Positions 1 to 64,000 of a stretch of 64,000 nucleotides of DNA are shown piece by piece. Where the stretch lies: the IMG/VR virus record IMGVR_UViG_3300033076_001578, positions 4,173 to 68,172 of that record; one strand, 5' to 3'. Source of the stretch: a virus (Duplodnaviria; Caudoviricetes). Under the pieces are notes generated by a model. The model was given only the letters and a program-made list of their open reading frames with translations, was not told where the DNA came from and searched no databases. A program made the position numbers and the translations under genes. Positions within the stretch are counted from its first letter, which is position 1, and every line of letters starts with the position of its first letter.

Positions 1-645
1 GCTGCCCTCGATGCCGTAAACAACCTCATCGCGGTCCTTGTGGTCCGGCCGGTAGTCGTAGCCGGGCTGGCGCCAGTGGGATCGCCACATGCCAGCGATG
101 GCACCGCCATCAACCGCGACGATGGAGTTCAAGGCCGACGTGAGCTTGTGGCCCTGGTCGACCAACACCCGGCGCTCCTCGAAGGGCAGGGACGCGATCG
201 GCTTCTTGATCGACTCCTTGGCCGCCTTCTTCTCGGGCTCGGCGCTGCCGCCCTTAGGCTGGGACGAGGCCCAGCCGGAGAAGCGCGAGAGCGTCTCCTG
301 GACCCGCTGCTTCTTCTTGAGCCGGATCAGGTTGGCGTTCGCCATGATGCGGCGATCTAGCTCGCCGCGCAATGATGGCTTGACGCGCTCGATCGTCCAG
401 CGGGCCACGCCCGGGTGGAACTTGGCGATGCCGCCGCGCTCGATCATCTTGCGGTAGGTCGCGGTCAGGACCTCGCGGAGCATTTCGTCCATGCGGGCGC
501 TTGAGCCCGTGGCAGCCTCGGCGGCCCGGCGGATGCGCTCCTCCCAATAGGCAAGGCGCTCGGCGGAGTCGAAGCCGTGCTCGGCGAAGTCGTTGACGGC
601 CTCGTCGACGACCTTGCGGTATTCGGTCTGGGCGTTACCGGGCAT
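1..645 (-). CDS. Head morphogenesis protein (Mu F / SPP1 gp7-like), truncated by the left window edge
   Basis: Manually translated from ATG at 645 (MPGNAQTEYRKVVDEAVNDF...MWRSHWRQPGYDYRPDHKDRD). It lies directly after the portal. It is absent from the ORF track because it runs off the edge. Confidence 0.8.
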   Translation of the reverse strand, partial: MPGNAQTEYRKVVDEAVNDFAEHGFDSAERLAYWEERIRRAAEAATGSSARMDEMLREVLTATYRKMIERGGIAKFHPGVARWTIERVKPSLRGELDRRIMANANLIRLKKKQRVQETLSRFSGWASSQPKGGSAEPEKKAAKESIKKPIASLPFEERRVLVDQGHKLTSALNSIVAVDGGAIAGMWRSHWRQPGYDYRPDHKDRDEVVYGIEGS

Positions 646-868
646 CGGGGTAGTCCCGCTCGTGCTCGACGCGCTTTGCCGCGGCGACGTAGTGGTCGAC
701 GTAACCGTCCACCGCCGCCAGCATCTCGGCCCTCAGCGGCTCGATTTTGTCCCAGGCGCGGTCGGCGACGGCGATCCGCAACCGGCGCAGGCCGTCGTCG
801 AGCGCCTTGGAGTGGTTGGCGGCCAGGCTGATCGACCCGATGACGTCAGCCTCGAGGCTACCGGGCAT
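635..868 (-). CDS. Small hypothetical protein between portal and head morphogenesis genes
   Basis: 77 aa ORF overlapping both neighbours by about 10 nt, with GC3-rich codons. Confidence 0.6.
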   Translation of the reverse strand: MPGSLEADVIGSISLAANHSKALDDGLRRLRIAVADRAWDKIEPLRAEMLAAVDGYVDHYVAAAKRVEHERDYPDAR

Positions 869-2417
869 CGTTGCGGCGGCCGCCGGTGACGACCTTCAAG
901 GGGAGGCGGCGCACCGCGTCCTCGTAGTAGGCGAGCCCCCTGCGTGGGCCGGGGCCTGCGGAGTCGAGCTTCATGTCCATTCCACCGACGCCCGCGGCCT
1001 TCGAGGCTTCGGCCTCGGCATCGTTTTCGTCGGACGCCGAGAGCGTGTCCTGGGGCGTCCACGCCCGGAGCAGGTCCATGTCGAGGACCAGGGGGGATCC
1101 GAACAGCAGCTTGTTGCTGTTGAGGTTGTCCGCGACCCACTCGAGGAGGGTCGCCTTGTTCTCGGGGTCGAGCTGCGGGCCGAGGACCTCGGCGGTCGCC
1201 AGCAGCGCCTTGAACTTCACGTCCTCGACCTTGATCTCTTCGGACTCGGGCTCCTTGAGGAGCGACGGCCAAAGGGCGTGGAAGCTCTCGCGCCACTCCA
1301 GGAAGATCTCGTCGTCCGTCTTGCCGCCGAACTCCTCGGGGAACTCCTTCTTCATGATTTTGATGAAGTCGGGATTCCACGCGCGGCGCTGCACGATGGT
1401 GTCGAAGAAGCTGTAGGCCGGGCCGAGCCACTTGCGGATACCGTCGACGAACTGCGCGATGACCTTCGCGTCCTCGGTGCCCTCGCCGAAGCCCTCGGTG
1501 AGGGTTTCGTTCTCCAGCATCACCGCGGGCATCTTCGCGGCCGTGGCGATGTTCTTGAGGATGTTGGTGCGGCTGTTGCCGTACGCCCCGTCCAGGTTCG
1601 TCAGGTCCAGGCTCTCGACCTTGTCGTCCGGCCCCATGGACAGGACGTTGTCGACGACGGCGATCTTCAGGAGCGAGCGCTTGATGCCCGCGAACTTGGC
1701 CATCAGGTTGTCGATGACCGAACCGGCGCCCTTGATGAAGGCGATGATGAGGCCCGCCTTCTTGCTGACCATGTCGTCCGTGACCATGGTTTGGACGAAG
1801 GACTTCAGCGGGAAGAGCGGGCGCTGGTACACGGACCGGCCGACGAAGCCGAAGGCGCTGGGCGTGTATTCGATGTAGAGTGGGCGCTCGTTCATGAGCA
1901 CCACGGCGCGGTTGCGCGCGTATGGCTTCCCGGCCACGGAGATGCCGGTGTATTTTTGGAAGTCCAGCGCGTTCGGGTCCTGGTTGAGGACCAGGCTGCC
2001 CGCGGTGTTGAGCGGGTCCAGCACGTTGAACGCGATCTTGTCCTTCCAGACCGTGGACAGGTCGAGCGGGTCGCCCGGCTCTTTGCCATCGGTCAAAACT
2101 GCGATGGAGGCGATGCCGTAGATGCGGGCCATGCGGCCCAGGTTGGCGATGTGCTCGTCGGCGCCGATGGCCGCCCACTCGGTGAGGAAGGCGTCGCGGA
2201 CGCGCTCTTCCGGTCCGGCCGGGACGGTGACCTCGCGGGACTGGCTCTGCGCGGCCTCGATCGGCGCGTCGACCATCTTCGCGCCCAGCGGGTGGAAGGC
2301 GTAGATCTGCTTGCACAGCTCGTAGCTCGGCGCCGCGCCCGGGACGATCTCGTCCGTGTCGAGGAGCTGCTGAAGGGCAGTGCCCAGGGTCGAGCCGGTG
2401 ACGGAGACGGTCGCCAT
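858..2417 (-). CDS. Portal protein (DUF1073/HI1409-type)
   Basis: 519 aa, directly after the terminase genes. Motifs ARIYGIASI, IPAVMLxxE-like KMPAVMLENETLTEGF and F..LW at the C-terminus. Confidence 0.85.
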   Translation of the reverse strand: MATVSVTGSTLGTALQQLLDTDEIVPGAAPSYELCKQIYAFHPLGAKMVDAPIEAAQSQSREVTVPAGPEERVRDAFLTEWAAIGADEHIANLGRMARIYGIASIAVLTDGKEPGDPLDLSTVWKDKIAFNVLDPLNTAGSLVLNQDPNALDFQKYTGISVAGKPYARNRAVVLMNERPLYIEYTPSAFGFVGRSVYQRPLFPLKSFVQTMVTDDMVSKKAGLIIAFIKGAGSVIDNLMAKFAGIKRSLLKIAVVDNVLSMGPDDKVESLDLTNLDGAYGNSRTNILKNIATAAKMPAVMLENETLTEGFGEGTEDAKVIAQFVDGIRKWLGPAYSFFDTIVQRRAWNPDFIKIMKKEFPEEFGGKTDDEIFLEWRESFHALWPSLLKEPESEEIKVEDVKFKALLATAEVLGPQLDPENKATLLEWVADNLNSNKLLFGSPLVLDMDLLRAWTPQDTLSASDENDAEAEASKAAGVGGMDMKLDSAGPGPRRGLAYYEDAVRRLPLKVVTGGRRNDAR

Positions 2418-2597
2418 TTATTTGCGCTCGTGAATCACGATGGGCTCGAAGGCGCGGTCCAGCACGGCCCGGCGCTCGTCGCGCCAGAGGACGGCGAGGA
2501 TGATCACGGCCAGGATGCCCAGGACGACGAGCGCGCCGATCAGCGCGCCCGGTTCGTTCATCGCGTCGTCCTCGAACTGGTTCAGGTCGAACGGCAT
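2418..2597 (-). CDS. Small single-TM membrane protein
   Basis: 59 aa from ATG 2597; hydrophobic stretch ALIGALVVLGILAVIILAVLW; TGATG coupling to the upstream ORF. Confidence 0.65.
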   Translation of the reverse strand: MPFDLNQFEDDAMNEPGALIGALVVLGILAVIILAVLWRDERRAVLDRAFEPIVIHERK

Positions 2598-2767
2598 CAG
2601 TGCGCCCTCGCCCATTGACCCGTGGCCGGGCTCCTGACGAAAGTGCCCGCCGGGCCGGAGCACCGGCCTTCGACGAAGTCGACCTGGGTGTTGACCGGCA
2701 CGTCCCGCGCCAGCCAGCCGGGTTCGCCGGGGCCGAAGCACTTCGAGAGGGGCAGGGTCAGGTTCAT
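2597..2767 (-). CDS. Small hypothetical protein
   Basis: 56 aa (MNLTLPLSKCFGPGEPGWL...). It fills the gap between terL and the next ORF, with an overlapping stop/start. Confidence 0.45.
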   Translation of the reverse strand: MNLTLPLSKCFGPGEPGWLARDVPVNTQVDFVEGRCSGPAGTFVRSPATGQWARAH

Positions 2768-2776
2768 TCGATTCCC

Positions 2777-4189
2777 TTAGAGGCCGTCCGCATCGCCGAG
2801 GGCGAGGCATACGCCGTACGTGAACGTGTCGAGCAGGTCGTCCGCGCGCTTGGCCGCGTCCTTGTCCCCGATCCGGAAGCCCGTGACCTGGGCGACGAAG
2901 TGGTTGCGGGACGTGCCCTTGTACTCGGTGACCTTTTCGAAGGCGTGCCCGGTCAGCTTTACGTGGCCCGGGTAGACGTGGTCGACCGCCTTGATCGCCC
3001 GCTCGTCCTTGCCGATCGCCGTCAGCTCGGACGGGATGGCCATGACGGGCATGTTCTTGCGCTGCGCGGACTGGAGCAGGATCTGGCCCGAGTCCTTGTC
3101 CTCGACCATCGCGCCCAGGCTGCCGCCGCGGGCGCCGCACATCTTGGCGAGGTCCTCGAGGCGCCGGATGACGCCGGGCAGCCACGAAATGAGCAGGTCG
3201 CCCTCGATCTGGACGATGTCCCAGTCGAGGATGAGCAGGGGGTGAAACGAGTTCGACTTGTTCACCGCGTAGTAGGTGACGGCCGTCCCGTCGTTCGCCT
3301 TGCCGGTCTTGGTCGCCGAATCCACGATCGCGAACACGGCGTCGCAAGACGTGGGGTATGGCAGCGCGCTCCCGTCGGCCAGGAGCTTGTCCATGCCGAA
3401 GAAGGCCACGCCCGACCAGTCGACGAACTCGGCGCCGTATTCCTGGGCGAACACCAAAGGGTGCTTCTCAGCCTTCAGCTTGGCGAAGGTCATCGCCCGC
3501 CGGATCAGCCAGTCCTCGTGCGTCTCGTCCCGGCGCTTGAGCGGGACGTGCGGGTTGAACCAGCTGGGCGCGTGGTACTCGGTGAAGCCGTAATTCTTGC
3601 CGGGCCGGTGCGGCCGGGTGGGATCGTAGCCGCCCTCGGGCGGGTCGCCCCCGGCCGGGCTGATGGCGTAGAGGAAGTTCTCGGGGTTGTTCCCGTTGGT
3701 GTTCGACAGGACCCAGACGTCGCCGTCCAGGTCGAGGAGCGTGGGTTCGATCGACTTTTCGAACACGCCCAGCATCGAGCCCGACGCAGTGTTCGGGCCG
3801 TTCTTGGTGAACGCGCCCTCGTCGATGATGACCCGCTTGTACTTGCGGGATCGACCGGCACGTTCGTTTTCCAGCGTCCACACGTCGATGCGCCCGCGGC
3901 TGCGGGTCTTGATCCGGCCCTCGACCTTCGAGGCGGACCGCTTGAGGGGCGGGGTCGCGCTCTCGATGACGTCGAGCATTTCGTCGTAGGCCTCGGACGA
4001 GATCTTGTAGTCCGGGGCGAACCACCCGACCGGGTGGCCCAGGGCGGCCTCGCTGACCGCCAGCGTCTTGCCGAGGTCGGTCTTGCCGAAGCGGCGGCCG
4101 CAGCGGACGAGCTTGCGCTTGCCCGGCAGTGCCAAAGCCGCGCGCTGCCCGTAGTGCAGCGTGGGTATGGGTACGTGGTAGTGCGTCAC
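2777..4189 (-). CDS. terL: Terminase large subunit
   Basis: Walker A RCGRRFGKT, Walker B VIIDEG, F.QEY.AEF motif, RNase H-like nuclease aspartates (IVDSA, DDLLD). Confidence 0.95.
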   Translation of the reverse strand: MTHYHVPIPTLHYGQRAALALPGKRKLVRCGRRFGKTDLGKTLAVSEAALGHPVGWFAPDYKISSEAYDEMLDVIESATPPLKRSASKVEGRIKTRSRGRIDVWTLENERAGRSRKYKRVIIDEGAFTKNGPNTASGSMLGVFEKSIEPTLLDLDGDVWVLSNTNGNNPENFLYAISPAGGDPPEGGYDPTRPHRPGKNYGFTEYHAPSWFNPHVPLKRRDETHEDWLIRRAMTFAKLKAEKHPLVFAQEYGAEFVDWSGVAFFGMDKLLADGSALPYPTSCDAVFAIVDSATKTGKANDGTAVTYYAVNKSNSFHPLLILDWDIVQIEGDLLISWLPGVIRRLEDLAKMCGARGGSLGAMVEDKDSGQILLQSAQRKNMPVMAIPSELTAIGKDERAIKAVDHVYPGHVKLTGHAFEKVTEYKGTSRNHFVAQVTGFRIGDKDAAKRADDLLDTFTYGVCLALGDADGL

Positions 4190-4821
4190 TTGACCGGCTT
4201 ATCGAACGGCGACGGCAGCGGGCCGTCGGTCCCGCCCAGGCCGCCCGTGAAGGTCACGTGGTCGCGGCCGCGATCTTCATCTCCCTCGTCGCCTTCACCG
4301 CCGCCGTCCTTGAGAAGCTCCTTGCGGGTCTTCTCCAGGGACTCGATGCGGGCGATCGTGGTGTCGATGATCTTGTCGTAATCGGGGAGGCGCTTGAGGC
4401 GCTTCTGGAGGTCGACCGGCGCCCCCTCGTATTGGGACTGGTCGTCCGACACTTCCACCAAGGTCATCGACGTTTCGGCGTCGGCCCCGTCGACCTCGCC
4501 AGCTGCCTCCCGCTCCCAGCGGTCCCGGGCCTCGAGCGCCCGCTTGAGGCGGATGCGCATGAGCCTTAGTTCGTCGTCGACCTGGCCCAGCTTGACGGCG
4601 CCCTCGTCGAGGAGGGCCTTTTCGTCGTCCCGGTAGAACTTGGTGTAGATCCCGTGCGTGTAGGCGGGGTTCGCCTCGGCATGAGCCTTGTGAGGATTCT
4701 TGGCGCCGGTAGCTTTGCCGCCGTGACGCTTGCAGCGGCCGTTCGCCATCGCAATGTCCTGGCAGGGCGGCTTGCCCGGCTTCCGTGTCTTCGCGCCGCA
4801 CTTTGCTTGCCCTGGGTGCAT
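4186..4821 (-). CDS. terS: Terminase small subunit (HGGxSTG-type N-terminal motif)
   Basis: CGAKTR..PC..AM.NGRCKRHGGKATG and N..HGIY motifs; directly upstream of and overlapping terL. Confidence 0.85.
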   Translation of the reverse strand: MHPGQAKCGAKTRKPGKPPCQDIAMANGRCKRHGGKATGAKNPHKAHAEANPAYTHGIYTKFYRDDEKALLDEGAVKLGQVDDELRLMRIRLKRALEARDRWEREAAGEVDGADAETSMTLVEVSDDQSQYEGAPVDLQKRLKRLPDYDKIIDTTIARIESLEKTRKELLKDGGGEGDEGDEDRGRDHVTFTGGLGGTDGPLPSPFDKPVK

Positions 4822-4938
4822 TGCTGGCTTTCGGTCCTACATGAGTTGGCGGTTTAGGATTCCGGTCCTAGCACCATGCATGGCCGAGCGCCGGTCGCGC
4901 GACTTGGTCGGATCCTTCTGTTTGCGGGGGTAATGAAA

Positions 4939-5478
4939 CTAGGCGGCCTTCTTGGCGCCGGACGCTCCGCGCATCCGGCTCGAAGTTACATTCGGGACCG
5001 GAGCGAGCGACTTGAGGGGAATTTTTAGCTCGTGTTCCTTCCCGAGTAAATAGGTTAGCACGATTCCGCAGCCCTTCGAGTACCGGAGGAAGCGGCCGCG
5101 CAGATCGCGGAAGGGACCGTTCGTCGGCATAACGTCATCGCCCGGCGCGTACCGGCGCATCAGCTCGTCCTCGGACTTCTCGCTGAAGTCCCCGCGCGCA
5201 AGGCTTTCGCGCAGGTCTTCGACGAATCCCCTCGGGAGGGCCAGGGGGGCCAAAGTATGGATCGGGAGCACTTTGTGGATCCCGCGGGTCCGGTTGACCA
5301 GCCCGGCTTCGTCGGGCGTCTCCAGTTCGACGAACACGTAACCGGGGAACAGGCGGGCGGCTCGGTCCTTGGAAATGACTGGCGCGTAGGCGGTGATGCC
5401 CTCGCGGCTCAAATGGTAGATCGCCGTCGCTTCCAGCCCCGGCAGCGCCTGGGCCACGTACCACCTGTATTCAGCCAA
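4939..5478 (-). CDS. NusG/RfaH-family transcription elongation/antitermination factor
   Basis: NGN domain (WYVAQ...LFPGYVFVEL...TRGIHKVL) followed by a KOW domain (GDDVMPTNGPFRDLRG). Confidence 0.88.
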   Translation of the reverse strand: MAEYRWYVAQALPGLEATAIYHLSREGITAYAPVISKDRAARLFPGYVFVELETPDEAGLVNRTRGIHKVLPIHTLAPLALPRGFVEDLRESLARGDFSEKSEDELMRRYAPGDDVMPTNGPFRDLRGRFLRYSKGCGIVLTYLLGKEHELKIPLKSLAPVPNVTSSRMRGASGAKKAA

Positions 5479-5523
5479 GCCCGCGCTCCCTCGATCAGCT
5501 GCCGGGGAACCCTAACCACGCCG

Positions 5524-5548
5524 GGAACGGGAAAGCGATAGCCGCGTT
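5524..5548 (+). promoter_or_regulatory. Candidate EcfG/SigT-type promoter GGAAC-N16-CGTT
   Basis: Exact GGAAC (5524-5528), 16 nt, CGTT (5545-5548) in the divergent intergenic region. The same genome encodes an EcfG-like sigma factor. Confidence 0.5.
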
Positions 5549-5564
5549 ATGCGGCGCCCACTCG

Positions 5565-5752
5565 AAATTGTATTAGGTATTAGCAATATACTTGAGGAAC
5601 GATATTTGCTTCCCCTCTTTCAAAAGGAACAAATAGGGGGTGTCCTCTTATTCCCTATTATGGCGTTCGTTCCGATATCGTTTTTAGTTTGGAGTAGAGT
5701 TATTTCTTACTCTATTATAGATTCGATTTCCGAAAAGGTCCTTAATATAGCT
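5565..5752. other. AT-rich non-coding stretch between the divergent arms (candidate origin, promoter or packaging region)
   Basis: By far the most AT-rich segment of the window. It contains the tandem TATTAG repeat and several GGAAC/GTTCC pentamers. Confidence 0.55.
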
Positions 5753-6199
5753 ATGCGAAACAAAACCGAATCCCCTGACCTCACCCCGGAACCGTCGATG
5801 GTGTTCGTCGACGGCCGTACCATCGTCCAGTATTGGGGTGCAGCGAAGCGACGCGCCTTCGGCAAGCTGATCGAGCTGGCGAACCAGTTCGACCTCCACG
5901 TCCACGAAGTCCCGGTCCCCGATGGCGGCAGGGTAAAAAAGAAATGGACTCACAAGCGCGTCGACATGACGATTGCGCTGGCCACGATCCACGACAATCC
6001 TGGAATGTTCTTCGACGACTGGAGCAAGTTGTGGATGGACGGTGCCCAGGTTACGACGCTCCTGCGCAAGGAAGCCCGCAAAAAGGCCCAGATAGCGTTA
6101 TCCAAGCTCTTCCTCGACGGGAAAGTGGAAAAACGCAGGAACGCCGAAGACGGCAGGCTGATGCTTTTTCCGATCGGGAAAATGAACTATGGCGAATGA
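5753..6199 (+). CDS. Hypothetical protein with a possible C-terminal winged-helix
   Basis: Start taken as ATG 5753, not 5549, because the upstream part is the AT-rich region. The C-terminus ALSKLFLDGKVEKRRNAEDGRLMLF resembles a wHTH wing. Confidence 0.6.
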   Translation: MRNKTESPDLTPEPSMVFVDGRTIVQYWGAAKRRAFGKLIELANQFDLHVHEVPVPDGGRVKKKWTHKRVDMTIALATIHDNPGMFFDDWSKLWMDGAQVTTLLRKEARKKAQIALSKLFLDGKVEKRRNAEDGRLMLFPIGKMNYGE

Positions 6200-6563
6200 C
6201 GTCATCATCTACGGGCTATCCGACCCGCGCGATGGCCGGGTTCGATACGTCGGGAAAACCACGCAGACCCTCGAAGCCAGGATGGCGTGGGCGCTGTCCA
6301 ACGCCGTCGAGCCGAAAAGCGCGAAAGATGCGTGGATACTTGGACTTAGGTCCATCGGGATGGCGCCGGTCGCCTTCGAGATCGACAGACTGACCGACGG
6401 TACACGCAGCTCCGACGACGAGGAAATGTTCTGGATCAAGTTCTACATGGACACGGGGTCGCCGCTTCTGAACGCCAAGGCGGGCGGCGTTTGCGGCCCC
6501 CTAATCCGCCAATTCACCGCCGATGAAAAGGCCCGGCTCGCTGCTGGCGCCATCGTCGATTGA
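6189..6563 (+). CDS. GIY-YIG-like nuclease
   Basis: IIYGLSDPRDGRVRYVGKT..L..R, EEMFWI and LLN motifs. Confidence 0.75.
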   Translation: MANDVIIYGLSDPRDGRVRYVGKTTQTLEARMAWALSNAVEPKSAKDAWILGLRSIGMAPVAFEIDRLTDGTRSSDDEEMFWIKFYMDTGSPLLNAKAGGVCGPLIRQFTADEKARLAAGAIVD

Positions 6564-6577
6564 AATAATTTCAGATA

Positions 6578-6719
6578 GCCCCTTCCCACCGCCGGGAACT
6601 TCCTTTTAGGTTCGAGGCCTGCCGAGTCGCCGACCCCTTGATGGGGACGGATACGAGGTGGGCAAGCCCCGAGGGTCACCGAACGCGCAAGCGCTCCGGT
6701 GGCCGCGGGGTGCTGGGGC
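6578..6719 (+). ncRNA. Candidate structured leader or ncRNA with several stems
   Basis: Closing GCCCC/GGGGC stem and hairpins at 6583-6598 and 6630-6650, plus a long nested hairpin at 6662-6713 capped by a GCAA (GNRA) loop. Confidence 0.5.
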
Positions 6720-6734
6720 ATATAACCGGAGACG

Positions 6735-8288
6735 ATGATGACCGACCTACGCGCCGAAGCACACGAACCCCCGACCGATCTCGCCCGCCGCATACGGATA
6801 GCCGTCAATCTTCATCGACGCATCCTCCCCTTCGTCGACCGCGAAGCCATCCTCGACGCCGCGAAAGCGATCGAGACGATGGCCTCCGCCCTCGCCCCGT
6901 TCGCGAAGATCGCCGACGCCTGGGACGCGAACAAATCGCATGAGATCGACTACGACCTCCGCACTGTTTCCCTCCGTGTCGTCGGACCGGCGGTCCTCGA
7001 CGCCGAGCTCCTGACCCTCGCCGACGCCTTCGCCGCCCGCGGCGCGCTCGACGGGAAGCCGACACCCCCTGATACCTGCTCGAAGTGTCGCGCGCTGGAT
7101 CCGCAGGGGGTGTTCCTCTGCCCCGAGCATTCGAAGCCGGTCTACGTCGCCGACCACGTCGAAGTGACCGAACACCTGGCGCCCGCGGTCAAGGACCCGC
7201 ATGTTGCCGCGACGCTCGACAGGTTCGCGGGCTGGTCCTTCGAACCCGAGCTCGACGCCCCAGTCACGGTGAACGTGATACGCTCCACCCCGGCCGAGAA
7301 CGCCGGGTACGAAGCCGCGATCGCGACCGCGAAGAAGCATGCGGAGGTTGGGACTTTTTCGGTTGACTATACTGCGATGGCCGTATTCCAGGACGGCTTG
7401 CGCGCGTATCGCGCTGCCACGCCGCCAGTCGAAAAAGTCACCTACGTCGCCCCACCCGGCTACGCGCTGGTCCCGCAGGTCGCCATCGACTGGCTCGACG
7501 GCGCGGCCGCGGACGACGAGGGCAAGTGGTTTGGCGACCGCGAGGAGGAAGCGGCGCACCGCGGACCGCACTCGGTCAAGCGCCCGGCCTTCTGGTTCCG
7601 CTCCGCCTTCCGAAAGATCATCGACCGCGTCGGCCCACCTAGGCGCGACCTCGTCGCCGACCGCCCGACCACGCGATTGTCCTTCTCCAACGACATCGAC
7701 TACCTGCAACAGGCCGACGCCCATCGCGACGAAGGCACGCTCGGCGAGCGGGCGGCGCGCTCGATCCTCGACATCGCCCTGCACTGGTGCCACGCCTTGA
7801 AGTCCCAGCAGGAGGTTCATGCGACGCTGTTGGACACCATCGTCGTCGGCGTCCCCGCCTTCCGATGGGCCGGGCAGATCGCGGGCGATAGGTCCTGGCG
7901 CGTCGAGGTTGACGCGAACAAGCTGGGCGAGGTCCTGGACGCGATGACGTCGTCGGCGGCGCAGGCGATCGGCTTGCTGGAAGCGATCGCCATACAACGT
8001 AACATCAAGAACCGGGGCATGAGCGACCGGCAGCTGGACGTGGTCGACGACATCCTCGGGAAGCTGCGCGAAGCCTTCAAGCGGCCCAAGAAGCCCGCGA
8101 AACCCCCAGAAACAAAGACCGAACCCCCTATTGACGCAGCGGCCGAATCGTTCGCGGCGTCGGAAGGCCTGGCGCCCCCGCGCCCCGTACCGGCCGACGG
8201 CCAGCACGCACCCGACTGCGCAACTAAGTGCCGTCAGCAGAAACTCCATAAACACGACTGCGATTGCGGCGCGGCGGTGGCGCCATGA
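6735..8288 (+). CDS. Large hypothetical early protein with two Cys/His clusters
   Basis: 517 aa ORF preceded by ATAACCGGAGACG; motifs CSKC..CPEH and HAPDCATKC...HKHDCDC. Confidence 0.75.
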   Translation: MMTDLRAEAHEPPTDLARRIRIAVNLHRRILPFVDREAILDAAKAIETMASALAPFAKIADAWDANKSHEIDYDLRTVSLRVVGPAVLDAELLTLADAFAARGALDGKPTPPDTCSKCRALDPQGVFLCPEHSKPVYVADHVEVTEHLAPAVKDPHVAATLDRFAGWSFEPELDAPVTVNVIRSTPAENAGYEAAIATAKKHAEVGTFSVDYTAMAVFQDGLRAYRAATPPVEKVTYVAPPGYALVPQVAIDWLDGAAADDEGKWFGDREEEAAHRGPHSVKRPAFWFRSAFRKIIDRVGPPRRDLVADRPTTRLSFSNDIDYLQQADAHRDEGTLGERAARSILDIALHWCHALKSQQEVHATLLDTIVVGVPAFRWAGQIAGDRSWRVEVDANKLGEVLDAMTSSAAQAIGLLEAIAIQRNIKNRGMSDRQLDVVDDILGKLREAFKRPKKPAKPPETKTEPPIDAAAESFAASEGLAPPRPVPADGQHAPDCATKCRQQKLHKHDCDCGAAVAP

Positions 8289-8685
8289 GCCTGACCGACG
8301 TCCAGAAGGCCTACGTCGACGCAGTGGTCGCCCACGTCAAGGACGAGTGCTACGACGGCCGCTACAACGGCACGTCTTGGTGGGAGCTCCAGGACCGCGA
8401 GGATAGCGCGAGTTCGCCGTCCACGGCGGCTTCCGCGGCGTGCAGGCCCGGGCGGAGTCGCTCCGCGCGATCGCGGTCGTGCTGATCGAAACGGTGTCGC
8501 AGAACATGCCGAGGTTCAGGCGGAACGGGAGTCCATACACGCGGATCTGCGGCTTCTTCGTCGGCAACATTCACCCCGCGGACCGCGAAGCCGCGCTCAA
8601 GTCCATATTCGAGGAATTCGACTACACGCCCGTGACGACGCGCCGTTTCATGTTCCAGGCTCCGTTGACGGAGTCCGTGACATGA
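8285..8685 (+). pseudogene. Hypothetical gene apparently split by a frameshift near 8404-8410
   Basis: GC3-rich codons run in the 8285 frame to about 8406, then continue in the -1 frame (EFAVHGGFRGVQARAES...) to the stop at 8685. Confidence 0.6.
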
Positions 8686-10499
8686 CCAAGGCCCCGATCC
8701 CGTCCCTCCTCGAGCTCCTGCACTGGCCCGAAGGCCAGGCGCCCTACGCCAAGCAGGAGGAGGCCCACCAGGTCAGCGCGGCCGAGCGCATATACGCGCT
8801 GTTCGCCGAGCAGCGGGTCGGCAAGACCATCATCGTCCTGGGCACTTCGATGTTCCAGTACGGCAGGTTCCTCGAAGCCGGTGGCTTCGGGAAGAGAGCG
8901 GCGCCATCGGGAAACAAGCCCCCCAGCCCCAAGCCCGAGGGCGTCCGCGATCTCCTTCCGTCCCGCTTCACCAAGGGCCAGTCCGGCAAGCGCCCGGGCA
9001 CGTTCAAGGATCCGCGCATCGACGACCTGCCGAAGAAGCCGTCGCAGCCCGGGTTCATATACAGGCCCGCGCACTGGGCCACCAAGGGCCTTGACGCATT
9101 GGTCGTCGTAGCATTGCCGTCCGGCGTGCCCGCCAACTGGTCCGACGAGATCGACGTGCGGGTCCCCAAGGATGCGAACGCGCGCGTGATGGTTTGGAAT
9201 GCACGTAAAGCTGACGGCGCCGAGTACGCCGAGCGCTTCAAGGAGCTGCTCGAGCACGAGGGCCTCGCCTGCTTCCTCATCAACGGCGAGGCAATCAACA
9301 CGGACACGGCCAAGAAGGCGATGGGTACGTTCCTGCGCTGCCGACGCGCACTAGTGGTAGGTGATGAGACCTCGCTGATCTGCTCGCAGCCCGGCAACGT
9401 CCGGTCCAAAGTCATGGAAGCCATCAAGGGACTGCCGGGATCGGTCGCGCGCCGGATCCTCGACGGCACCCCGGGCGACGAAAGCCCGCTGGACCTCTAC
9501 AGCCAGGTCGGCTTCCTCGACTACAAGATCCTCGGCTTCGACAGCTGGATCGCTTTCAAGAAGTACTACGCCGAGTGGGAGGAGAAGAAAATCTACGTCG
9601 CGGGCGAGGAGCGCAAGTTCCAGGGGCTCGTCGTCGACGAGCAGGGCCGCAAGAAGTACCGCAACCTTGACGAAATGGGCCGCCGTCTGGCGCCGGTGTC
9701 GTTCCGCGTGCGCCGCGCCGACGTCTTCGAGATCCCTGACAAGGTGCGCGTCCCGTACCACTTCGACCTGTCGGCCGCCCAGCGCGCCGTCTACGATCCA
9801 CTGCGCGAGGAGTTCGAGGCCTGGCTGGCGGACGGAGAAAAAGTCACCGCGAAGCATGCCCTCGCGCGCATGACGCGACTGGACCAGGTCCGCGGCAACT
9901 GGTGGCCGCCGCAGGTGATTCCGGCGATCTGCATGGAATGCGAGGGGGAAGGATGCCCCGTCTGCAACGACGTCGGCGCAATACTGTCCAAGACCGCCAA
10001 GAAGATCATCGACGCGAAACGAAACCCCCTGCTCGACGCGGCCGCGGACGTCCTCAGCATCAACGCCCGCGACCCCGGCATCGCCTGGGCCGTGTTCGAT
10101 GAGACCATTGACGGAATTATGGCGCTTGCATCCGCGCGCGGCCTGAACCCACTGCGGTACGACGGGCGCGTCGACGACGAGCAAAAGGCCGTCAACAAGC
10201 GCGAGTTCCAGGCCGGTCACTCCGGCCTGCTGGTGGGCAAGGAAGCGTCGGCGGGCAGGGGGCTCAACCTGTCCAAGGCGAAGTGGATGATGTATTGCGA
10301 GAATGGGTATTCGAAGCGGAAGCGGTCGCAGTCCGAGGACCGTGCCGAGGTTGCTGGTCGGACGTTTGGCACCGGCATCTACGACCTAATCGCCGCCGAC
10401 ACCTACGACCAGAAGAAGCTCGACGCGCACTTCGCCAAGGGCGAGGTGTCCGACACCCTTTGGGCCGCCATCGCGGCCGCGCGCCAGGAGGCGGCATGA
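8682..10499 (+). CDS. SNF2-family (SF2) helicase
   Basis: FAEQRVGKT (motif I), VVGDETS (II), LDGTP (III), SPLDLYSQ, AGRGLNLS (V), QSEDRA (VI). Confidence 0.9.
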   Translation: MTKAPIPSLLELLHWPEGQAPYAKQEEAHQVSAAERIYALFAEQRVGKTIIVLGTSMFQYGRFLEAGGFGKRAAPSGNKPPSPKPEGVRDLLPSRFTKGQSGKRPGTFKDPRIDDLPKKPSQPGFIYRPAHWATKGLDALVVVALPSGVPANWSDEIDVRVPKDANARVMVWNARKADGAEYAERFKELLEHEGLACFLINGEAINTDTAKKAMGTFLRCRRALVVGDETSLICSQPGNVRSKVMEAIKGLPGSVARRILDGTPGDESPLDLYSQVGFLDYKILGFDSWIAFKKYYAEWEEKKIYVAGEERKFQGLVVDEQGRKKYRNLDEMGRRLAPVSFRVRRADVFEIPDKVRVPYHFDLSAAQRAVYDPLREEFEAWLADGEKVTAKHALARMTRLDQVRGNWWPPQVIPAICMECEGEGCPVCNDVGAILSKTAKKIIDAKRNPLLDAAADVLSINARDPGIAWAVFDETIDGIMALASARGLNPLRYDGRVDDEQKAVNKREFQAGHSGLLVGKEASAGRGLNLSKAKWMMYCENGYSKRKRSQSEDRAEVAGRTFGTGIYDLIAADTYDQKKLDAHFAKGEVSDTLWAAIAAARQEAA

Positions 10500-10732
10500 C
10501 CTTCAAGAACCTGCGCCCGGACCTGTCGACCTCGGAGAAGGCCGCGCGGACGCTCGAACGCCTCGCGAAGCTTGTCCGGGAGAAGGAGGTCTTCGCGGCG
10601 TCGTTCACGTTCGACGGCGGCCGCGCGAACTTGAACGACTCGATGTTCGGATTCTCGAATGCGCAGCCGCCGTCTATGAAGATCGAACTATACGGCCGCG
10701 TCGACGCGCCGAAGAAGCGGAGGAAGTCGTGA
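10496..10732 (+). CDS. Hypothetical protein
   Basis: 78 aa from ATG 10496 with ATGA coupling. Confidence 0.65.
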   Translation: MTFKNLRPDLSTSEKAARTLERLAKLVREKEVFAASFTFDGGRANLNDSMFGFSNAQPPSMKIELYGRVDAPKKRRKS

Positions 10733-10845
10733 CCGCTCGCCTCGCGATTGCCCTTTCGTTGTTGATCTTGGTTCTTGCCGGAACCGGCATCGCCGCGCTC
10801 GATCAGCTTTCGTACGCCAACGCTCCGAAGGAGTGCTCGAAATGA
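10729..10845 (+). CDS. Small hydrophobic peptide (38 aa)
   Basis: GTGA and ATGA overlaps on both sides; TM-like LAIALSLLILVLAGTGIAAL. Confidence 0.55.
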   Translation: MTARLAIALSLLILVLAGTGIAALDQLSYANAPKECSK

Positions 10846-11081
10846 CCGACTGCCTCAGCTGCCGCCACGCCAAGCCCGCGCAAGCGCCCGACGGCCGCAT
10901 CGACTTCAACGTCAAGATCTGCGTGCGAATGCCGCCGACCCCGATCCTGCTACCGGCGGCGCCGGGCCAGGTCCAGCTCTCGGCGATGTTCCCGACCGTC
11001 GGAAAGGGCGTCGTCTGCGGCGAGCACGATCCGCGCCTGATTGGCGAAGAGACTCCTGCGGAAGGGCAGAAGACGCAATGA
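10842..11081 (+). CDS. Small Cys-rich protein
   Basis: CLSCRH...C.RMPP...FP.V....CGEH pattern. Confidence 0.7.
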   Translation: MTDCLSCRHAKPAQAPDGRIDFNVKICVRMPPTPILLPAAPGQVQLSAMFPTVGKGVVCGEHDPRLIGEETPAEGQKTQ

Positions 11082-11317
11082 GCGACAAATACGTCATCCT
11101 TAAAGGGACCATGTTTTTCAAGGACGCGGAGCTCAAGACGAAGACCAAGAGGCTGTCGGAAGCTGCACTGTTTTCAAAACTGGAGGCCGAGGCAGCCGTC
11201 GAAGGTAAGAAGGGTGATGCCGTAACGTTCCAGCCGCTCTCCTTTTACAAGGATTTTCTCATCGGCGAGCGTGTACTTATCGACGAGAAACTTTCAGTGT
11301 TAGGGATCGGGTCATGA
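11078..11317 (+). CDS. Hypothetical protein
   Basis: 79 aa with ATGA coupling on both ends. Confidence 0.65.
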   Translation: MSDKYVILKGTMFFKDAELKTKTKRLSEAALFSKLEAEAAVEGKKGDAVTFQPLSFYKDFLIGERVLIDEKLSVLGIGS

Positions 11318-11772
11318 AGCGCATCATCGTCTGCGGCGGCCGCGACTACGGGCGCGTGATCCCGGGCAGGTCCTTCGAATACCCGCGCCGGATCGTCGAG
11401 AAGAAAAAGCTGTGCGAGGCCCTCGGCAAGCTGCTGGTCGAGCATGGATCCTTCCAGCTGATCCACGGCGGAGCTAAAGGTGCCGACGCGGCCGCCGACG
11501 CCTGGGCGCGCGAGCAGCGCGGCCTTCCCAAGCCGATCGTCTTCGAGGCCCTTTGGGACGACTTCACGAGCCCGTGGTCGGTCCGCAAGGTCCGCAAGTC
11601 CGGGCCGCGCAAGGGCACCGAGTACAACGCCGCCGCGGGACCGATCCGCAACGCCAAGATGCTCGAGGAGGGCAAGCCCGACCTCGTCGTCGCGTTCCCA
11701 GGCGGCGACGGCACCAAGGACATGACCGACCGCGCCCGCGCGGCCGGAGTTGCAGTGATGGAGATCAAGTAG
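11314..11772 (+). CDS. SLOG-superfamily protein (DUF2493/YspA-related)
   Basis: IIVCGGRDY, IHGGAKGAD, AAGPIRN, VVAFPGGDGT.DM motifs. Confidence 0.88.
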   Translation: MKRIIVCGGRDYGRVIPGRSFEYPRRIVEKKKLCEALGKLLVEHGSFQLIHGGAKGADAAADAWAREQRGLPKPIVFEALWDDFTSPWSVRKVRKSGPRKGTEYNAAAGPIRNAKMLEEGKPDLVVAFPGGDGTKDMTDRARAAGVAVMEIK

Positions 11773-11774
11773 AC

Positions 11775-12146
11775 ATGCCCCGCGTTTTTGTAGTCAACGA
11801 GCCCCTCAAGAAGAATGACTCCACGGGGGAGTACGAGCGCTTCCTTCCGATGGACTCTGCCGCGAACTACGGCGAGGTCATCGAGCTGACGCCCAAGGGC
11901 AACCCGGGCGCGAACCCGGCCGTGTGGATGGGCGCCATCCGCGAGGGCCTGCAATCCTGGGAGGACGGCGACTTCATCGTGCTGGTCGGCGACCAGGCGC
12001 TGCTCGCATACGCCGCCAGCGTCGTCGGCGAATACATCGGCGAGGAGGACGTGCGGACGGACGGCCGGTCCGTGCCCACCTTACGCTTCCTCAAGTGGGA
12101 GCGGCGCCAGGGCGGCTACGTCCCCCTGACCCTTCGCGAGCCGTAG
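11775..12146 (+). CDS. Hypothetical protein
   Basis: 123 aa from ATG 11775 with GC3-rich codons. Confidence 0.75.
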   Translation: MPRVFVVNEPLKKNDSTGEYERFLPMDSAANYGEVIELTPKGNPGANPAVWMGAIREGLQSWEDGDFIVLVGDQALLAYAASVVGEYIGEEDVRTDGRSVPTLRFLKWERRQGGYVPLTLREP

Positions 12147-12184
12147 AGAATCAGTTTAACCTAGCAGACAGAACCGGAGACGAA

Positions 12185-12865
12185 ATGACAGACCAACCAG
12201 CAGTGATCAGCGCCGACGATGTCGAAGAGCGCAAGCCGCCGACCGACGCCGAGCTCAAGAACGTCCGCGACTACGCCGCGACCCTTTGGAAGAAGCGCAA
12301 GGAACTGGCTCGGCTGCTTGAGGACGCGCAGCTGCTATCGACGGAGATCGAGGTCCTCGAGATGAAGACCATTCCCGACGCCATGCGCGCGATCGGGATG
12401 GACAGCTTCAGCCTCACCGGCGGCTTCCGCATCGACCTGGAGAAGTTCGCGCACGGGTCGGTCAAGAAGGAGGACGAGCCCAAGCTGCATGCCTGGCTCG
12501 AGAAGGTCGGCTGGGAGTCGATCATCAAGCACACGATCACGATCGCCTTCGGCAAGGGCGAGGACAAGTGGGCGAAGAAGTTCCTCGCCGACCTGGCGAA
12601 GCGCAAGAAGCCGATCCAGTTCGAGCGCAAGGACGCGATCCACGCTAGCACGTGGAAGTCCTTCTTCAAGGAGCGCTTCGCCGAGGACGCCGCGGGCAAG
12701 ACGCCGCCCGAGAAGCGCCTGCCGCGCGAGATCATCAACGTCCACGAAGGCGAGCGGGCCGTGCTCGTCGACCCTGCCGAGGACGCCGCCAAGGCCGAGA
12801 AGAAGGCCGCGTCCAAGAAGCCCAAGGGCGCCAAGGTCGAGTCCTCCGGTGAGGTGGAATTGTGA
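12185..12865 (+). CDS. Conserved phage replication-cluster protein
   Basis: TIPDAM..IG...F.L..G...WL...G...IIK..I...FGKGED pattern, typical of proteins next to phage SSB genes; AACCGGAGACG leader. Confidence 0.75.
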   Translation: MTDQPAVISADDVEERKPPTDAELKNVRDYAATLWKKRKELARLLEDAQLLSTEIEVLEMKTIPDAMRAIGMDSFSLTGGFRIDLEKFAHGSVKKEDEPKLHAWLEKVGWESIIKHTITIAFGKGEDKWAKKFLADLAKRKKPIQFERKDAIHASTWKSFFKERFAEDAAGKTPPEKRLPREIINVHEGERAVLVDPAEDAAKAEKKAASKKPKGAKVESSGEVEL

Positions 12866-13188
12866 AACCGCGAATTGACGCGGCGAAGCCGATCTCCGTC
12901 AGACTTGGCATGCTTGCAAGTGGTGCGAAAGATCTGATGGAGCAGGCGGAAAAGCTTCTTCCGAAGGAGGCAGTCGTCATCGGCGGCAAATACGCCGGGC
13001 GACTTGGTAAAGTGACCGGCGCCATACTCTGGAGCAACGACGGTCTCTTGATCGGCTTCTACGTCTACAAGAAGACGCGTCCAGGCGGACCCGTCAATCG
13101 GGAAGTCCTGAACAGTGACAATGAGAGCCGCCGTTACCGGCGGATCAATGAATTAGATTTTCTTGATCAAGGAGAACTGAAGGTATGA
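12862..13188 (+). CDS. Hypothetical protein (lower GC)
   Basis: 108 aa with GTGA/ATGA coupling. Confidence 0.6.
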   Translation: MKPRIDAAKPISVRLGMLASGAKDLMEQAEKLLPKEAVVIGGKYAGRLGKVTGAILWSNDGLLIGFYVYKKTRPGGPVNREVLNSDNESRRYRRINELDFLDQGELKV

Positions 13189-13349
13189 AGGCTGGGAACG
13201 AATACCGCGGCAGCCGCCGCAACGAGGCGCGGGAGCGCGGACTGATCTGGCGCGAGCTCGACAACGTCGTCGACGGCAACGGCACGCGCGTCGTCAAGTA
13301 CCCGTTCGAGAAGAACGGGAAGGTCATCAAGGAGGTCGCCCGTGGCTAA
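13185..13349 (+). CDS. Small hypothetical protein
   Basis: 54 aa (MKAGNEYRGSRRNE...), coupled to both neighbours. Confidence 0.55.
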   Translation: MKAGNEYRGSRRNEARERGLIWRELDNVVDGNGTRVVKYPFEKNGKVIKEVARG

Positions 13350-13803
13350 CATGACCATCACCGCCGCGCTGCGGCACTTCGACGCCAACAAGCGCATCGT
13401 CGACATCGACATGTTCTGGGCCTCGTATGGCCGACCGGACCTGATGGGCGGCGTGCCGCTGACGATGGCGCCGGTCCTGTCCTCGATCGCCTACGAGGTG
13501 CGGCGCCGCCTCGTCAAGCGTCTGGACGCCGCAAAGCCCGCCGAGACGATCGAGCTCGCTGGCGGCGCGACGGCCACCGTGATCCGCAAGGACCGAACCC
13601 GACCGGACCCCCTGACCCAATTCCTCCACGCCGGTAGCAACTACGGCGACGGCCGGGCGCGCTACTACATGCGTCGCCCGACGAAGGGCTGGCGGTGGAT
13701 GATCACCGACGACGCCGAGGAGCGCGCCTGGCGCAAGCAGGGGGTGCCCGAGCTGGTCGACCTGCCGGGCCGGGGCGAGATCCGCAAGCGCCGGGTTGCC
13801 TGA
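13342..13803 (+). CDS. Hypothetical protein
   Basis: 153 aa with a GGAGG RBS upstream. Confidence 0.7.
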   Translation: MANMTITAALRHFDANKRIVDIDMFWASYGRPDLMGGVPLTMAPVLSSIAYEVRRRLVKRLDAAKPAETIELAGGATATVIRKDRTRPDPLTQFLHAGSNYGDGRARYYMRRPTKGWRWMITDDAEERAWRKQGVPELVDLPGRGEIRKRRVA

Positions 13804-14132
13804 TGGACGGGCAGCGGATCGAGAGCATCTGCGGCGTCCCCATCGCCGAGAACGAGCCGCCGTCTTGGTTCAAGGTCGGGACCGCCTGGAACCAGGCGGT
13901 CGCGGTCGCCGACGACAATGGCGTCGAGCATCCGCTGGACTCTGGCCGTACGGGGCGGATCGTTTACCGCAAGCACGTCGTGACGGCCATCGAGCTGCGG
14001 GTTGAGAACCGCGGCGACCACGGCGTCGGCTGGTACGACGTCAGGGCCGGGGATGTCCTCATCGCCTCCCTCAACGAAAGAAACGTCCACGAACTCTATT
14101 ATGAGATTCCCACCGGCCGCGCGGCCGGGTAG
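13803..14132 (+). CDS. Hypothetical protein
   Basis: 109 aa from ATG 13803 with TGATG coupling. Confidence 0.7.
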   Translation: MDGQRIESICGVPIAENEPPSWFKVGTAWNQAVAVADDNGVEHPLDSGRTGRIVYRKHVVTAIELRVENRGDHGVGWYDVRAGDVLIASLNERNVHELYYEIPTGRAAG

Positions 14133-14203
14133 GGTCCCAGCGCCCCGCCGCCGGTCGAGGCTGCAAACCACCGGCTTATCATGAAAGCAGAAAGAAACAC
14201 GCA

Positions 14204-15115
14204 ATGAGCAAGACTGACACCAAAGACAAGGACAAGGGCACGGCCGACGAAGCGGAGAAGAAGCTCCCCGCCCAGCAGGCCACCGGCACCGCGCTCGCCG
14301 TCGTCGAGATCGACGAAGAAGACGTCGGCAAGGGCATGCAGAACATCTCCAACGACGAGCGCAAGGTACCGTTTATCCGGATCCTGCAATCCAACTCCCC
14401 GGAGCTGGAAGAAGGCGGCACCCGGTACCTCCCGAACGCCAAGGCGGGCATGTTCTTCAACACCTCCACGAAGCAGCTCTACAACGAACTGATCGTGATC
14501 CCGGCCGCCCGCGACCACAAGTTCATCGAGTACACGCCCCGCGCCATCGGCGGCGGATTCGTTGCCGTCCACAAGCCGGACGACCAGCTGATCCTCATGC
14601 TGCGCGCCAAGCACGGCAAGTTCGGCAAGCTGCCGCGCGACGTGACGAAGCGCGACAAGGACGGCCAGGCCCTTGATGGCACCGAGATCGTGGAGAGCTT
14701 CGAGCTCTACTCGATCTGCATCGACCCGGCGACGGGCGCGATGTTCCGGGCGATCATCAGCTTCCAGAGCACGCAGATCGGCAAGTACCAGGGCTTCATC
14801 GATCGGTACGACTCGATCCAGTACCAGACCCCGGACGGCAAGACGATCAAGCCGCCGCTCTGGGCGCACAAGTGGCTGTTCAAGACCGGCAATGAGAAGA
14901 ACAAGAAGGGCTCCTTCAAGGGCTTCGTCATCGGCCTGGCGGCGAAGAAGGATGACGGCTCCGACGCGGCGCCGATCGAATCCTTCATCAAGAAGTCCGA
15001 CCCCCTCTACATCATGGGTAAGGAGTTCAACGCCTTCGTCGAAGCTGGCAAGGCCGAGGTCGATTACTCGACCGCGGGCGTCGACGAGGCGCCGAAGGAA
15101 GAAGTCGAAATGTAG
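14204..15115 (+). CDS. Putative single-stranded DNA-binding protein
   Basis: PFIRILQSNSPE...AKAGMFFNT...FIEYTPR..GGG family pattern, acidic C-terminal tail, directly upstream of the primase. Confidence 0.65.
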   Translation: MSKTDTKDKDKGTADEAEKKLPAQQATGTALAVVEIDEEDVGKGMQNISNDERKVPFIRILQSNSPELEEGGTRYLPNAKAGMFFNTSTKQLYNELIVIPAARDHKFIEYTPRAIGGGFVAVHKPDDQLILMLRAKHGKFGKLPRDVTKRDKDGQALDGTEIVESFELYSICIDPATGAMFRAIISFQSTQIGKYQGFIDRYDSIQYQTPDGKTIKPPLWAHKWLFKTGNEKNKKGSFKGFVIGLAAKKDDGSDAAPIESFIKKSDPLYIMGKEFNAFVEAGKAEVDYSTAGVDEAPKEEVEM

Positions 15116-15121
15116 CATGCG

Positions 15122-15164
15122 GTCCGGGAGCGGGGAGTAGGGCCTCCGCTCCCGGACTTTTTTC
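15122..15164 (+). terminator. Intrinsic terminator
   Basis: GTCCGGGAGCGG...CCGCTCCCGGAC 12-bp stem followed by TTTTTT. Confidence 0.85.
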
Positions 15165-15191
15165 ACAATAAGATCATGACAGGTCCGGGGC

Positions 15192-16769
15192 GTGGCATCT
15201 AAACTAGCGGAAGCATTCAGCAGGATTTTCTCCGGGCTACAGCGCTCGGGCGGCCGCTACGTCGTGCCCGACGACGCCAAGGCCGACGAGCACGGCAAGA
15301 TCCTCGGCCGCGCCTGGACGGCGCATGCGCCGATCACCCTGGATCTCTGGGAAGCCCACCTGTCGGGCAAGAAGACGACCGTCACCGACGAGGAAAAGGG
15401 TACGCCGATCACGGGCGCCTTGGGGCTGGGCGTCGTGCCGATCCGCGAGGACGCGACGTGCGTGTTCGGCGCGATCGACGTCGACGTCTATCCGCTCGAT
15501 CTGAACATCCTGCTGGCCCGCGCGAAGCAACTCCACCTTCCGGTGATCATCTGCCGGACCAAGTCCGGCGGCGCACACGTCTACCTGTTCATGAAGGAGC
15601 CCGCGCCCGCGGAACTGGTCCGCGAGCGCCTCCAGGAATGGTCGGTCGCGCTGAACCATCCCGGCGTCGAAATTTTCCCCAAGCAAGCGCTCCTCTCGGC
15701 GAAGTCCGACGGCAGCTGGATCAACGTTCCGTACTCCGGCGGCGCCAGGAGCGTGCGGTACGCGCTGAAGGACGACGGCAGCTCCATGACGCCCGACGAG
15801 TTCGTCGAAGCGGTGGGCAAGGCCGCAGTGACCGTCGACGAGCTGAAGTCTTTCCAGCTACCGACCGAAGGCGTCGTGGACGAATGGTTCAAAGGCGGAC
15901 CCCCCTGCCTCCAGACGCTCGCGCGCGTGGGCTTCGGCGACTGGCAGAACAACGGCCTCTTCAACGTCGCCATCTACCTGCGCATGAGCGTCGGCGACGG
16001 CTGGGAAGACAAGCTGGACGCCTACAACCAAAAATACATGTCGCCGCCGCTGGGCCACTCCGGCGTCACCGCGATCGTCAAGAGCGTGAAGAAGAAGAAG
16101 TACTTCTACAAGTGCAAGGACCAGCCGATCTCGGCCGTCTGCAATCGATCCGTCTGCCTCAAGTGCGAGTTCGGGGTAGGGGGCGAGGCGAACGACCCGG
16201 GCGTCGTCCTGGGCGAGCTCGTCAAGGTGGAGACCGACCCGGTGCTCTGGATCCTGCCCGTCAACGGCAAGGAGATGGAGCTCACCACCGGCGACCTGAC
16301 GGACCAGCGCAAGTTCAGGATGATATCGATCGAGAAGCTCTCGATCTGGCCCAACGCCATCAAGCCCGAGGACTGGATGAAGATGATCCGCGAGCGGCTG
16401 GCGCGGTCCACGACCATCAAGGTGCCCGAGGACGGCACGCGCGAGGGCCAGTTCTGGACGCACCTGGCGAACTTCTGCACCGGCCGGGCCAGGGCGCGCA
16501 GCCTCGACGAGATCCTGATGGGCAAGGCGTTCACGGACGTCAAGGCCGGTCGGGTCTACTTCCGCAGCACCGACTTCTTCGAATACCTGACCAAGCACCG
16601 CTTCCTCGGAATAACCGAGCGCGAGGGCTGGCGCTTCCTGCGCCACCGCGGCGCCGAGCACCACGGCAAGAACATCAAGGGCAAGTTCGTCAACGTATGG
16701 AGCGTGCCAGCCTTCCCCGAACAGACCGAGCCGCACGACGTGCCGCGCGGCGAGCGCGTGGAGATGTAG
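15192..16769 (+). CDS. Archaeo-eukaryotic primase (AEP) with Cys-rich PriCT/PriL-like domain
   Basis: GAIDVD (DxD), RTKSGGAHVY, PPCL and YKCK..PI...CNRSVC motifs; no P-loop helicase domain. Confidence 0.88.
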   Translation: MASKLAEAFSRIFSGLQRSGGRYVVPDDAKADEHGKILGRAWTAHAPITLDLWEAHLSGKKTTVTDEEKGTPITGALGLGVVPIREDATCVFGAIDVDVYPLDLNILLARAKQLHLPVIICRTKSGGAHVYLFMKEPAPAELVRERLQEWSVALNHPGVEIFPKQALLSAKSDGSWINVPYSGGARSVRYALKDDGSSMTPDEFVEAVGKAAVTVDELKSFQLPTEGVVDEWFKGGPPCLQTLARVGFGDWQNNGLFNVAIYLRMSVGDGWEDKLDAYNQKYMSPPLGHSGVTAIVKSVKKKKYFYKCKDQPISAVCNRSVCLKCEFGVGGEANDPGVVLGELVKVETDPVLWILPVNGKEMELTTGDLTDQRKFRMISIEKLSIWPNAIKPEDWMKMIRERLARSTTIKVPEDGTREGQFWTHLANFCTGRARARSLDEILMGKAFTDVKAGRVYFRSTDFFEYLTKHRFLGITEREGWRFLRHRGAEHHGKNIKGKFVNVWSVPAFPEQTEPHDVPRGERVEM

Positions 16770-16770
16770 G

Positions 16771-17175
16771 ATGATCGAGTGGGGCGGGTGGGCATTCGAC
16801 GAGCTGCGGGACGAAGTGGTCGTTCCCACGCGCGTCAAGTTCACGCGCTCCGAGGCCAAGGCCTTCGCGTTCCTGCTTAGGAACGAAGGCAACTTCGTCA
16901 CCAAGGAAGATGTGATGGAGGTGTCCGGCTCCAAGAACGTCACCACCACCTACGCCCTGATGGGCTGCATCGTCCGCAAGCTGCGCGACGCGTGCCTGCC
17001 GATCCCCGAGACCAAGTTCAACGTCGGATACGCCCTGCGGCACGCCTTGGGCTTCGATCCCCACGAGCGCGAGGTTGCCGACCTGCTGGCGCGCGAGCTG
17101 GAGGCGACGGCGCCCCATGCCGCTGCCGTTGCTGCCAAGATCAGCAAGATTTACCGTCCACAAAAGAGGAACTGA
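16771..17175 (+). CDS. Stand-alone OmpR/PhoB-type winged-helix DNA-binding protein (no receiver domain)
   Basis: FTRSEAKAFAFLLRNEGNFVTKE...IVRKLR...ETKFNVGYAL matches the Trans_reg_C pattern (LT..E..L..L...G..V.++...LR.KL...T..G.GY.L). Confidence 0.75.
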   Translation: MIEWGGWAFDELRDEVVVPTRVKFTRSEAKAFAFLLRNEGNFVTKEDVMEVSGSKNVTTTYALMGCIVRKLRDACLPIPETKFNVGYALRHALGFDPHEREVADLLARELEATAPHAAAVAAKISKIYRPQKRN

Positions 17176-17176
17176 G

Positions 17177-19015
17177 ATGACTTCCACCCGCAACTCCCGT
17201 GGCCCGCGCACCCAGGCTGCCGACGTCCTGCACGCTATGAAGTACCGAAGCCCCGGCGAGGACTTCCGCGAGTCCATGAACCGAGTCGCCTTCAAACTGG
17301 CCGACGGCGGCGACCACTACCACGCCTTCCGCGAGGTCCTGCTGGAGCAGCGGTTCCTCCCCGGCGGCCGCGTCCAGGGCGCGATCGGCGCCAGCCGGAA
17401 GGTGACGCCGTTCAACTGCTACGTCGCGCCGACGATCCAGGACTCCTTCGTCCACGGCGACGACAGCATCATGAAGGTCGCGGAGGCGGCCGCGGCGACA
17501 ATGCGCATGGGCGGCGGCATCGGCTACGACTTCTCCGCACTGCGGCCGCGCGGCGACATCATCAACGGCCTGCACAGCCACTCGAGCGGGCCGGTCAACT
17601 TTATGACGATCTTCGACGCCGTCTGCCGGTGCGTCGCCAGCAGCGGCCACCGCCGCGGCGCCCAGATGGGCGTCATGCGGATCGACCACCCGGATGTCGA
17701 GGAGTTCATCAAGGCCAAGCAGTCGACGCCCGCGCAGGACGCGATCCGGCGCGCTGCCGAGGACCTGCCGGACGCCCGGCGCCAGGAGATCGAGATCGCG
17801 CTCCAGTCCTTCAACCACCTGACCGGCTTCAACGTCTCGGTCGCCGTCACCGACGAGTTCATGAACGCGCTGGCGCGCAAGGCAACCTTCGACCTGAAGT
17901 TCGGCGGGAAGGCTTACAAGACCGTCGACGCCGAGGAGCTCTGGGAAAAGGTCATGCGCTCGACCTGGGACTTCGCGGAGCCCGGCGTCCTCTTCATCGA
18001 CCGCATCAACGAGATGAACAACCTCTGGTACGCCGAGACGATCGCGGCGACGAACCCGTGCGGCGAGCAGCCGCTCCCGCCCAACGGCGCGTGCCTGCTG
18101 GGGTCGTTCAACCTGGCCGCCTACCTCATATCGCGGCCCGGCCACCAACCGGCGTGGGACTTCGACTGGGACCGCCTGAAGGCTGATATCCCGATCGTCA
18201 CGGCCGCGATGGACAACATCTTCGAGCACGCCCTGTTCCCGCTCGAGGCGCAGGCGCGCGAGGCCCGCAACAAGCGGCGCATGGGCCTTGGCATCACCGG
18301 CCTCGCCAACGCGGCGGAAGCCTGCGGATGCGTCTACGGCGGCGAGGACTTCCTCGTCTTCGAAAAGCGCGTCCTCGAGCTCATCAAGGTGGAGACGTAC
18401 CGCGCGAGCGCGATGATCGCTTCCAAGAAGGGAGCGTTCCCCCTGTTCGACGCGGAGCGTTACCTCCAGGGCAAGTTCATCGTGACCCTGCCGGAGGACG
18501 TCCGCGACCTGATCAAGAAGCACGGCATCCGCAACAGCCACCTCACCTCGATCGCGCCGACGGGCACGATCAGCATGTGCGCCGACAACGTCTCCAGCAG
18601 CATCGAGCCGGTGTTCGCCTACGCGACGACGCGGCCCATCAACACGCCGGACGGCCCGGTGGTCGCTACCATCGAAGACTACGGCGCCGGGTTCCTGGGG
18701 GTCAGGGGGAAGCTCTCGGCGGACGTTACCGCGGCCGAGCACGTCGCGGTCCTGGTGGCGGCCCAGCTGCACGTCGACAGCGCCGTGTCCAAAACCTGCA
18801 ACGTCCCCGAGACGATGCCCTGGGACGAGTTCAAGAGCATCTACGTCGCCGCCCACGACGGCGGTGCCAAGGGCTGCACGACGTTCAACGCGGGCGGCAA
18901 GCGCATGGCCCTGCTGACGCCGACCAAGTCGAAGGCGGACGTCGCCGAGCCGATCGCGCTGGACGGTGGCACCTGCGAAGTCGACCCCGCCACCGGAAAG
19001 AGGAACTGCGAGTAG
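17177..19015 (+). CDS. nrdJ: Ribonucleotide reductase, class II (adenosylcobalamin-dependent)
   Basis: RFLPGGR, NCY, GGGIG, RRGAQM, TNPCGEQPL, IAPTGTIS, KGCTTF and a C-terminal Cys pair; no beta-subunit gene nearby. Confidence 0.92.
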   Translation: MTSTRNSRGPRTQAADVLHAMKYRSPGEDFRESMNRVAFKLADGGDHYHAFREVLLEQRFLPGGRVQGAIGASRKVTPFNCYVAPTIQDSFVHGDDSIMKVAEAAAATMRMGGGIGYDFSALRPRGDIINGLHSHSSGPVNFMTIFDAVCRCVASSGHRRGAQMGVMRIDHPDVEEFIKAKQSTPAQDAIRRAAEDLPDARRQEIEIALQSFNHLTGFNVSVAVTDEFMNALARKATFDLKFGGKAYKTVDAEELWEKVMRSTWDFAEPGVLFIDRINEMNNLWYAETIAATNPCGEQPLPPNGACLLGSFNLAAYLISRPGHQPAWDFDWDRLKADIPIVTAAMDNIFEHALFPLEAQAREARNKRRMGLGITGLANAAEACGCVYGGEDFLVFEKRVLELIKVETYRASAMIASKKGAFPLFDAERYLQGKFIVTLPEDVRDLIKKHGIRNSHLTSIAPTGTISMCADNVSSSIEPVFAYATTRPINTPDGPVVATIEDYGAGFLGVRGKLSADVTAAEHVAVLVAAQLHVDSAVSKTCNVPETMPWDEFKSIYVAAHDGGAKGCTTFNAGGKRMALLTPTKSKADVAEPIALDGGTCEVDPATGKRNCE

Positions 19016-19016
19016 G

Positions 19017-19403
19017 ATGAGCCAGTTCCGCCTCATCAGGAAGGGCTTCCCCGCGGACGGCGTTCCGCGGAGGGATCCCATGTCGCACGCGAGCTTCCGC
19101 GACCTCTACGAGGCGAAGTTCGAGCCGCCTGGCGGCGCGCGGACGTTCGCGGAGTACGACGCCGCGGCGGCCGGTCGGTTGTGCGCCCGGCGGCCGCACG
19201 TCATCCTGCGCGAGGATCCCATGTTCGGCCGCCGCGGTTACGCCAAGGAGGTCATCGCGGACGCGAAGCACGGCTACCTCGTCCTCGTCATTGCCTTCAC
19301 GGCGCGCAAGGACCAGCGCGGCGACTGGCAGGAGCCGCTCAAGCCCAAGGACTGCGACCGGCGCTACTGGCCTCCCGGCAAGGTGGAGTTCGCCCCGCGA
19401 TGA
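19017..19403 (+). CDS. Hypothetical protein
   Basis: 128 aa from ATG 19017, coupled to the helicase. Confidence 0.65.
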   Translation: MSQFRLIRKGFPADGVPRRDPMSHASFRDLYEAKFEPPGGARTFAEYDAAAAGRLCARRPHVILREDPMFGRRGYAKEVIADAKHGYLVLVIAFTARKDQRGDWQEPLKPKDCDRRYWPPGKVEFAPR

Positions 19404-20869
19404 AGAAGCGGCTCGTCCTCGGCGGTCCCGGCGCAGGCAAGACGGCGCGGTTGCTCCGCATCGTCCACGCCGCGCTCGAGGCTGGCTCGCGGCCGGACCG
19501 CATCGCCTTCGTCAGCTTCACGCGGGCCGCCGTCGACGAGGCCAAGCGCCGGGCCTGCGAGGCCTTCGGCCTGACGCCCGACGAGCTGCCGCACTTCCGC
19601 ACCGTCCATTCCCTTGCCTTCCGCGAGCTGGGAATCGGCCGGGCCGACGTCGTCGACGACAACCACCTGGTGCGCGTTTCCGAGCTGACCGGCGAGCTCC
19701 TGTCGACCCTCGAGGATCCCTTCTCCGACGCGCCCGTGCAGGGCCGCCAGGCCGACCCGCTGCTGACGCTGGACCATTACGCGCGGACGACCTGTCGCGA
19801 TCTGGAGACCGCCTGGTCCGACCATGGCAGCGACCTCGAATGGTTCCGGCTCCAGCGGTTCCACCGCGCCTACACTCAATACAAGGACGACGAGGGCGTC
19901 CTCGACTTCACGGACATGCTCTCGCGTTACGCCGACGGTCCGAGCGCCCCGCTCGACCTGGACATCGCCGTGGTCGACGAAGCCCAGGACCTTTCGCGTC
20001 TCCAATGGCGCGTCGTCATGAAGGCGTTCGCGGGCGCGGGCGAGCTGGTGGTCGGCGGCGACGACATGCAGATGATTCATCACTGGGCGGGCGCCGACGA
20101 AGAGCGCTTCCTCAGCCTGGAGTCCGAGGGCTTCCAGATCGAGAACCTCCCCCTGTCCCACCGCCTTCCTGTTACGCCCTTCGAGCTGGCGCAGGAGATC
20201 GGGCACCGCATCGAGCGCCGGTACCGCCGCGAGTGGCGGCCATCGGACCGACCCGGGTCGCTGGACTGGGTCGCCAGCGCCGACGAGGTCGACCTCAGCG
20301 TCGGGAAGGACTGGCTGATGCTGGCCCGGACGCGCTCCCAGCTGGCCGGGCTGGCCCAGGCGGCCCGGGACCAGGGGGTCGCATACGAGATAAAGGGCGA
20401 GCGGTCGGTCATCTGGGCCGACGTGGTTGCCATCAAGGCCCACGAGGCCCTGCGCGCCGGGCGCGAGATCGGCCGGGACGACGCCGACGCCCTGGGAAAG
20501 GCCGTCGGGCGCCGCTTCGAGGCCTATGAGGGCGGCAAAACTGCCGCGGAGCTGGGCTACGACGCCGGGCGGATCTGGCACGATGCGCTAACGGCCATCC
20601 CGGTCGAGCGCCGGGAGTACTACCTGACGATCATGCGCCGCGGCGGCAAGCTGACCGACGATCCGCGCGTGCGAATCGACACCATCCACGGCGCCAAGGG
20701 TCGCGAGGCCGAGGGCGTCGTCCTCAGCACGGACATGACGTACCGGACCAGCCGGGCGATGGAGCTCGACCCCGACAGCGAGCACCGGGTCTTCTACGTC
20801 GGCCTCACGCGCGTCATGGAGCGGATGTTCCTGGTCGCGCCGCAGACCGCGTACGGGTACCGGATATGA
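19400..20869 (+). CDS. UvrD/Rep-like SF1 helicase (replication cluster)
   Basis: GGPGAGKT, SFT, FRTVHS, VVDEAQD, GDDMQMI, TIHGAKGRE, YVGLTR. Confidence 0.93.
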   Translation: MKKRLVLGGPGAGKTARLLRIVHAALEAGSRPDRIAFVSFTRAAVDEAKRRACEAFGLTPDELPHFRTVHSLAFRELGIGRADVVDDNHLVRVSELTGELLSTLEDPFSDAPVQGRQADPLLTLDHYARTTCRDLETAWSDHGSDLEWFRLQRFHRAYTQYKDDEGVLDFTDMLSRYADGPSAPLDLDIAVVDEAQDLSRLQWRVVMKAFAGAGELVVGGDDMQMIHHWAGADEERFLSLESEGFQIENLPLSHRLPVTPFELAQEIGHRIERRYRREWRPSDRPGSLDWVASADEVDLSVGKDWLMLARTRSQLAGLAQAARDQGVAYEIKGERSVIWADVVAIKAHEALRAGREIGRDDADALGKAVGRRFEAYEGGKTAAELGYDAGRIWHDALTAIPVERREYYLTIMRRGGKLTDDPRVRIDTIHGAKGREAEGVVLSTDMTYRTSRAMELDPDSEHRVFYVGLTRVMERMFLVAPQTAYGYRI

Positions 20870-21354
20870 ACTCAGGCGCTCCGCGCGACGACTTCGAGCG
20901 GGAGCTCTTCCCGCAGCTGAAGTTCTTCGAGCGGTTCGCCAAGAAGCTCACGATGAACTCGGAGCGCGGGGAGGACCTCTACGGCGAGACGATCATCAAG
21001 ATGCTCCAGCACAAGGAGTCGTACCGCCTGGGGACCAGCATCCGGAGCTGGGGCTGCTTCATCATGCGCAACATCTTCTATAGCGAGCGCCGACGCTCGT
21101 GGCGCTGGCAGGAGTGGAATGACGTTTTCGACGTGACCTTGCGCGCCAACGACAACCCGCACGCGCAGCTGGAGCTCAAAGAAGTGCTCGAAGCACTCAA
21201 GTACATCCCGATCGAGCAGGCGGAGGCGTTCATGATGATCGCCGAGGGAATGACGTACGAGGAGGCGGCTGCGGAAGCGGGCGTCGAAGTAGGAACGATG
21301 AAAAGCCGCGTCAGCCGCGGCCGCGCCGACCTGGAGAAGTTGTTTGCTAACTGA
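20866..21354 (+). CDS. ECF sigma factor, EcfG/SigT(SigU)-like
   Basis: Region 2 EDLYGET...SIRSWGCFIMRNIFYSERRRSWR and region 4 IPIEQAEAF...GMTYEEAA...GTMKSRVSRGR. Confidence 0.92.
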   Translation: MNSGAPRDDFERELFPQLKFFERFAKKLTMNSERGEDLYGETIIKMLQHKESYRLGTSIRSWGCFIMRNIFYSERRRSWRWQEWNDVFDVTLRANDNPHAQLELKEVLEALKYIPIEQAEAFMMIAEGMTYEEAAAEAGVEVGTMKSRVSRGRADLEKLFAN

Positions 21355-21394
21355 CTTCGACATGTTCGGATACAGGAGGATCGAGGCGATCGAC

Positions 21395-22216
21395 ATGGGT
21401 AAATCCGTCTGCAACGACCCGGGCGACCCGCCCGAGTTCCTGATGCTCCGTCCCGACCAGCTGGTGGTCAACGAGGAGTACCAGCGCCAGCTCACGAAGT
21501 CGTCGCTGGCCCAGATCAAGCGCATGGCCCAGAACTTCGACTGGGACAGCTACAAGGCGCTCAATGTCGCGAAGACCGACACCGACGGCGTGTACGAGGT
21601 CGTCGACGGACAACACACGGCGATCGCGGCCAAGACGAACGGCCTGGTGCCGTTCCTGCCATGCCTGCTGGGCCGCGGGACGACGCTGAAGGAGAAGGCG
21701 CGCGGGTTCATCGGCATCAACACGGAGCGGACGGCGCTTACGCCCATGGCGATCTTCAACGCCAAGGTCGCCGCCCAGGACGACGAGGCCATCGCCGTCG
21801 AGACGGCCATGAGCCGCGCTGGCGTGACCCTGCTCCAGCTGCCGCCGAACAACCGCAAGTACAACGTCGGCGACACCGTGGCGGTCGGGACGATGCTCTC
21901 GGTCGCCCGCAAGCATGGCGACGCGCGCCTGTCGACGGTCCTGCGCGTGGCCGTCCTCGCCAAGGCGGCGCCGGTCACGGCCATGCTCATTAAGGCGCTG
22001 AACGAGGTTGTGCCACTGGAATCGACGCAGGCTGACCGCGATGCGATCGTTGCCGCACTGACGCGCCAGGGGATCCCGCGGCTCGAGGTGGTTGCTACGG
22101 CCGAGACCGCGGTCGGGCACCGATCGTTCGAGACGATGGCGGACAAGATAGCCGAAGCCGCGGGCCTCCCGCGGATGCGGCGCGGAAAGGCGATCAAGAA
22201 AAGGGACAGACGATGA
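21395..22216 (+). CDS. ParB/Srx-fold protein (DUF6551-like, DGQH motif)
   Basis: L.VNEEYQR, FDW, YEVVDGQHT and A..FI..N..R motifs. The start could also be ATG 21362. Confidence 0.8.
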   Translation: MGKSVCNDPGDPPEFLMLRPDQLVVNEEYQRQLTKSSLAQIKRMAQNFDWDSYKALNVAKTDTDGVYEVVDGQHTAIAAKTNGLVPFLPCLLGRGTTLKEKARGFIGINTERTALTPMAIFNAKVAAQDDEAIAVETAMSRAGVTLLQLPPNNRKYNVGDTVAVGTMLSVARKHGDARLSTVLRVAVLAKAAPVTAMLIKALNEVVPLESTQADRDAIVAALTRQGIPRLEVVATAETAVGHRSFETMADKIAEAAGLPRMRRGKAIKKRDRR

Positions 22217-22704
22217 AAGGTCCTGTCCTCTTCAAGAAACCATGTAAATGGTGCAAGACGATGTTCCGTCCGAAACGGATGGGATACAATGCGAAATACT
22301 GCTCGGATAAGTGTAAGCGCGCAAACCAACGAGATCGCGTTCGCAGGAATAATCCAGAACAGTTAAGGTTGGCACGACGTCGGTCGTATGAGCAGACTCG
22401 CGCGCATCCAGATCGTTTGGAAAAGCATCAGCGATATTCCGTTGACCATAGATATAAAACCAGAAAATGGCTCGCCGATTACAAGATGAAACGTGGATGC
22501 GTTGACTGTGGATATAAGAAGCATCCGGCTGCACTACAACTTGACCATGAAGGGACAAAAACAATTTCTATTTGTCGTGCCCGGTCGAGTATCCCGCGGT
22601 TAAAAGCTGAGATCAGGAACGGGAAGTGTAAAGTTCGGTGCGGCAATTGCCACGCGATTAAAACCTGGGAACGTAAACAAGCGAAAAAGGAGTCGAGGAA
22701 ATGA
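22213..22704 (+). CDS. HNH-type endonuclease with N-terminal Zn motif (low GC)
   Basis: CKWC...YCSDKC, CVDCG...LQLDH and KCKVRCGNCH motifs. Confidence 0.8.
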   Translation: MKGPVLFKKPCKWCKTMFRPKRMGYNAKYCSDKCKRANQRDRVRRNNPEQLRLARRRSYEQTRAHPDRLEKHQRYSVDHRYKTRKWLADYKMKRGCVDCGYKKHPAALQLDHEGTKTISICRARSSIPRLKAEIRNGKCKVRCGNCHAIKTWERKQAKKESRK

Positions 22705-23291
22705 CCATCAGAGAACGGGTGCTCGTCCGCGTCAAGGCATACATGGATTCCCGCCCCCCTGACCTCGAGATCGGCCCACCGGGCGACCGCTACATGCTCC
22801 GGTGGATTGTCGGACCGTGGGGGCGTGGTGATCCCCGAACGATGACGAAGCGGCAGTTATTCTTCCGATGTTTTCCGAACTTATATCTCCACCGCGTCAG
22901 GCACAACGACGAGGATCGCGCGCTCCATGATCACCCGTTCCCAAGTTGTTCGTGGCTCCTCGAGAATGGTTATTGGGAAGTCCTTTTCTATCCGATCTCA
23001 CAGAACCGTATCGCGGCGCTCCGTGCGGCAGGTCAGCCCAGACCGACCGTAAAGGTATGGCGACCGCAAGGTGGCGTGTTCCTTCGCCGTGCTACGGAAG
23101 CGCATCGTCTCGTGCTTGATACGAAGCCCGGGAAACTTGGCAGGACCGAGCCGGTTGAAGTGATATCCGCTTTTTTCATTGGCTTCCGGTCGCGCGACTG
23201 GGGCTTCCACTGTCCCAGGGGGTGGATCCCGTGGAAGGCCTTCGTCAGCGACCGTGACCGCGGAGCGGTGGGTGCCGGGTGCGGGGATTAA
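22701..23291 (+). CDS. Cupin-like (double-stranded beta-helix) phage protein
   Basis: LYLHR...D.DRALHDHPF..CSWLL..GY.E, R.A...HRL and WGF motifs. Confidence 0.75.
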   Translation: MTIRERVLVRVKAYMDSRPPDLEIGPPGDRYMLRWIVGPWGRGDPRTMTKRQLFFRCFPNLYLHRVRHNDEDRALHDHPFPSCSWLLENGYWEVLFYPISQNRIAALRAAGQPRPTVKVWRPQGGVFLRRATEAHRLVLDTKPGKLGRTEPVEVISAFFIGFRSRDWGFHCPRGWIPWKAFVSDRDRGAVGAGCGD

Positions 23292-23297
23292 GCAGTC

Positions 23298-23326
23298 TTT
23301 ACTTTTCTTTAAACCCGGCTTAGGCT
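23298..23326 (+). promoter_or_regulatory. Sigma70-type early promoter TTTACT-N17-TAGGCT
   Basis: One of four CTTTACTTTTC copies, all located at operon starts. Confidence 0.75.
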
Positions 23327-23351
23327 GGGAATCAAACCGGAGACGAATCGA

Positions 23352-24317
23352 ATGACCGTTCCTTCCGCCGTCGTAGTCGCCGACAGCATCTCGCCGCAGG
23401 GCCACCGGCTACGCAGCGTCCAGGTCACCGCGCACCGCTTCATCCTCGCCGAGATCAACACGCACAGGATGTTGTCGCGCAGCTACCGAAGCAGTCGGGC
23501 CGTTCCGGTCAAGCGACTCCTCGAAGAAGTCCGGACGAACCCGGCGATGCCGGTTCATTGGGGCGCGAACGAGCCTGGGATGCAGGCGCGGGCAGAGCTC
23601 GACGACGTCGATCCTGTTCCAGGCTGGATGTTGACCGCGCGCGGGATCGCCAAGCATCGGTGGCGCGACGCGGCCTACGAGGCGGCCCGCGCCGCCGAGC
23701 TCCTCGCCGGAACGGGACTGCATAAGCAGATCGCGAACCGCGTCCTCGAGCCCTTCCTCTGGGTCCATGGCATCATAACCGCGACCGAGTGGGACAACTT
23801 CTTCGGTCTGCGCCTCCATGAGGACGCGCAGCCGGAGTTCCGCGTGCTCGCCGACGCGGCCTGGACGGCGATGAAGGCGTCGGAGCCGACGCGGCTCGAT
23901 CCGGGCGGCTGGCACCTCCCGTACGTCGACGAGGACGACAAGGCGCGGCTCCTCGACATTTCGCGCACCCACCACGACCTGTCGCTCCTCGACCTCTCGC
24001 TCAAGACGTCGACGGCCCGCTGCGCGCGGAGCTCCTACAACTCCTTCGACACGGGCAAGCGGTCGACGCTCGAGGAAGACCTCGTCACCTATGCCAAGCT
24101 GAACATCCCCGGGACCGAGTACTACGACCCGACGCGCCCGATCCACGCGAGCCCGGCCGAGCACCAAGGGACGCCGGACAAGATGGTCGAGTCGGAATGC
24201 GGCCGGTACGAGGAGTGGGAGAAGCCGGACGAGCACGGCAACTTCGTCGGCTTCTGCCAGTACCGGAAGATGCTTCCGGGCGAAGCCGTCGCGCCGCTGC
24301 CGGAGGACTATCGGTGA
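23352..24317 (+). CDS. thyX: Flavin-dependent thymidylate synthase (ThyX-like)
   Basis: ADS.S..G.RL, RFILAEINTHRMLSR..RSSRAVP, HKQIANRVLEPF, SxARCAR.SY, HASPAEH. Confidence 0.85.
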   Translation: MTVPSAVVVADSISPQGHRLRSVQVTAHRFILAEINTHRMLSRSYRSSRAVPVKRLLEEVRTNPAMPVHWGANEPGMQARAELDDVDPVPGWMLTARGIAKHRWRDAAYEAARAAELLAGTGLHKQIANRVLEPFLWVHGIITATEWDNFFGLRLHEDAQPEFRVLADAAWTAMKASEPTRLDPGGWHLPYVDEDDKARLLDISRTHHDLSLLDLSLKTSTARCARSSYNSFDTGKRSTLEEDLVTYAKLNIPGTEYYDPTRPIHASPAEHQGTPDKMVESECGRYEEWEKPDEHGNFVGFCQYRKMLPGEAVAPLPEDYR

Positions 24318-24796
24318 CCGACGATCCTTTCGACCGGATCGGCGAATTCGATCGGCTCTACGGCGGCGTCGCGAAGCGCGAGCGCTTCGGCGAAGGCGGG
24401 ACGGCGACGGTTGCTGCGCCGGGATCCGAGCTCGGCTTCGGATTGCTGGACGGGCTGATGGCAGCGATGGACCGAATCATGCGTCCCGAGGAACGGATCT
24501 TCGACCTGCCGATGGTCGACCTCGTCATGCCGGACATGAAGGAAGACCTCTACCGCTTCCGCCTTGAAACGATGTTCCCGCCGGTCATCCACCACGCGCC
24601 GTTCGTAGGCCGCCTCTACGACTTCGATCCGCCGCGCCGGTCCTTCCGGGATGAGTTCTGGGACACGATGAAGTTCTTTTCGATGCTGCGGCCGCTGCGC
24701 CAGCGCGGGAAGAAGCGCGCCAAGCGGTTCAAGGTCGCGGCGGCGAAGCGGCGCAACGGCTGGCGCAGGCACCTCAAAAACGGGAAGCGGTCATGA
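24314..24796 (+). CDS. Hypothetical protein with a basic C-terminus
   Basis: 160 aa from GTG 24314 with coupled start/stop. Confidence 0.6.
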   Translation: MTDDPFDRIGEFDRLYGGVAKRERFGEGGTATVAAPGSELGFGLLDGLMAAMDRIMRPEERIFDLPMVDLVMPDMKEDLYRFRLETMFPPVIHHAPFVGRLYDFDPPRRSFRDEFWDTMKFFSMLRPLRQRGKKRAKRFKVAAAKRRNGWRRHLKNGKRS

Positions 24797-25413
24797 AGGT
24801 CCTGGTCGCCTGCGAGTTCTCCGGGACCGTCCGGAACGCCTTCGCCGCCCGCGGCCACGACGCGTGGAGCTGCGACCTGCTCCCCAGCGACGACGGCAGT
24901 AACCGGCACATCACCGGCGACGCCACCGCAATCCTCGACCAGGGCTGGGACCTGCTGATGGTCGCGCACCCGCCTTGCACGCGGCTCTGCAACTCCGGCG
25001 TCCGCTGGCTCTCGGTACCGCCGCCCGGCAAGACCCTCGACCAGATGCGGCGCGAGCTCGAGGAGGGCGCGGCCCTGTTCTCCGCCTTCTGGAACGCGCC
25101 CATCCCGCGCGTCGCCATCGAGAACCCGGTCATGCACAAGCACGCGAAGGCCCTGATCAGGAACTACGAGCCGCCCGCCCAGAGCGTCCAGCCCTGGCAG
25201 TTCGGCCACGGCGAAACGAAGCGGACATGCTTCTGGCTGCGCGGACTGCCGGTCCTGCGCGCCACCGACGTGGTTGACGGCCGCGAGGCACGGGTACACC
25301 GCATGCCACCCGGCCCAGACAGGTGGAAAGAGCGGTCGCGCTTCTTCCCCGGCATCGCAGCGGCCATGGCCGACCAGTGGGGCGAATACGCCCTCGAACA
25401 AATTGCAGCGTGA
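24793..25413 (+). CDS. Short phage DNA cytosine-C5 methyltransferase-like protein
   Basis: VLVACEFSG, SCDL, AHPPC (catalytic PC), IENPV, QPWQFGH, K.TC.WL. Confidence 0.8.
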   Translation: MKVLVACEFSGTVRNAFAARGHDAWSCDLLPSDDGSNRHITGDATAILDQGWDLLMVAHPPCTRLCNSGVRWLSVPPPGKTLDQMRRELEEGAALFSAFWNAPIPRVAIENPVMHKHAKALIRNYEPPAQSVQPWQFGHGETKRTCFWLRGLPVLRATDVVDGREARVHRMPPGPDRWKERSRFFPGIAAAMADQWGEYALEQIAA

Positions 25414-25423
25414 GGAGATCGAA

Positions 25424-25777
25424 GTGAGCGAATCCAAAGAAGTACCCCCTGCCCTAGCGCCGATCCGCCCCGACCAGGGGGACTCGGAGCCGCGTAAGGC
25501 CCACTACGGCGACGGCGTGCAGCCCTGGGACCTGATCCTGGCCGCCGGTTGGGGACCCGCCTTCGCGGCGTCCAACGTCCTGAAGTACCTGCGCCGTACC
25601 AAGAACCCCGAGCACTCGGCCGAGTCGGCCGCCTGGTACTACGACCGGCTCGTCGAGGGCTGCGCTGGCAAGCTGACGGCGGCGCCCAACCCGGTCGCCG
25701 AGTGGCAGACCGCCCTCGACAAGCTGGAGATGACGCTGACCGTCGTCGAGCGCCTCCAGGCGCGGAGGCTCGCTTGA
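25424..25777 (+). CDS. DUF3310/SaV-like protein
   Basis: HY...QPWD.I.....F...NVLKYL.R.K....A.WY pattern. Confidence 0.75.
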   Translation: MSESKEVPPALAPIRPDQGDSEPRKAHYGDGVQPWDLILAAGWGPAFAASNVLKYLRRTKNPEHSAESAAWYYDRLVEGCAGKLTAAPNPVAEWQTALDKLEMTLTVVERLQARRLA

Positions 25778-26073
25778 AGCCGTTCATCGTCGTCCGCGTC
25801 CCGATCATCTTGACCGAAGAAAAGGCGCCCGCGCGGCGTCCGACCTACGGCCTCGCGCCGAACGTCGTCGGCGAGTTCGATACTGCGAAGGAGTCGGCCG
25901 ACGAGGTCGCCCGGCGGTCCTACGGCGACCGCCTCTACCACTACTACGGCCTCGAGCTCCGGTTCACGGGCGGGCCGGACCGCAAGACGGCGGCCGTCGT
26001 GTCAGCCAAGCCAGCCAAGGGCTCGCGCCCGAAGCTGGCGGTGAACAATAACCGGAAGGAGAAAAGGGCATGA
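25774..26073 (+). CDS. Hypothetical protein
   Basis: 99 aa, TTG start overlapping the upstream TGA. Confidence 0.6.
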   Translation: MKPFIVVRVPIILTEEKAPARRPTYGLAPNVVGEFDTAKESADEVARRSYGDRLYHYYGLELRFTGGPDRKTAAVVSAKPAKGSRPKLAVNNNRKEKRA

Positions 26074-26240
26074 CGCGCATCGAGACGACGAAGGATCTTC
26101 TCTACCACCTCGCCAACCGCGCAGGCGGCGCCGGGAAGGAGGGTCCGACGGGGACCGCCCAGACGCAGGCCGTGGCCGACCTGGGCCGCAGGATCGCGGA
26201 GGCGGCGACGCAGGGACCCGTGGAAGTGGTTGCGACGTAG
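26070..26240 (+). CDS. Small hypothetical protein
   Basis: 56 aa; ATAACCGGAAGGAG leader with ATGA coupling. Confidence 0.6.
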   Translation: MTRIETTKDLLYHLANRAGGAGKEGPTGTAQTQAVADLGRRIAEAATQGPVEVVAT

Positions 26241-26254
26241 GCCGAAACAGCCAC

Positions 26255-26284
26255 TTTACTTTTCCACGATGAACGGTCTATCGT
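26255..26284 (+). promoter_or_regulatory. Sigma70-type early promoter TTTACT-N18-TATCGT
   Basis: Intergenic CTTTACTTTTC copy upstream of the 26331 gene. Confidence 0.7.
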
Positions 26285-26330
26285 GGGCGACGGCGCCGAA
26301 TCGGGCGTCCATAACCGAAAAGGGCAGATC

Positions 26331-27026
26331 ATGAAAGCATTCGCACTGACCTGGCACGGGGCGCGCGTCGAGGAACTGACGGTCGCAACATGCCCAAACC
26401 TCGACGCGGCCCTGGCCGCGGTCCGGGCCAGCAACTCCCCCACCATCAACGGCGTCGCGGCAGCCTCGGCATCCGACCTGAACCTCAGCGGCCCGACGCT
26501 GGCGGTCCTCTTCAACAAACTGCTCGACAAGGCCGTCCCCGGCGACAACACGGAAAACCATGTGGCCCGCTTCAAGGACCGCGAGTCCGGAGCGCGCCGG
26601 GTCTTCACCTTGCTCGAAGAACACTTCAAAGACGCCCCGGAGGCCGCCGCGCCTTCGACCGGCAATACCAGCGCGGCACCCGAAACCAACAACGAGGATG
26701 ACATGGCTACCAAGGGCAAAAAGAAGGTGAAGAAGGCGGCGAAGGCGAAGGTCGCCAAGGCGCCGCGCGAGAAGAAGGTGCGCGAGCCGCGCCCCAAGAA
26801 GGACCGCAGCTACAAGGACGAGGTCGTCAGCAAGGGCAGCGAGAAGCGCATGGGCGAGGCCCTGAAGCTGATCGAGCGCAAGAACGGCGCGACCGCGACC
26901 GAGATCAAGGACGGCTTGGGCGTCAGCCTCGGCACGGCCAAGAACCTGGTCTGGTACCTGCGCCGCGACGGCCACAAGATCGTGGTCGACCGCGCCAGCG
27001 AGCGCCGTCCGTACGTCATCGGTTAA
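26331..27026 (+). CDS. Putative DNA-binding protein: Lys/Ala-rich histone-like linker and C-terminal wHTH
   Basis: KGKKKVKKAAKAKVAKAPREKK followed by ALKLIERKNGATATEIKDGLGVS...LRRDG.KI...PY. It has its own promoter and terminator. Confidence 0.75.
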   Translation: MKAFALTWHGARVEELTVATCPNLDAALAAVRASNSPTINGVAAASASDLNLSGPTLAVLFNKLLDKAVPGDNTENHVARFKDRESGARRVFTLLEEHFKDAPEAAAPSTGNTSAAPETNNEDDMATKGKKKVKKAAKAKVAKAPREKKVREPRPKKDRSYKDEVVSKGSEKRMGEALKLIERKNGATATEIKDGLGVSLGTAKNLVWYLRRDGHKIVVDRASERRPYVIG

Positions 27027-27039
27027 TTGTCAGAACTGG

Positions 27040-27065
27040 CCCCGGCGGAGACGCCGGGGTCTTTT
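27040..27065 (+). terminator. Intrinsic terminator
   Basis: CCCCGGC-GGAGAC-GCCGGGG followed by TCTTTT. Confidence 0.8.
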
Positions 27066-27081
27066 CACGTAAGGGTCTATA

Positions 27082-27771
27082 GTGAAAAAGATTGAAATAG
27101 GACCCCACGTCCTCTACTGCGGCAACAACCGCGAGGTCTTCCCCCTGGTCGGACGAGTCGGTCTTTGCGCCACCGACCCGCCGTACGGGATCGGCGCCGA
27201 CGAAGCGGCCGAGGCCGCCGCGCGCCAGAACATCGAAGCACAAAAGACGCCCGGCTTGTCGAACGCGGGCAAGGGCTGGAACCTCTACGAGACGTCCGCT
27301 TGGGACCGCGAGCGGCCACCGCGCGAGACCTTCGACGCCATCCGCGCGTGCAGCGACCACCAGGTCATCTGGGGCGCGAACTACTTCACGGACTTCCTGC
27401 CGCCGTCGATGCAGTGGCTCGTCTGGGACAAGGGCCAGCGCGACTTCAGCCTGGCCGACTTCGAGCTGGCCTGGACCAGCCAGACCGACAAGGCCGCGCG
27501 GATGAAGACCTACCCGCGGTCGAAGGCCTTGGCCGACGGCAAGGTCCACCCGACGCAGAAGCCGGTCGAGATCATGAAATGGTGTATCGAGCTGATGCCG
27601 CCAGCCGACGTCGTGTTCGATCCCTTCATGGGATCCGGCACGACCGGGGTAGCGGCCGTCCAGCTGGGCCGACGCTTCGTCGGCTGCGAGATGAATGAGA
27701 AGTACTTCGAACACTGCGTCCGTCGAATCACCGACGCGCACAACCAGGGGGCGGGACTGTTCGCGCTATGA
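27082..27771 (+). CDS. DNA amino-methyltransferase (N6A/N4C, beta class) 1
   Basis: TDPPYG catalytic motif, HPTQKP, and [13 protein letters not shown]-binding motif in beta order. Confidence 0.92.
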
Positions 27772-28469
27772 GAAAAGTCGAAATCGGGAATGCGATTCTA
27801 TACAACGGCGACTGCCGCGAGGTGATCCCGCTGCTGGGCGCGCACGCGGAGGGGCTCGCGGTCGTCTCCGACCTGCCGTACGGCATCGAGGACATGGTCG
27901 GCGGCTACGGCCGCGACGGCCGGACCATCATGAACGACAAGAACCTGGACGTGGCGTTTGGCGCACTGCGCGCGGCCGCGGACACGTTCCGCGACTTCCG
28001 CACGCTGGCGTTCTACAGCTGCCGGATCACCGACCAGTTCTTCGCGGCCGCGGCATGGAAGCGTGACGGCGGGGACGACGCCCCGCACATCGGCCGGTAC
28101 GTTGGCGAAATTATCTGGGACAAAAAAGCTCCCGGCATGGGCAACCCGATCCGCTACAGCCATGAAAACGTGGCGATCTTCGAGAAGGGCATGCCCGCCT
28201 ATCCCATGGGCGAGACGTTCTCGATCGTCGTCGACATGCGGGCGCCGACGCTGCATCCGCACCAGAAGCCGCCGCTCCTGATGGAGACCCTCGTCAACGT
28301 GGCCGGGGCGCCGGTGGTCCTCGACCCCTTCATGGGAAGCGGGTCCACGGGAGTTGCAGCACTGAAGACGGGGCGCAAGTTCATCGGCATCGAACTGGAC
28401 CCCAAGCACTTCGAGACCGCGGTCGCGCGCGTTAGGGAAGCCGACGCGACGCCGGGGCTCTGGACGTGA
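27768..28469 (+). CDS. DNA amino-methyltransferase (beta class) 2 with a DLPY variant motif
   Basis: [27 protein letters not shown]; N-terminus paralogous to the upstream MTase. Confidence 0.88.
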
Positions 28470-28690
28470 AGCAGTCGCGGCGCATGTCGATGCTGGAGTC
28501 GGTGATTAACGTCGCCATCGGATATGCCGTCGCGATCGTGGCCCAGGTCCTCATCTTCCCTATGTTCGGGATCCACGTCGGCCTTGGCACGCACGCCCGA
28601 ATCGGCGCAGCCTTTACCGGCGTCAGCATCGCCAGGTCCTACCTCCTGCGGCGCTTGTTCAACGAGCTGCACCACCGGGGCGTCCAATGA
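28466..28690 (+). CDS. Small two-TM membrane protein commonly adjacent to phage MTases
   Basis: [18 protein letters not shown]...IFP.FG...SIARSY.LRRLFN pattern. Confidence 0.8.
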   Translation: MKQSRRMSMLESVINVAIGYAVAIVAQVLIFPMFGIHVGLGTHARIGAAFTGVSIARSYLLRRLFNELHHRGVQ

Positions 28691-29667
28691 AGGAACACAT
28701 CGACCGCATCAAGGGCGCGCTGGCGACCAAGGACTTCGGCACGCACCTGAACCACTACCTGTTCGAGCCGGGCTGGGTGCTCGCCTCCGACGGCCGCATG
28801 GTTGCCGCCGCGCCGACTGGCGAGGACCTGAGTTGCCTGGTGCCGGGGCCGGAGCTGGAGGCCGTTCTGGGCCGCTTCCCCGAGGACGTGGCGCTGACCT
28901 GCGAAGAAGTAGTGATCGAAGGCGGGCTCGCGAAGACTTGGCTGCGCCTGCGCGCCGGTCGCCTGAACGGTAAGATCGAGACCTTGCCGGTGACCCAGGT
29001 CAGCTTCTACCGCCCCGACGGCGACTGGCAGGTACCGCCGCCGGGCCTGTTCGCGGCCCTCAAGCTGGTCCGGCCGTTCATCGCCGAGCAGGCCGTCCAG
29101 CCCTGGGCGCTCTGCGCCTGCCTGCGGACGGGCGGCGTAGTTGCGACGAACAACATGAGCATCATCACCGCCGACTGCCCGGGCCTCGAGGTCGAGGGCG
29201 AGGTCCTGCTCCCCAGCTGGGCCGTGGACTTCGTCCTGTCATACAAGGACGACATCGTCGGCGTCATGTGGAACAAGAACTACGCCGCCTTCCGCTGGTC
29301 CGACGGCGCCTGGTTCCGGACGCAGCTGGTCGAGGGCGCGTTCCCTCCGCAGATCGGCGCGATCCTGGCGAACCCGGAACGCGCGGTCGTACCGATCGAG
29401 AAGGACTGGCTGCGGACCTACAACGACGTCGCGGCACTGTCCGAAGGTAGCGTCCGCATCGCACCGGCCGAGATGGTCGGCGGCCGCGGCAAGGCCGAGG
29501 TCCGGGCTGAGGTGGAATCCACGGTCGAGAAGGAAGTGCTCTTCAATCCAAAGTTCCTGAATGCGCCGCTCAACATGGCGAGCCACTGGGCACCCGACAT
29601 TTGGCCCGCGCCGGTGCCGTTCCGGGGAGAAGGATTCAGCGGTGTGGTGGTCGGAAGGAAGTCGTGA
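28687..29667 (+). CDS. Beta sliding clamp-like protein (DnaN fold)
   Basis: ASDG..V, LVPG.EL, EG.FP and LFNPKFL motifs; about 326 aa; directly upstream of the polymerase. Confidence 0.7.
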   Translation: MKEHIDRIKGALATKDFGTHLNHYLFEPGWVLASDGRMVAAAPTGEDLSCLVPGPELEAVLGRFPEDVALTCEEVVIEGGLAKTWLRLRAGRLNGKIETLPVTQVSFYRPDGDWQVPPPGLFAALKLVRPFIAEQAVQPWALCACLRTGGVVATNNMSIITADCPGLEVEGEVLLPSWAVDFVLSYKDDIVGVMWNKNYAAFRWSDGAWFRTQLVEGAFPPQIGAILANPERAVVPIEKDWLRTYNDVAALSEGSVRIAPAEMVGGRGKAEVRAEVESTVEKEVLFNPKFLNAPLNMASHWAPDIWPAPVPFRGEGFSGVVVGRKS

Positions 29668-31703
29668 GGCTACGTGACAACGACGTCGGACTGCTTTGGG
29701 ATAGGTCGATCAGGCCTGAAAAGGCGAAGCGCGAGCCGGGCGCCCGCGCTGCACGGTCTGTCCGTGTCGACGACGGCATGCTACGGCCGATGCCCGAGAT
29801 GAGTTGGACTCCTCCGCATACGCTCCCCGACCTGCCGCGCACCGGCCGCCTGTGCGTCGACGTCGAAACCAAGGACCCGCAGCTGTCCGAGCTCGGCCCC
29901 GGCGTCCGGCGCCCCGGCAACTACGTCATCGGCATAGCCGTCGGCACCGACGACGGCCGCCGCTGGTACTTCCCGATGCGCCACGAGGGCGGCGGCAACC
30001 TCGACGAGCGCCTGGTGTGGGCGTGGGCGCGCGAGGAGCTGAACGCATTCCGCGGGACGCTCGTCGGCGCGAACCTGTCGTACGACCTGGACTGGCTCGC
30101 CGAGAACGGCGTCGACTTCCCCCTGGTCGAATGCTTCGACGACGTGCAAGTGGCCGAGCCGCTCATCGACGAGTGGCGCTACGAGTTCAACCTCGACGCC
30201 CTGTCGTTGGACTACCTCGGCGAGGGCAAGGAGCACGGACTCCTCCAGCAGGCCGCCGCGATCCAGGGCTGGAAGACCGAGAAGCAGATCAAGTCGAACC
30301 TGTGGCGACTGCCCGCCAGCTACGTCGGGCCGTACGCCGAGGGCGACGTCGACCGGCCGCTGCGGATCCTGCCGCTCCAGGAAAAGAAGATGGAGGCCGA
30401 GGAGCTCGGGACCGTCTGGAACATCGAGCGCAGGCTGGTCCCCATCCTCGTCAAGATGACGCGCCGCGGCGTGCCCGTGAACCTCGAGCGCGCGCACCGC
30501 GTCCGCGAGGACCTGGTCCGGCGCCGCGATGAATACGTTGCCGAGATGCGCCGCCTGTCGAGCCCCAAGGCGGAGCTCATGATCCCCGAGAGCTTCGTCG
30601 CGGCGCTGCGCGAGAAGAATCTTCCCATCCCGCTTACTGCCAAGACGAAGGCGCCGTCGATCAAGAAGGAGTTCTTCGAGAAGCACGCGGGCGACCCCCT
30701 GGTCGACGCGATCGCCAACGGCCGCAAGCTGAACACGATCATCAACACCTTCCTCGACGGCCACATCCTCGGCCACCAGATCAACGGCCGCATCCACTGC
30801 TCCTGGCGGCAGCTCAAGGACGACGGCGGCGGGACCATCGCGCGCATCGCGTCGGCCGACCCGAACCTCGCCAACGTCCCCAGCCGCGACGAAGAGATCG
30901 GGCCGCTGATCCGTGGGATCTTCGAACCGGAGCAGGGGGAAGTCTGGCAGCGGGACGACATGAGCCAGATCGAGTATCGCCTGGGCGCGCACTTCGGCGT
31001 CGGCCCGAACGCCGAGAAGGTCCGCCAGCAGTACATCGACGACCCCAAGACGGACTTCCACAAGCTGGCGGCGTCGATGTGCGGCATCGACCCGGAGGAC
31101 AAGGTCGCCCGCAAGCGCGTCAAGAACATCAACTTCGCCAAGGGCTACGGCGCGCAGGCGCCGAAGCTGGCGTTCCTGATGAAGTGCTCCATCGACGAGG
31201 CCAAGGATTTCATCGCGCGCTACGACCGCGACATCCCGTTCATGCAGAAGTCGTTCGACGCCGCGAAGAATTGGGCGGACAAGCACGGCTTCGTGCGGTC
31301 GATCCTCGGCCGCCGCCAGCATTTCAATCTCTGGGTCCCGCGGAAGAAGGACTGGGACAACCCCGCGCGGCCGCTGCGGTACGACGAAGCGATCGCGCAG
31401 TACGGACACGCCATCGAGCGCTACAAGTCCTATGCCGCGTGGAACCGGAAGATGCAGTCGTCGAACGCGGACATCATGAAAAAAGCGATGGTCGACGGAT
31501 ACAAGGCGGGCATCTGTGCCGACGACGCCCTGGGGCCGTACCTCGTGACCGTCTACGACGAGCTCGACGTCAGCGTACCGCCGACGCCGCGCGGCGACGA
31601 AGCTGGCAAGGAACTCACCCGGATCATCCGGGACGCCGTTACCCTGAAGATACCGATCCTGGTCGAGAGCGATCGCGGGGAGAATTGGGGAGCGTGCGGG
31701 TAA
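29664..31703 (+). CDS. polA: Family A DNA polymerase with 3'-5' exonuclease and no 5'-3' domain
   Basis: Exo I DVE, Exo II NLSYD, Exo III YAEGD; motif A DMSQIEYR, motif B KNINF..GYG, motif C VYDE. Confidence 0.95.
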   Translation: MRLRDNDVGLLWDRSIRPEKAKREPGARAARSVRVDDGMLRPMPEMSWTPPHTLPDLPRTGRLCVDVETKDPQLSELGPGVRRPGNYVIGIAVGTDDGRRWYFPMRHEGGGNLDERLVWAWAREELNAFRGTLVGANLSYDLDWLAENGVDFPLVECFDDVQVAEPLIDEWRYEFNLDALSLDYLGEGKEHGLLQQAAAIQGWKTEKQIKSNLWRLPASYVGPYAEGDVDRPLRILPLQEKKMEAEELGTVWNIERRLVPILVKMTRRGVPVNLERAHRVREDLVRRRDEYVAEMRRLSSPKAELMIPESFVAALREKNLPIPLTAKTKAPSIKKEFFEKHAGDPLVDAIANGRKLNTIINTFLDGHILGHQINGRIHCSWRQLKDDGGGTIARIASADPNLANVPSRDEEIGPLIRGIFEPEQGEVWQRDDMSQIEYRLGAHFGVGPNAEKVRQQYIDDPKTDFHKLAASMCGIDPEDKVARKRVKNINFAKGYGAQAPKLAFLMKCSIDEAKDFIARYDRDIPFMQKSFDAAKNWADKHGFVRSILGRRQHFNLWVPRKKDWDNPARPLRYDEAIAQYGHAIERYKSYAAWNRKMQSSNADIMKKAMVDGYKAGICADDALGPYLVTVYDELDVSVPPTPRGDEAGKELTRIIRDAVTLKIPILVESDRGENWGACG

Positions 31704-31729
31704 ATGACCACAACCGAAGGGAAGATGAA

Positions 31730-32350
31730 ATGAGCCTGATCTTGTTCGTAGACACCGAGACGTGCGGCATTCCGAACGACAGTTTGCCCGACGACCACGA
31801 AGCGCAGCCGCCGCTCGTCCAGCTGGGGTGCCTGCTGGCGGACGAGGACAACGGCGCCGAATACGCCACGCTCGAGCTGATCGTCCGGCCGAACGGCTAT
31901 ACGATCCCGGACTCCGCCGCCAAGGTCCACGGCATCACGACCGCGCTCGCCGAGGCCGCGGGCGTGCCTCTGTCCCTAGTGATCCCCGCCTACGTCCACC
32001 TCCGCGCCAGGGCGTCGAAGGTCGTCGCCCACAACGCCGAATTCGACCTCAAGATCATGCGGCAAGCGATCGCGCGCAACGGCAAGCCGGTCTCGCTGCC
32101 TGGCCCCGTTGAATACGAATGCACGGCCGACCTGGCGACGCCGATCCTGAACCTGCCGCCCACCCCGCGCATGATCAAGGCGGGGTACGGCAACAAGCCG
32201 AAGCGCGCCAACTTGATGGAGGCGCACGAGTACTTCCTCGGTGAGAAGTTCGAAGGCGCGCACGGCGCCCTGGCGGACGTCCGAGCCTGCGCCCGCGTCT
32301 ACTTCGAGATCAAGCGCCGGGCGGCCGAAGCCGCGAAGGAGGTCGCGTGA
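31730..32350 (+). CDS. DEDDh 3'-5' exonuclease (DnaQ/epsilon-like)
   Basis: FVDTET.G, HGIT, AHNAEFD, CT, AHGALADV. Confidence 0.92.
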   Translation: MSLILFVDTETCGIPNDSLPDDHEAQPPLVQLGCLLADEDNGAEYATLELIVRPNGYTIPDSAAKVHGITTALAEAAGVPLSLVIPAYVHLRARASKVVAHNAEFDLKIMRQAIARNGKPVSLPGPVEYECTADLATPILNLPPTPRMIKAGYGNKPKRANLMEAHEYFLGEKFEGAHGALADVRACARVYFEIKRRAAEAAKEVA

Positions 32351-32961
32351 CGGTCTTCAAGGAATACTACGAGATGACGGGCGCGGCCGCCCTGAAGCTG
32401 GCCCGCGCCCACGCCGACAAGCAGCAAAAGGCGCGCGACGCGCACTGGAAGCTGATCAACGAGCTCAAGGCCGACGGGTACAGGCCGTCGCACGAGGGCC
32501 GCATCAAGACGCTACTGTTCGCGCCACCGTCCGGCGCCAATGCCAAGAGCGCCGTCCCGCCCGGCATGCGGTACGTCGGCAAGGACGTCGTCGACGGCAA
32601 GATCCGGCTCGAGTATGCCCCGGCGCGGAACACCAAGTCCGGACGCGAGCTCGCGAAGAAGTTCTCCGAGGTCGACCGCATCGAGTCCTGGTCGTCCTTC
32701 GCCGACGCGTTCGGCAAGTTCGAAGGGCGATCGCCGATCGGCGAGGGCAGCGGGAGCCGGACCGGCTTCCTCATCTACCACTGCCACGGCGTCCACGTGC
32801 GGAAGCCCCGGGAGCGATTCTTCCTCGTCTACCCCCGCGAGCTGAAGGATAAGTGGAAAGCACCCCCTGGCCTCAAGCTGGTGCGCGAATCCGACATGCT
32901 GCGCGCGATCGAAGATCACAACGCGGTCGTCGACCGCAAGAAAAAGAAGGTCGCGGCATGA
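32347..32961 (+). CDS. Hypothetical protein
   Basis: 204 aa coupled ORF with GC3-rich codons. Confidence 0.75.
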   Translation: MTVFKEYYEMTGAAALKLARAHADKQQKARDAHWKLINELKADGYRPSHEGRIKTLLFAPPSGANAKSAVPPGMRYVGKDVVDGKIRLEYAPARNTKSGRELAKKFSEVDRIESWSSFADAFGKFEGRSPIGEGSGSRTGFLIYHCHGVHVRKPRERFFLVYPRELKDKWKAPPGLKLVRESDMLRAIEDHNAVVDRKKKKVAA

Positions 32962-33494
32962 GCCTGTTCGAAGGAGCGACCGAGGAGCCGTTCGCCATCA
33001 CCCGCAGTGCCGTCATCACGCCGTGCGGCCTGTACCGGCTGCGTCTGGACAGGGGGATCGCCGCCGAGGGTCTGGTGGCGGTCGTCCTGGGCGTCAACCC
33101 GTCCAAGGCCGACGGCGAAGTCGACGACCCCACCGTCGTTAAGGTCACCGGCTTCGGCCGCCGCCTGGGCTGGCGGATGTTTTCGATGGGCAACAAGTTC
33201 GCGTACCGGGCAACGGACGTGAACGAACTGAAGCTCGCCGAGCATCCCGTGGGGCCGCAGAACGACGCCTTTCTCGAATCGATGATGGGGCAAGCCGACG
33301 TCGTCGTGGCGGCCTGGGGGCCGCTGTCCAAGCTGCCGCGCGGGCTGCGCGACCGATGGCGCGCGGTGTGTTGCATAGCCGACCGCGTCGGCAAGCCCCT
33401 CAAGTGCTGGGGCACGGCCCAGGACGGGCAGCCGCGGCACCCGCTGATGCTCGCCTACGACACGTCGCTCGTCGACTGGGAGAGGCCGTCATGA
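32958..33494 (+). CDS. DUF1643 family protein
   Basis: CG.YR.RL.R, GVNPS.AD...DDPT, N.FAYRAT, G..ND, V.AWG, PRHPL motifs. Confidence 0.9.
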   Translation: MSLFEGATEEPFAITRSAVITPCGLYRLRLDRGIAAEGLVAVVLGVNPSKADGEVDDPTVVKVTGFGRRLGWRMFSMGNKFAYRATDVNELKLAEHPVGPQNDAFLESMMGQADVVVAAWGPLSKLPRGLRDRWRAVCCIADRVGKPLKCWGTAQDGQPRHPLMLAYDTSLVDWERPS

Positions 33495-33898
33495 AGATCG
33501 AGCAGTTCCGCCGCCTCAAGAAGTTCATGATGATGACGATGTCGGGGTCGGAGGCCGAGGTCGCGATGGCGATCCGCAAGGCGAACGAGGCCGTCGTCGA
33601 AGCCGGGACCGACTGGAACAAGATCCTGGACCGCGTCGTGAAGGTCGAACTCGAGATCGAGTCGGTCGAGGCCGCGACGGGGCAGTCGTCGGATCCAGAG
33701 GATCGCGCGGCCGTCAGGGCAGCGTTCCGCAAGCGCGTCGACGACGCATTCACGGCGATCGAGTCCACGGACCCGCGCGGCGACTTCGCGGACTTCATTA
33801 CCAGCCTGAAGGACCAATGGGAGAAACGGGGGACCTTGACGGGTCCCCAGCTGGATGCGCTCTTCAAGAGCGCGAAGAAGACGGGGAGGTTCGAATGA
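33491..33898 (+). CDS. Hypothetical protein (DUF2786-like N-terminal helix pair)
   Basis: RLKKFM.M..SGSEAE..MA..KA pattern; coupled ORF. Confidence 0.65.
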   Translation: MKIEQFRRLKKFMMMTMSGSEAEVAMAIRKANEAVVEAGTDWNKILDRVVKVELEIESVEAATGQSSDPEDRAAVRAAFRKRVDDAFTAIESTDPRGDFADFITSLKDQWEKRGTLTGPQLDALFKSAKKTGRFE

Positions 33899-34425
33899 TT
33901 CTGTCGGGACAGACGATCCGGAGGTATTGCGACGGCGACGCGCCGCTGATAGCGCCGTTCAGTGAGCGCAAGGAGCTCGCCTACACGGACTTCCGCAACG
34001 TCGAAGGGCGCCAGGTACCTCACCAACTGAAGATGACGTACGGCGTCGGCCCGGCGGGATACGACGTCCGTGTCGAGTTCGACGAGCACGGCGAGAAGCC
34101 GAGCATCATGGTCCCGCCCGGCGGCTTCGTCCTGGCGTCCACGATCGAGCGGTTCCAGATGCCGGTCCACGTCATCGGCATGGTCGCGGACAAGAGCTCG
34201 TGGGCGCGGCGCGGCATCGCCGTCCAGCACACGGTGATCGAGCCCGGCTGGGCGGGCTGGCTGACGCTCGAGATCAGCAACCACTCCGCCGCGGCCATCC
34301 GCATCGAGCGCGGCATGCCGATCGCGCAGATCATCTTCCACGTGATCGACGAGGCCGTCGACTTCCCGTACGACGCCGCGGGCAAGTACCAGAACCAGGG
34401 CCGGGGGCCGCGGGAGGCCAAGTGA
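33895..34425 (+). CDS. dcd: dCTP deaminase / trimeric dUTPase-superfamily enzyme
   Basis: MILS, GYDVR, FVLASTIERF.MP, DKSSWARRG, TVIEPGW.G.LTLE, PIAQIIF, KYQNQ. Confidence 0.92.
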   Translation: MILSGQTIRRYCDGDAPLIAPFSERKELAYTDFRNVEGRQVPHQLKMTYGVGPAGYDVRVEFDEHGEKPSIMVPPGGFVLASTIERFQMPVHVIGMVADKSSWARRGIAVQHTVIEPGWAGWLTLEISNHSAAAIRIERGMPIAQIIFHVIDEAVDFPYDAAGKYQNQGRGPREAK

Positions 34426-34646
34426 CGATCGAATCGGAGCTCTTTAAGTTCGACGAAGCCGACCTCATCGGAGTCAGTCTGAAGAGCGTGCAGGATCAGA
34501 TCATGGAACAAATACGAGAAAAACTGCGCCAGGGCGTTCCCGTCAATCTGATCTTCAACGGCGAAGTGGTCATGACCATGTACCCGGACGGAACGACCGA
34601 GGCGGGCGGCCTGCGGTACTGGCCCAACGGAAGGATCCGCGGGTGA
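34422..34646 (+). CDS. Hypothetical protein
   Basis: 74 aa with GTGA coupling on both ends. Confidence 0.65.
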   Translation: MTIESELFKFDEADLIGVSLKSVQDQIMEQIREKLRQGVPVNLIFNGEVVMTMYPDGTTEAGGLRYWPNGRIRG

Positions 34647-35083
34647 CCATCGAATCAAACTTCTGGTCGACCGTCCACGCGAACCTCTCGCCGTACGGCG
34701 CGCTCAAGCGGATCGAAAATTCCGCCGACAAGGGTACCGGCGACGTCGCCTACTGCCTGACGCGCCCCAAGCCCGGCTCGCTGCCCGCGAGCGGCTGGCT
34801 GGAGCTGAAGGTCGCCGAGTGGCCCGCCAAGCCGCTGACGTCCATACGGCCGCGCCATCTGACGAAGGACCAGGTCCTCTTCGCCGAGGAATGGTCCGAC
34901 GCGGGCGGCCGGGCGTGGTTGATCCTCCGCGCCACCCCCTGGTACCTGCTGTTCGACCCCGCCGGGATCAGGGGGCTCTACGAGGGCCGCGTGTGCGCCC
35001 GCGACGCGCCCGCGATCGCCAAGGCGGCGTCCATCGGTCGTTTCCCTACCGGGCCGGTCCTGAAGGCCCTGACGTCTGTATAA
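34643..35083 (+). CDS. PD-(D/E)XK nuclease, VRR-NUC/Holliday junction resolvase-like
   Basis: E..FW, RIEN...G..DV, WLELK, Q..F motifs. Confidence 0.85.
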   Translation: MTIESNFWSTVHANLSPYGALKRIENSADKGTGDVAYCLTRPKPGSLPASGWLELKVAEWPAKPLTSIRPRHLTKDQVLFAEEWSDAGGRAWLILRATPWYLLFDPAGIRGLYEGRVCARDAPAIAKAASIGRFPTGPVLKALTSV

Positions 35084-35095
35084 AGGAATCGTTAT

Positions 35096-35476
35096 ATGGT
35101 GAAGAAACCCCGAAACGTGGACTTTGACCTGGGTCGCCGGACGCCCGCGGAGCGGCTCTGGCTGGCCCGCAAGGCGGCCGGGCTGACGCAGGTCCAGGCC
35201 GCCCAGCTGGCCGGGGTCGGCGAAAACGCCTATGGCGACGCCGAGAAGGGCCGGTCTGCCGCTGTCCGCGGACCTGTGCCCGGGATTCCGGGCGTCCGGC
35301 GCCCGACGCTGGCCCAGCTGCTTGCCCTGGCCCGGCGCCGCTGGGGAGGCGGCCTGGCGGCCGTGGCGTCGGAGGCTGGGTTCTGCCGGGTCTGGTACCT
35401 CGCCAAGGAGCGGTCGGGTAGCCGGGCGCTGAAGCTTCACTGGGAGGGCCTGGGCTTTACTTTTCCGCGGAAATGA
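35096..35476 (+). CDS. XRE-family HTH protein
   Basis: LWLARKAAGLTQVQAAQLAGVGENAYGDAEKG. Confidence 0.8.
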   Translation: MVKKPRNVDFDLGRRTPAERLWLARKAAGLTQVQAAQLAGVGENAYGDAEKGRSAAVRGPVPGIPGVRRPTLAQLLALARRRWGGGLAAVASEAGFCRVWYLAKERSGSRALKLHWEGLGFTFPRK

Positions 35477-35485
35477 CGCTAGGGT
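35456..35485 (+). promoter_or_regulatory. Sigma70-type early promoter TTTACT-N18-TAGGGT
   Basis: CTTTACTTTTC copy overlapping the end of the XRE gene, followed by ATAACCGGAGACG and ATG 35509. Confidence 0.7.
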
Positions 35486-35508
35486 GCTTCGATAACCGGA
35501 GACGAGCC

Positions 35509-35766
35509 ATGCGGACGAAGTACACCGACCCCGACTTTCGCAGGACCCCGCGGACGGCGCTGTTCTGCTACCAGTGCCAGAAGGACCTCAAGCCCGACAG
35601 CCCGTACCGGATGGTCTACATTGTAGACGGCATGCACGCGCTGCATCCGGACGACGTTGCAGGCTACGCCAAGGGCAAGAACGACATCGGATGGATCCAG
35701 ATCGGGTCCGACTGCGCGCGGCGCCTTGGCCTGGAGTGGTCAGTGCCGAAAAAGGAATCACAGTAA
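35509..35766 (+). CDS. Small Cys-containing hypothetical protein
   Basis: FCYQCQKDL...IGSDCA motif. Confidence 0.7.
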   Translation: MRTKYTDPDFRRTPRTALFCYQCQKDLKPDSPYRMVYIVDGMHALHPDDVAGYAKGKNDIGWIQIGSDCARRLGLEWSVPKKESQ

Positions 35767-36203
35767 TGGTATTTGATCTTTCCAAAAAGGAAGACCGGAT
35801 CGCCTTTGGTCGACGCCTTCATGCGCGTCGCACCAAACTAGGGCTCACTCAAGCCGTGGTCGCGCACCGAGCGCGATGCACGCAATTTCCGGTCTCGATG
35901 GCGGAGCGCGGTGGACGCACGACGTGGGCGCGTGAGATACGCCGGGTCCTACTGGACGCCGAACTCTCTAACCGACGTGTGCGCCAAGAGAAGTCTCGCA
36001 TCGCCAAGATGCGTGCGTTGTGGGCCGCCATACCGACCTCCCCGGAGAAGGCTGCCTGCGAGCAGGCCATGTTAGATCGCGCGTGGACGCTGCTCGATAC
36101 TGGAATGGAGGGTGCGGCCGGATGCGACGCCCTTTTGGAATTCATGCCCGAAGCCCGGGCGGATGAACTTTTGAATGAATACTTCAAGGAGGACGTGAAA
36201 TGA
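35766..36203 (+). CDS. XRE-family HTH protein with C-terminal extension
   Basis: FGRRLHARRTKLGLTQAVVAHRARCTQFPVSMAERG. Confidence 0.8.
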   Translation: MVFDLSKKEDRIAFGRRLHARRTKLGLTQAVVAHRARCTQFPVSMAERGGRTTWAREIRRVLLDAELSNRRVRQEKSRIAKMRALWAAIPTSPEKAACEQAMLDRAWTLLDTGMEGAAGCDALLEFMPEARADELLNEYFKEDVK

Positions 36204-36544
36204 ATACGCCAGTGGGACGCCTGGGCGCGGCCGTCGAAGCAGCTGCCAGCGACCAGACCGAAGACCAGAAGCGGCGGCAGATCGCCCGCGTCGATCGCAT
36301 GCGCTGGGGTACCGGGCGCCACGCCTCCGGCGCATACGGCATCATCAGCGGTCGGGGTGAAGTGATCTCCGAGTCGCGCGAGGAAAAGCACCGCGACGCG
36401 ATCATCGCCGTCGTCCGGTCGGAGGCCGCCGGTGCAGCCATGGTCGAGCGCCTGTTGACCGAGATTAAGACGCCGGGCGCTTCGGCGACGGCGATCGCTT
36501 GCCTGGTCCAGGACGCCGAATCTTACCTGGCAGGTCGGCCGTGA
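36200..36544 (+). CDS. Hypothetical protein
   Basis: 114 aa coupled ORF. Confidence 0.65.
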   Translation: MNTPVGRLGAAVEAAASDQTEDQKRRQIARVDRMRWGTGRHASGAYGIISGRGEVISESREEKHRDAIIAVVRSEAAGAAMVERLLTEIKTPGASATAIACLVQDAESYLAGRP

Positions 36545-36960
36545 AGGGCAAGCGATTCGATCCCGGGCCGTCGCCCTTCGTGGCGGGTGCAGATGTCGCG
36601 GTTATCGATCACGACGGCGTGATCCGCAAGCGCCAGGTCGACAAGGTCTACAAGAGCGGGAACTTCACGCTGGTGACCAAGCACCCGGACCGCGGGGTGC
36701 GGCCGGACCAGTGGCGCCCCTACGGCGACCGCGCCGGGCTGGTGGGGCAGGGCAAGTGGGGTCGGTCCAGCTGCCATCCCTGGACGCCCAAGCTGGCCGA
36801 GGAGGCCATCCGGCAAGCCTGGGCGCGGCGCCACAAGCACCTGTGCCGGTCGCTGGCCGAGCTGTTCTCCAAGCCAGACGTCCTGGACGCGGGCTTCGTC
36901 GAGGACATCTGCGAGGCCGTGGCCGCCAAGGCCGTGGCCGGGTTCTGCGGCGAGCAATGA
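36541..36960 (+). CDS. Hypothetical protein
   Basis: 139 aa from GTG 36541. Confidence 0.65.
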   Translation: MKGKRFDPGPSPFVAGADVAVIDHDGVIRKRQVDKVYKSGNFTLVTKHPDRGVRPDQWRPYGDRAGLVGQGKWGRSSCHPWTPKLAEEAIRQAWARRHKHLCRSLAELFSKPDVLDAGFVEDICEAVAAKAVAGFCGEQ

Positions 36961-36970
36961 CATTGCTCAC

Positions 36971-36999
36971 TTTACTTTTCCCCGGAAGCCCGGCAAGCT
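36971..36999 (+). promoter_or_regulatory. Candidate early promoter (TTTACT with a weak -10)
   Basis: Fourth CTTTACTTTTC copy; best -10 is CAAGCT/AAGCTG. Confidence 0.55.
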
Positions 37000-37060
37000 G
37001 ACCATCGCCGACCCGATTCCCGGACCGACTTCCGGGAGGGCGGCTTCAAGGAGATAACCG

Positions 37061-38635
37061 ATGACCGCCGCAACCCTCGCCCTCACAAACCCACGCAAGT
37101 TCGTCGCCAGCGCCTACCAGCGCCGCTTCTTCGACTGGATCGCCACCGGACACGGCAGCGCGATCCTCAAGGCGGTCGCGGGCAGCGGCAAGTCCACCAG
37201 CATCGTCCGCGCGCTGGAGTACATCCCCGAGACGGCCACGGTTCTGATCCTGGCCTTCAACACGCCGATCGCCAAGGAGATGCGGGAGAAGATCGTGAAG
37301 TTCGGCGAGGAGGTCGGGCGCACCTTCCGCAACGTCGAAGCCTCGACATTTCACTCCCGCGGCTTCCGCGCGCTGGCCCGGCGCTGGGGCAAGGACGCCA
37401 AGGTCGAAGTCGACGACGGCAAAGTCCGCAAGATCCTCAAGGACCGGCTCTCCGAAGTCGAATACGAGCTCTACGGCGACTTCGTGAACAAGCTGGTCGG
37501 CTTCGCCAAGGGCGTCGGCGTCGGCATCCCCGGCCTGGCGCGCGACGAGGACGCGACCTGGCGCGGGATCATCGAGACGCAGGACATGTGGCTGGACTCC
37601 GAAGACGCCACCGAGGACCGCGCGGTCGACATCGCCCGCAAGGCCCTGCGCGCCTCCAACGCCAAGGCGGAAGCCGAACGCTGGATCGACTTCAACGACC
37701 AGCTCTACCTCCCGCTCCTCTGGAACATCCGGCTCTTTCCCCACCACTGGGTCTTCGTCGACGAAGCGCAGGACACCAACCCGGTCCGGCGGCTGTTCGC
37801 GCGGAAGTGCCTGCGCCCCGACGGCCGGTTCGTTGCCGTTGGCGACCCCCGCCAGGCCATCTACGCCTTCACCGGCGCCAGCAGCGACGCCATGGACCAG
37901 ATCGCCGACGAGTTCGACACGATCGAGCTGCCGCTGACGGTGAGCTACCGCTGCCCCAAGGCGGTCGGCCGCCTGGCCCAGGCGATCGTCCCGTACTTCG
38001 AGGTCGCCGACGGCGCCATCGAGGGCGAGGTCCTGGACCTGCCCGCCAAGCCGAAGAAGGGCGAGCGCGGCGCCTTCGACGGACTCGGCAGCCGCGACAT
38101 GGTCTTGTGCCGCCAGACGGCCCCCCTGGTTTCGCTCGCCTTCGCGTTCATCGCCGAGGGCAGGGGGTGCTTCGTGCTGGGGAAGGACATCGGCGCGGGC
38201 CTGACCGGCCTGATCAAGAAGCTGCGACCCAAGGGCGTCGACGGCCTGCTCGAGCGCCTGGACGCGTACTTCGACAAGGAGCGCGCCAAGTTCGAGGTCA
38301 AGGAGGAGACGGCCAAGATCGAGGCGCTGGCCGACCGCATCGCCTGCATCAAGACGGTCATCGACGGCTGCGGCGAGCGGGCGACGGTACCGGCGGTCCT
38401 CGCAAAGATCGAGGAGCTCTTCGCCGACGGCACCGGGAACGGGCTGCTGACGCTTTCGACGATGCACAAGTCCAAGGGTCGCGAGGCCCCGCGGGTCGCG
38501 ATCTACAAGCCGGAGCTCTGCCCCTCGAAGGCGGCGAAGTCGGAAGAAGCTTACCAGCAGGAGATGAACCTGCTCTACGTTGCCGAGACGCGCGCCATCG
38601 AGACGCTGATCTTCGCCCAGGGGGAGTACCGCTGA
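37061..38635 (+). CDS. Second UvrD-like SF1 helicase
   Basis: AVAGSGKST, LAFN, STFHS, FVDEAQD, VGDPRQAIY.F.GA, SYRCP, TMHKSKGRE, LLYVAETRA. Confidence 0.93.
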   Translation: MTAATLALTNPRKFVASAYQRRFFDWIATGHGSAILKAVAGSGKSTSIVRALEYIPETATVLILAFNTPIAKEMREKIVKFGEEVGRTFRNVEASTFHSRGFRALARRWGKDAKVEVDDGKVRKILKDRLSEVEYELYGDFVNKLVGFAKGVGVGIPGLARDEDATWRGIIETQDMWLDSEDATEDRAVDIARKALRASNAKAEAERWIDFNDQLYLPLLWNIRLFPHHWVFVDEAQDTNPVRRLFARKCLRPDGRFVAVGDPRQAIYAFTGASSDAMDQIADEFDTIELPLTVSYRCPKAVGRLAQAIVPYFEVADGAIEGEVLDLPAKPKKGERGAFDGLGSRDMVLCRQTAPLVSLAFAFIAEGRGCFVLGKDIGAGLTGLIKKLRPKGVDGLLERLDAYFDKERAKFEVKEETAKIEALADRIACIKTVIDGCGERATVPAVLAKIEELFADGTGNGLLTLSTMHKSKGREAPRVAIYKPELCPSKAAKSEEAYQQEMNLLYVAETRAIETLIFAQGEYR

Positions 38636-38856
38636 TGGGCTTGTTTCGACGCAAGTTCGACGGGCAGATCACTTCGACGGAGTCGGAGCGCCGCGAGGCC
38701 GAGGATGACCGGAACGCCGAGCGCCTCGTCCGGTGGGTCAAGGTCTCCGGCTACCGGCGGCACCTCGCCGCGATCGATGCTGCGGTTGAGGCGACGTACG
38801 GCCCGGGGCAACCGACGCTCGTGTCGGCGTACGACGAAATGAGGGGACGCTGCTGA
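38635..38856 (+). CDS. Hypothetical protein
   Basis: 73 aa with TGATG coupling at both ends. Confidence 0.6.
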   Translation: MGLFRRKFDGQITSTESERREAEDDRNAERLVRWVKVSGYRRHLAAIDAAVEATYGPGQPTLVSAYDEMRGRC

Positions 38857-39080
38857 TGGGAAAGCACTGCGGCAACGCCGAAGTGAGCAAGATGCTGGAC
38901 GTCCTGGTAGACGAGTTCGGCTGGGAGGTCGAGCGGCGCCGGGACCACGTGGTCGCCTGGGCGCCGGGCAGGATCGAGAAACTGACCGTTTCGGGCGGCA
39001 AGCACGTCGACCCGGAGTACCTGCGGAAGCTGAAGGGCAAGATCCGGAAGCTCCGCGAAGCCAAGGAGTCGAGGACATGA
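38856..39080 (+). CDS. Small basic protein, possibly HicA-like dsRBD fold
   Basis: L..EFGWEVERRRDH....PG....TVS...H......LRKL pattern; no HicB partner seen. Confidence 0.45.
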   Translation: MGKHCGNAEVSKMLDVLVDEFGWEVERRRDHVVAWAPGRIEKLTVSGGKHVDPEYLRKLKGKIRKLREAKESRT

Positions 39081-39355
39081 AATTACTGTTCGGACTGATC
39101 GTATTCTTCATCCTCTTCGGGTGGCTCGGCCTTGCGTCCGTGCTGGTCCTGGCGGTGAAGTACTTCTGGGTCCTGGTCGCGCTGCTGGCGATCTGGGTCT
39201 TCCGCGGGCCGCTTGGCGAACTGTCCGACCGGCTCCAGGGGGTACCTCCCGCGGTTGTACCGCACGATCCCGATGCGCCCGTCTGCCCGGCTTGCGGCGG
39301 ATACGGTGGTTTTTATACCTGCCCGAAATGCACGAACGGTAAGGCAGGTTCGTGA
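39077..39355 (+). CDS. Membrane protein with a C-terminal CxxC...CxxC motif
   Basis: Two hydrophobic segments followed by CPACGG.GGFYTCPKC. Confidence 0.7.
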   Translation: MKLLFGLIVFFILFGWLGLASVLVLAVKYFWVLVALLAIWVFRGPLGELSDRLQGVPPAVVPHDPDAPVCPACGGYGGFYTCPKCTNGKAGS

Positions 39356-39861
39356 GGTACTTCACCGCCGACACGCACTTCGGACACAAGAAGGCGCCCG
39401 CCTGGCGCGGCTACGGCGGCGTCGACGAAATGGACGCGGAGATGATCTACGCCTGGAACCAGGTCGTGGGCGGAGGCGACTTGGTGATCCACCTCGGCGA
39501 CTTCGCCTTCGCGAACAAGACCCGCGTCGAGGACCTGCTGTCGAAGCTGCATGGCGAGAAGGACCTCGGCCGCGGCAACCACGACCCGCGGTCGACCGTC
39601 AACGCGGTCGGCTGGGCCGGGTGGTTCGATCGCCGCGTGATCACGCTCGCCGACGGCGCGCGGGCCGAGTTGGTCCACAACCCGGCGGACGCGACCGGCC
39701 GCACCGGCCTGGTCCTGCACGGCCACATGCACGGCATGCCGAACCTTCACCCCTTCGAACGCAAGCCCGGCGTTCGGTACTACGACGTGGGCGTCGACGC
39801 GCGAAAGGACATGGCTCCGATCCGCGAATGGGACTTGATCGAAAAACTCAACAGGAGATAA
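39352..39861 (+). CDS. Calcineurin-like metallophosphoesterase
   Basis: TADTHFGH, HLGDF, GNHD, LHGHMH motifs. Confidence 0.92.
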   Translation: MRYFTADTHFGHKKAPAWRGYGGVDEMDAEMIYAWNQVVGGGDLVIHLGDFAFANKTRVEDLLSKLHGEKDLGRGNHDPRSTVNAVGWAGWFDRRVITLADGARAELVHNPADATGRTGLVLHGHMHGMPNLHPFERKPGVRYYDVGVDARKDMAPIREWDLIEKLNRR

Positions 39862-39867
39862 CCGGAA

Positions 39868-40000
39868 ATGATGACTTTTGAAAAGTACCGCGGCCGACTT
39901 CCTCGAGGGCCTCTACACGGAGCTCTGCCCGCTCGCGGACCGCTTCGAGCGGATCGAATCGGGGTACAAGGAAGACCTCGCCGCGATCGGCGTTTTGTAG
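39868..40000 (+). CDS. Small ORF, either TTG start at 39878 or ATG 39868 plus a frameshift in TTTT
   Basis: GC3-rich frame 39878-40000 (LKSTAADFLEGLYTELC...). The ATAACCGG leader sits right before the out-of-frame ATG 39868. Confidence 0.45.
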
Positions 40001-40024
40001 AAACACGGAAAGGATAACCGGAAA

Positions 40025-40255
40025 ATGGCACGCAAGAAGAACGACTACGAACACATGTACCTCGTCGCCCTCGAACCCGAGGCGCCGCTGCCGAAGGGCA
40101 CGGTCCTTCAGGCCTTGGTGAAGTCGTCGGGAGACACAGTGGGCGCGGTGAACATCCGCCTCGACGACTTCGAGCTCTGGCGCGAGCAGAAGGTCGTCCG
40201 GACCTTCAAGTCTCTGCGCGAGATGTTCGCCTACATCAACAAGCGGGGGTGGTAG
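40025..40255 (+). CDS. Hypothetical protein
   Basis: 76 aa; ATAACCGG leader. Confidence 0.7.
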   Translation: MARKKNDYEHMYLVALEPEAPLPKGTVLQALVKSSGDTVGAVNIRLDDFELWREQKVVRTFKSLREMFAYINKRGW

Positions 40256-40257
40256 TC

Positions 40258-40641
40258 GTGAGTAAAACGATCACGATCAAAGGTCGCATCGACGTTCGGA
40301 ATGGAATCGATGACGCCGAAAGCGAATCAATCATTTACATTTCGGACGTGCCGGATGAACCGCTCCTAGAGCGCATCCAAAGTATAAAAGGCATCTACGA
40401 AAAGAAGGTCTCGTTTCGCTGGTGGACGTCTACCGAAGAAGCGAGTGTCGATAAGGTGAAAGAGGAATTCATAAAAAAGGTTCTCGGATTCGCCAGTGTC
40501 AGCTTCGGCGCGGTGTATAGCGACCTGACTGGGTTCCTTTGGTTCAACAACGACATGAAAATTGGCGGCCATGACGTCGCTGCCGAAATAGCGAGTGAAA
40601 CTGGACGCTGGATCGTCCTTGAGATTGAGGTGCATTCATGA
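40258..40641 (+). CDS. Hypothetical protein (lower GC)
   Basis: 127 aa from GTG 40258 with ATGA coupling downstream. Confidence 0.65.
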   Translation: MSKTITIKGRIDVRNGIDDAESESIIYISDVPDEPLLERIQSIKGIYEKKVSFRWWTSTEEASVDKVKEEFIKKVLGFASVSFGAVYSDLTGFLWFNNDMKIGGHDVAAEIASETGRWIVLEIEVHS

Positions 40642-41819
40642 CCGCCGTAGTGTTCGAGACCCCCGGCCTGATCGACCTGCGGGCCTTCACGATCATGGGC
40701 GCCCACGCCAAGCCCAATGCATCAAACCCCATCGGCTTCTTCGGTACCGGCCTCAAGTACGCGATCGCTGTAGCGGTCCGCCTGGGCGACGAGCCGGTGG
40801 TCTGGGTCGGCCGGGACAAGCTGACCTTCTCGAAGCGGTCCGGCAAGTTCCGCGGCACCGACCTCGAGACGATCCGGATGAGCGTGCTCAAGGACGGCAA
40901 CAAGCGGCCGACGCACTACGAGCTGCCGTTCACGACCCGGTATGGCGCCCGCTGGGAGCCGTGGATGGCCTTCCGCGAGCTGGAGTCCAACACCCGCGAC
41001 GAGGGCGGCACGACCTACATCGTCGAGGGCGGGATGCCCGACGCGGCGCCGTCGGGCGGCCGGACCCTGATGGTCTTCTCCGCACCCGAGATCGTCGAGG
41101 CCGCCCGCGCCATCGACGCGATCTTCCTACCGCGCGCCAGGCGCAGTGGGACCCTGCTCGAGGCGCTCGACCCGGACGACCGGCCGCTCGCCGAGGACGC
41201 GGACTTCGTGTTCTACCGGACGATGCGCGCCATGAAGATCGACAAGCCGTCGATCTACACCTACAACGTCCTCGAAGCGCTCCAGCTGACCGAGGACCGG
41301 ACGATCGCCTACACCTTCCAGGTCCGGGACATCCTGGCGCGCTGGGTCCTGACGGAAGCGACCGAGGAGCAGGTCGAGGCGATCGTCACCGCGGGCGACG
41401 AGTGGTGGGAGCACGGCCTCGAGTACCCCGGCCACGTCAAACCCAGCGAGGCCTTCAAGGCCGTCATGCTCCGGCGACCCAAGGGCGTCAGTTCGTATGC
41501 CTGGGCCTATTGGGGCGGGTACAAGAGCCCGGCGCCGCGGCGGGTCGCGCGATCGTTCAACCTCTTCGAGCACTTCCCGAAGCCGTGGACCGTATCGGGC
41601 GACGTCGTCGTGGCCGACGGCGGCGACATCGTCTTCGAACGGCCGGACAACATGAGCTCCTGGGTCTGGGACGAGACGGCCGCCGCGATCGTCCGGCGCC
41701 TCGAGGCCGGGGACTCGACGGCGGGGGCCGAATCGGACGATGAAGAAGAGGAAGCCGAACCGGCCGAACCCCTCGATCCCGAGGACGCGGCGCCGGAGTA
41801 CGAACCGGAGTTCCCATGA
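40638..41819 (+). CDS. GHKL (HATPase)-like ATPase with permuted motif order
   Basis: G..AK....IGFFGTGLK at aa 21-40 precedes the N-box FRELESNTRD at aa 112-121. Confidence 0.75.
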   Translation: MTAVVFETPGLIDLRAFTIMGAHAKPNASNPIGFFGTGLKYAIAVAVRLGDEPVVWVGRDKLTFSKRSGKFRGTDLETIRMSVLKDGNKRPTHYELPFTTRYGARWEPWMAFRELESNTRDEGGTTYIVEGGMPDAAPSGGRTLMVFSAPEIVEAARAIDAIFLPRARRSGTLLEALDPDDRPLAEDADFVFYRTMRAMKIDKPSIYTYNVLEALQLTEDRTIAYTFQVRDILARWVLTEATEEQVEAIVTAGDEWWEHGLEYPGHVKPSEAFKAVMLRRPKGVSSYAWAYWGGYKSPAPRRVARSFNLFEHFPKPWTVSGDVVVADGGDIVFERPDNMSSWVWDETAAAIVRRLEAGDSTAGAESDDEEEEAEPAEPLDPEDAAPEYEPEFP

Positions 41820-42004
41820 CCGTTTACCAGCCCGGACCCGCGAAGCGCCCCCTGCTCCTGCGCCCCCAGCCATGGGCAGGGGGGCTGTCGCTGGCCGGGT
41901 TGGCCCTGGTCCTGGCCCTGGGCGTCCCGCTGGTTTGGGGCGGCTGCGCGCTGGTTTGGGCGGCCGACGGGGCCTACCACGGAGAAACGGCCCGCAGCCG
42001 TTAG
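41816..42004 (+). CDS. Small single-TM membrane protein, last early gene
   Basis: 62 aa; hydrophobic LSLAGLALVLALGVPLVWGGCALVW. Confidence 0.6.
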   Translation: MTVYQPGPAKRPLLLRPQPWAGGLSLAGLALVLALGVPLVWGGCALVWAADGAYHGETARSR

Positions 42005-42090
42005 GCAGGACCCGCCTCGCGCGACCCGGCCGCTACCCAAGGACCTCGAAACCAAACGCCCGCGTGCGGCCGCCTGTGGCCCTGGAAGCG

Positions 42091-42119
42091 AAAAGGCCCC
42101 GGCGGGGCTGCCGGGGCCT
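42091..42119 (-). terminator. Second (back-up) terminator for the late transcript
   Basis: AGGCCCCGGC-6nt-GCCGGGGCCT stem with AAAA on the + strand 5' side, giving a U-tract on the - strand. Confidence 0.7.
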
Positions 42120-42229
42120 ATCAAAAATCGGGACTTCCAAGGGACTAGCGCATGGCGGCCTCCTTTGCCGGTTGATGGGACTTGGTCCATCTCACAGATG
42201 GCCGGATCCTACGCCAGGCGCCCGGAAAT

Positions 42230-42261
42230 AAAAAGGCCCGGGAATCGCTCCCGGGCCTTTT
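42230..42261. terminator. Bidirectional intrinsic terminator where the two arms converge
   Basis: AAAAAGGCCCGGGA-ATCGC-TCCCGGGCCTTTT. Confidence 0.9.
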
Positions 42262-42280
42262 CGTCTTCGGTGTGTCGGCG

Positions 42281-42493
42281 TTATGCGGTTTTCGCATCCT
42301 CGGCGGCGATGTCGGCGATGAGCGCGCTGTTGGACTTGACCCGCTCCAGAAGGGCGTCGATCTCGGCCTGGGTCGGCTCCTTGCCGTCGGTGAGCATTTT
42401 GTAGAGTTCCTTGATCGCCGCGGTGGCGCGGATCAGGTCCGGCGCCAGCTGGACGATCTGGAGGGCGAGTGCGAGGGCGGCTGCGGCGTTCAT
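42281..42493 (-). CDS. Small lysis-cassette protein
   Basis: 70 aa from ATG 42493; hydrophobic N-terminus followed by an amphipathic helix. Confidence 0.7.
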   Translation of the reverse strand: MNAAAALALALQIVQLAPDLIRATAAIKELYKMLTDGKEPTQAEIDALLERVKSNSALIADIAAEDAKTA

Positions 42494-42494
42494 G

Positions 42495-42878
42495 TTACTG
42501 TCCCTTCCGCAGGAGGCCGGTGGCGGCGATCTTGACCTTCGCGTCTTCGATCGCCTGCATGACCTTCTGCAAGTAGTTGTTGGTGTCGGTGACGTCACCG
42601 CGCATGACGGCTTCGGCGGCGCCGATCGTCGAGCTCACGGCGGCGTCGGCCTTCGCCAGGTCGGCGAAGACGGCGCGGTCGTGGCAGAGCATCGGCGCGG
42701 GCTGCGGGCAGACCGGCAGTCGGCCGTAGCTGATGACGAGGGGCTGGTAGACGTCGCCGTAGGACTTGAGCGCGACCTTGACGGCCAGCTTGGCGTCGGA
42801 CGTGACGGCATTGTCGGGGAGGAAGGCGCAGCCGCCGGTCACCAGGACCAGCACTGCGGCGGCAAGTATTCGTTTCAT
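42495..42878 (-). CDS. Putative lipoprotein in the lysis cassette
   Basis: MKRILAAAVLVLVTGGC signal with a lipobox-like Cys. Confidence 0.7.
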   Translation of the reverse strand: MKRILAAAVLVLVTGGCAFLPDNAVTSDAKLAVKVALKSYGDVYQPLVISYGRLPVCPQPAPMLCHDRAVFADLAKADAAVSSTIGAAEAVMRGDVTDTNNYLQKVMQAIEDAKVKIAATGLLRKGQ

Positions 42879-42925
42879 GAACTTTCCCTTCATGGTACGC
42901 GCCAGGACCCGGGCGCGCGGCGGGA

Positions 42926-43270
42926 TTAGGGTCGGGGCTGGCCCGTATGCCGGTTCGCCGAAGCATATTCGAGGGTGCCGACGCGGGATTTAAGGTCGTC
43001 GATGCTCCCGGTCGCGAAGCGGATGGCGTCGTCGCGGCGGTCGAAGTCCCGCTTCGCGTCGGCGCCCTTGTAGGGATCGGCGAGCGCGGACGCGATCTGC
43101 GACTTCATGACGGCTATGTCGTTGCTCATGGCGAGCAGGACGGTCAGCCCCCATACGGACGTGGGCGCCAGGACAACCGCTGCGAACACGCCAGCGAATC
43201 GTCCGATCATCTGGAAGACGGTGCTCTCGTTCAATTTCCTGATCCGGTTGTTGAAGTCTTGGCTGGTCAT
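42926..43270 (-). CDS. Single-TM coiled-coil protein in the lysis cassette
   Basis: MTSQDF..., TM FAGVFAAVVLAPTSVWGLTVLLA, then heptad-like helix. Confidence 0.65.
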   Translation of the reverse strand: MTSQDFNNRIRKLNESTVFQMIGRFAGVFAAVVLAPTSVWGLTVLLAMSNDIAVMKSQIASALADPYKGADAKRDFDRRDDAIRFATGSIDDLKSRVGTLEYASANRHTGQPRP

Positions 43271-43578
43271 TTGCCGCAAGCCTCACGGATGGCGGCGTTG
43301 TTTTTACGGGTCGGGGAAATGGTTTCGGGAGTATCGAAGACATTCGCCGCGGACTCGTCGACCGGGTGGTCAGGGTCCGGGGCATTAAACGTGACGATGG
43401 AAATTTGGGAACAAGGAACGAATCGTCCAGTCGGTGCGTTGTTGGTTTGCGCCGGACTGGGTACGGGCGGTGGCGGGGAATTATTTTTCGCGCCGGTTGT
43501 CGGGGTCGTTGTACACGACGCGAGGATCATCGACAACGCGATCGCGGGCAGCGCCCGCCCTGTCCGCGACGTCGACAT
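43267..43578 (-). CDS. Outer-membrane spanin (Rz1-like lipoprotein)
   Basis: ALPAIALSMILASC lipobox, Pro-rich, additional Cys residues; its start lies inside the upstream TM gene. Confidence 0.75.
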   Translation of the reverse strand: MSTSRTGRALPAIALSMILASCTTTPTTGAKNNSPPPPVPSPAQTNNAPTGRFVPCSQISIVTFNAPDPDHPVDESAANVFDTPETISPTRKNNAAIREACGK

Positions 43579-43723
43579 AGTTCCTGAGCCCTTCATTTTC
43601 TGCCTCCAGTTTTCCGACCTTTTGGTCGGCACTCGGCTCGGCCGACGCCTTGGGAGCGTAGCCGAACCATCCTAGCACAACGGGCGCCGCCGTGGAAAAT
43701 ATCCACAAGAGCCAGCCCGGCAT
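43481..43723 (-). CDS. Inner-membrane spanin (Rz-like)
   Basis: N-terminal TM plus coiled coil; 98-bp overlap with the lipoprotein gene. Confidence 0.7.
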   Translation of the reverse strand: MPGWLLWIFSTAAPVVLGWFGYAPKASAEPSADQKVGKLEAENEGLRNYVDVADRAGAARDRVVDDPRVVYNDPDNRREK

Positions 43724-43724
43724 C

Positions 43725-44099
43725 CTACTTCTTCTCGATCGTGGACGGGGGCGGGGCGAAGTCCTTGACGATCTCGGCCGCGCTCGCGACCGTCACCTGC
43801 TTGGGCGGCGTGGCGCCCGGGGAGAATTGCGAGATAGGATGCCCCGCGTCGTCCACCGTCCGGCCGGAGAGCGTCAGGTTGATGCCCGCCTGGACGGCGA
43901 CCGCGAGCGCGCGGCCGAAGACGACGAGCTTCTCGAAGATGCCCCAGAGGATGGGACCGACTACCATGATCGAACCGGCGACCTGCATGACGACGGAGTA
44001 TGCGTGCGTGTCGCCGTAGTTCAGCGCCATCATTCCCGCGCCGACGGCGATGCATACGCCGCGCGCCGCGACGAAGACGGCAAGGATTTTCGGGTTCAT
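43725..44099 (-). CDS. Putative holin
   Basis: Two to three TM segments; directly after the endolysin. Confidence 0.6.
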   Translation of the reverse strand: MNPKILAVFVAARGVCIAVGAGMMALNYGDTHAYSVVMQVAGSIMVVGPILWGIFEKLVVFGRALAVAVQAGINLTLSGRTVDDAGHPISQFSPGATPPKQVTVASAAEIVKDFAPPPSTIEKK

Positions 44100-44108
44100 G
44101 ACTTCTCC

Positions 44109-44636
44109 TTAGTAAGTCGTTGCGTTTTCGGGGCGGAGGCCCTTCGCGAGCTTCGCGGCGACCTTAGAGACGACCTCGCGCTTCTCGACGTCGCCGTCGC
44201 GGTCGAGGTCGAGCCCCCTGTTTTGGAGGTAGAGCTTCGGACGGTTCCCGCCCTGGGCGAACACGATCCAGTCGTCGGGTTTGCCGATCATGGCGGGCCA
44301 GAGGACGGCTCCGTAGACGTCGCCGAGACTCCGCAGGCGGCCGGACCAGGGGGCGAAGTACCGCTCGACGTAGGAAAGCTGGTGGACGGCATCCATCTTC
44401 GCGAGGAGCTCGGTCGTCGTCTTGAGGGAGAATGCCGTCTGCGGCATGAACTGGATCAACCCGACCGCGCCGGACCCGGCCGCGTTCTTGATCGACGGCG
44501 AGAACGTCTCGCCCGTCTCGAACGCCATAACGGTCATCAGCCAGGACGGGTCGGCGATCCGGACGCGGACGGCGACTCGGATCGCGGCCCGGGCGAAGGC
44601 GGGGGAGACGCGGGCACCCCATGCGAGGGTCGTCAT
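44109..44636 (-). CDS. Endolysin (lysozyme/transglycosylase fold)
   Basis: LMTVMAFETG.TFSP...N...GAVGLIQFMP, QL.YVERYF, D.DRDG motifs. Confidence 0.88.
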   Translation of the reverse strand: MTTLAWGARVSPAFARAAIRVAVRVRIADPSWLMTVMAFETGETFSPSIKNAAGSGAVGLIQFMPQTAFSLKTTTELLAKMDAVHQLSYVERYFAPWSGRLRSLGDVYGAVLWPAMIGKPDDWIVFAQGGNRPKLYLQNRGLDLDRDGDVEKREVVSKVAAKLAKGLRPENATTY

Positions 44637-45919
44637 AGGCTCGCGCTCACGGCGGTCAAGATCAGCTCGGCCAGCTTGGCCTTGCCTGCCGCATTGTGAT
44701 GAAGCCCGTCCGGCGGTCCGCCCGGGTAGTTTGCGTCGTAGATCGGGTTCAGATCGTCAAAGAACCCGGTCGAGGTCCGGACGACGCCCATCGCTTCGCG
44801 GAGGGGAACCCAGAGTGCGCCGTTCGACGCGCACCAGGCTTCCATGTTGTCGTTCAGCCCACGGTCGATCGCGACCTCGGAGTCGGACGCCGAGCTGTCC
44901 GGCATGATCTCGCAGACGACCATCGTGCATCCGGAGTTCAGTGCCGCTTTTGCTGCGGCCATGTGTCCCTGGATCGTCGACCAGGAGTTCGCGCGGTCGT
45001 TGACGCCGAGGAGGAAGACGCCGAAGCGCGGGGTGACGGCGGCGAGCGTAGGTGCCCTCGACGCGCCATAGGCCCAGCCCTGCCCGCCCATTCCCATATT
45101 CTGATACGTCAGGGTCGGGACCAGCTCGCGCATCTTGTAGCCGAGGTCGCCGGTCGGGTCGCCGGATATGCCGCCGTCGAACGCCGGGCGATAGAACGGC
45201 GTCCCGTGACAACCCAGGCTGTCCGTGATCATAACGAGGAAGGGCGGTGGTCCGAGCGGGCGAATGTCGACGGTGTAGTTCAGCGACTCGGTCGAGGCGG
45301 GGAGCGTGCTCAGATCGCCGCTGTCGTATCGCATGGATCCGTCGAGTATGGCTCTCACGCCGTTCCCGTTCAGTATCCACAGGCCCGCGGAATCGCCGGG
45401 CAGGCACGCGATCGGGGTCGCCAGGTTGTGCGTCAGCTTTACGGGAGGGCTGGCAACGGGCCACGTGTTGGTGAACACCGCGCCCTGGCCGGTTTGAACA
45501 AGGTCTGTCCCGCTCGGGCGGAACATTTTGAATTTCCAGTTGTTAGGGTCGAGGCCGAAGGCGTTGGGGACGTATTCGAACGCGGTGACGTAACCGTGCT
45601 GGCGCACGAGGTTTTTGGGCGTCGTATCGGCGAACGTACGACCGCTGCCACCGCCGCTGGCGGAAGACGTGGAATAGAATTCCAACGGGCCGCCCACCGG
45701 CACTTTGTCGTTGGCGTGCGCCGTGTCGAAGGAGCTGATGGCAGACGTCAGGGGCGTGTAGTCGGGCGTCTCGGGCGGCGGTTCCTCATCTTCGCATGCG
45801 GAATCCAGAAAAACAAAGTCGCCTGGCACGAGGGTTTTCAAGACGGTGGTACCGTCCTGATCGAGCAGCGTCTGGTTGCCACTGACGTTGTCGTTCTGGA
45901 TCTTGGTCCGCATGGTCAT
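44633..45919 (-). CDS. Tail-associated SGNH/GDSL esterase (putative O-acetylesterase)
   Basis: Blocks ITDSLG, NMGMGGQ, LGVND and DGLHHNAAG; beta-rich N-terminal domain; start ATG 45919 (ATGA overlap). Confidence 0.8.
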   Translation of the reverse strand: MTMRTKIQNDNVSGNQTLLDQDGTTVLKTLVPGDFVFLDSACEDEEPPPETPDYTPLTSAISSFDTAHANDKVPVGGPLEFYSTSSASGGGSGRTFADTTPKNLVRQHGYVTAFEYVPNAFGLDPNNWKFKMFRPSGTDLVQTGQGAVFTNTWPVASPPVKLTHNLATPIACLPGDSAGLWILNGNGVRAILDGSMRYDSGDLSTLPASTESLNYTVDIRPLGPPPFLVMITDSLGCHGTPFYRPAFDGGISGDPTGDLGYKMRELVPTLTYQNMGMGGQGWAYGASRAPTLAAVTPRFGVFLLGVNDRANSWSTIQGHMAAAKAALNSGCTMVVCEIMPDSSASDSEVAIDRGLNDNMEAWCASNGALWVPLREAMGVVRTSTGFFDDLNPIYDANYPGGPPDGLHHNAAGKAKLAELILTAVSASL

Positions 45920-46248
45920 TCGCCCCGCGAGGCTTTGGCGGCGTCTTCGGCGGCCTTGATGCGGGCGGCTTTCTTGGCCGAGAAGCTCGACTTGACGGCG
46001 GGCGTCCATACTTCATCAGCAATTTTGCCCGCGCGACCGGGAGGCTTGGTACCGCTGTCCGGCTCGTATGGAGCGCGGTGCGAAGTGCGGGACAGTTCTT
46101 TTCCGTCCTCGCTGATGATCGTGATGGTTTCGACGAAGATGCTTCCATCGGCTTCGACCTCGACGCGCTGTTCTTGCGTCTTGGTGATGGCGGCGACGGC
46201 GGGCGTGGCGAGCGCCAGCGCCAAGGCGATGAAGATGATGCGTTTCAT
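45916..46248 (-). CDS. Fibre-adjacent small protein with an N-terminal Sec signal peptide
   Basis: MKRIIFIALALALATPAVA, then AITK...IISEDGKELSRTSHR...VWTPAVK, a pattern typical of small proteins next to phage fibres. Confidence 0.8.
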   Translation of the reverse strand: MKRIIFIALALALATPAVAAITKTQEQRVEVEADGSIFVETITIISEDGKELSRTSHRAPYEPDSGTKPPGRAGKIADEVWTPAVKSSFSAKKAARIKAAEDAAKASRGE

Positions 46249-46261
46249 GTTTGGTTTCCTT

Positions 46262-47782
46262 TTACGGTGTCATGTAGGTGCAGGAGCCTTCAATGATGGC
46301 GTTGCCTGTCATCATCGCGGGAGTAACAAAAGCATAACCTGTTCCAGCGGCGCTGTTGGCGGACAGGCCGATGGTTGATGTCCCAGACACGGGGAACATG
46401 CCCAGCTGATAATAAGTACCGCCCAAGGTCCAGCCCTGCATGGTGCCCATCGAGCAGGCGCCAAGAGCGGATGACGTCGCTACCGGGTATGGAAGCGCAC
46501 CGATGTAAACCTGCGTCGCCATCGTTCCAGGACTGCCGCGCACCGACCATTGGATATAGACCAGATTGCCGGTCTTGATGTAACTGCCGTATTGAAAAAG
46601 GTATGACGTCCCGCTGCCTGTTGTGCCGACATAGGTCGGCGTCCATGAGCCGCTCGTCTGCGCGGGGACCGCACCACCGTCCTGAATGTTTCCGCTGGCG
46701 TCCCAGGTGGCGACGTTGCCGCTGGTCTTCGCACCAGCCGCGACGGAGGCGAACTCGGTGGTGTTGCCGCTGCGGGTGCCGACGGTGGGAGCCGCGCCCG
46801 CGCCGCCGCCGATCACCGGCAGGTTCGCGGTCAGGGCACCGGACGAGGCAATCGTTCCGCTGGCGGTAAATGCCAAGACGCCGCCGCTGGTGCCGGAAGT
46901 GATGCCAGTGCCGCCTTGCGCGACCGTCACCGCAGCGTTGTCGGTCAAGATCGCGGCGCTCGCGTTCGGGAGCGTGAAAGTCTTGGTGCTGGTCGTCGGG
47001 CCGGTAAAGGCCGTGAAGCCGTTCGCGGTCCCACCGTTCGCGGCAGGAAGGATTCCCGCGACGTCTGCCGTCAGACTGACCGAGGCGCAGGTCGCCACGC
47101 CCGAGGCGTTCAGGCTTCGAGGGAACTGGTTGGTGCAGAACGTCCCCGTGTAAGCCGACATTGCCGACGATCCGTTCCCGAGCACGAGCCCGGTGATCGT
47201 CGTCGCGCCCGTACCACCGTTCGCGACCGGAAGCGTCCCGGAGACGTCGGCGGTCAGGCTGACCGCGCCCCAGGTCGGGGCGCCGGACGCGTTGCCGTGC
47301 AGCACCGTCGACGAAGTCCCGAGCGACCCAAGCGTGACGGGAGCCGTTCCCGCGCCGCCGCCGAGGACGAGCTGGTTTCCGGCGAGCATCGCGGAGCTCG
47401 CGATGGTCGACGTCGAATTGAAATACAGGACGCCGCCGGATGATCCGGACGTCAATCCGGTACCCCCCTGCGTCGCGGCGGCCGTTCCGGAGATTAGCGA
47501 GAAGCTGTAGTCGCCGGACTGCGCCGTCACGGCTCCGGTTCGACCAAAGACGGACTGCGGAACCGCGTTCCCGTTGATGTACAGGTTCGACGCGTTGACC
47601 GTCCCGACGCCCTTCGATCCGCCGGTTACGCTCGACGGGGCAAGGATGCCGCCGAGGCTATACGATATACTGTCCCCGGACTTGACCCAGGGGTTCGGCT
47701 GCGGACCGGGGCCGGGCTGCGCGGAGGCGAACGTGATCGCCGCGATTGCTGTGAGGATCAGGGGGGCGAATATCTTTTTCAT
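46262..47782 (-). CDS. Tail fibre/receptor-binding-like protein with an N-terminal Sec signal peptide
   Basis: MKKIFAPLILTAIAAITFASA; repeated LPVANGGTG/GGTG motifs; C-terminal SGSWTPT...GSYIKTGNLV...LPYP...GSCTY fibre tip domain. Confidence 0.85.
   Translation of the reverse strand: MKKIFAPLILTAIAAITFASAQPGPGPQPNPWVKSGDSISYSLGGILAPSSVTGGSKGVGTVNASNLYINGNAVPQSVFGRTGAVTAQSGDYSFSLISGTAAATQGGTGLTSGSSGGVLYFNSTSTIASSAMLAGNQLVLGGGAGTAPVTLGSLGTSSTVLHGNASGAPTWGAVSLTADVSGTLPVANGGTGATTITGLVLGNGSSAMSAYTGTFCTNQFPRSLNASGVATCASVSLTADVAGILPAANGGTANGFTAFTGPTTSTKTFTLPNASAAILTDNAAVTVAQGGTGITSGTSGGVLAFTASGTIASSGALTANLPVIGGGAGAAPTVGTRSGNTTEFASVAAGAKTSGNVATWDASGNIQDGGAVPAQTSGSWTPTYVGTTGSGTSYLFQYGSYIKTGNLVYIQWSVRGSPGTMATQVYIGALPYPVATSSALGACSMGTMQGWTLGGTYYQLGMFPVSGTSTIGLSANSAAGTGYAFVTPAMMTGNAIIEGSCTYMTP
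46770..47480 (-). repeat. Internal protein repeats in the fibre gene
   Basis: GGTG[LI]TSG[ST]SGGVL.F....TIASS..L..N..V.GGGAG.AP occurs twice; VSLTADV[SA]G.LP.ANGGT occurs twice. Confidence 0.8.
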
Positions 47783-47783
47783 G

Positions 47784-48071
47784 TTACCAGCTCACTACGG
47801 AGAATACGTGGTTGCTGTCGAGCGCGTTGACGGTCGTCGGGGTCGTCTGGCCCGGGATGATGTTCCAGGACTGGCCCGGCGCGATGCCGAAGGTCGTCCC
47901 CTCGGCAGACGTTCCCGCGACGCCAACTGGATCGACGAAGAGGTAGCCGGACGCGCCCGGCGGGTTCGTTATGAAGCCGCCGTTCGGGTTCGCGCCGACG
48001 GCGGTGACGGCGGTCCCGGCCGTCACTACTTCGGACGCGTTCCCGGGGATCGGCGTGACGGGATCTGCCAT
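47784..48071 (-). CDS. Stand-alone paralog of the N-terminal domain of the 49265-50338 baseplate protein
   Basis: Shared GG.I.NP, LFV, GTTF.IAPGQS..I.PG.TT...VNA..S.H.FS. Confidence 0.8.
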   Translation of the reverse strand: MADPVTPIPGNASEVVTAGTAVTAVGANPNGGFITNPPGASGYLFVDPVGVAGTSAEGTTFGIAPGQSWNIIPGQTTPTTVNALDSNHVFSVVSW

Positions 48072-48072
48072 G

Positions 48073-48399
48073 TTACACCAGCACCGTCGCGGGCGCGACC
48101 TGGGACGCGATCTCAGCGGCGAGTCGCGCCTTGACGGCGTCGACGTCGAGGCGGTCAGTTACCCACTGCTCCAGGTCTTCGGCCGGGATGGCGTCGATGT
48201 CGCGGAACTCTTCCGGGTTCGGAAGGTCCAGCTTTACCTCGCCGCTGTCGAACGCGTGGCTCGATCCGTCGGTCGCGTCGATTCGCCAGAGGAGGCCGAC
48301 GAGGACGTTGGTCAGGGGAACGCCTTCGACGGTCATGGAAGGTGCGACGCGCTTCATACCGGCGGCAGACGGTCCGGTGAACTGAAAATTGATCGTCAT
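48073..48399 (-). CDS. Tail fibre assembly/associated protein
   Basis: V....W...ATDG......G...L..P..E.F.....I..E....WV pattern; directly after a fibre gene. Confidence 0.7.
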   Translation of the reverse strand: MTINFQFTGPSAAGMKRVAPSMTVEGVPLTNVLVGLLWRIDATDGSSHAFDSGEVKLDLPNPEEFRDIDAIPAEDLEQWVTDRLDVDAVKARLAAEIASQVAPATVLV

Positions 48400-48414
48400 A
48401 ACTTGTCCCTTTCG

Positions 48415-49236
48415 TTAAGCGTCGGTGGTGATGGTGGTATAGGCGCACGCCAGGCTGATCGGTCCGCCGCTCGTCTGGCGGACCTGGAGCTTGTTGCCGC
48501 TTATCTGGAACTCGATGGTGGTCGTGCCGGAGGCGGCAGGCGTACCCATGATGGCTATGACCGCGCTCGCGTTGTCCTTCGCCGCCGTGCAGACCGCGCG
48601 ACCGCCGCCACCACCTTGGCACCCGACGATGACGTCGTAGCGGTAGGTCCCGGTCCCGGGGGTGATCAGGTCGTACCAGGTCCCGCTGACGGCGTTCGTC
48701 AGGAAAAGGCGTTCGGACCTGTGTCCCAGGGGGATCGTCAGAATGCCGCTGATCAGGGTGGCGAGGTTGAGCGTTATCAGCGATGCGGTGGACCGCAGGA
48801 ACTCGACGCCGCCAGCGACGAGGCCGAGGATGTTCGTTCCGGGACGGTACAGGCCGGTGTCGAGGTCGTTGATGAACGCCGCGCCGGGAGCGCCGACGGT
48901 GCCGTCTTCGAAGAGTCCCGCGTCGCCTTGGAAGAACTCGCCGAGGGCGCCTGCCGTGATCAGTCCGTTGGCGCCGTCTCCCGCCGACCAGTTCTGCGCG
49001 GAGGTTCCTTCCTGCGCGCGGACAATGGTCAGGACGTCGCCGGACCGCCCCGTTACCTTCACGATCTCGTTCGTCAGGCCAGTCGCCGCGTCGGAGAAGG
49101 TGAGCATGAAGTAGTCGCTGCCCGTCGGGTTCGGGAAGCGCGCACCCGTTCCGGTCGCGAGCGTCGCGCTCGTCGCGACGTCGCTGATCGATGCCGCGAG
49201 GGTACTCAATGAATTATTGGCGAACAAGACGCTCAT
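48415..49236 (-). CDS. Short tail fibre protein (baseplate-attached)
   Basis: LFANN...LAASI, G..FP, EIVKVT.RSGD.LTIVRAQEGT.A..W.AGD anchor, and PG..F..D.DTG.YRPG.N.LG motif; start ATG 49236. Confidence 0.8.
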   Translation of the reverse strand: MSVLFANNSLSTLAASISDVATSATLATGTGARFPNPTGSDYFMLTFSDAATGLTNEIVKVTGRSGDVLTIVRAQEGTSAQNWSAGDGANGLITAGALGEFFQGDAGLFEDGTVGAPGAAFINDLDTGLYRPGTNILGLVAGGVEFLRSTASLITLNLATLISGILTIPLGHRSERLFLTNAVSGTWYDLITPGTGTYRYDVIVGCQGGGGGRAVCTAAKDNASAVIAIMGTPAASGTTTIEFQISGNKLQVRQTSGGPISLACAYTTITTDA

Positions 49237-49264
49237 GTAGTCTCCTTTGCGTCGGTACTCGGCG

Positions 49265-50338
49265 TCAGCCGATCTCGACCGTGTAGTTAAACTGGAAGGG
49301 AAGCTCGAGGACACCGGCGTCGATGCCGGACTTCAAGATGACCGCGAAGGGAACGTATTGGCCCGGGGTATAGACCGTCCTGACGACGTTCGGCGCCGCG
49401 CCGTTGGGGTACGCCATGTTTGGGACGGCGCCCCCGGTTACTGTAACGAATCCCGGCGCGATCCGAATGGTGACGTCGTTGTCGCCGCTGAATCCGACGC
49501 TGACGATGCTCGTGTCCGCCGTCTGTCCAGGTCCGCCGTTCTCCCCGGTCAGGAAGCGCATGATCCTGCGCTTGAGCCACTTGACGGTAAACACCTTCCC
49601 GTCGCCCTTCCAGAGGTGCCAGGTCAGGCATCGCTTATAGACGTCGTCGGTCGTCACGTAGACGTTCTGATTCCCGATGACTAGAAGCTGGTTCGGGGTC
49701 AGGACGTTCGGCGCGAACGTGTTCAGCGGACCGATGTTTCGGTTCGACCCGCTCGGGAGGGACGGCCGCGGATATCCGTAGAGGCCCGCACCGATCCAGT
49801 CGAGGAGGTCGCCAAAGATCTGCGCGTTCTGCGCGTAGACCGGGAGGCTTATCTCCGCAAACCACGTCGCGTATTCCTGCGCCAATGCGTTGTAAGAATC
49901 GACGAACGCCTGGAGGTCTTCGTCGTCGTTGTACTCCTGGTAGAGGTACGACGGGATGATCTTTGTGAGGGTCGTCGGTCCAGACGGCGGGAACAGTCCG
50001 GTCGGCGCGGCGTACGGCACGGCGATGGAGCTGCCATATGCGCTGAACCTGTGACCAGACGTCGCCGCGTTGACGGACACGTTCGTCGTCGTACCTGGCG
50101 GGATCGTGAACGACTGACCAGGCGCGATGGCGAAGGTAGTGCCGTCCGGAGTAAGCGACGCGCTTCCGGCGATGCTGACGAACAGGTCTTCGGCGACGGC
50201 GATTCCCTGCGACGCGGCTTCGACGGGATTTTCGATGCGTCCGCCCGCCTCGAGCGGGCCATACATCGAGATCACGGGCGTTCCGCCGACCTTAACGACG
50301 GTCCTGGTGGCGGGATAGAGCCTGACGGGCGCTGTCAT
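49265..50338 (-). CDS. Baseplate wedge protein (DUF2612/gpI-like) with an extra N-terminal domain
   Basis: IIPSYLYQEY.DD.DLQAF, LDWIG..LYG..RP, TDDVYKR.LTW motifs; follows baseplate J. Confidence 0.8.
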   Translation of the reverse strand: MTAPVRLYPATRTVVKVGGTPVISMYGPLEAGGRIENPVEAASQGIAVAEDLFVSIAGSASLTPDGTTFAIAPGQSFTIPPGTTTNVSVNAATSGHRFSAYGSSIAVPYAAPTGLFPPSGPTTLTKIIPSYLYQEYNDDEDLQAFVDSYNALAQEYATWFAEISLPVYAQNAQIFGDLLDWIGAGLYGYPRPSLPSGSNRNIGPLNTFAPNVLTPNQLLVIGNQNVYVTTDDVYKRCLTWHLWKGDGKVFTVKWLKRRIMRFLTGENGGPGQTADTSIVSVGFSGDNDVTIRIAPGFVTVTGGAVPNMAYPNGAAPNVVRTVYTPGQYVPFAVILKSGIDAGVLELPFQFNYTVEIG

Positions 50339-50339
50339 A

Positions 50340-51755
50340 CTATCCTCGCGCGATGGTGATCGCGGCCGCGGTCGTCAGGAAGTAGCTCTCGGGATCGCCC
50401 TCGATGATGCCTGTACCTGCGTCCGGGGGAACGGCCACGCCATCGATGTTCACGGTGAACACCATCCGCGTCAACAGCGGCGGCGCCAGGACGCTCCTGA
50501 TCGCTTCGCTGAAGGTGCTCTGCAACTCGAAGAGGTTCATCGGCTGCCCGGCGAAGATCGAGTTGACGTACGCGGCGAGCGCGGGCGCCCCCAGCTGGGC
50601 GACGGCCGCGTCCGAGACGAAGTTCGGCGAGCTCGTGTTCCACAGCAGGTTGATGGTCACTTCCTGCTCCGGCGGATCGACGTACGGGATCAGGTAGGTG
50701 TCGGGCGGATCGCTGATGCTGACGACGATGTTTCGGTCGTTCGGCGTGACGACGCCGTCGCCCGTATAGTCAGGGGCGCCGGTCGAGTTGTAAGGGATCG
50801 AGAAGGACGTCGGGGAAATGACGGTGACCGTCCAGGTCCCGTTGATCCCGGTCATGCCTGTTGCCCCGGCGATGACGACGTCGTCCTGACCGTCGACGAA
50901 GCCGTGGTTCAGGTCGGTCGTCACGACGGCGGGGTTCGCCTTCGTAACGCCCGTCACGTTGATCGTCGAGCCGACGAGGTCGCTCAAGTCGAAGAGGGAG
51001 CGGAAGATCGCGTCGGCGACCGAATAAGGATCCCCGCCGCCGCATATGACTTCCCACCCGCCGGTCACCTGGCGCACGGAGATGAGTCGGCGCTGGACGC
51101 CTTCGATGTTTCCCAGGAGAGTCTTCAGGTAGCGGGTCGCCCCCTGGCTCACGGCCAGCTGCGCGTCGAGGACGCGGGCGCGGTAATCCTCCTCGGTCTC
51201 GCCGCCCGGGCGGCCGGGCGTGCCGGGCGACGGGTTCGTCACCGTCAGCGCGATCGGCGAAGGGACGGAGGTGATGATCTGGTTGACCGTTCCCGCCGGG
51301 ACCGACCACGTCCCCTGGACGGTAGCGACCGCGAACAGGGGGGCGGATTCGCCGCCGTCACCGATGATTCCTCCGTCCCGGATGACGTACTGGTACGTCC
51401 CGTCTGACACCGTGAATCCCGGGCTGATGACGTAGCCCGCGGGACCCTCGAAGACTTCGAACACGGACGTGTTCGTCGCGCCGCCAATTTCGACGCCGAA
51501 CTGCTGCCCCAGCTCGGAGAGCAGGAACGGGTTCGCGCCGTACGGCGTCAGCGAGTTGACGAGCTCGACCTGGGCCGAGTCGCAGACGACCAGAGCGCCG
51601 ACGTCCGTGCTCGAGATGTCCTCGATCAGCGACCCGGGAAGGTTCGCCGTGTAGCCGGGCCGGTCTGCCGCGACGCCCGCGAGGAGCCGCGTCCGCAGGG
51701 ACGCCGGTGATTGCGGGAGCAGTCCGGTGGGGGAGAATACGATGGGGAGGCTCAC
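50340..51755 (-). CDS. Baseplate J-like protein with an inserted beta-barrel module
   Basis: GSLIEDI, G.AGYVI..G..VSDG, GGETEEDYRARV motifs. Confidence 0.88.
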   Translation of the reverse strand: MSLPIVFSPTGLLPQSPASLRTRLLAGVAADRPGYTANLPGSLIEDISSTDVGALVVCDSAQVELVNSLTPYGANPFLLSELGQQFGVEIGGATNTSVFEVFEGPAGYVISPGFTVSDGTYQYVIRDGGIIGDGGESAPLFAVATVQGTWSVPAGTVNQIITSVPSPIALTVTNPSPGTPGRPGGETEEDYRARVLDAQLAVSQGATRYLKTLLGNIEGVQRRLISVRQVTGGWEVICGGGDPYSVADAIFRSLFDLSDLVGSTINVTGVTKANPAVVTTDLNHGFVDGQDDVVIAGATGMTGINGTWTVTVISPTSFSIPYNSTGAPDYTGDGVVTPNDRNIVVSISDPPDTYLIPYVDPPEQEVTINLLWNTSSPNFVSDAAVAQLGAPALAAYVNSIFAGQPMNLFELQSTFSEAIRSVLAPPLLTRMVFTVNIDGVAVPPDAGTGIIEGDPESYFLTTAAAITIARG

Positions 51756-52111
51756 GTCGCGACCTCGTGTTCGAGCGGGACGCCGTTATTGAGCGTCACG
51801 TTGATCTTGTAATTGGGCGTATCGCCCGGGAGCTTGGATACTATCAGGGCACCGAACTTCGGCGCGAACTGCTGCTGCGTCCGCGTGACGTAGAAGTCCG
51901 GGAAGACCTGCTGGACGACCGACGGCTTCGCGGGGATGCCGAAGTTCGCGTAGAACGGCGACTCCCCGAGGTTCAGCTTGAGGACCTGGACCAGCGTCGT
52001 CAACCAGACGTAATCGTCGCCCGCTTCCGGGGTCGTGTCGACCTGGATCCAACGCTTCGGACCGTCAGACGGACCGTTCGGGTCGACGAGCACGCGCCCG
52101 TAAGTCCTCAC
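51752..52111 (-). CDS. Baseplate wedge subunit (gpW/gp25 position)
   Basis: MRTYGR, L...LKLNLGESPFYA..GIPA; located between spike and J. Confidence 0.7.
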   Translation of the reverse strand: MRTYGRVLVDPNGPSDGPKRWIQVDTTPEAGDDYVWLTTLVQVLKLNLGESPFYANFGIPAKPSVVQQVFPDFYVTRTQQQFAPKFGALIVSKLPGDTPNYKINVTLNNGVPLEHEVAT

Positions 52112-52779
52112 GGGACGACTCCGCCGGTGTTCGAGCCGCCTGCCTGGACGCCGGAATGTTCGTGATCGAGGTACTTCGCGCCGTTGATGTACAATTCGCC
52201 CTCTATGTGGACTTCGTCGTTCTCGAGGCGGATAGACGCGCCGCCGAGAATGACTTCAATCTTGTCGTCCTTGAACGAGGCGCTTGCGGCGCCGCGCTCG
52301 ACCTTGATCTCTTCCGCCGTCAGCGTGACCGTGGACTCGCTTTCGAGGTCTCGGACGATCACGCCGTTCGGTCCCTGGACGACCCGCATGAGGGGATCGT
52401 CCGGCGGAGGCCACGTCTTGTTCCCGATCGGCTCGAATACGAGCGTCGAAAGGTTTGCCGCCAGACTCAACTTGGGGGCGGCGCCGCCGAGGCCTGAGAT
52501 GCCGCCCAGGCGGGCGTCAGCGGCGCGGACGACGCCGGGGTCGCCTTCGCGGAGCGGGATGTAGTCGTAGAGCGAGGTCGCGACGGGGACGGTCACGTTC
52601 GGCAGCGTGAAGGGCGCCGCGTCGACCTCGAACTTGACCGTCACGATCCAACCGTCGACCTCGACGATCGAGCACGGGAGGCTTTTGCCGAGGAGCTGGA
52701 TCCCGTCGCGGACCTTCTTCTCGGCCGCCTGGTTGAACGTCCGGCCGAAGGCCGTCTTTTGAGCGTTGCCCGAAACCAT
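52108..52779 (-). CDS. Baseplate central spike (gpV/Gp138-like)
   Basis: LPC.IV.V..V.V.F OB-fold N-terminus; C-terminal HEHSGVQ.G...TG HxH metal-binding tip. Confidence 0.88.
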   Translation of the reverse strand: MVSGNAQKTAFGRTFNQAAEKKVRDGIQLLGKSLPCSIVEVDGWIVTVKFEVDAAPFTLPNVTVPVATSLYDYIPLREGDPGVVRAADARLGGISGLGGAAPKLSLAANLSTLVFEPIGNKTWPPPDDPLMRVVQGPNGVIVRDLESESTVTLTAEEIKVERGAASASFKDDKIEVILGGASIRLENDEVHIEGELYINGAKYLDHEHSGVQAGGSNTGGVVP

Positions 52780-53724
52780 TTATGCCGCCGCTTCCACGGG
52801 CTTGGTCGAGTACGCGTCGACGACCGTGACCCACGACGCCGCGTCGGCCTGCCGGAAGTTGCCGACGTGGCGAACCTGGCTGATCTGGAACACCCCCTGG
52901 AACGTCGCCTTCGCGTTGATGAACGGCGACGTCGTCCCCGGACCAGTCGTGACGAGCGCCGGTGGGAACTTGATGAAGTCTCCCACCTTGAGGTCGGATC
53001 GCATGGCGAACTTGGTCTGGACCGACAAGGGATCGATCCACGTCGGCTGGCCGATCATGTCCCTGAAGACGATCTCGATCGGGTTGGATTCGACGGAGCC
53101 GTCGTAGACCGTGAGAGTCTTGTCGGAGAGCGCGATGTCGACGCCGGGGTAGGCGTCGGCGTTGACGATCGAGCGGCTGACGTCCTTCACGTACTGCGCG
53201 AACTGCGTGAGCGTTCCGTAGAAGCCGACTTCGTCGGCCGGGAGTACCAGCTTTTCGTCGATCTTCACGTCGACGTCGAAGTCCGGGAAGGCGGTAGTCA
53301 GCGTTGACCGGACAGCGTCCGAGAGCTTCGTATCCTTCTTCCAGTTTAGGACGATGTTCTTCGGATCTTCCGTCGACCCCGTCCCGGGGTAAATGATCAA
53401 GTCGAGCGACTGCTCGGTCCCGATCCAGTTGCCGAAGGCTTGGAAGACGTCGCCCTTGACGAGGAGTCCCGCCTGCGAGGGGTTCGCCAGGGGGAGTCCC
53501 TTCTGGAATCCGCCGTAGACCTCGATGGGCTTATTGTTGAGGTCCGATGCCTGGCTGATCTCCTGAAGCGACACGCCCCAGATCTTGACGATGGCTGCGC
53601 CGGACGGCGTCGCGAATGCAAAGACGGGGATGTCCATCTCGATGTTCAGTGCGCCCGGGATGTTCTTGCCGCCCGCATAGCTGGTGTATGTCTTTCCGCC
53701 GACGACGACCTTGTAGTACCTCAC
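52780..53724 (-). CDS. Baseplate hub protein (gpD/gp27-like)
   Basis: Start GTG 53724 (MRYYKVVVG...); IWGV, G..FQ..GNW.G, DMIGQPTW, A...W.T motifs. Confidence 0.8.
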   Translation of the reverse strand: MRYYKVVVGGKTYTSYAGGKNIPGALNIEMDIPVFAFATPSGAAIVKIWGVSLQEISQASDLNNKPIEVYGGFQKGLPLANPSQAGLLVKGDVFQAFGNWIGTEQSLDLIIYPGTGSTEDPKNIVLNWKKDTKLSDAVRSTLTTAFPDFDVDVKIDEKLVLPADEVGFYGTLTQFAQYVKDVSRSIVNADAYPGVDIALSDKTLTVYDGSVESNPIEIVFRDMIGQPTWIDPLSVQTKFAMRSDLKVGDFIKFPPALVTTGPGTTSPFINAKATFQGVFQISQVRHVGNFRQADAASWVTVVDAYSTKPVEAAA

Positions 53725-54206
53725 GGGCGGACCTCGAACTGGCGGTTCGGTGTGCGGTAGACGAGCGACGAGTTGAAGTAGCCACCGGCGAGGTTGGTGT
53801 TGCGGAAGGCGCTCCCGGGAACGACGGTCGGACCGGGATCGACCGACAGCGGGAAGGTGAACGTGTATGCGTCGACGACGAGGACGTCGTGCGTCCCGTT
53901 GTAGGCGTCCGGGTTGGCGCCGGAGATCACGATCCGGACGGTCTGCCCCGGCGCGTAGCCGTGCCGGTCCGCGAACGTGGCCGTCGCCACGCCCGCTTCC
54001 CAGGAAATGTCCTCGATCGTGATGCCAGCCGGTGACCCGACCATCGCGCGCGTGAAGACGCGCGTCCCGTCGAGCCTGTAGCACGAGATCAGGTAGCGCC
54101 GACCAAAGAGTATCCACGTCACGACGCACGTGTAAACCTGTCCGTCGAGCGTCGGTTGGAACTCGAACGGCGCGACATTCGATGGAGCGAAGTCGAACGT
54201 GGTCAC
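53721..54206 (-). CDS. Baseplate/tail protein with an inserted beta-barrel module
   Basis: PF.FQ.TLDG..Y...V.W..FG.RY scaffold interrupted by HG..PG.V.I.GA.P..YNG. Confidence 0.75.
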   Translation of the reverse strand: MTTFDFAPSNVAPFEFQPTLDGQVYTCVVTWILFGRRYLISCYRLDGTRVFTRAMVGSPAGITIEDISWEAGVATATFADRHGYAPGQTVRIVISGANPDAYNGTHDVLVVDAYTFTFPLSVDPGPTVVPGSAFRNTNLAGGYFNSSLVYRTPNRQFEVRP

Positions 54207-54955
54207 GGCGCCAGCCTATCGGTTCCGACGGACCGGGGGCGTACCGACGAACCGGCCGCGCCAGCGCCCGAAAGGTTGGACGCCGCCGGAACGGTGCTCG
54301 GGGCCGCCAGGCTGGGCGGCTCGCCTACGGTCGGCGGAGTGCCGGACCAGGTCGGCGGATCACCCTCGACCGGCGTACCGCCGCTGATCTTCCGCATGAG
54401 GTTGTTCTCGGCGGCGTCAGCTTCCTCCTGCGTTAGGAGCGGCTTGTAGAAGTTCCACTGGTACATCATCTGAACCTGCTTTGACTCGCCGTCGGTGACG
54501 TCGGTCAGGTTCAGGAGGAGGAGGTTCGTATAAAGGAACGCGGGCGTCGCGACCGTGAAGGTGCCGCCCTGGTTGATATGGTCGTCGATCGACGCCTTCA
54601 GCGCCGTCATGACCGAGAGCTTCTGCGCGTAGCCGCCGTCGCGGACGGGGCAAATCATCAGGAGCGACACCTTGAGGGGTTGCACGATGATCGCGTTCGC
54701 CGCGATGGCCTGGTTCGCGAAGGGGTACTCGCCGACGGTGTTCTCGATCAAGGTCGACCCCGGCAGGGGGACGAACTTGGCGAAGTAGTCGTCGGTCGAC
54801 CCGATGCTGCCGACGCCGGAAAGTCCGTCCGAAAAAGCCTCGGGCTGCGTCAGCGACATGATCGGAGTCATGCCGCCCGGGACGCCGGACGAGCTGCCGC
54901 CCGTCAGGATGATTGGGCTGACCTCGTAGGAGAGCTGGAAGTCGGAGAAGCTCAT
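54203..54955 (-). CDS. Tail/baseplate protein (tube initiator position)
   Basis: FQLSYEVSPIILTGG, YPFANQ..AANA, H...GG.F.V.TP motifs; follows the tape measure gene. Confidence 0.7.
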   Translation of the reverse strand: MSFSDFQLSYEVSPIILTGGSSSGVPGGMTPIMSLTQPEAFSDGLSGVGSIGSTDDYFAKFVPLPGSTLIENTVGEYPFANQAIAANAIIVQPLKVSLLMICPVRDGGYAQKLSVMTALKASIDDHINQGGTFTVATPAFLYTNLLLLNLTDVTDGESKQVQMMYQWNFYKPLLTQEEADAAENNLMRKISGGTPVEGDPPTWSGTPPTVGEPPSLAAPSTVPAASNLSGAGAAGSSVRPRSVGTDRLAP

Positions 54956-56847
54956 CCTTGTTTCGCGACCTGGCTTTGCTGCACGACGGCGGAGCCGCCC
55001 GTGTTATTGTTGATGGTGATCTTGGCTTCAACGCGAGCGGGCTTCGCGGCAGGCGCCGGTGCAGAGCGTGCTTGCGCGGCGGGCTTCGCGTCCGACTCCC
55101 TACGCGGTGAAATATACTGCGCGACCTGGTCCGGCGTGTAGGCCTTCCGGCCCTCGTGCTTCGTTATCGCCGCGACGACCTTCGCGAGGACGGTTGGGTC
55201 GTCAGCATCGATCTTCGCGTCGCGCTTGATCCCGGTCAGTTTTTCGACATGTCGTGCGTAAGATCCGACGTCGTTCTTGTCGGACGCCGGAGCATATTTA
55301 GTGATGATCTTTTCTATCGTGTCGAGCTTATCGCGCTTGACGTAGAGTTTGATCTGGTTCGCGATCGCACGAATACCGTCGCCAGCCGTCGCGAACTGCG
55401 CGAAGCCGGTCGACCGACCCGGCATCCTGATGTTACCAGGGTTCGAGTCGTTTGGGCGCGGGTTCCATACGGCAGTCGCGCCAAGAAGCCTCCGTTGACC
55501 ACTCAACTTGTTCATCTTGTCGCCGATCGCGTCCCGGGTCTTTCCGAGGCCGCCGTTTCGGCTCATCCAGCTGCCCGGGTCATACCAGCGCGCAGGGCGA
55601 TCGACATTCGGCTCGCCGAACTTCGCTTTTTGATAGTCCGCGAGCGAAAAAGGCTTCCCACTGTCGACGAGCTTCTTGACACGGTCACGGCTCTCGACAG
55701 CTTCCGGACTGTTATCCGGGAGGAGTCCAAGCCAGCGCATGGCAGACGCGATCTTCTTCGCAGCGTAGGAAACGTCGTTCGCGACGTTCTTGACGTCTTC
55801 ACGGAACTTCTTCGAGCCGAGGTACTTACCGAAGTCCTCGATCCCCTCGCCGATCCCCTTGATCGTCGAAGGATCAATTCCGGTCAGGAAATTCTTCAAA
55901 GCATTCGCGACCGAGTCGGACAACTTTGCGAGCGGCCCGGCGAGCGGCGCCAGCGCATTGACGAGAACGGTCTCGATCTTGCCCTTCGCGCGGTCCAGCT
56001 GGACGCCGAGGTCCTGCCACTTCTTGGCCGTCGCGTCGGACAGCCCGAGCTCGTTGACGCCGCGGGCATAAGACCCCCTGAACTCGGCGAGCTCGGCCGG
56101 GGACGTGCGCTTCAGGCGGCGCGCGTCCTCGAGCGAGATGAACTGGTCGAGGCGGCGCGCGGTCAGGACCTGCGCCAGCTGGGCCTCGGGGGTCTTGTCG
56201 ACGATGCGCTTAAGCAGGGGAATCAGGTCGTTCGCGACCGCGCCCGTGCTCTTGCCCTCGAAGTCCTTGCCGGACATGCCTGCGCCGAACAGCGCGGCGC
56301 GCTTGGTCACGTCCGTCATGGCCTCGGAAACGCCGGTGAGGAACGCCTTGGGGTCGACGAGGCGGGAGTAGGTGTTCTCGAAAGACTTTTCTTCGCCGTA
56401 CGTGGCGCCGATGCCCTGCGACGAGCGGCGGCCTGCGCCCACCCCGCCAGCGAGGCGGTCGAGGCCCAGGAGGCCGCCGTAGCCCAGGAGGCCGCCGGTC
56501 AGGGTACCGATCGACGACCACTTGAAGATCGCTGCCGTGATGTTCGCGACGGACTTCGCGACGTCGCGGAAGGACGGTGCGAAGCCGCGCATGATCCGCT
56601 GCTGCTTTTCGAGTTGCCGGGTCTTCTCGGCTTCCTCGCGGGCGATCTTTCGGTTGATCGCTTCGTGGGTCAGGAGCCCGGCGACCAGGTTCTCGACGTT
56701 CATCGCCGTCCCGGCCGCAGCCTTTTCGGCGGCGCCCCAGACGCCCGGCGTCTGCCCGAGCGCCTCCCGGTACTTCTCGAACAGCTTCGAGAAGTCCTTG
56801 AAGGCCTCGTCGTTGACTTCGACGTCGATGACGGACTTTACGGCCAC
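54952..56847 (-). CDS. Tape measure protein with a C-terminal lysozyme-like domain
   Basis: MAVKSVIDV.V start and helical body; C-terminal NPGNIR...F.....GIRA...Q...Y...TI..II.KYAP...ND...Y. Confidence 0.85.
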   Translation of the reverse strand: MAVKSVIDVEVNDEAFKDFSKLFEKYREALGQTPGVWGAAEKAAAGTAMNVENLVAGLLTHEAINRKIAREEAEKTRQLEKQQRIMRGFAPSFRDVAKSVANITAAIFKWSSIGTLTGGLLGYGGLLGLDRLAGGVGAGRRSSQGIGATYGEEKSFENTYSRLVDPKAFLTGVSEAMTDVTKRAALFGAGMSGKDFEGKSTGAVANDLIPLLKRIVDKTPEAQLAQVLTARRLDQFISLEDARRLKRTSPAELAEFRGSYARGVNELGLSDATAKKWQDLGVQLDRAKGKIETVLVNALAPLAGPLAKLSDSVANALKNFLTGIDPSTIKGIGEGIEDFGKYLGSKKFREDVKNVANDVSYAAKKIASAMRWLGLLPDNSPEAVESRDRVKKLVDSGKPFSLADYQKAKFGEPNVDRPARWYDPGSWMSRNGGLGKTRDAIGDKMNKLSGQRRLLGATAVWNPRPNDSNPGNIRMPGRSTGFAQFATAGDGIRAIANQIKLYVKRDKLDTIEKIITKYAPASDKNDVGSYARHVEKLTGIKRDAKIDADDPTVLAKVVAAITKHEGRKAYTPDQVAQYISPRRESDAKPAAQARSAPAPAAKPARVEAKITINNNTGGSAVVQQSQVAKQG

Positions 56848-57161
56848 GATGAAGACCTTCTATTTGCGGCCGCTATGGCAGCGACGACGTGGCGTTGGCG
56901 GAACTCGTGGGCGGACGAGAAGTTTTCCCCGTACTGCTTGACGAACTCGGAGAAGCCGTCGTCCGCGGCCCAGCTCAGGATGGAATGGACGATGGTTTGG
57001 CCTTCTCTCCAGTACTGGCGGTCGCGGTCGACGTCGCCAAAGAAGCCGAGTACGCCGTAGAGTTCAATGACGAGGTTTGCGCATCCCAGATCCTCGAGAC
57101 GACTGCCATGATCACCGGGAGCTCGCTTCTTTTGTGCATTGACGAGGCGACCGTAAAAAAA
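56838..57161 (-). CDS. Putative frameshift (GT-type) extension of the tail assembly chaperone
   Basis: The -1 frame is open from the T7 run at 57155-57161 to the stop at 56838, has no good start codon, and ends on the tape measure start. Confidence 0.55.
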   Translation of the reverse strand, partial: FFYGRLVNAQKKRAPGDHGSRLEDLGCANLVIELYGVLGFFGDVDRDRQYWREGQTIVHSILSWAADDGFSEFVKQYGENFSSAHEFRQRHVVAAIAAANRRSSSWP

Positions 57162-57553
57162 GCGAGGGCGTTTTCGACCTCCGAGACGTCCTCGGGAGAG
57201 ATCATGCCCTTGGCCGCGGCCTCGTCGAGCGGGATCGGCTTCCAGGCACCGTTCGCGTCCGGCGCAATGAAGTTCGAAAGACGACGCATCTCGCCGAACA
57301 GGCTGCGCTCGACGCCGTCTTCGCCCTCCCACTTCTCGGCGGCGATCGCCAGCTTCTTGACCAGCTTCGCCGCGACGCGCGGCCCGGCGAAGAGTCCCAG
57401 GCCGCCCGAGTACATCTCGGCGAAGGCCTGGCCGATGATCATGAAGTGCTGGTCGAATACTTCCTCGCGGATGGGTTCCGCGTGGACGTACGCCGTCGAG
57501 CCGTCCGACCGCTCGATAGGTATGACGAAGTTGAGACGCTTATCGATTTTCAT
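56975..57553 (-). CDS. Tail assembly chaperone (G-type)
   Basis: Located between tube and tape measure; MKID..LN.VIP, YVH..PI..E.F; Ser/Thr-rich tail with atypical codons. Confidence 0.75.
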   Translation of the reverse strand: MKIDKRLNFVIPIERSDGSTAYVHAEPIREEVFDQHFMIIGQAFAEMYSGGLGLFAGPRVAAKLVKKLAIAAEKWEGEDGVERSLFGEMRRLSNFIAPDANGAWKPIPLDEAAAKGMISPEDVSEVENALAFFTVASSMHKRSELPVIMAVVSRIWDAQTSSLNSTAYSASLATSTATASTGEKAKPSSIPS

Positions 57554-57582
57554 TTGCCCTTTGCCCTTCTAGGTCCCGCTGG

Positions 57583-58020
57583 CTAGTTCCAGAGGGAGTT
57601 GTTCACGTTCCAGTTGCCGCCGATGCTGACGGCGTACCCCGCGACCTTGCCGTTGAACATCAGCTCGGCGACTTCGTCGATCGAGCAGTTCGAGAGGTAG
57701 TAGGGGGTCAGCGTCCGCGAGTCGGGGCGGACGGTCAGGTCGCCGATCAGCGAGCTGTCCTCCATCTGGGCCTTAAACAGGCTCGAGAGGAACTGCGACT
57801 TCAGCAGGTTGATCGTCACGGTCGTCGGGACGTACGGCTCCGGGGACGGGACCGATCCAGTCATCGCCTGGATGCGCGTCGTCACCGGCCCGTTCAGCCG
57901 GAGGGAGATGCCCTCCTCGCCGAGGAAGGACGCGGTGACGTTCAGCTGCGGGAAGAGGGGGATCAGGACGCTCGCGCGGAGCCTGTTCAGTACGCCGAGG
58001 TCGGCCAGGGGGTTCGCCAT
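57583..58020 (-). CDS. Tail tube protein
   Basis: 145 aa directly after the sheath; G.LNRLRASV, LNVTAS.LG.EGI, SPEPY. Confidence 0.8.
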   Translation of the reverse strand: MANPLADLGVLNRLRASVLIPLFPQLNVTASFLGEEGISLRLNGPVTTRIQAMTGSVPSPEPYVPTTVTINLLKSQFLSSLFKAQMEDSSLIGDLTVRPDSRTLTPYYLSNCSIDEVAELMFNGKVAGYAVSIGGNWNVNNSLWN

Positions 58021-58035
58021 TTGTCGAGGTGTCCT

Positions 58036-59445
58036 TTACTGCGCGACGAAGTCGCTGACGTTGACGGTGAACAGAATGTGGATGAATCCATTCTGCGCGA
58101 TGTATCCGGCGGTCATGCCGTCGTACTCGCCGATCTTGTAGTCACCCGGGTTCGCCCTCGCGTAGTCGAGGAAGGGTACGGCGTTGACGAACAGCTTGCC
58201 GTTAAACTCGCCTGCCGCGATCGCAGCAGAGAGCTCATCCCCATTGTAGGAGGTCTGGGCGACCTGGCCGTTCGCCAGGCCCCAGGAGATCAGGCTGTTC
58301 AGCGTCCCGACCTCGACGCCCTGGAGGCGGTCGATGCCGTCCTGGTTGTAGTAGAGCGGGTTCTGCGGGTTGTTCGACCCGTTGATCACGGCGTTGGCGA
58401 TGTTGATGTCCGAGTAGATCTGGAGGGCGTCCACCGAGTACCAGTAGGTGAAGCCGCGCAGGTCCATCGTCGTGCCCCAGAGCAGGATCGTGTTGCTGAT
58501 CCCGCCCTCGGCGCCGGTGCCGACGTAGTTGACGCCCGCCGTCTTGAGCGCGGCGAGGGTCGAGCTGTTGCCCTTCGTCGGGTACGGCGTGACGCCGAAC
58601 AGGTACGAGAAGGAGAATGGCGTGACCTTGTTCGTCGGGCTCGGCCGGTAGGCGAGCGAGACGTAGAAGGCGGCCGCCAGCGAGAACTCCGAGCTCGGCG
58701 CGTCCGGGGATTCGACGAGGCCGATGACGCATTTGTCAAGCGCGTCGAAGTCCGTGTAGTTGCTCAGGTCCATCGTCGTGAAGAAGTAGGTCTTCGACGT
58801 CGGCGCCTGGAAGCCCTGGAGGAACGTCAGGTAGGTGGACTCGTCCGCCCAGGAGCGCGGGACGAGGTAGCTGTAGAAGAAGCCCTCGGAGCCCGGGGTG
58901 TAGTTCGCGTTCGGGTTCGCCGTGATATAGGCGTCCAGAGCGGTCACGCCGGTCGCAGCGTCGCCTTCGCCCAGCTCGAGGACCCAGACGGCCTGGCGCG
59001 AGCCCTGCGCGAAGAAGGTCGTCGCCATCGAGGTCAGTTCCTCGACGTCGCCGTCCGTGTAGACGATCGTGCCGGTCGCCGGGGAAGTGGTACCCGATGC
59101 GATCGCGAACGTGAACGCCGTCGTGGTCGTGGCGGTAACGGTCTTCCGGCCGTTGTAGGCGGTCGGGGTCGCACCGGCGATGACGACGTCAACGACGTCG
59201 CCGACGGGGATGCCGTGGGCGGCGGTCGTGGTCGCCGTCGCCAGACCGGCGGTCTGCGTCAGGCTGGTGATGGCGAGCGCGCCCTTGAGGATGTCGGCGA
59301 GGTCCGCGAGCTCGACGAGGAGGGAGGATTCCCCGGCGGCGAGCGTCGTCGCCCCCTGGGAGATCAGCGCGCCGCTCGACTGGAGGGTCGAGGGGGTCGG
59401 CGCGACCGTCTGTGTGACGGCGACCGTCACGATCGAATTGGCCAT
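58036..59445 (-). CDS. Tail sheath protein (DUF3383-like) with an inserted beta-barrel module
   Basis: N.IV.V.V.Q..A start; YW..VD..QI, N.L.Y.Q.GID.L, GFI.I...V.V C-terminus. Confidence 0.88.
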   Translation of the reverse strand: MANSIVTVAVTQTVAPTPSTLQSSGALISQGATTLAAGESSLLVELADLADILKGALAITSLTQTAGLATATTTAAHGIPVGDVVDVVIAGATPTAYNGRKTVTATTTTAFTFAIASGTTSPATGTIVYTDGDVEELTSMATTFFAQGSRQAVWVLELGEGDAATGVTALDAYITANPNANYTPGSEGFFYSYLVPRSWADESTYLTFLQGFQAPTSKTYFFTTMDLSNYTDFDALDKCVIGLVESPDAPSSEFSLAAAFYVSLAYRPSPTNKVTPFSFSYLFGVTPYPTKGNSSTLAALKTAGVNYVGTGAEGGISNTILLWGTTMDLRGFTYWYSVDALQIYSDINIANAVINGSNNPQNPLYYNQDGIDRLQGVEVGTLNSLISWGLANGQVAQTSYNGDELSAAIAAGEFNGKLFVNAVPFLDYARANPGDYKIGEYDGMTAGYIAQNGFIHILFTVNVSDFVAQ

Positions 59446-59484
59446 GTCGTTTCCTTGTCTGTGGGGTTGTCGGGTCGGGCGCGC

Positions 59485-60051
59485 TTAGAACGCGGCGGCG
59501 ACGACGGCCCCGGGGGCGAGCGGCGCGTAGCGCAGGAAGTGCTTCCAGGTCCCGGTCGTCGAGCCGACGCCGATGACAGCCTTCAGGGCACCGGCGGGGA
59601 CGGTCAGGAGGCCGTTCGCAACGATGTTCGCGGCGTTGGCATTAACCAGGGGGGCCGTCGCGAGCGCGGTGCCCTGGAATACGACGGAGGTCCCGATCGC
59701 GGCGTTCGCCAGGGAGGCCGAGGCGCCGGAGATCGTCTGCGTCAGCGTGCCGAGCGTGCTCGTCGACTGGTACTGCAACGTCGACGCTGTCGCATCGTTC
59801 GCGGTCTGGCAGATCGAAACAAGGCCGAGGATCTGGATCGGGCCGCCGGTGATGGTGAAGAGCGACAGGCCGTTCGTCATGACGGCGGCGCCGGTCGCGA
59901 CGCTCTGAGGAGCCGCAGCAAGCAGATCTTCGATGGAGGCGAACTGCGCGGGGGACATGATGACGTTGCCGTCCGCGTCGACCTGGATCAGCTTCGGGGC
60001 GCGGCTGGGGTTCTGGCCGTAGGCGTATGCGGGAATCGGATTCTGCGACAT
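59485..60051 (-). CDS. Extra virion-like beta-rich protein between neck and sheath genes
   Basis: LFTITGGPIQI.GL...T...W...Y.PL.PGA.V pattern; Ala/Thr/Gly-rich; has its own GGAG RBS. Confidence 0.7.
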   Translation of the reverse strand: MSQNPIPAYAYGQNPSRAPKLIQVDADGNVIMSPAQFASIEDLLAAAPQSVATGAAVMTNGLSLFTITGGPIQILGLVSICQTANDATASTLQYQSTSTLGTLTQTISGASASLANAAIGTSVVFQGTALATAPLVNANAANIVANGLLTVPAGALKAVIGVGSTTGTWKHFLRYAPLAPGAVVAAAF

Positions 60052-60068
60052 GGTTCTCTCCTTGAGAA

Positions 60069-61094
60069 TTACTGGTCTTTGAGGATGAAGGACGGGACGG
60101 CCTTGAGGATCAGTTGCCGGGCGACGTCCCTCGCTGCCCGCTGATTATAATTGATCTCGTATTCGACGTGCTTCTTCTTTCCGATGACTCCGAGCTCGAC
60201 CTGCTTTTGCTTGACGTCCCGGGCGGCTGGCATGTTCGACACGCCGAAGAGGTTCGTGTCGAGCGAGTACTGGTTGACGAAGTCCACGAAGTTCATCGCG
60301 CCCGCGTTATCGAGTCCCCAGAGCGTGATCCGGACGCGCTCCTTGACGAGCTGCGTGTGCTCGAGGCGGCGCCCCAGGTGCGGGGCCATGGCGATCGCGG
60401 ATCCGGATCCGTCGATCACGTCGACGGTGCAGAACGGCGGCGTCAGGTTCTCCGGCGACAACATCGCGGGATAGAGCCGCGGCGGCGCACCGAACAGCTG
60501 CCAGGGCTCGGCCGCTACGTTGTTCATGGCCAGCCAGATGGGCAGGCTGTTCGACACGATGAGCGCCTGGCTGAATCCGTCCAGCTTGTCAATGAGCTGG
60601 GATTCCATGATCGGGTAGACGGCGTCGCCGACGTAGTGGTGGAGGCCCGCCTGCTGGTAGAAGGACTTCCGCGAGCTGAACGCGAACTTCTTTCCCTGGA
60701 ACTCGCCGATCCAAAGGACGGTGGCGCCGACCTGGTAAAACTCGTTGATGGGTCCCTGCGACGTGAAGACGACGCGGTTGATCTCGTAGTTGCCCTCGAC
60801 CGTCTGCTGGTTGTCGGTCGCGTAGTGCAGAGAGCCCGGCGCGTCGAAGGTCGGCGCGGGCGTCGCCACCGACGGCGGTTCGCCCGGGGCCGCGTAGTTG
60901 GCGGCGAAGGCATTGGCGAGCGCGCCCGCAGAAACGAGGTCGGCCTTGACCCAGAAGATGTATCCGTCGAGCGGCAGGACGAGCTTCACGTACTTCGTGA
61001 ACTTGACCGTTTGGTTCGACGAGATCGCCTCGACGCCAGCCGCGAGGTCGGAGGCGAGGGGCGTCTTCGCTCCGAGTGCTTCGGCGACGCTCAT
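60069..61094 (-). CDS. Neck / tail-completion protein
   Basis: IS.NQ...F..YV...LP.DG..FW, GSLHY and .SN SLP.W motifs; position in the head-tail module. Confidence 0.7.
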   Translation of the reverse strand: MSVAEALGAKTPLASDLAAGVEAISSNQTVKFTKYVKLVLPLDGYIFWVKADLVSAGALANAFAANYAAPGEPPSVATPAPTFDAPGSLHYATDNQQTVEGNYEINRVVFTSQGPINEFYQVGATVLWIGEFQGKKFAFSSRKSFYQQAGLHHYVGDAVYPIMESQLIDKLDGFSQALIVSNSLPIWLAMNNVAAEPWQLFGAPPRLYPAMLSPENLTPPFCTVDVIDGSGSAIAMAPHLGRRLEHTQLVKERVRITLWGLDNAGAMNFVDFVNQYSLDTNLFGVSNMPAARDVKQKQVELGVIGKKKHVEYEINYNQRAARDVARQLILKAVPSFILKDQ

Positions 61095-61095
61095 G

Positions 61096-61608
61096 TTACG
61101 AGATCCAAGCCTTCATCGAGGATTGATACAGGCCCGTGTCGATGAACGAAGGGCGCCTCGGGTTCGCCTTCGCGTACGGGTGCTTGAGGCGGTGGTTGAC
61201 GCCGCGCTTGGCGGCCTCCGTCGGCACGCCCTCGATTCCGATCGTCTCGGCCTCGCGGCTCGAGAGGAAGTCCTTGAAGCTCTCCTCGATCTTCGACAGC
61301 CCCCCTGCGAAGGGGTCGAAGCCAGGGGGGCCTCCCGCGACGATGTTCTCCAGCGCGCCAGCGAGGCTCTCCTCGAGCATGCCGACGATGCCGACCTCCT
61401 TGTTATCGAAGAAGGCTTCCATGACCCCGTACTTGTCTTCCAGGATCGTGGCGACGTCGCCGGTGGTTTTGTATTGCGCGTCGGCGTGCCGGAGCTTCTC
61501 GGGCAGGACGCGCTTTGCGTTCTTGGCGAGCCGCGCCTTGCGCTTGCGGTCCGGTTCGTTCTCCACGTACGGGACGTCGATGACGCCCAGGTGGAGCGTG
61601 ATCGTCAA
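61096..61608 (-). CDS. Neck protein (HK97 gp10-like position)
   Basis: TTG start overlapping the upstream TGA; LHLGVIDVPY, TTGDVA.ILE.KY, RPSFIDTGLY..S..AW. Confidence 0.75.
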   Translation of the reverse strand: MTITLHLGVIDVPYVENEPDRKRKARLAKNAKRVLPEKLRHADAQYKTTGDVATILEDKYGVMEAFFDNKEVGIVGMLEESLAGALENIVAGGPPGFDPFAGGLSKIEESFKDFLSSREAETIGIEGVPTEAAKRGVNHRLKHPYAKANPRRPSFIDTGLYQSSMKAWIS

Positions 61609-62105
61609 GTGAGGCCCCACACGGCCGGGCCGTACGACTGCGCGACTCCCAGGTAGAACCGTCCGTACGGGTCCTTGAGCTGCTGGAGGTTGGCGACGGT
61701 GAAGTCCTTGAAGGCGTCGGGGACGACCATCGACTCCGACGTCGACTCGTCCGCGGCCGCCTGGATCACGCCGCTGACGAATCCGAGCATGTTGTAGGTC
61801 TTGCGCGTGTAGGCGAAGAAGCCGAGGCCCGCGGGGTCGCCCGGCGGGTAGACGACCGTCGGCACCGGGTCCTGCGCAAAGTTGAGCAGGTTGGAGGCCG
61901 CCAGGTTGTAGACCGCCTGCTGGTAGAACAAGGGCGACGCCGCCAGGATCTCGATGAAGACGAGGTCCTTGGCGAGGCAGAAGCAGAGCGGGATCCACGG
62001 CGAATTGTCCGGCAGATGCGCCGTCGTGATCCCCATCTGGTCCCTGATGAATGTCAGGAACCCGGCGAGGGTCGGTCGTTCAGCTGCCGGACAGTCGCAT
62101 GCCAT
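61605..62105 (-). CDS. Head-tail adaptor (DUF4054-like)
   Basis: PTL.GF..F, Y..AVYNL, G.V..AADESTS, L.TPYGR-like KDPYGR.YL. Confidence 0.75.
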   Translation of the reverse strand: MACDCPAAERPTLAGFLTFIRDQMGITTAHLPDNSPWIPLCFCLAKDLVFIEILAASPLFYQQAVYNLAASNLLNFAQDPVPTVVYPPGDPAGLGFFAYTRKTYNMLGFVSGVIQAAADESTSESMVVPDAFKDFTVANLQQLKDPYGRFYLGVAQSYGPAVWGLT

Positions 62106-62108
62106 GGA

Positions 62109-62633
62109 TTAGTTCTTCGGCTTCTTGGACCGGCGCGGCTTCTTGTTTTCGTTCGACGCGTCGGCGAGGTTGTCGATGCGGACGCCCTCGGCCAGGCTCT
62201 CAGACTGGTCGCCCAGGCCGCCGGAGTCGACTTCCTCGATCGAGGTTTCGAGTTCCTTGATCGGGGTCTCGTCGGAGTTCATCACCGCGTTCGCGGCGAC
62301 GGCGCTTTCGATGCGGCGCTTCTTGCCTTCATCGCGCAAGATGCCCTTGTTGCGCTCGAGGACGCGCATGATGGCGGTCGCGGGCACGGGGCTGCCGACC
62401 GAGTAGAGGAAGGTGACCTTGCGCGGGCTCTTGCCCGCTTCGTCGACGTGGACCATGCCGTAGCGGCCCAGCTGATCGACCATTGCTTCGATCGCGGGCG
62501 GACTCAGGTCGCCCGGGACCGTGATCTGGCGGCCAGCCTGGATGGACAGCGACAGCGGCTTGCGCGCGTCGGGGAGACGGAAGTTAGCGGTGTGATTCTG
62601 CGGTGTGCAGTTGGAGATGTAAACTGTCGACAT
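62109..62633 (-). CDS. Hypothetical head-module protein
   Basis: 174 aa after the capsid gene; YI.N...Q.H...FR.P pattern. Confidence 0.7.
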   Translation of the reverse strand: MSTVYISNCTPQNHTANFRLPDARKPLSLSIQAGRQITVPGDLSPPAIEAMVDQLGRYGMVHVDEAGKSPRKVTFLYSVGSPVPATAIMRVLERNKGILRDEGKKRRIESAVAANAVMNSDETPIKELETSIEEVDSGGLGDQSESLAEGVRIDNLADASNENKKPRRSKKPKN

Positions 62634-62680
62634 CGGGTGCCCTTTCGTTTCGGTTTCTCTGAAGGCCTTCGGCGCTTCCC

Positions 62681-62711
62681 AAAAAGCACCGGCCGCGAGG
62701 CCGGTGCTTTT
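62681..62711. terminator. Terminator downstream of the major capsid gene
   Basis: AAAAAGCACCGGCC-GCGA-GGCCGGTGCTTTT. Confidence 0.88.
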
Positions 62712-62732
62712 GACGGAATAGTCGTCGGTCTT

Positions 62733-63755
62733 TTACTCGTACTGCATCGACACGATGGTGATCGACTCCGGACGGACGGCCCAACCGGCGGTGATGCGCC
62801 ATTCGGTCAGGACGTCGGTCGCACCGCCCGCGAGCGGGGAGACGATCTCGCGCGGCGCGGCCATGTCGGCGTACATGGTCGTGCAGGTCGGATTGCCCGG
62901 TCCGAGGGTCGCGAAGATGTTGGTGTTCAGCTTGTCCGCCGACGGCTTCTCGACTTCCGGCATCACGATCAGCACCGCGTCGGTGCCGCCGCTGCCCTGG
63001 CCGATCAGGGTGTCGTCGTACGCCCAGGTGATCTGGTCGCCGTTGTCCATCAGCGTTTCCTTGACCACGTTGGCGGTGGTCGCGGTACCCGCACCCGTGC
63101 GCTGGAACTGAGTCAGCTGGACGATGCCCGGGTATTCGAACGAGCTGAGGACGCGCTGCGGGCCGAGGATGGTGAACTTCCGGCCGATGCCCAGCTGGTT
63201 CGTGCGGGTCTTGATGTTCCCGATCTGCTGGAGGAGGAAGAAGGCCATCTGGCCGTTGTCGTACGTCAGGACGGTGTCATTGCCGAACTGGTCGTCCGGC
63301 AGGTTGACGGCCGTCGCGCCGTTCGCGTTCAGCAGGCCCTCGCCGTTCGCGGGCTGGAAGCCGTAGAGCAGCGCGGAGCGGGCCAGGGTGAAGTGGCCCT
63401 GCCACATCGCCAGGCGGTACGCCTCGGGCAGGGCGAAGCCCTGGCGCCCGGCGGCCGCCGTGTCGTGGTGGTCGTACTCGGCGCGGACGCGCTGAAGGTA
63501 CGTCGGCGCGCTGATCTGCGAGGCGCTGATCGAGACGCCCGGCAGCTGGTTCGGCGCCGCGGCACCGGCCAGCATCTTCGTCCGCATGTCCAGACGGCGC
63601 ATGTAGACGTAGAGGTCGCCGTCGGCGAGGCGGACGCGGGGCTCGCCGCCCGCGAGCGTGTCGAACGCTCCCGAGGCCTGCGAGTAGGGAAGGATCAGTT
63701 CCGGCTCCATGAAGGAGGGATGGACCTGAACGTAAGCGGATGCGTTCAAAGACAT
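62733..63755 (-). CDS. Major capsid protein (HK97 fold)
   Basis: 340 aa with a strong GGAGG RBS and a following terminator; R..Y..HD, LYG...N.GEGL.N, PREI..P...G motifs. Confidence 0.85.
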   Translation of the reverse strand: MSLNASAYVQVHPSFMEPELILPYSQASGAFDTLAGGEPRVRLADGDLYVYMRRLDMRTKMLAGAAAPNQLPGVSISASQISAPTYLQRVRAEYDHHDTAAAGRQGFALPEAYRLAMWQGHFTLARSALLYGFQPANGEGLLNANGATAVNLPDDQFGNDTVLTYDNGQMAFFLLQQIGNIKTRTNQLGIGRKFTILGPQRVLSSFEYPGIVQLTQFQRTGAGTATTANVVKETLMDNGDQITWAYDDTLIGQGSGGTDAVLIVMPEVEKPSADKLNTNIFATLGPGNPTCTTMYADMAAPREIVSPLAGGATDVLTEWRITAGWAVRPESITIVSMQYE

Positions 63756-63770
63756 GTGGGTCGATCCTCC

Positions 63771-64000
63771 TTAGATCGAGATGATGGCGCAAGCGCCGTT
63801 GCGGTTCCAGTTCGCGAACCCCGTGGTGCCGTTGTAGGAAACGGTCATGGAGTTCGTGGCCTGGACGTCGAGGACGTCGACCGGCAGGTCCGCGCCGGTC
63901 CCGAGCGTCGCGCCCGAGATCGTCATGGTCAGACCGGAATCGATCGTGTACTTCAGGGTCGAGCCCGTCGTACCAGCGATCAGGGTGAACTGGCCGTTGA
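63771..64000 (-). CDS. Head decoration/cement protein, C-terminal part (truncated by the right edge)
   Basis: Manual translation NGQFTLIAGTTGSTLKYTI...LPVDVLDVQATNSMTVSY..TTGFANW...ACAIISI*; directly upstream of the capsid gene. Confidence 0.7.
   Translation of the reverse strand, partial: NGQFTLIAGTTGSTLKYTIDSGLTMTISGATLGTGADLPVDVLDVQATNSMTVSYNGTTGFANWNRNGACAIISI

Follow-up and report, generated by a model that had tools for sequence, protein, structure and literature searches.

An EcfG-like sigma factor encoded by a tailed phage that carries neither NepR nor PhyR

The phage described here is represented by an IMG/VR record of 68,172 bp, rated 100% complete by CheckV. Bases 4173-68172 of this record make up the window, i.e., the whole stretch of 64,000 nucleotides that was analysed. 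The genome has a GC content of 65% and belongs to a tailed, myovirus-like phage, with genes for portal, TerL, TerS, tape measure, baseplate, PolA, primase, RNR, and ThyX. These genes are arranged in two arms. The minus-strand arm runs from 4939 down to 858 with a NusG-like gene, TerS, TerL, and portal, and includes the tape measure and baseplate genes at 42.5-64 kb, also on the minus strand. The plus-strand arm (5753-42004) comprises helicases, primase, RNR, a UvrD-like helicase, a sigma factor gene, a DUF6551 gene, an HNH gene, ThyX, and PolA. The HNH gene shows a low GC3. According to the sequence and the gene map, an AT-rich divergent intergenic region of 274 bp (5479..5752) separates the NusG-like/terminase arm from the replication arm. 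The structural, or late, arm opens with the NusG-like gene, which is a candidate antiterminator.

The sigma factor gene (20866..21354, plus strand) is tightly packed between its two neighbours. Upstream lies the UvrD-like SF1 helicase gene (19400..20869, plus strand), assigned by Pfam UvrD-helicase (90 bits) and the PHROG category DNA helicase, with an uncertain start at either 19181 or 19400. The stop codon of the helicase gene and the start codon of the sigma gene overlap (ATGA), an arrangement indicating that both genes are co-transcribed and probably translationally coupled. Downstream, a DUF6551 or ParB-Noc-KorB-like gene (21344..22216, plus strand) either overlaps the sigma gene by 11 nt, if it starts from TTG 21344, or follows it after a 7-nt gap, if it starts from ATG 21362. 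The GC3 of the sigma gene is 0.88, similar to that of the neighbouring genes.

The open reading frame at 20866-21354 had originally been predicted to encode a compact general-stress sigma factor, and it is present as described, with 162 aa containing RNIFYSERRRSWR and YEEAAAEAGVEVGTMKSRVSRGR. The Caulobacter SigT/SigU motifs to which these had been likened are real: the nepR-linked Caulobacter EcfG L085 reads ILRNQFYSEKRRSWR and YEEAAEICGCAVGTVKSRVSRAR. Above the curated Pfam cut-offs, the protein matches Sigma70_r2 (33 bits, residues 22-80) and Sigma70_r4_2 (43.4 bits, residues 105-156), and this architecture of sigma2 and sigma4 only is that of Group IV (ECF) sigma factors. It also matches PHROG 1740, "RNA polymerase sigma factor", at 84 bits. 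The AlphaFold2 model (mean pLDDT 82.6) has two confident helical domains with a disordered linker between them, and in Foldseek the predicted fold resembles ECF sigma factors from holoenzymes and anti-sigma complexes. The best PDB match is 5UXX_A (E=6e-24), followed by SigH (1e-11). 5UXX is the co-crystal of Bartonella RpoE(EcfG) with NepR, as identified by the match of cellular NepR to chain B and by the Foldseek title. The ORF, the Pfam and PDB matches, the model, and the trees described below all identify an EcfG-like, ECF15-related sigma factor.

In a large protein database, six homologs of ~162 aa were found at 58-98% identity and two more at 44-50%; P0002-P0006 are 58-78% identical to the phage protein. 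Further homologs are thousands of Caulobacterales proteins of ~190-235 aa, none above 48% identity, the Caulobacterales EcfGs sharing about 40-48%. Compared with these EcfGs, the phage sigma factor lacks a C-terminal tail of ~35 aa and is short by one residue of the "VGAGG" turn. The neighbourhoods of the nearest cellular relatives were analysed in 80 loci. A nepR gene is present within the flanks in 77 of them and a PhyR-like gene in 76, the NepR calls being backed by Pfam NepR in five genomes, and in the Caulobacterales and Rhizobiales loci the NepR gene is located directly upstream of the sigma gene. Since nepR adjoins 77 of the 80, the phage protein has genuine ECF15/EcfG, as defined previously (PMC8103513), as its nearest cellular family.

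ECF15 and the phage clade together are split from 29 other Caulobacter ECF sigma factors with an SH-aLRT support of 98, the outgroup being all other ECF sigma factors of three Caulobacter genomes and thus drawn from Caulobacter only. Two further trees with 12-29 Caulobacter ECF outgroups gave supports of 87 and, for a reduced set, 98. Whether the phage clade falls inside or beside the cellular EcfG crown group shifts between trees. The proposed EcfG-like identity is therefore borne out, as the protein groups with nepR-linked ECF15 against the other Caulobacter ECFs; a grouping outside ECF15, which had been named as evidence against it, was looked for in the trees and was not obtained. Among the NCBIfam models, PRK12547 scores highest with 103.7 bits, below its cut-off of 219. 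The same cut-off is missed by a true nepR-linked Caulobacter EcfG (191 bits), and the top five NCBIfam models are identical for both proteins.

Megablast of the region against deposited phages gave no match. In 50,697 deposited phage records, from which close relatives may be missing, tblastn detected no homolog at E<1e-5 besides three distant fragments, which match at ~33% and lie in unannotated faecal contigs. Single-sequence scans of IMG/VR and metagenomes retrieved no relatives of the sigma factor. An alignment of the phage clade retrieved none from IMG/VR and, from metagenomes, only cellular-type matches of at most 40%. The further viral sigma loci discussed below came from a broader alignment.

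Throughout the Alphaproteobacteria, stress survival, symbiosis, and traits related to virulence are governed by EcfG as master regulator, and the partner switching by which NepR and PhyR control this sigma factor has become a textbook case. Lacking both partners, a phage EcfG would represent a version that is naturally and constitutively free, and would serve as a tool for mapping the surfaces that NepR requires. A literature search for phage-encoded EcfG found no paper. The absence of both partners, noticed in the original prediction, was confirmed across the whole 68-kb record: neither NepR (PF18557, E<=10) nor a receiver domain (PF00072), and hence PhyR, was found in it. The phage gene thus lacks the linked nepR and the divergent phyR by which ECF15 is recognised. 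Known non-canonical EcfG paralogs are likewise not linked to nepR (PMC3892343). A phage-encoded, partner-less, EcfG-like sigma factor is well supported.

The phage protein belongs to a clade of ten proteins, including L213 and L233, which has a support of 100 and two members in other complete phages. This clade carries an RR[SA]WR motif, otherwise typical of EcfG from Caulobacterales and Hyphomonadaceae. Other viral sigma factors show signatures of the Sphingomonadales type (L218) or of the Rhizobiales type (L216, L224, and L274). With all viral sequences in the tree, these cluster together (SH-aLRT 90). After dropping the longest branches, the viral sigma factors attach to different host orders, and the clade of the phage studied here becomes sister to Caulobacterales EcfG with a support of 75; the support was 86 in another tree. 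A single clade of all viral sigma factors thus dissolved on dropping the longest branches, though an AU test does not reject it (p=0.22), and neither a single old viral lineage nor several host captures, a capture having been part of the original prediction, is claimed. The sigma factor had also been proposed to point to the host group. The RR[SA]WR motif and the best tree position do point to Caulobacterales, if only with the moderate supports given above; judging from the GC content, the signature motif, and the best tree, the host is likely a member of the Caulobacterales.

No cellular protein is more than 48% identical to the phage sigma factor, which gives no support to a recent capture. 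The same value bears on the idea that the gene is a passenger, i.e., a recently acquired fragment of a host gene with no role in the phage. The signature motif common to Caulobacterales EcfG would agree with it, but besides the low identity, the membership in a strongly supported clade that includes other complete phages, a GC3 like that of the neighbours, the tight coupling to both of them, and the recurrence of the cassette in unrelated phages (see below) make a mere passenger highly improbable.

The conservation of individual residues was compared between the phage clade and 77 nepR-linked EcfGs. The residues kept in regions 2.3/2.4 are W62, I66, R68, N69, S73, R76, R77, W79, and R80, and those kept in the recognition helix of region 4.2 are G143, T144, K146, S147, R148, R151, and R153. 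Replacements are found in the helix of region 2.2, where they share one face (D36E, Q40G, A46M, and W47L), and in sigma4 (R119A, I123M, L124M, F129M, I137E, C138A, and A141E). All the replaced positions, from D36 to A141, are at least 91% conserved among the 77 EcfGs. Position 40 is Q in 27 of 29 other ECFs and in all 77 EcfGs, and G, S, or A in the phage clade; position 119 is R in 25 of the 29 other ECFs, and A, V, or S in the phage clade. Both Q40 and R119 presumably lie on core-contacting surfaces of sigma, and their loss may alter the binding to core RNA polymerase. Together with W47, they are near-universal residues on the surfaces facing the core or the anti-sigma factor, and all three are replaced in the phage protein. 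In its closest relatives, N58 is changed to S or T. This position is, we assume, near the loop that reads the -10 element, and the -10 preference could differ as a result.

NepR wraps the outer surface of EcfG and prevents polymerase binding (PMC8103513). The remodelling of the surface is compatible with a predicted escape from NepR. The SigU-like paralogs L012 and L014 keep Q40, W47, and R119, and for SigU-like paralogs, work cited in PMC3892343 detected no binding to NepR; the substitutions are therefore not readable as a known signature of escape.

The loss of the near-universal Q40 and R119 in the crown clade could also be expected if the protein were a sponge for NepR, a PhyR-like sigma mimic that binds the anti-sigma factor and sets host EcfG free while transcribing little or nothing itself. 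PhyR is a precedent for sigma mimicry (PMC8103513), and the closest solved relative of the phage protein was crystallised wrapped by NepR. However, positions 146/151/153 are K/R/R in eight of eight clade members and in cellular EcfG versus E/E/Q in the aligned PhyR domains. This fits selection for DNA binding and argues that, as regards DNA contacts, the phage protein is not a PhyR-type decoy. It also lacks a receiver domain, and many of the changes fall on the outer surfaces embraced by NepR (PMC8103513), where they would, if anything, weaken NepR binding. The combination that marks a PhyR-type mimic, a receiver domain together with degenerate DNA- and core-contacting residues, is not present, yet the core-facing Q40 and R119 are lost. 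Such a function in titration appears unlikely.

Promoter sites were searched with the EcfG consensus. The window contains three matches to GGAAC-N15-18-CGTT where 3.0 are expected, i.e., there is no enrichment. An exact EcfG-type consensus, GGAAC-N16-CGTT, is located at 5524..5548 on the plus strand, in the divergent gap, and is a candidate stress-type or sigma-autoregulated promoter. It faces the sigma-bearing arm, 205 nt upstream of ATG 5753 and 15 kb from the sigma gene. This promoter had been singled out in the original prediction; neither the number of sites, at chance level, nor the two distances speak for it, while its position in the gap and comparable sites in two further viral loci with a sigma gene do. 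The first of these is in G006, a complete temperate phage with two exact N16 sites upstream of the first and second genes of its sigma arm, at distances of 34 and 31 nt. The arm begins with an HTH_3 + Peptidase_S24 CI-like repressor, followed by a DnaN-like clamp, the sigma gene, and DUF6551, and extends through to an integrase. The second is L223, where the sigma gene stands alone among genes of the opposite strand and has an exact site 35 nt upstream of its start codon. Both loci are NepR-less. Across 12 loci, the 4 kb upstream of the viral sigma genes contain 4 same-strand sites versus 0.86 expected (p=0.011), a count from which the 5524-5548 site is excluded because it lies beyond the 4-kb range. 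In G007, which has the same cassette, an intergenic consensus site is absent. Scans allowing one mismatch were too noisy for use, and an E. coli-type sigma-70 scan of the junction, a model that does not represent Caulobacter promoters, gave no match. Moderate evidence thus suggests that viral EcfG-like sigma factors keep the EcfG promoter specificity and are wired to sites in their own genomes.

Many phage sigma factors drive middle or late genes, e.g., SPO1 gp28/gp34 and T4 gp55, and the same role had been proposed for this gene as an alternative. The phage would then possess its own middle/late sigma factor, with a specificity drifted from that of EcfG, for the structural genes. The PHROG 1740 match agrees with this, as does the position of the gene in the early/replication arm, the usual site of a late-gene activator, and N58S/T with the remodelled region 2.2 could shift the specificity. 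However, the chance-level number of sites, the lack of any GGAAC-N15-18-CGTT ahead of structural-arm genes in the window, and the absence of a recurrent motif there tell against the proposal. The 13 upstream gaps of the late arm contain neither the EcfG consensus nor a shared 7-mer beyond shuffles, and hence no recurrent promoter of the kind expected before late/structural operons. In addition, the DNA-reading residues are identical to those of cellular EcfG, and the G006 homolog resides in a lysogeny arm with repressor and integrase rather than in a lytic cascade. A role in late transcription with unchanged specificity is not supported, and a late-gene sigma factor in general is doubtful because the structural arm starts with the NusG-like antiterminator candidate and without such promoters.

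It is common for phages to switch off the defences and stress programmes of their hosts. The phage protein could accordingly be imagined as a blocker of the stress response that occupies core polymerase or general stress promoters unproductively, or competes with host EcfG, and the altered region 2.2/4.1 residues could yield a factor competent in binding and poor in initiation. This is quite improbable, however, since in three viral lineages, consensus promoters precede genes of the phage, among them the sigma gene of L223, and such promoters make sense only if the phage factor or host EcfG activates them.

The DUF6551 gene provides a further link between these viral loci. Its assignment relies on Pfam DUF6551 (44.7 bits), AlphaFold2, and Foldseek. 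The protein has an invariant YQR...DGQH[RT]...PC motif, and its model (pLDDT 92.8) matches ParB, Noc, and KorB, with a predicted fold made of an N-terminal ParB/Srx domain and a helical DNA-binding region. DndB, a protein with the DGQHR motif, is a promoter-binding regulator (PMC4507180). DUF6551 homologs adjoin viral EcfG-like sigma genes in either order in L213/G006, L218, L224, and L227, the last of which has a GC content of 36%; a search starting from DUF6551 added the pairs of L233/G007, L258, and L274. When loci were ascertained by the sigma gene, DUF6551 was present in 5 of 10 distinct viral loci. When they were ascertained by DUF6551, a sigma gene was present in only 9 of 80 viral loci (7 distinct), directly adjacent every time. 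Because this phage, G006, and G007 have only ~6 of 85 genes in common, the pair acts like a mobile cassette. No NusG-like homolog was found in G006 or G007.

A functional link between the sigma factor and DUF6551 is put forward as a hypothesis only. More specifically, the two could form a mobile module in which the ParB-like protein is loaded onto phage DNA or marks it, and in turn recruits the sigma factor, activates it, or holds it back, replacing the control by NepR/PhyR. With GGAAC-N16-CGTT promoters, such a module would read the general stress state of the host and could lock a developmental decision by NepR-independent positive feedback. This scheme is speculative and rather unlikely to hold as a whole. 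If it were true, the promoters concerned would be those preceding the CI-like repressor in G006, the sigma gene itself in L223, and the early arm in this phage.

For the sigma factor itself, the reading preferred here is that of a functional EcfG/ECF15 sigma factor without NepR and PhyR, which recognises stress-type promoters and is able to fire the host stress regulon; it is given about an even chance of being right. The protein would be made from the replication arm within the helicase-sigma-DUF6551 unit. Most likely, it would direct host core RNA polymerase to GGAAC-N16-CGTT promoters, because cellular EcfG has the same reading residues in regions 2.3/2.4 and 4.2. The site at 5524-5548, heading the sigma arm, would provide positive feedback and tie this arm to the stress state of the host. 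Promoters of the host general-stress regulon would be fired too, as a by-product or on purpose. This outcome would be expected either way, whether the phage sigma factor ignores NepR or titrates it and frees host EcfG. As the sigma factor recurs with a ParB-like gene, and stress-type promoters precede a CI-like repressor or the sigma gene, a wider, undescribed coupling of early or lysogeny decisions in phages to host stress is suggested.

The phage protein resembles canonical EcfG/SigT (ECF15) in its sigma2 and sigma4 domains, the same best profile families, the co-grouping in every tree, and identical promoter-reading residues. It differs in being encoded by a phage without nepR/phyR, in lacking the C-terminal tail, and in the replacement of the conserved residues listed above. 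Like SigU of C. crescentus and EcfG2 of Sphingomonas and R. etli, it is an EcfG-family protein unlinked to nepR. In studies cited in PMC3892343, the Caulobacter and Sphingomonas paralogs show no interaction with NepR, and the EcfG1 and EcfG2 regulons have the GGAAC-N16-CGTT motif in common (PMC3892343). The genes of these paralogs are chromosomal or plasmid-borne and keep the region 2.2/4.1 residues, whereas the phage sigma factor forms a separate, long-branched clade. With the sigma-like domain of PhyR it shares an EcfG-derived two-domain fold and the predicted potential to bind NepR, with Foldseek matches to 3T0Y, 4QIC, and 2LFW at E~1e-3. PhyR has in addition a receiver domain and, where aligned, the non-basic E/E/Q at 146/151/153, and the phage protein has neither.

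The closest conceptual precedent is found in the sigF/sigG-like factors of Bacillus phages, which are also phage homologs of a sigma factor for a host survival programme. They are able to switch on the sporulation network of the host and are not required for lytic growth (PMC9429907). These are Group III factors, whereas the one described here is an ECF factor of Group IV and concerns another host phylum and programme. It would be a likely example of a virus tapping or forcing the general stress programme of its host, in parallel to the sporulation sigma factors of Firmicutes phages. The ParB-like linkage and the consensus promoters on the phage genome are features of the viral EcfG-like sigma factors beyond those described in PMC9429907. 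For the possible sigma-DUF6551 module, a functional likeness is proposed to the T4 gp45 clamp with gp33/gp55, or to KorB-KorA.

In viral contigs, a gene encoding a ParB/Noc/KorB-like DUF6551 protein immediately adjoins EcfG-like sigma factor genes, and both gene orders are seen. The DUF6551 gene occupies this position in the window (21344-22216) and in the viral loci L213 (10417-11373), L218 (9096-9998), L224 (9093-9983), L227 (9132-9965), L233, L258, and L274. The contigs sharing this adjacency range from 36 to 68% GC and have hardly any other genes in common. The DUF6551 motif YQR...DGQH[RT]...PC is invariant. The EcfG-like sigma and its ParB-like neighbor are a candidate mobile cassette. 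Right behind the pair in the window, an HNH endonuclease gene with low GC3 (22213-22704, plus strand; PHROG 2255) looks like a later insertion. The local GC content around it, at 22-24 kb, dips to 0.60 versus about 0.65.

In G006 (L313/L314), the complete temperate phage holding L213, exact matches to the EcfG-type promoter consensus GGAAC-N16-CGTT at 43417-43441 and 42623-42647, both on the minus strand, precede the CI-like repressor gene and the gene next after it, respectively. The repressor comprises HTH_3 and Peptidase_S24 domains, and its arm also encodes a DnaN-like clamp, the EcfG-like sigma factor, DUF6551, and an integrase. This sigma-bearing gene run extends on the minus strand from 42649-43383 to 34658-35698, and a divergent OmpR-type wHTH gene lies on the opposite flank. 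The arrangement resembles an immunity switch wired to a stress sigma. In L223 (record IMGVR_UViG_2795386131_000002), the sigma gene (5463-5975) stands alone on the plus strand among minus-strand genes. An exact consensus match (5404-5428) lies 35 nt ahead of its start codon, and the gene resembles a moron-type element driven by itself or by the host EcfG.

The terminase/structural arm of the window opens, beside the divergent junction, with a NusG-like gene (4939-5478, minus strand; Pfam NusG, 39.8 bits; PHROG "transcription antiterminator"). Its product is a candidate operon-specific antiterminator of late genes; no homolog of the gene was found in G006 or in G007, the phage holding L233. A second exact consensus match in the window, GGAAC-N17-CGTT (43415-43440, plus strand), lies in a 201-bp gap of this arm, antisense to the genes around it, and could be a chance match or an antisense start.

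Among cellular loci, a Caulobacter-type phyR/nepR/ecfG locus (L006) was found in JBLNCT010000105.1, labeled a Parcubacteria group bacterium MAG. In trees its sigma falls inside Caulobacteraceae, and the contig is probably mis-binned. The chromosome of G002, a complete Caulobacter genome, carries three EcfG-family paralogs, of which only that at 1729975-1730403 is linked to nepR; those at 632822-633247 and 3654801-3655235 lack this linkage. All three score 205-262 bits against the EcfG profile, versus at most 80 bits for every other ECF sigma in that genome.

What the first reader, a model, noticed from the sequence alone, without database searches (positions are those of the whole stretch)
45916..47782. 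Tail-fibre-like protein and its partner both carry Sec signal peptides
Seen: MKKIFAPLILTAIAAITFASA|Q and MKRIIFIALALALATPAVA|A, each with basic n-region, hydrophobic core and AxA site. The mature parts look like a trimeric fibre with a WTP...GSY.K.GNLV tip domain and the small protein that usually follows such fibres. Known: tailed-phage virions assemble in the cytoplasm and fibres normally lack export signals. A conventional fibre/chaperone pair without signals already exists at 48073-49236. Inference: an exported fibre system, either added to virions from the periplasm at lysis, or released as a receptor-blocking decoy or adhesin. This is the best candidate for an undescribed system in the window.
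Basis: partly seen in the sequence, partly recalled or inferred. Interest (0 to 1): 0.85.

Follow-up and report, generated by a model that had tools for sequence, protein, structure and literature searches.

The report
Exported phage tail fibre and partner
A 68-kb bacteriophage encodes a second tail-fibre-like protein and its small helper protein that both start with bacterial export signals, so this fibre probably matures outside the cytoplasm, which is not how tailed phages are known to build their parts.

Summary
Genes 46262-47782 (506 aa) and 45916-46248 (110 aa) lie on the minus strand, inside the late operon of a complete 68-kb myovirus-type phage. Both start with textbook Sec signals (ASA|Q and AVA|A).

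Three indirect tests support real export:
- About two thirds of the fibre's homologs carry such signals.
- Signal-bearing homologs almost always have an even number of cysteines (71/78), against 18/36 without a signal. The tip's cysteine pair also tracks the signal.
- The small protein belongs to a family that follows a fibre with this same tip domain in 76 of 76 viral contigs. All 79 of those relatives start Met-AITKETQ with no signal. Here the signal sits exactly in front of AITKTQ.

So a conserved fibre-tip plus partner cassette was moved to the periplasm as a pair.

What the exported fibre does next is not shown. I favour a second host-recognition fibre that meets the particle at lysis (about 0.4). 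A free envelope or surface lectin is the main rival.

This scan has noted signal-bearing phage fibres before on other DNA. I found no published description for tailed phages.

The parts
46262..47782 (-). Gene for the 506-aa signal-bearing fibre-like protein
   Evidence: ORF. No Pfam or PHROG hit for the whole protein. 3129 homologs, mostly through the shaft repeats.
47720..47782 (-). Sec-type signal peptide of the fibre (residues 1-21, predicted cut ASA|Q)
   Evidence: Sequence. Kept with one conservative change in P0002, and kept in P0004, P0023 and P0042. 78 of 114 full-length homologs have such an N-terminus. Gln is the first polar residue after the hydrophobic core in 55/79.
47543..47719 (-). 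Conserved mature N-terminal domain (about residues 22-80)
   Evidence: Nearly invariant among the five closest homologs while their shafts and tips differ (alignment A3). No similarity to the baseplate-anchor domain of the conventional fibre or of PdC23 gp23/gp24. Atlas look-alikes are all below 0.9.
46670..47542 (-). Gly/Thr/Ser-rich shaft with GGTG-type repeats
   Evidence: Shared with thousands of phage fibres and with giant signal-bearing proteins of bacterial MAGs.
47087..47137 (-). Shaft cysteine pair C216...C232 (motif C.NQF...C)
   Evidence: The motif is present in 36 signal-bearing homologs. Among signal-less ones it occurs once, in a truncated entry.
46265..46669 (-). C-terminal tip domain (residues 372-506) with cysteine pair C443/C501
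   Evidence: 352 representative homologs, always C-terminal. AlphaFold model of the tip region (residues 355-506) has pLDDT 91 and is an all-beta sandwich. It resembles the Det7 tailspike gp208 C-domain (TM 0.64) and receptor-binding-protein (RBP) heads, and many annotated phage tail fibres (TM 0.7-0.8). The cysteine pair co-occurs with a signal peptide: 10/11 against 7/139.
45916..46248 (-). Gene for the 110-aa signal-bearing small partner
   Evidence: ORF. Weak phrog_6228 hit. One close homolog, P0123, at 81% identity, keeps the signal.
46192..46248 (-). Signal peptide of the small partner (residues 1-19, predicted cut AVA|A)
   Evidence: The mature part starts AITKTQEQ and aligns from its first residue with Met-AITKETQ of pelagiphage proteins (E 2e-13). 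79/79 IMG/VR homologs have no N-terminal extension.
45919..46191 (-). Mature small partner: three-stranded beta meander plus long helix
   Evidence: Model pLDDT 83. No informative fold match. Homologs sit 17-53 nt (one at 446 nt) downstream of a tip-family domain in 76/76 viral contigs, and in Pelagibacter phages HTVC142P and Kolga.
47784..48071 (-). 95-aa protein, free-standing copy of the N-terminal domain of the 357-aa baseplate protein; no signal
   Evidence: 42% identity over 99 residues, E 2e-14. Its stop lies 1 nt before the fibre's ATG. A role as docking site is conjecture.
49265..50338 (-). Baseplate protein: DUF2612/phrog_8212 body plus an extra N-terminal domain of about 120 residues
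   Evidence: phrog_8212 over residues 124-356. The PdC23 homolog gp22 (236 aa) lacks the extra domain.
48415..49236 (-). Conventional tail fibre without signal (context)
   Evidence: N-terminus matches phrog_8469/6427 'tail fiber protein'. It is 49-53% identical to the shared anchor domain of PdC23 gp23 and gp24.
48073..48399 (-). DUF7936 protein that follows the conventional fibre (context)
   Evidence: Pfam E 3e-9. No similarity to the small partner.
44633..45919 (-). SGNH/GDSL-type hydrolase (428 aa from the ATGA start), no signal, translationally coupled to the small partner
   Evidence: Lipase_GDSL_2 match below the curated cut-off. phrog_6102, weak. ATGA overlap. No informative solved relative; the one hit, to a designed repeat protein at E 0.001, is uninformative.

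Best explanation
Both proteins are made late, from the structural operon, and are sent through the inner membrane by Sec. Signal peptidase I cuts them at ASA|Q and AVA|A.

In the periplasm the fibre forms two disulfides (C216-C232 in the shaft, C443-C501 in the tip). It folds, presumably as a trimer, with the help of its co-exported small partner. That partner is the cognate downstream partner of this tip family.

The pair is a relocated version of an ordinary two-gene cassette, fibre tip plus partner, which in other phages works in the cytoplasm.

Most likely next step (inferred, about 4 in 10): the oxidised fibre is this phage's second host-recognition fibre. It occupies the slot where relatives encode a second, signal-less fibre. 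It meets the cytoplasm-built particle only when the holin opens the inner membrane, and docks by its own conserved N-domain rather than by the usual anchor domain. A possible docking site is the extra domain that this phage alone carries on its DUF2612 baseplate protein and as a free 95-aa copy.

Basis of each step:
- From sequence: the signals, the cassette, the cysteine pattern, the operon position.
- Inferred: export, cleavage, disulfides, trimer, docking.

The confidence given (0.4) is for the whole chain, including the virion step. For export of the pair alone I put about 0.8.
For: Signals and starts:
- Canonical n/h/c regions. Start codons are supported by ribosome sites and coupling. 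No internal promoter or terminator.
- The signals are kept in the nearest relatives P0002, P0004, P0023, P0042 and P0123, with only hydrophobic substitutions.
- 78/114 full-length homologs are signal-like. Gln follows the core in 55/79.

Cysteines:
- An even cysteine count occurs in 71/78 signal-bearing homologs against 18/36 signal-less ones.
- The shaft motif C.NQF...C occurs in 36 signal-bearing homologs against 1 signal-less one.
- The tip cysteine pair occurs in 10/11 signal-bearing members against 7/139 signal-less ones.

Partner:
- The mature N-terminus AITK... equals the N-terminus of 79/79 signal-less homologs.
- 76/76 of these follow a tip-family domain.
- So both members of the cassette gained signals here.

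Virion-fibre reading:
- The gene sits in the fibre module, where the cultured relative PdC23 has a second fibre, gp24.
- The tip is the common tip of annotated virion fibres.
- The tip differs from that of fibre 1, as expected for a second specificity.
- The N-domain is conserved while tips are swapped among relatives.
- Other phage contigs have only signal-bearing fibre candidates between ejection proteins and lysis genes (L140).
Against: - No trained signal predictor and no experiment.
- The cysteine statistics count related sequences, so the p-values overstate independence.
- The fibre lacks the anchor domain that both PdC23 fibres and this phage's fibre 1 use.
- The particle already has a conventional fibre.
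- No route from periplasm to virion is documented for tailed phages. Three literature searches found none.
- Short 'signal plus tip only' proteins of about 160 aa exist (P0129, P0132, P0229). They have no shaft or anchor, which shows that exported tips can work without a fibre body.
- The relative L296 has no such gene.
Confidence: 0.4

Rival explanations
1. The pair is exported as above, but the fibre never joins the particle. It acts as a free lectin-like trimer in the periplasm, on the cell surface, or released at lysis. It could mask a receptor so that progeny are not lost on debris or on lysing sister cells, or it could stick cells or debris together.
For: - The same export evidence applies.
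- The particle already has a conventional fibre, and the exported one lacks the anchor domain.
- 'Signal plus tip only' proteins exist.
- Secreted fibre adhesins with a signal, a conserved N-domain and variable tips are known in Bdellovibrio (MAT family, PMC10769870).
- The shaft repeats recur in giant signal-bearing proteins of bacterial MAGs.
Against: - The tip is unrelated to the tip of the phage's own fibre, so it cannot mask that receptor.
- Expression from the late structural operon is late for exclusion.
- A Sec signal alone leaves the protein in the periplasm, away from surface receptors.
- The cassette it derives from is a virion-fibre cassette in pelagiphages.
Confidence: 0.3
2. An envelope-directed lysis or exit accessory. 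The exported lectin-like fibre binds an envelope polymer (O-antigen, capsule, S-layer anchor or peptidoglycan) from the periplasmic side. It works with the adjacent SGNH esterase and the lysis cassette to free progeny.
For: Gene order is fibre, partner, SGNH hydrolase (ATGA-coupled), endolysin, holin, spanins.
Against: - The SGNH protein has no signal and only a sub-threshold family match.
- Relatives have the same fibre-then-lysis order without any exported protein.
- Swapping of tips among close relatives fits receptor tracking better than a housekeeping lysis role.
Confidence: 0.1
3. Not exported. The hydrophobic N-termini are uncleaved membrane tethers or structural helices, or the annotated starts are wrong, and the fibre assembles in the cytoplasm like any other.
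For: - No predictor or experiment was run.
- Phage proteins can form disulfides after release.
- A few signal-less tip homologs also have the cysteine pair (7/139).
Against: - AxA|Q geometry and positive n-regions are present in both proteins.
- The signals are conserved by physicochemistry, not by sequence, across very diverged homologs.
- There are strong links between signal and even cysteine count, and between signal and cysteine pairs.
- The partner's extension ends exactly where 79 signal-less homologs begin.
- No alternative start with a ribosome site lies just downstream.
Confidence: 0.1

Closest known systems
Pelagiphage tail-fibre tip plus small downstream protein (Pelagibacter phage HTVC142P gp36/gp37; Kolga gp18/gp19; phrog_6228)
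   Same: The same tip domain family sits at the fibre's C-terminus (hmmsearch E 8e-19 and 4e-21). The same small protein is encoded directly downstream (40% identity, E 2e-13). This gene order holds in 76/76 viral contigs.
   Different: Neither pelagiphage protein has a signal peptide. The fibres there carry ordinary virion N-termini. The tip cysteine pair is mostly absent from signal-less members. The function of the small protein is unknown in both cases.
Bdellovibrio bacteriovorus MAT (mosaic adhesive trimer) fibres (Caulton et al. 2024, PMC10769870)
   Same: A signal peptide is followed by a conserved N-domain, a phage-like fibre body and swapped adhesive tips. Some end in an S74 chaperone, as does the close homolog P0004. 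One MAT tip holds a disulfide.
   Different: MATs are bacterial chromosomal genes shown on the predator's surface. This gene lies in a lytic phage's late operon. The MAT N-domain is about 130 aa; ours is about 60 aa. Matches to Bdellovibrionota or Oligoflexia MAG proteins cover only the shaft (residues 95-363). I did not compare directly with named MAT sequences.
Second tail fibre of Certevirus-type myophages (Pantoea phage PdC23 gp24)
   Same: Same position in a syntenic module: baseplate J, DUF2612, fibre 1, fibre 2, small genes, lysozyme, holin, spanins.
   Different: PdC23 gp24 shares the anchor N-domain with gp23 and has no signal. The protein here has a signal and an unrelated N-domain.
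Receptor-masking lipoproteins of phages (T5 Llp, phi80/HK022 Cor), from general knowledge
   Same: Phage-encoded, exported, and act on the envelope of the infected cell.
   Different: Those are small lipoproteins with a lipobox and are not fibre-like. There is no lipobox here. This is a 506-aa fibre with a receptor-binding-type tip, encoded in the late operon.
Signal peptides on Porphyromonas phage genes (Matrishin et al. 2023, PMC10367356)
   Same: Signal peptides on phage genes, several predicted to expose an N-terminal Gln after cleavage. Gln at +1 is also the rule here.
   Different: That paper names capsid proteins, spanins and proteins of unknown function. 'Tail fiber' does not occur in its text.

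Membership tests
Sec/signal peptidase I (type I) signal peptide | Positively charged n-region, uncharged hydrophobic h-region of about 10-18 residues, small residues at -3 and -1 | tested here: met
   Fibre: MKK + 18 uncharged residues ending in ASA|Q. Partner: MKR + core ending in AVA|A.
Sec/signal peptidase I (type I) signal peptide | Call by a trained predictor (SignalP 6) and experimental cleavage or export | not testable with these tools
   No such predictor or assay was available. The calls rest on my own rule.
Sec/signal peptidase I (type I) signal peptide | Marks of life in an oxidising compartment (paired cysteines) that track the signal among homologs | tested here: met
   An even cysteine count occurs in 71/78 signal-bearing homologs against 18/36 signal-less ones. 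The tip pair occurs in 10/11 against 7/139. The sequences are related, so the p-values are generous.
Lipoprotein (type II) signal peptide | Lipobox with Cys at +1 | tested here: not met
   There is no Cys near either cleavage region. The LPAM_1 hit of the partner has E 0.2, below the cut-off.
Phage tail-fibre tip domain family (WTPT...G.Y.K.G.LV; Det7 gp208 C-domain-like) | Sequence match as a C-terminal domain, and a beta-sandwich fold like solved or annotated fibre tips | tested here: met
   352 representative hits, all C-terminal. The family profile matches PDB 6f7k at E 5e-9. The model has pLDDT 91. TM 0.64 to 6f7k, and 0.7-0.8 to annotated tail fibres.
Phage tail-fibre tip domain family | Homotrimer | not testable with these tools
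phrog_6228 small protein that follows tip-bearing fibres | Sequence match, and position directly downstream of a tip-family domain | tested here: met
   phrog_6228 E 1.2e-5. BLASTP E 2e-13. 76/76 synteny. Here the gap to the fibre's stop is 10 nt.
Certevirus-type virion fibre (PdC23 gp23/gp24) | Shared N-terminal baseplate-anchor domain | tested here: not met
   Only the conventional fibre 48415-49236 matches (49-53% identity). The 506-aa protein gives no hit.
Bdellovibrio MAT fibres | Signal peptide followed by the family's conserved beta-rich N-domain of about 130 aa | tested here: inconclusive
   A signal is present. The N-domain here is shorter. Matches to Bdellovibrionota or Oligoflexia MAG proteins cover the shaft only. 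Named MAT sequences were not compared.
Moron (independently transcribed accessory gene) | Own promoter and terminator, set apart from neighbouring genes | tested here: not met
   The gaps are 1 nt and 10 nt, and there is an ATGA overlap. No promoter-like or terminator-like site lies on this strand.

The most novel reading that the evidence does not exclude
A tailed phage finishes its virion across two compartments. The distal host-recognition fibre and its folding partner are Sec-exported and oxidised in the periplasm. They dock on cytoplasm-built particles only in the short interval after the holin has opened the inner membrane. The same logic would explain the many uncultured phages in which all outer tail parts carry signals.
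Probability: 0.3. Interest if true: 0.9.

Novelty: new variant of a known kind. Interest (0 to 1): 0.72.

Why it matters
Textbook assembly of tailed phages is wholly cytoplasmic. Here a fibre and its dedicated partner carry coordinated export signals and signal-linked cysteine pairs. That would mean part of the host-recognition apparatus, or a fibre-derived secreted lectin, is made in the periplasm.

- It would add a new step to phage morphogenesis, or a new class of phage-encoded envelope factors.
- It would explain why many metagenomic 'tail fibres' look secreted.
- It matters for expressing such receptor-binding proteins: they may need oxidative folding and their partner.

This case is unusually testable, because signal-less versions of the same two-gene cassette exist in cultured pelagiphages as natural controls.

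Tried and rejected
- The look-up of encoding contigs, so the contigs of the closest homologs P0002, P0042 and P0123 could not be read.
- Complex prediction, so neither the trimer, nor tip with partner, nor the 95-aa domain with the fibre N-domain was tested.
- The look-up of sequencing runs, so habitat and expression are unknown.

Searches that found nothing:
- tblastn of the whole fibre against cultured phages: no match.
- Word-based search with the tip alone: only itself.
- Metagenome scan for the conserved N-domain.
- Viral scans with P0042 and P0129. The scan with P0156 hit only a short common motif.
- The alignment of 25 homologs was too diverse for a genome scan.

Contexts of other signal-bearing homologs (L002, L007, L077, L118, L137, L140) share no other gene with this phage. 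They therefore gave no synteny.

Other negative results:
- The partner shows no similarity to DUF7936 and no informative fold match.
- The atlas search of the N-domain gave only sub-threshold leads.
- The SGNH protein has no informative solved relative.
- The decoy idea 'same tip as the virion fibre' is rejected, because the two tips are unrelated.
- A moron with its own promoter is rejected.
- Literature: three searches and three papers checked found no tailed-phage fibre described with a signal peptide.
Full report
**What the window is.** It covers 64 kb of a 68,172-bp IMG/VR virus record that CheckV rates complete. The phage encodes its own DNA polymerase, primase, helicases, ribonucleotide reductase and thymidylate synthase. 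It also has a structural module with portal, terminase, tape measure, baseplate hub and baseplate J. Its capsid protein is 57-58% identical to those of cultured myoviruses of Yersinia, Klebsiella and Pantoea.

The late genes run on the minus strand from about 64 kb down to a strong terminator at 42094-42119. The order is:
- baseplate J (50340-51755)
- a DUF2612/phrog_8212 protein with an extra N-terminal domain (49265-50338)
- a conventional fibre (48415-49236)
- DUF7936 (48073-48399)
- a 95-aa protein (47784-48071)
- the 506-aa protein (46262-47782)
- the 110-aa protein (45916-46248)
- an SGNH-type hydrolase
- an SLT-like endolysin, a holin and spanins

Both proteins start with a basic n-region, an uncharged hydrophobic core and an AxA site: ASA|Q in the fibre and AVA|A in the small protein.

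The starts are credible. The fibre's ATG lies 1 nt after the upstream stop. The small gene has AAGGAA 8 nt before its ATG. Its stop overlaps the next start as ATGA. There is no room for, and no sign of, a separate promoter or terminator. So these are late-operon genes, not morons.

Among likely coding ORFs of the window, my crude rule flags only these two, the holin, one membrane protein and a lipoprotein.

**Test 1: conservation of the signal.** The fibre has 3129 homologs, mostly through its Gly/Thr/Ser-rich shaft. Of the 114 full-length proteins among the best 120, 78 have a signal-like N-terminus, with very different sequences but the same physicochemistry. In 55 of 79 the first polar residue after the core is Gln.

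The four closest relatives (P0002, P0004, P0023, P0042) share the signal and a nearly invariant mature N-domain of about 60 residues. Their shafts and tips differ. The only close homolog of the small protein, P0123 (81% identity), keeps its signal with hydrophobic substitutions.

In IMG/VR, by contrast, most proteins that share the shaft have ordinary fibre N-termini. So the signal is a property of a subset, not of the repeat.

**Test 2: cysteines.** The fibre has four cysteines: 216 and 232 in the shaft, 443 and 501 in the tip.
- Signal-bearing homologs have an even cysteine count in 71 of 78 cases, with a mode of four. Signal-less ones do in 18 of 36, with a mode of one.
- The shaft motif C.NQF...C occurs in 36 signal-bearing homologs and in one signal-less entry, which is truncated.
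- In the separate family defined by the tip, the two tip cysteines co-occur in 10 of 11 signal-bearing members and in 7 of 139 others.

The sequences are related, so the formal p-values are too small. But the pattern appears in two different domain families. This is what disulfide formation in the periplasm predicts.

**Test 3: the partner.** The tip (residues 372-506) belongs to a large family that always forms the C-terminus of phage fibre-like proteins (352 representatives).
- A model of the tip region (residues 355-506) is confident (pLDDT 91).
- It resembles the C-terminal domain of the Det7 tailspike gp208 and receptor-binding heads.
- It also resembles the tips of many annotated tail fibres.

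The small protein matches phrog_6228 weakly and a pelagiphage protein clearly (E 2e-13). In Pelagibacter phages HTVC142P and Kolga, that protein is encoded directly after a fibre that ends in the same tip family.

A scan of IMG/VR returned the best 80 of 114 confirmed homologous loci.
- All 79 with a readable start begin Met-AITKETQ or a near variant, with no extension.
- All 76 with enough upstream sequence have a tip-family domain just upstream. The gap is 17-53 nt in 75 of them.

In our phage the predicted mature partner begins AITKTQEQ. The signal has therefore been placed exactly in front of the family's normal N-terminus. A conserved two-gene cassette has acquired signals on both members. 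This makes sense only if both must work in the same new compartment.

**What I conclude with fair confidence (about 0.8).** Both proteins are exported by Sec and cleaved. The fibre folds and is oxidised in the periplasm, with its partner present.

**What remains open is the fate of the fibre.**

For a virion role:
- The gene sits where the cultured relative PdC23 encodes its second fibre, in an otherwise syntenic module.
- The tip is a standard virion-fibre tip and differs from the tip of fibre 1.
- Relatives keep the N-domain and swap tips.
- Some phage contigs have only signal-bearing fibre candidates between ejection proteins and lysis genes (L140).
- This phage also has two matching novelties: an extra domain on the DUF2612 baseplate protein, which PdC23 lacks, and a free 95-aa copy of it just upstream of the exported fibre. 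They could be a docking site, but this is conjecture.
- From general knowledge, canonical holins make very large lesions in the inner membrane before the outer membrane fails. That would let particles and periplasmic fibres mix at high concentration. T4 fibres are known to attach to fibreless particles in vitro.

Against a virion role:
- The fibre lacks the anchor domain used by fibre 1 and by both PdC23 fibres.
- The particle already has a fibre.
- Short 'signal plus tip' proteins without shaft or anchor exist.
- No such assembly route is described.

**Rivals.**
- A free exported lectin-like trimer for masking or adhesion (0.3). The Bdellovibrio MAT fibres are the closest described analogue. 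The simple decoy version fails, because the two tips of this phage are unrelated.
- An envelope-directed lysis accessory acting with the SGNH hydrolase (0.1).
- No export at all (0.1).

**Relation to earlier notes of this scan.** Signal-bearing phage fibres and nozzles were reported before on other genomes, mostly short-tailed phages. Later checks kept the observation and priced the 'virion parts are exported' reading at 6-30%.

This case adds three things:
- a myovirus that has a conventional fibre as well
- the link between the signal and cysteine pairs in two domain families
- the relocated fibre-plus-partner cassette, with 79 signal-less natural controls

**Limits.** The contigs of the closest relatives were therefore not seen, and no binding or trimer claim was tested.

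Noticed in passing
window 42495-42893 (-): A 132-aa ORF starts MKGKFMKRILAAAVLVLVTGGC, a lipoprotein-type signal with a lipobox. It is the last gene before the late-operon terminator and lies apart from the spanin pair. It could be a receptor-masking or exclusion lipoprotein.
   Followed up: no
window 47784-48071 and 49265-50338 (-): The 95-aa ORF is a paralog (42% identity over 99 residues) of the extra N-terminal domain of the DUF2612 baseplate protein. The cultured relative PdC23 has DUF2612 without this domain.
   Followed up: partly
L140:7936-18088 (JADMIO010828223.1, 50-kb metagenome contig): Five consecutive proteins start with signal-like N-termini. They include one of 1221 aa and one of 1382 aa. 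They lie between an ejection-protein homolog (phrog_2534) and what looked by eye like an endolysin and a holin.
   Followed up: partly
L077:3948-6781 (IMG/VR contig, 62 kb): A 754-aa signal-bearing fibre homolog is followed by two small ORFs (105 and 87 aa) that also start with signal-like N-termini. This echoes the fibre-plus-small-partner layout here. The small ORFs were not compared with the 110-aa protein.
   Followed up: no
proteins P0129, P0132, P0229 (160-167 aa): These are minimal proteins: a signal peptide, a short Gly-rich linker and the tip domain with its cysteine pair, but no shaft or anchor. Their genomic context could not be read.
   Followed up: no
homologs of the 506-aa protein: Gln is the first polar residue after the hydrophobic core in 55 of 79 signal-bearing homologs (small residue then Gln in 46). 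The mature proteins would mostly start with Gln, which can cyclise to pyroglutamate.
   Followed up: partly
window 44109-44636 and 52780-54129 (-): The endolysin in the lysis cassette matches the C-terminal part of the 'baseplate hub' family phrog_196 (positions 385-533). The 449-aa baseplate protein matches its N-terminal part (87-363). So the hub-lysozyme seems split between tail and lysis modules, as is annotated in PdC23.
   Followed up: no
L190:5201-7612 and L214:5224-6969 (Pelagibacter phages HTVC142P and Kolga): In pelagiphages the small partner gene is followed by a second large protein with a conserved N-terminus (M..AR.KANIP.LNFSSTGIDDNA). The small protein therefore sits between two fibre-like genes and might link them rather than act as a chaperone.
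   Followed up: no
L087-L109 (bacterial MAG contigs): The same shaft repeats occur in giant (1000-3600 aa) signal-bearing proteins of Elusimicrobia, Saccharibacteria, Oligoflexia/Bdellovibrionota, Bacteroidota and Acidobacteriota MAGs. Several have an N-terminal '..NYQGRL' type domain.
   Followed up: partly
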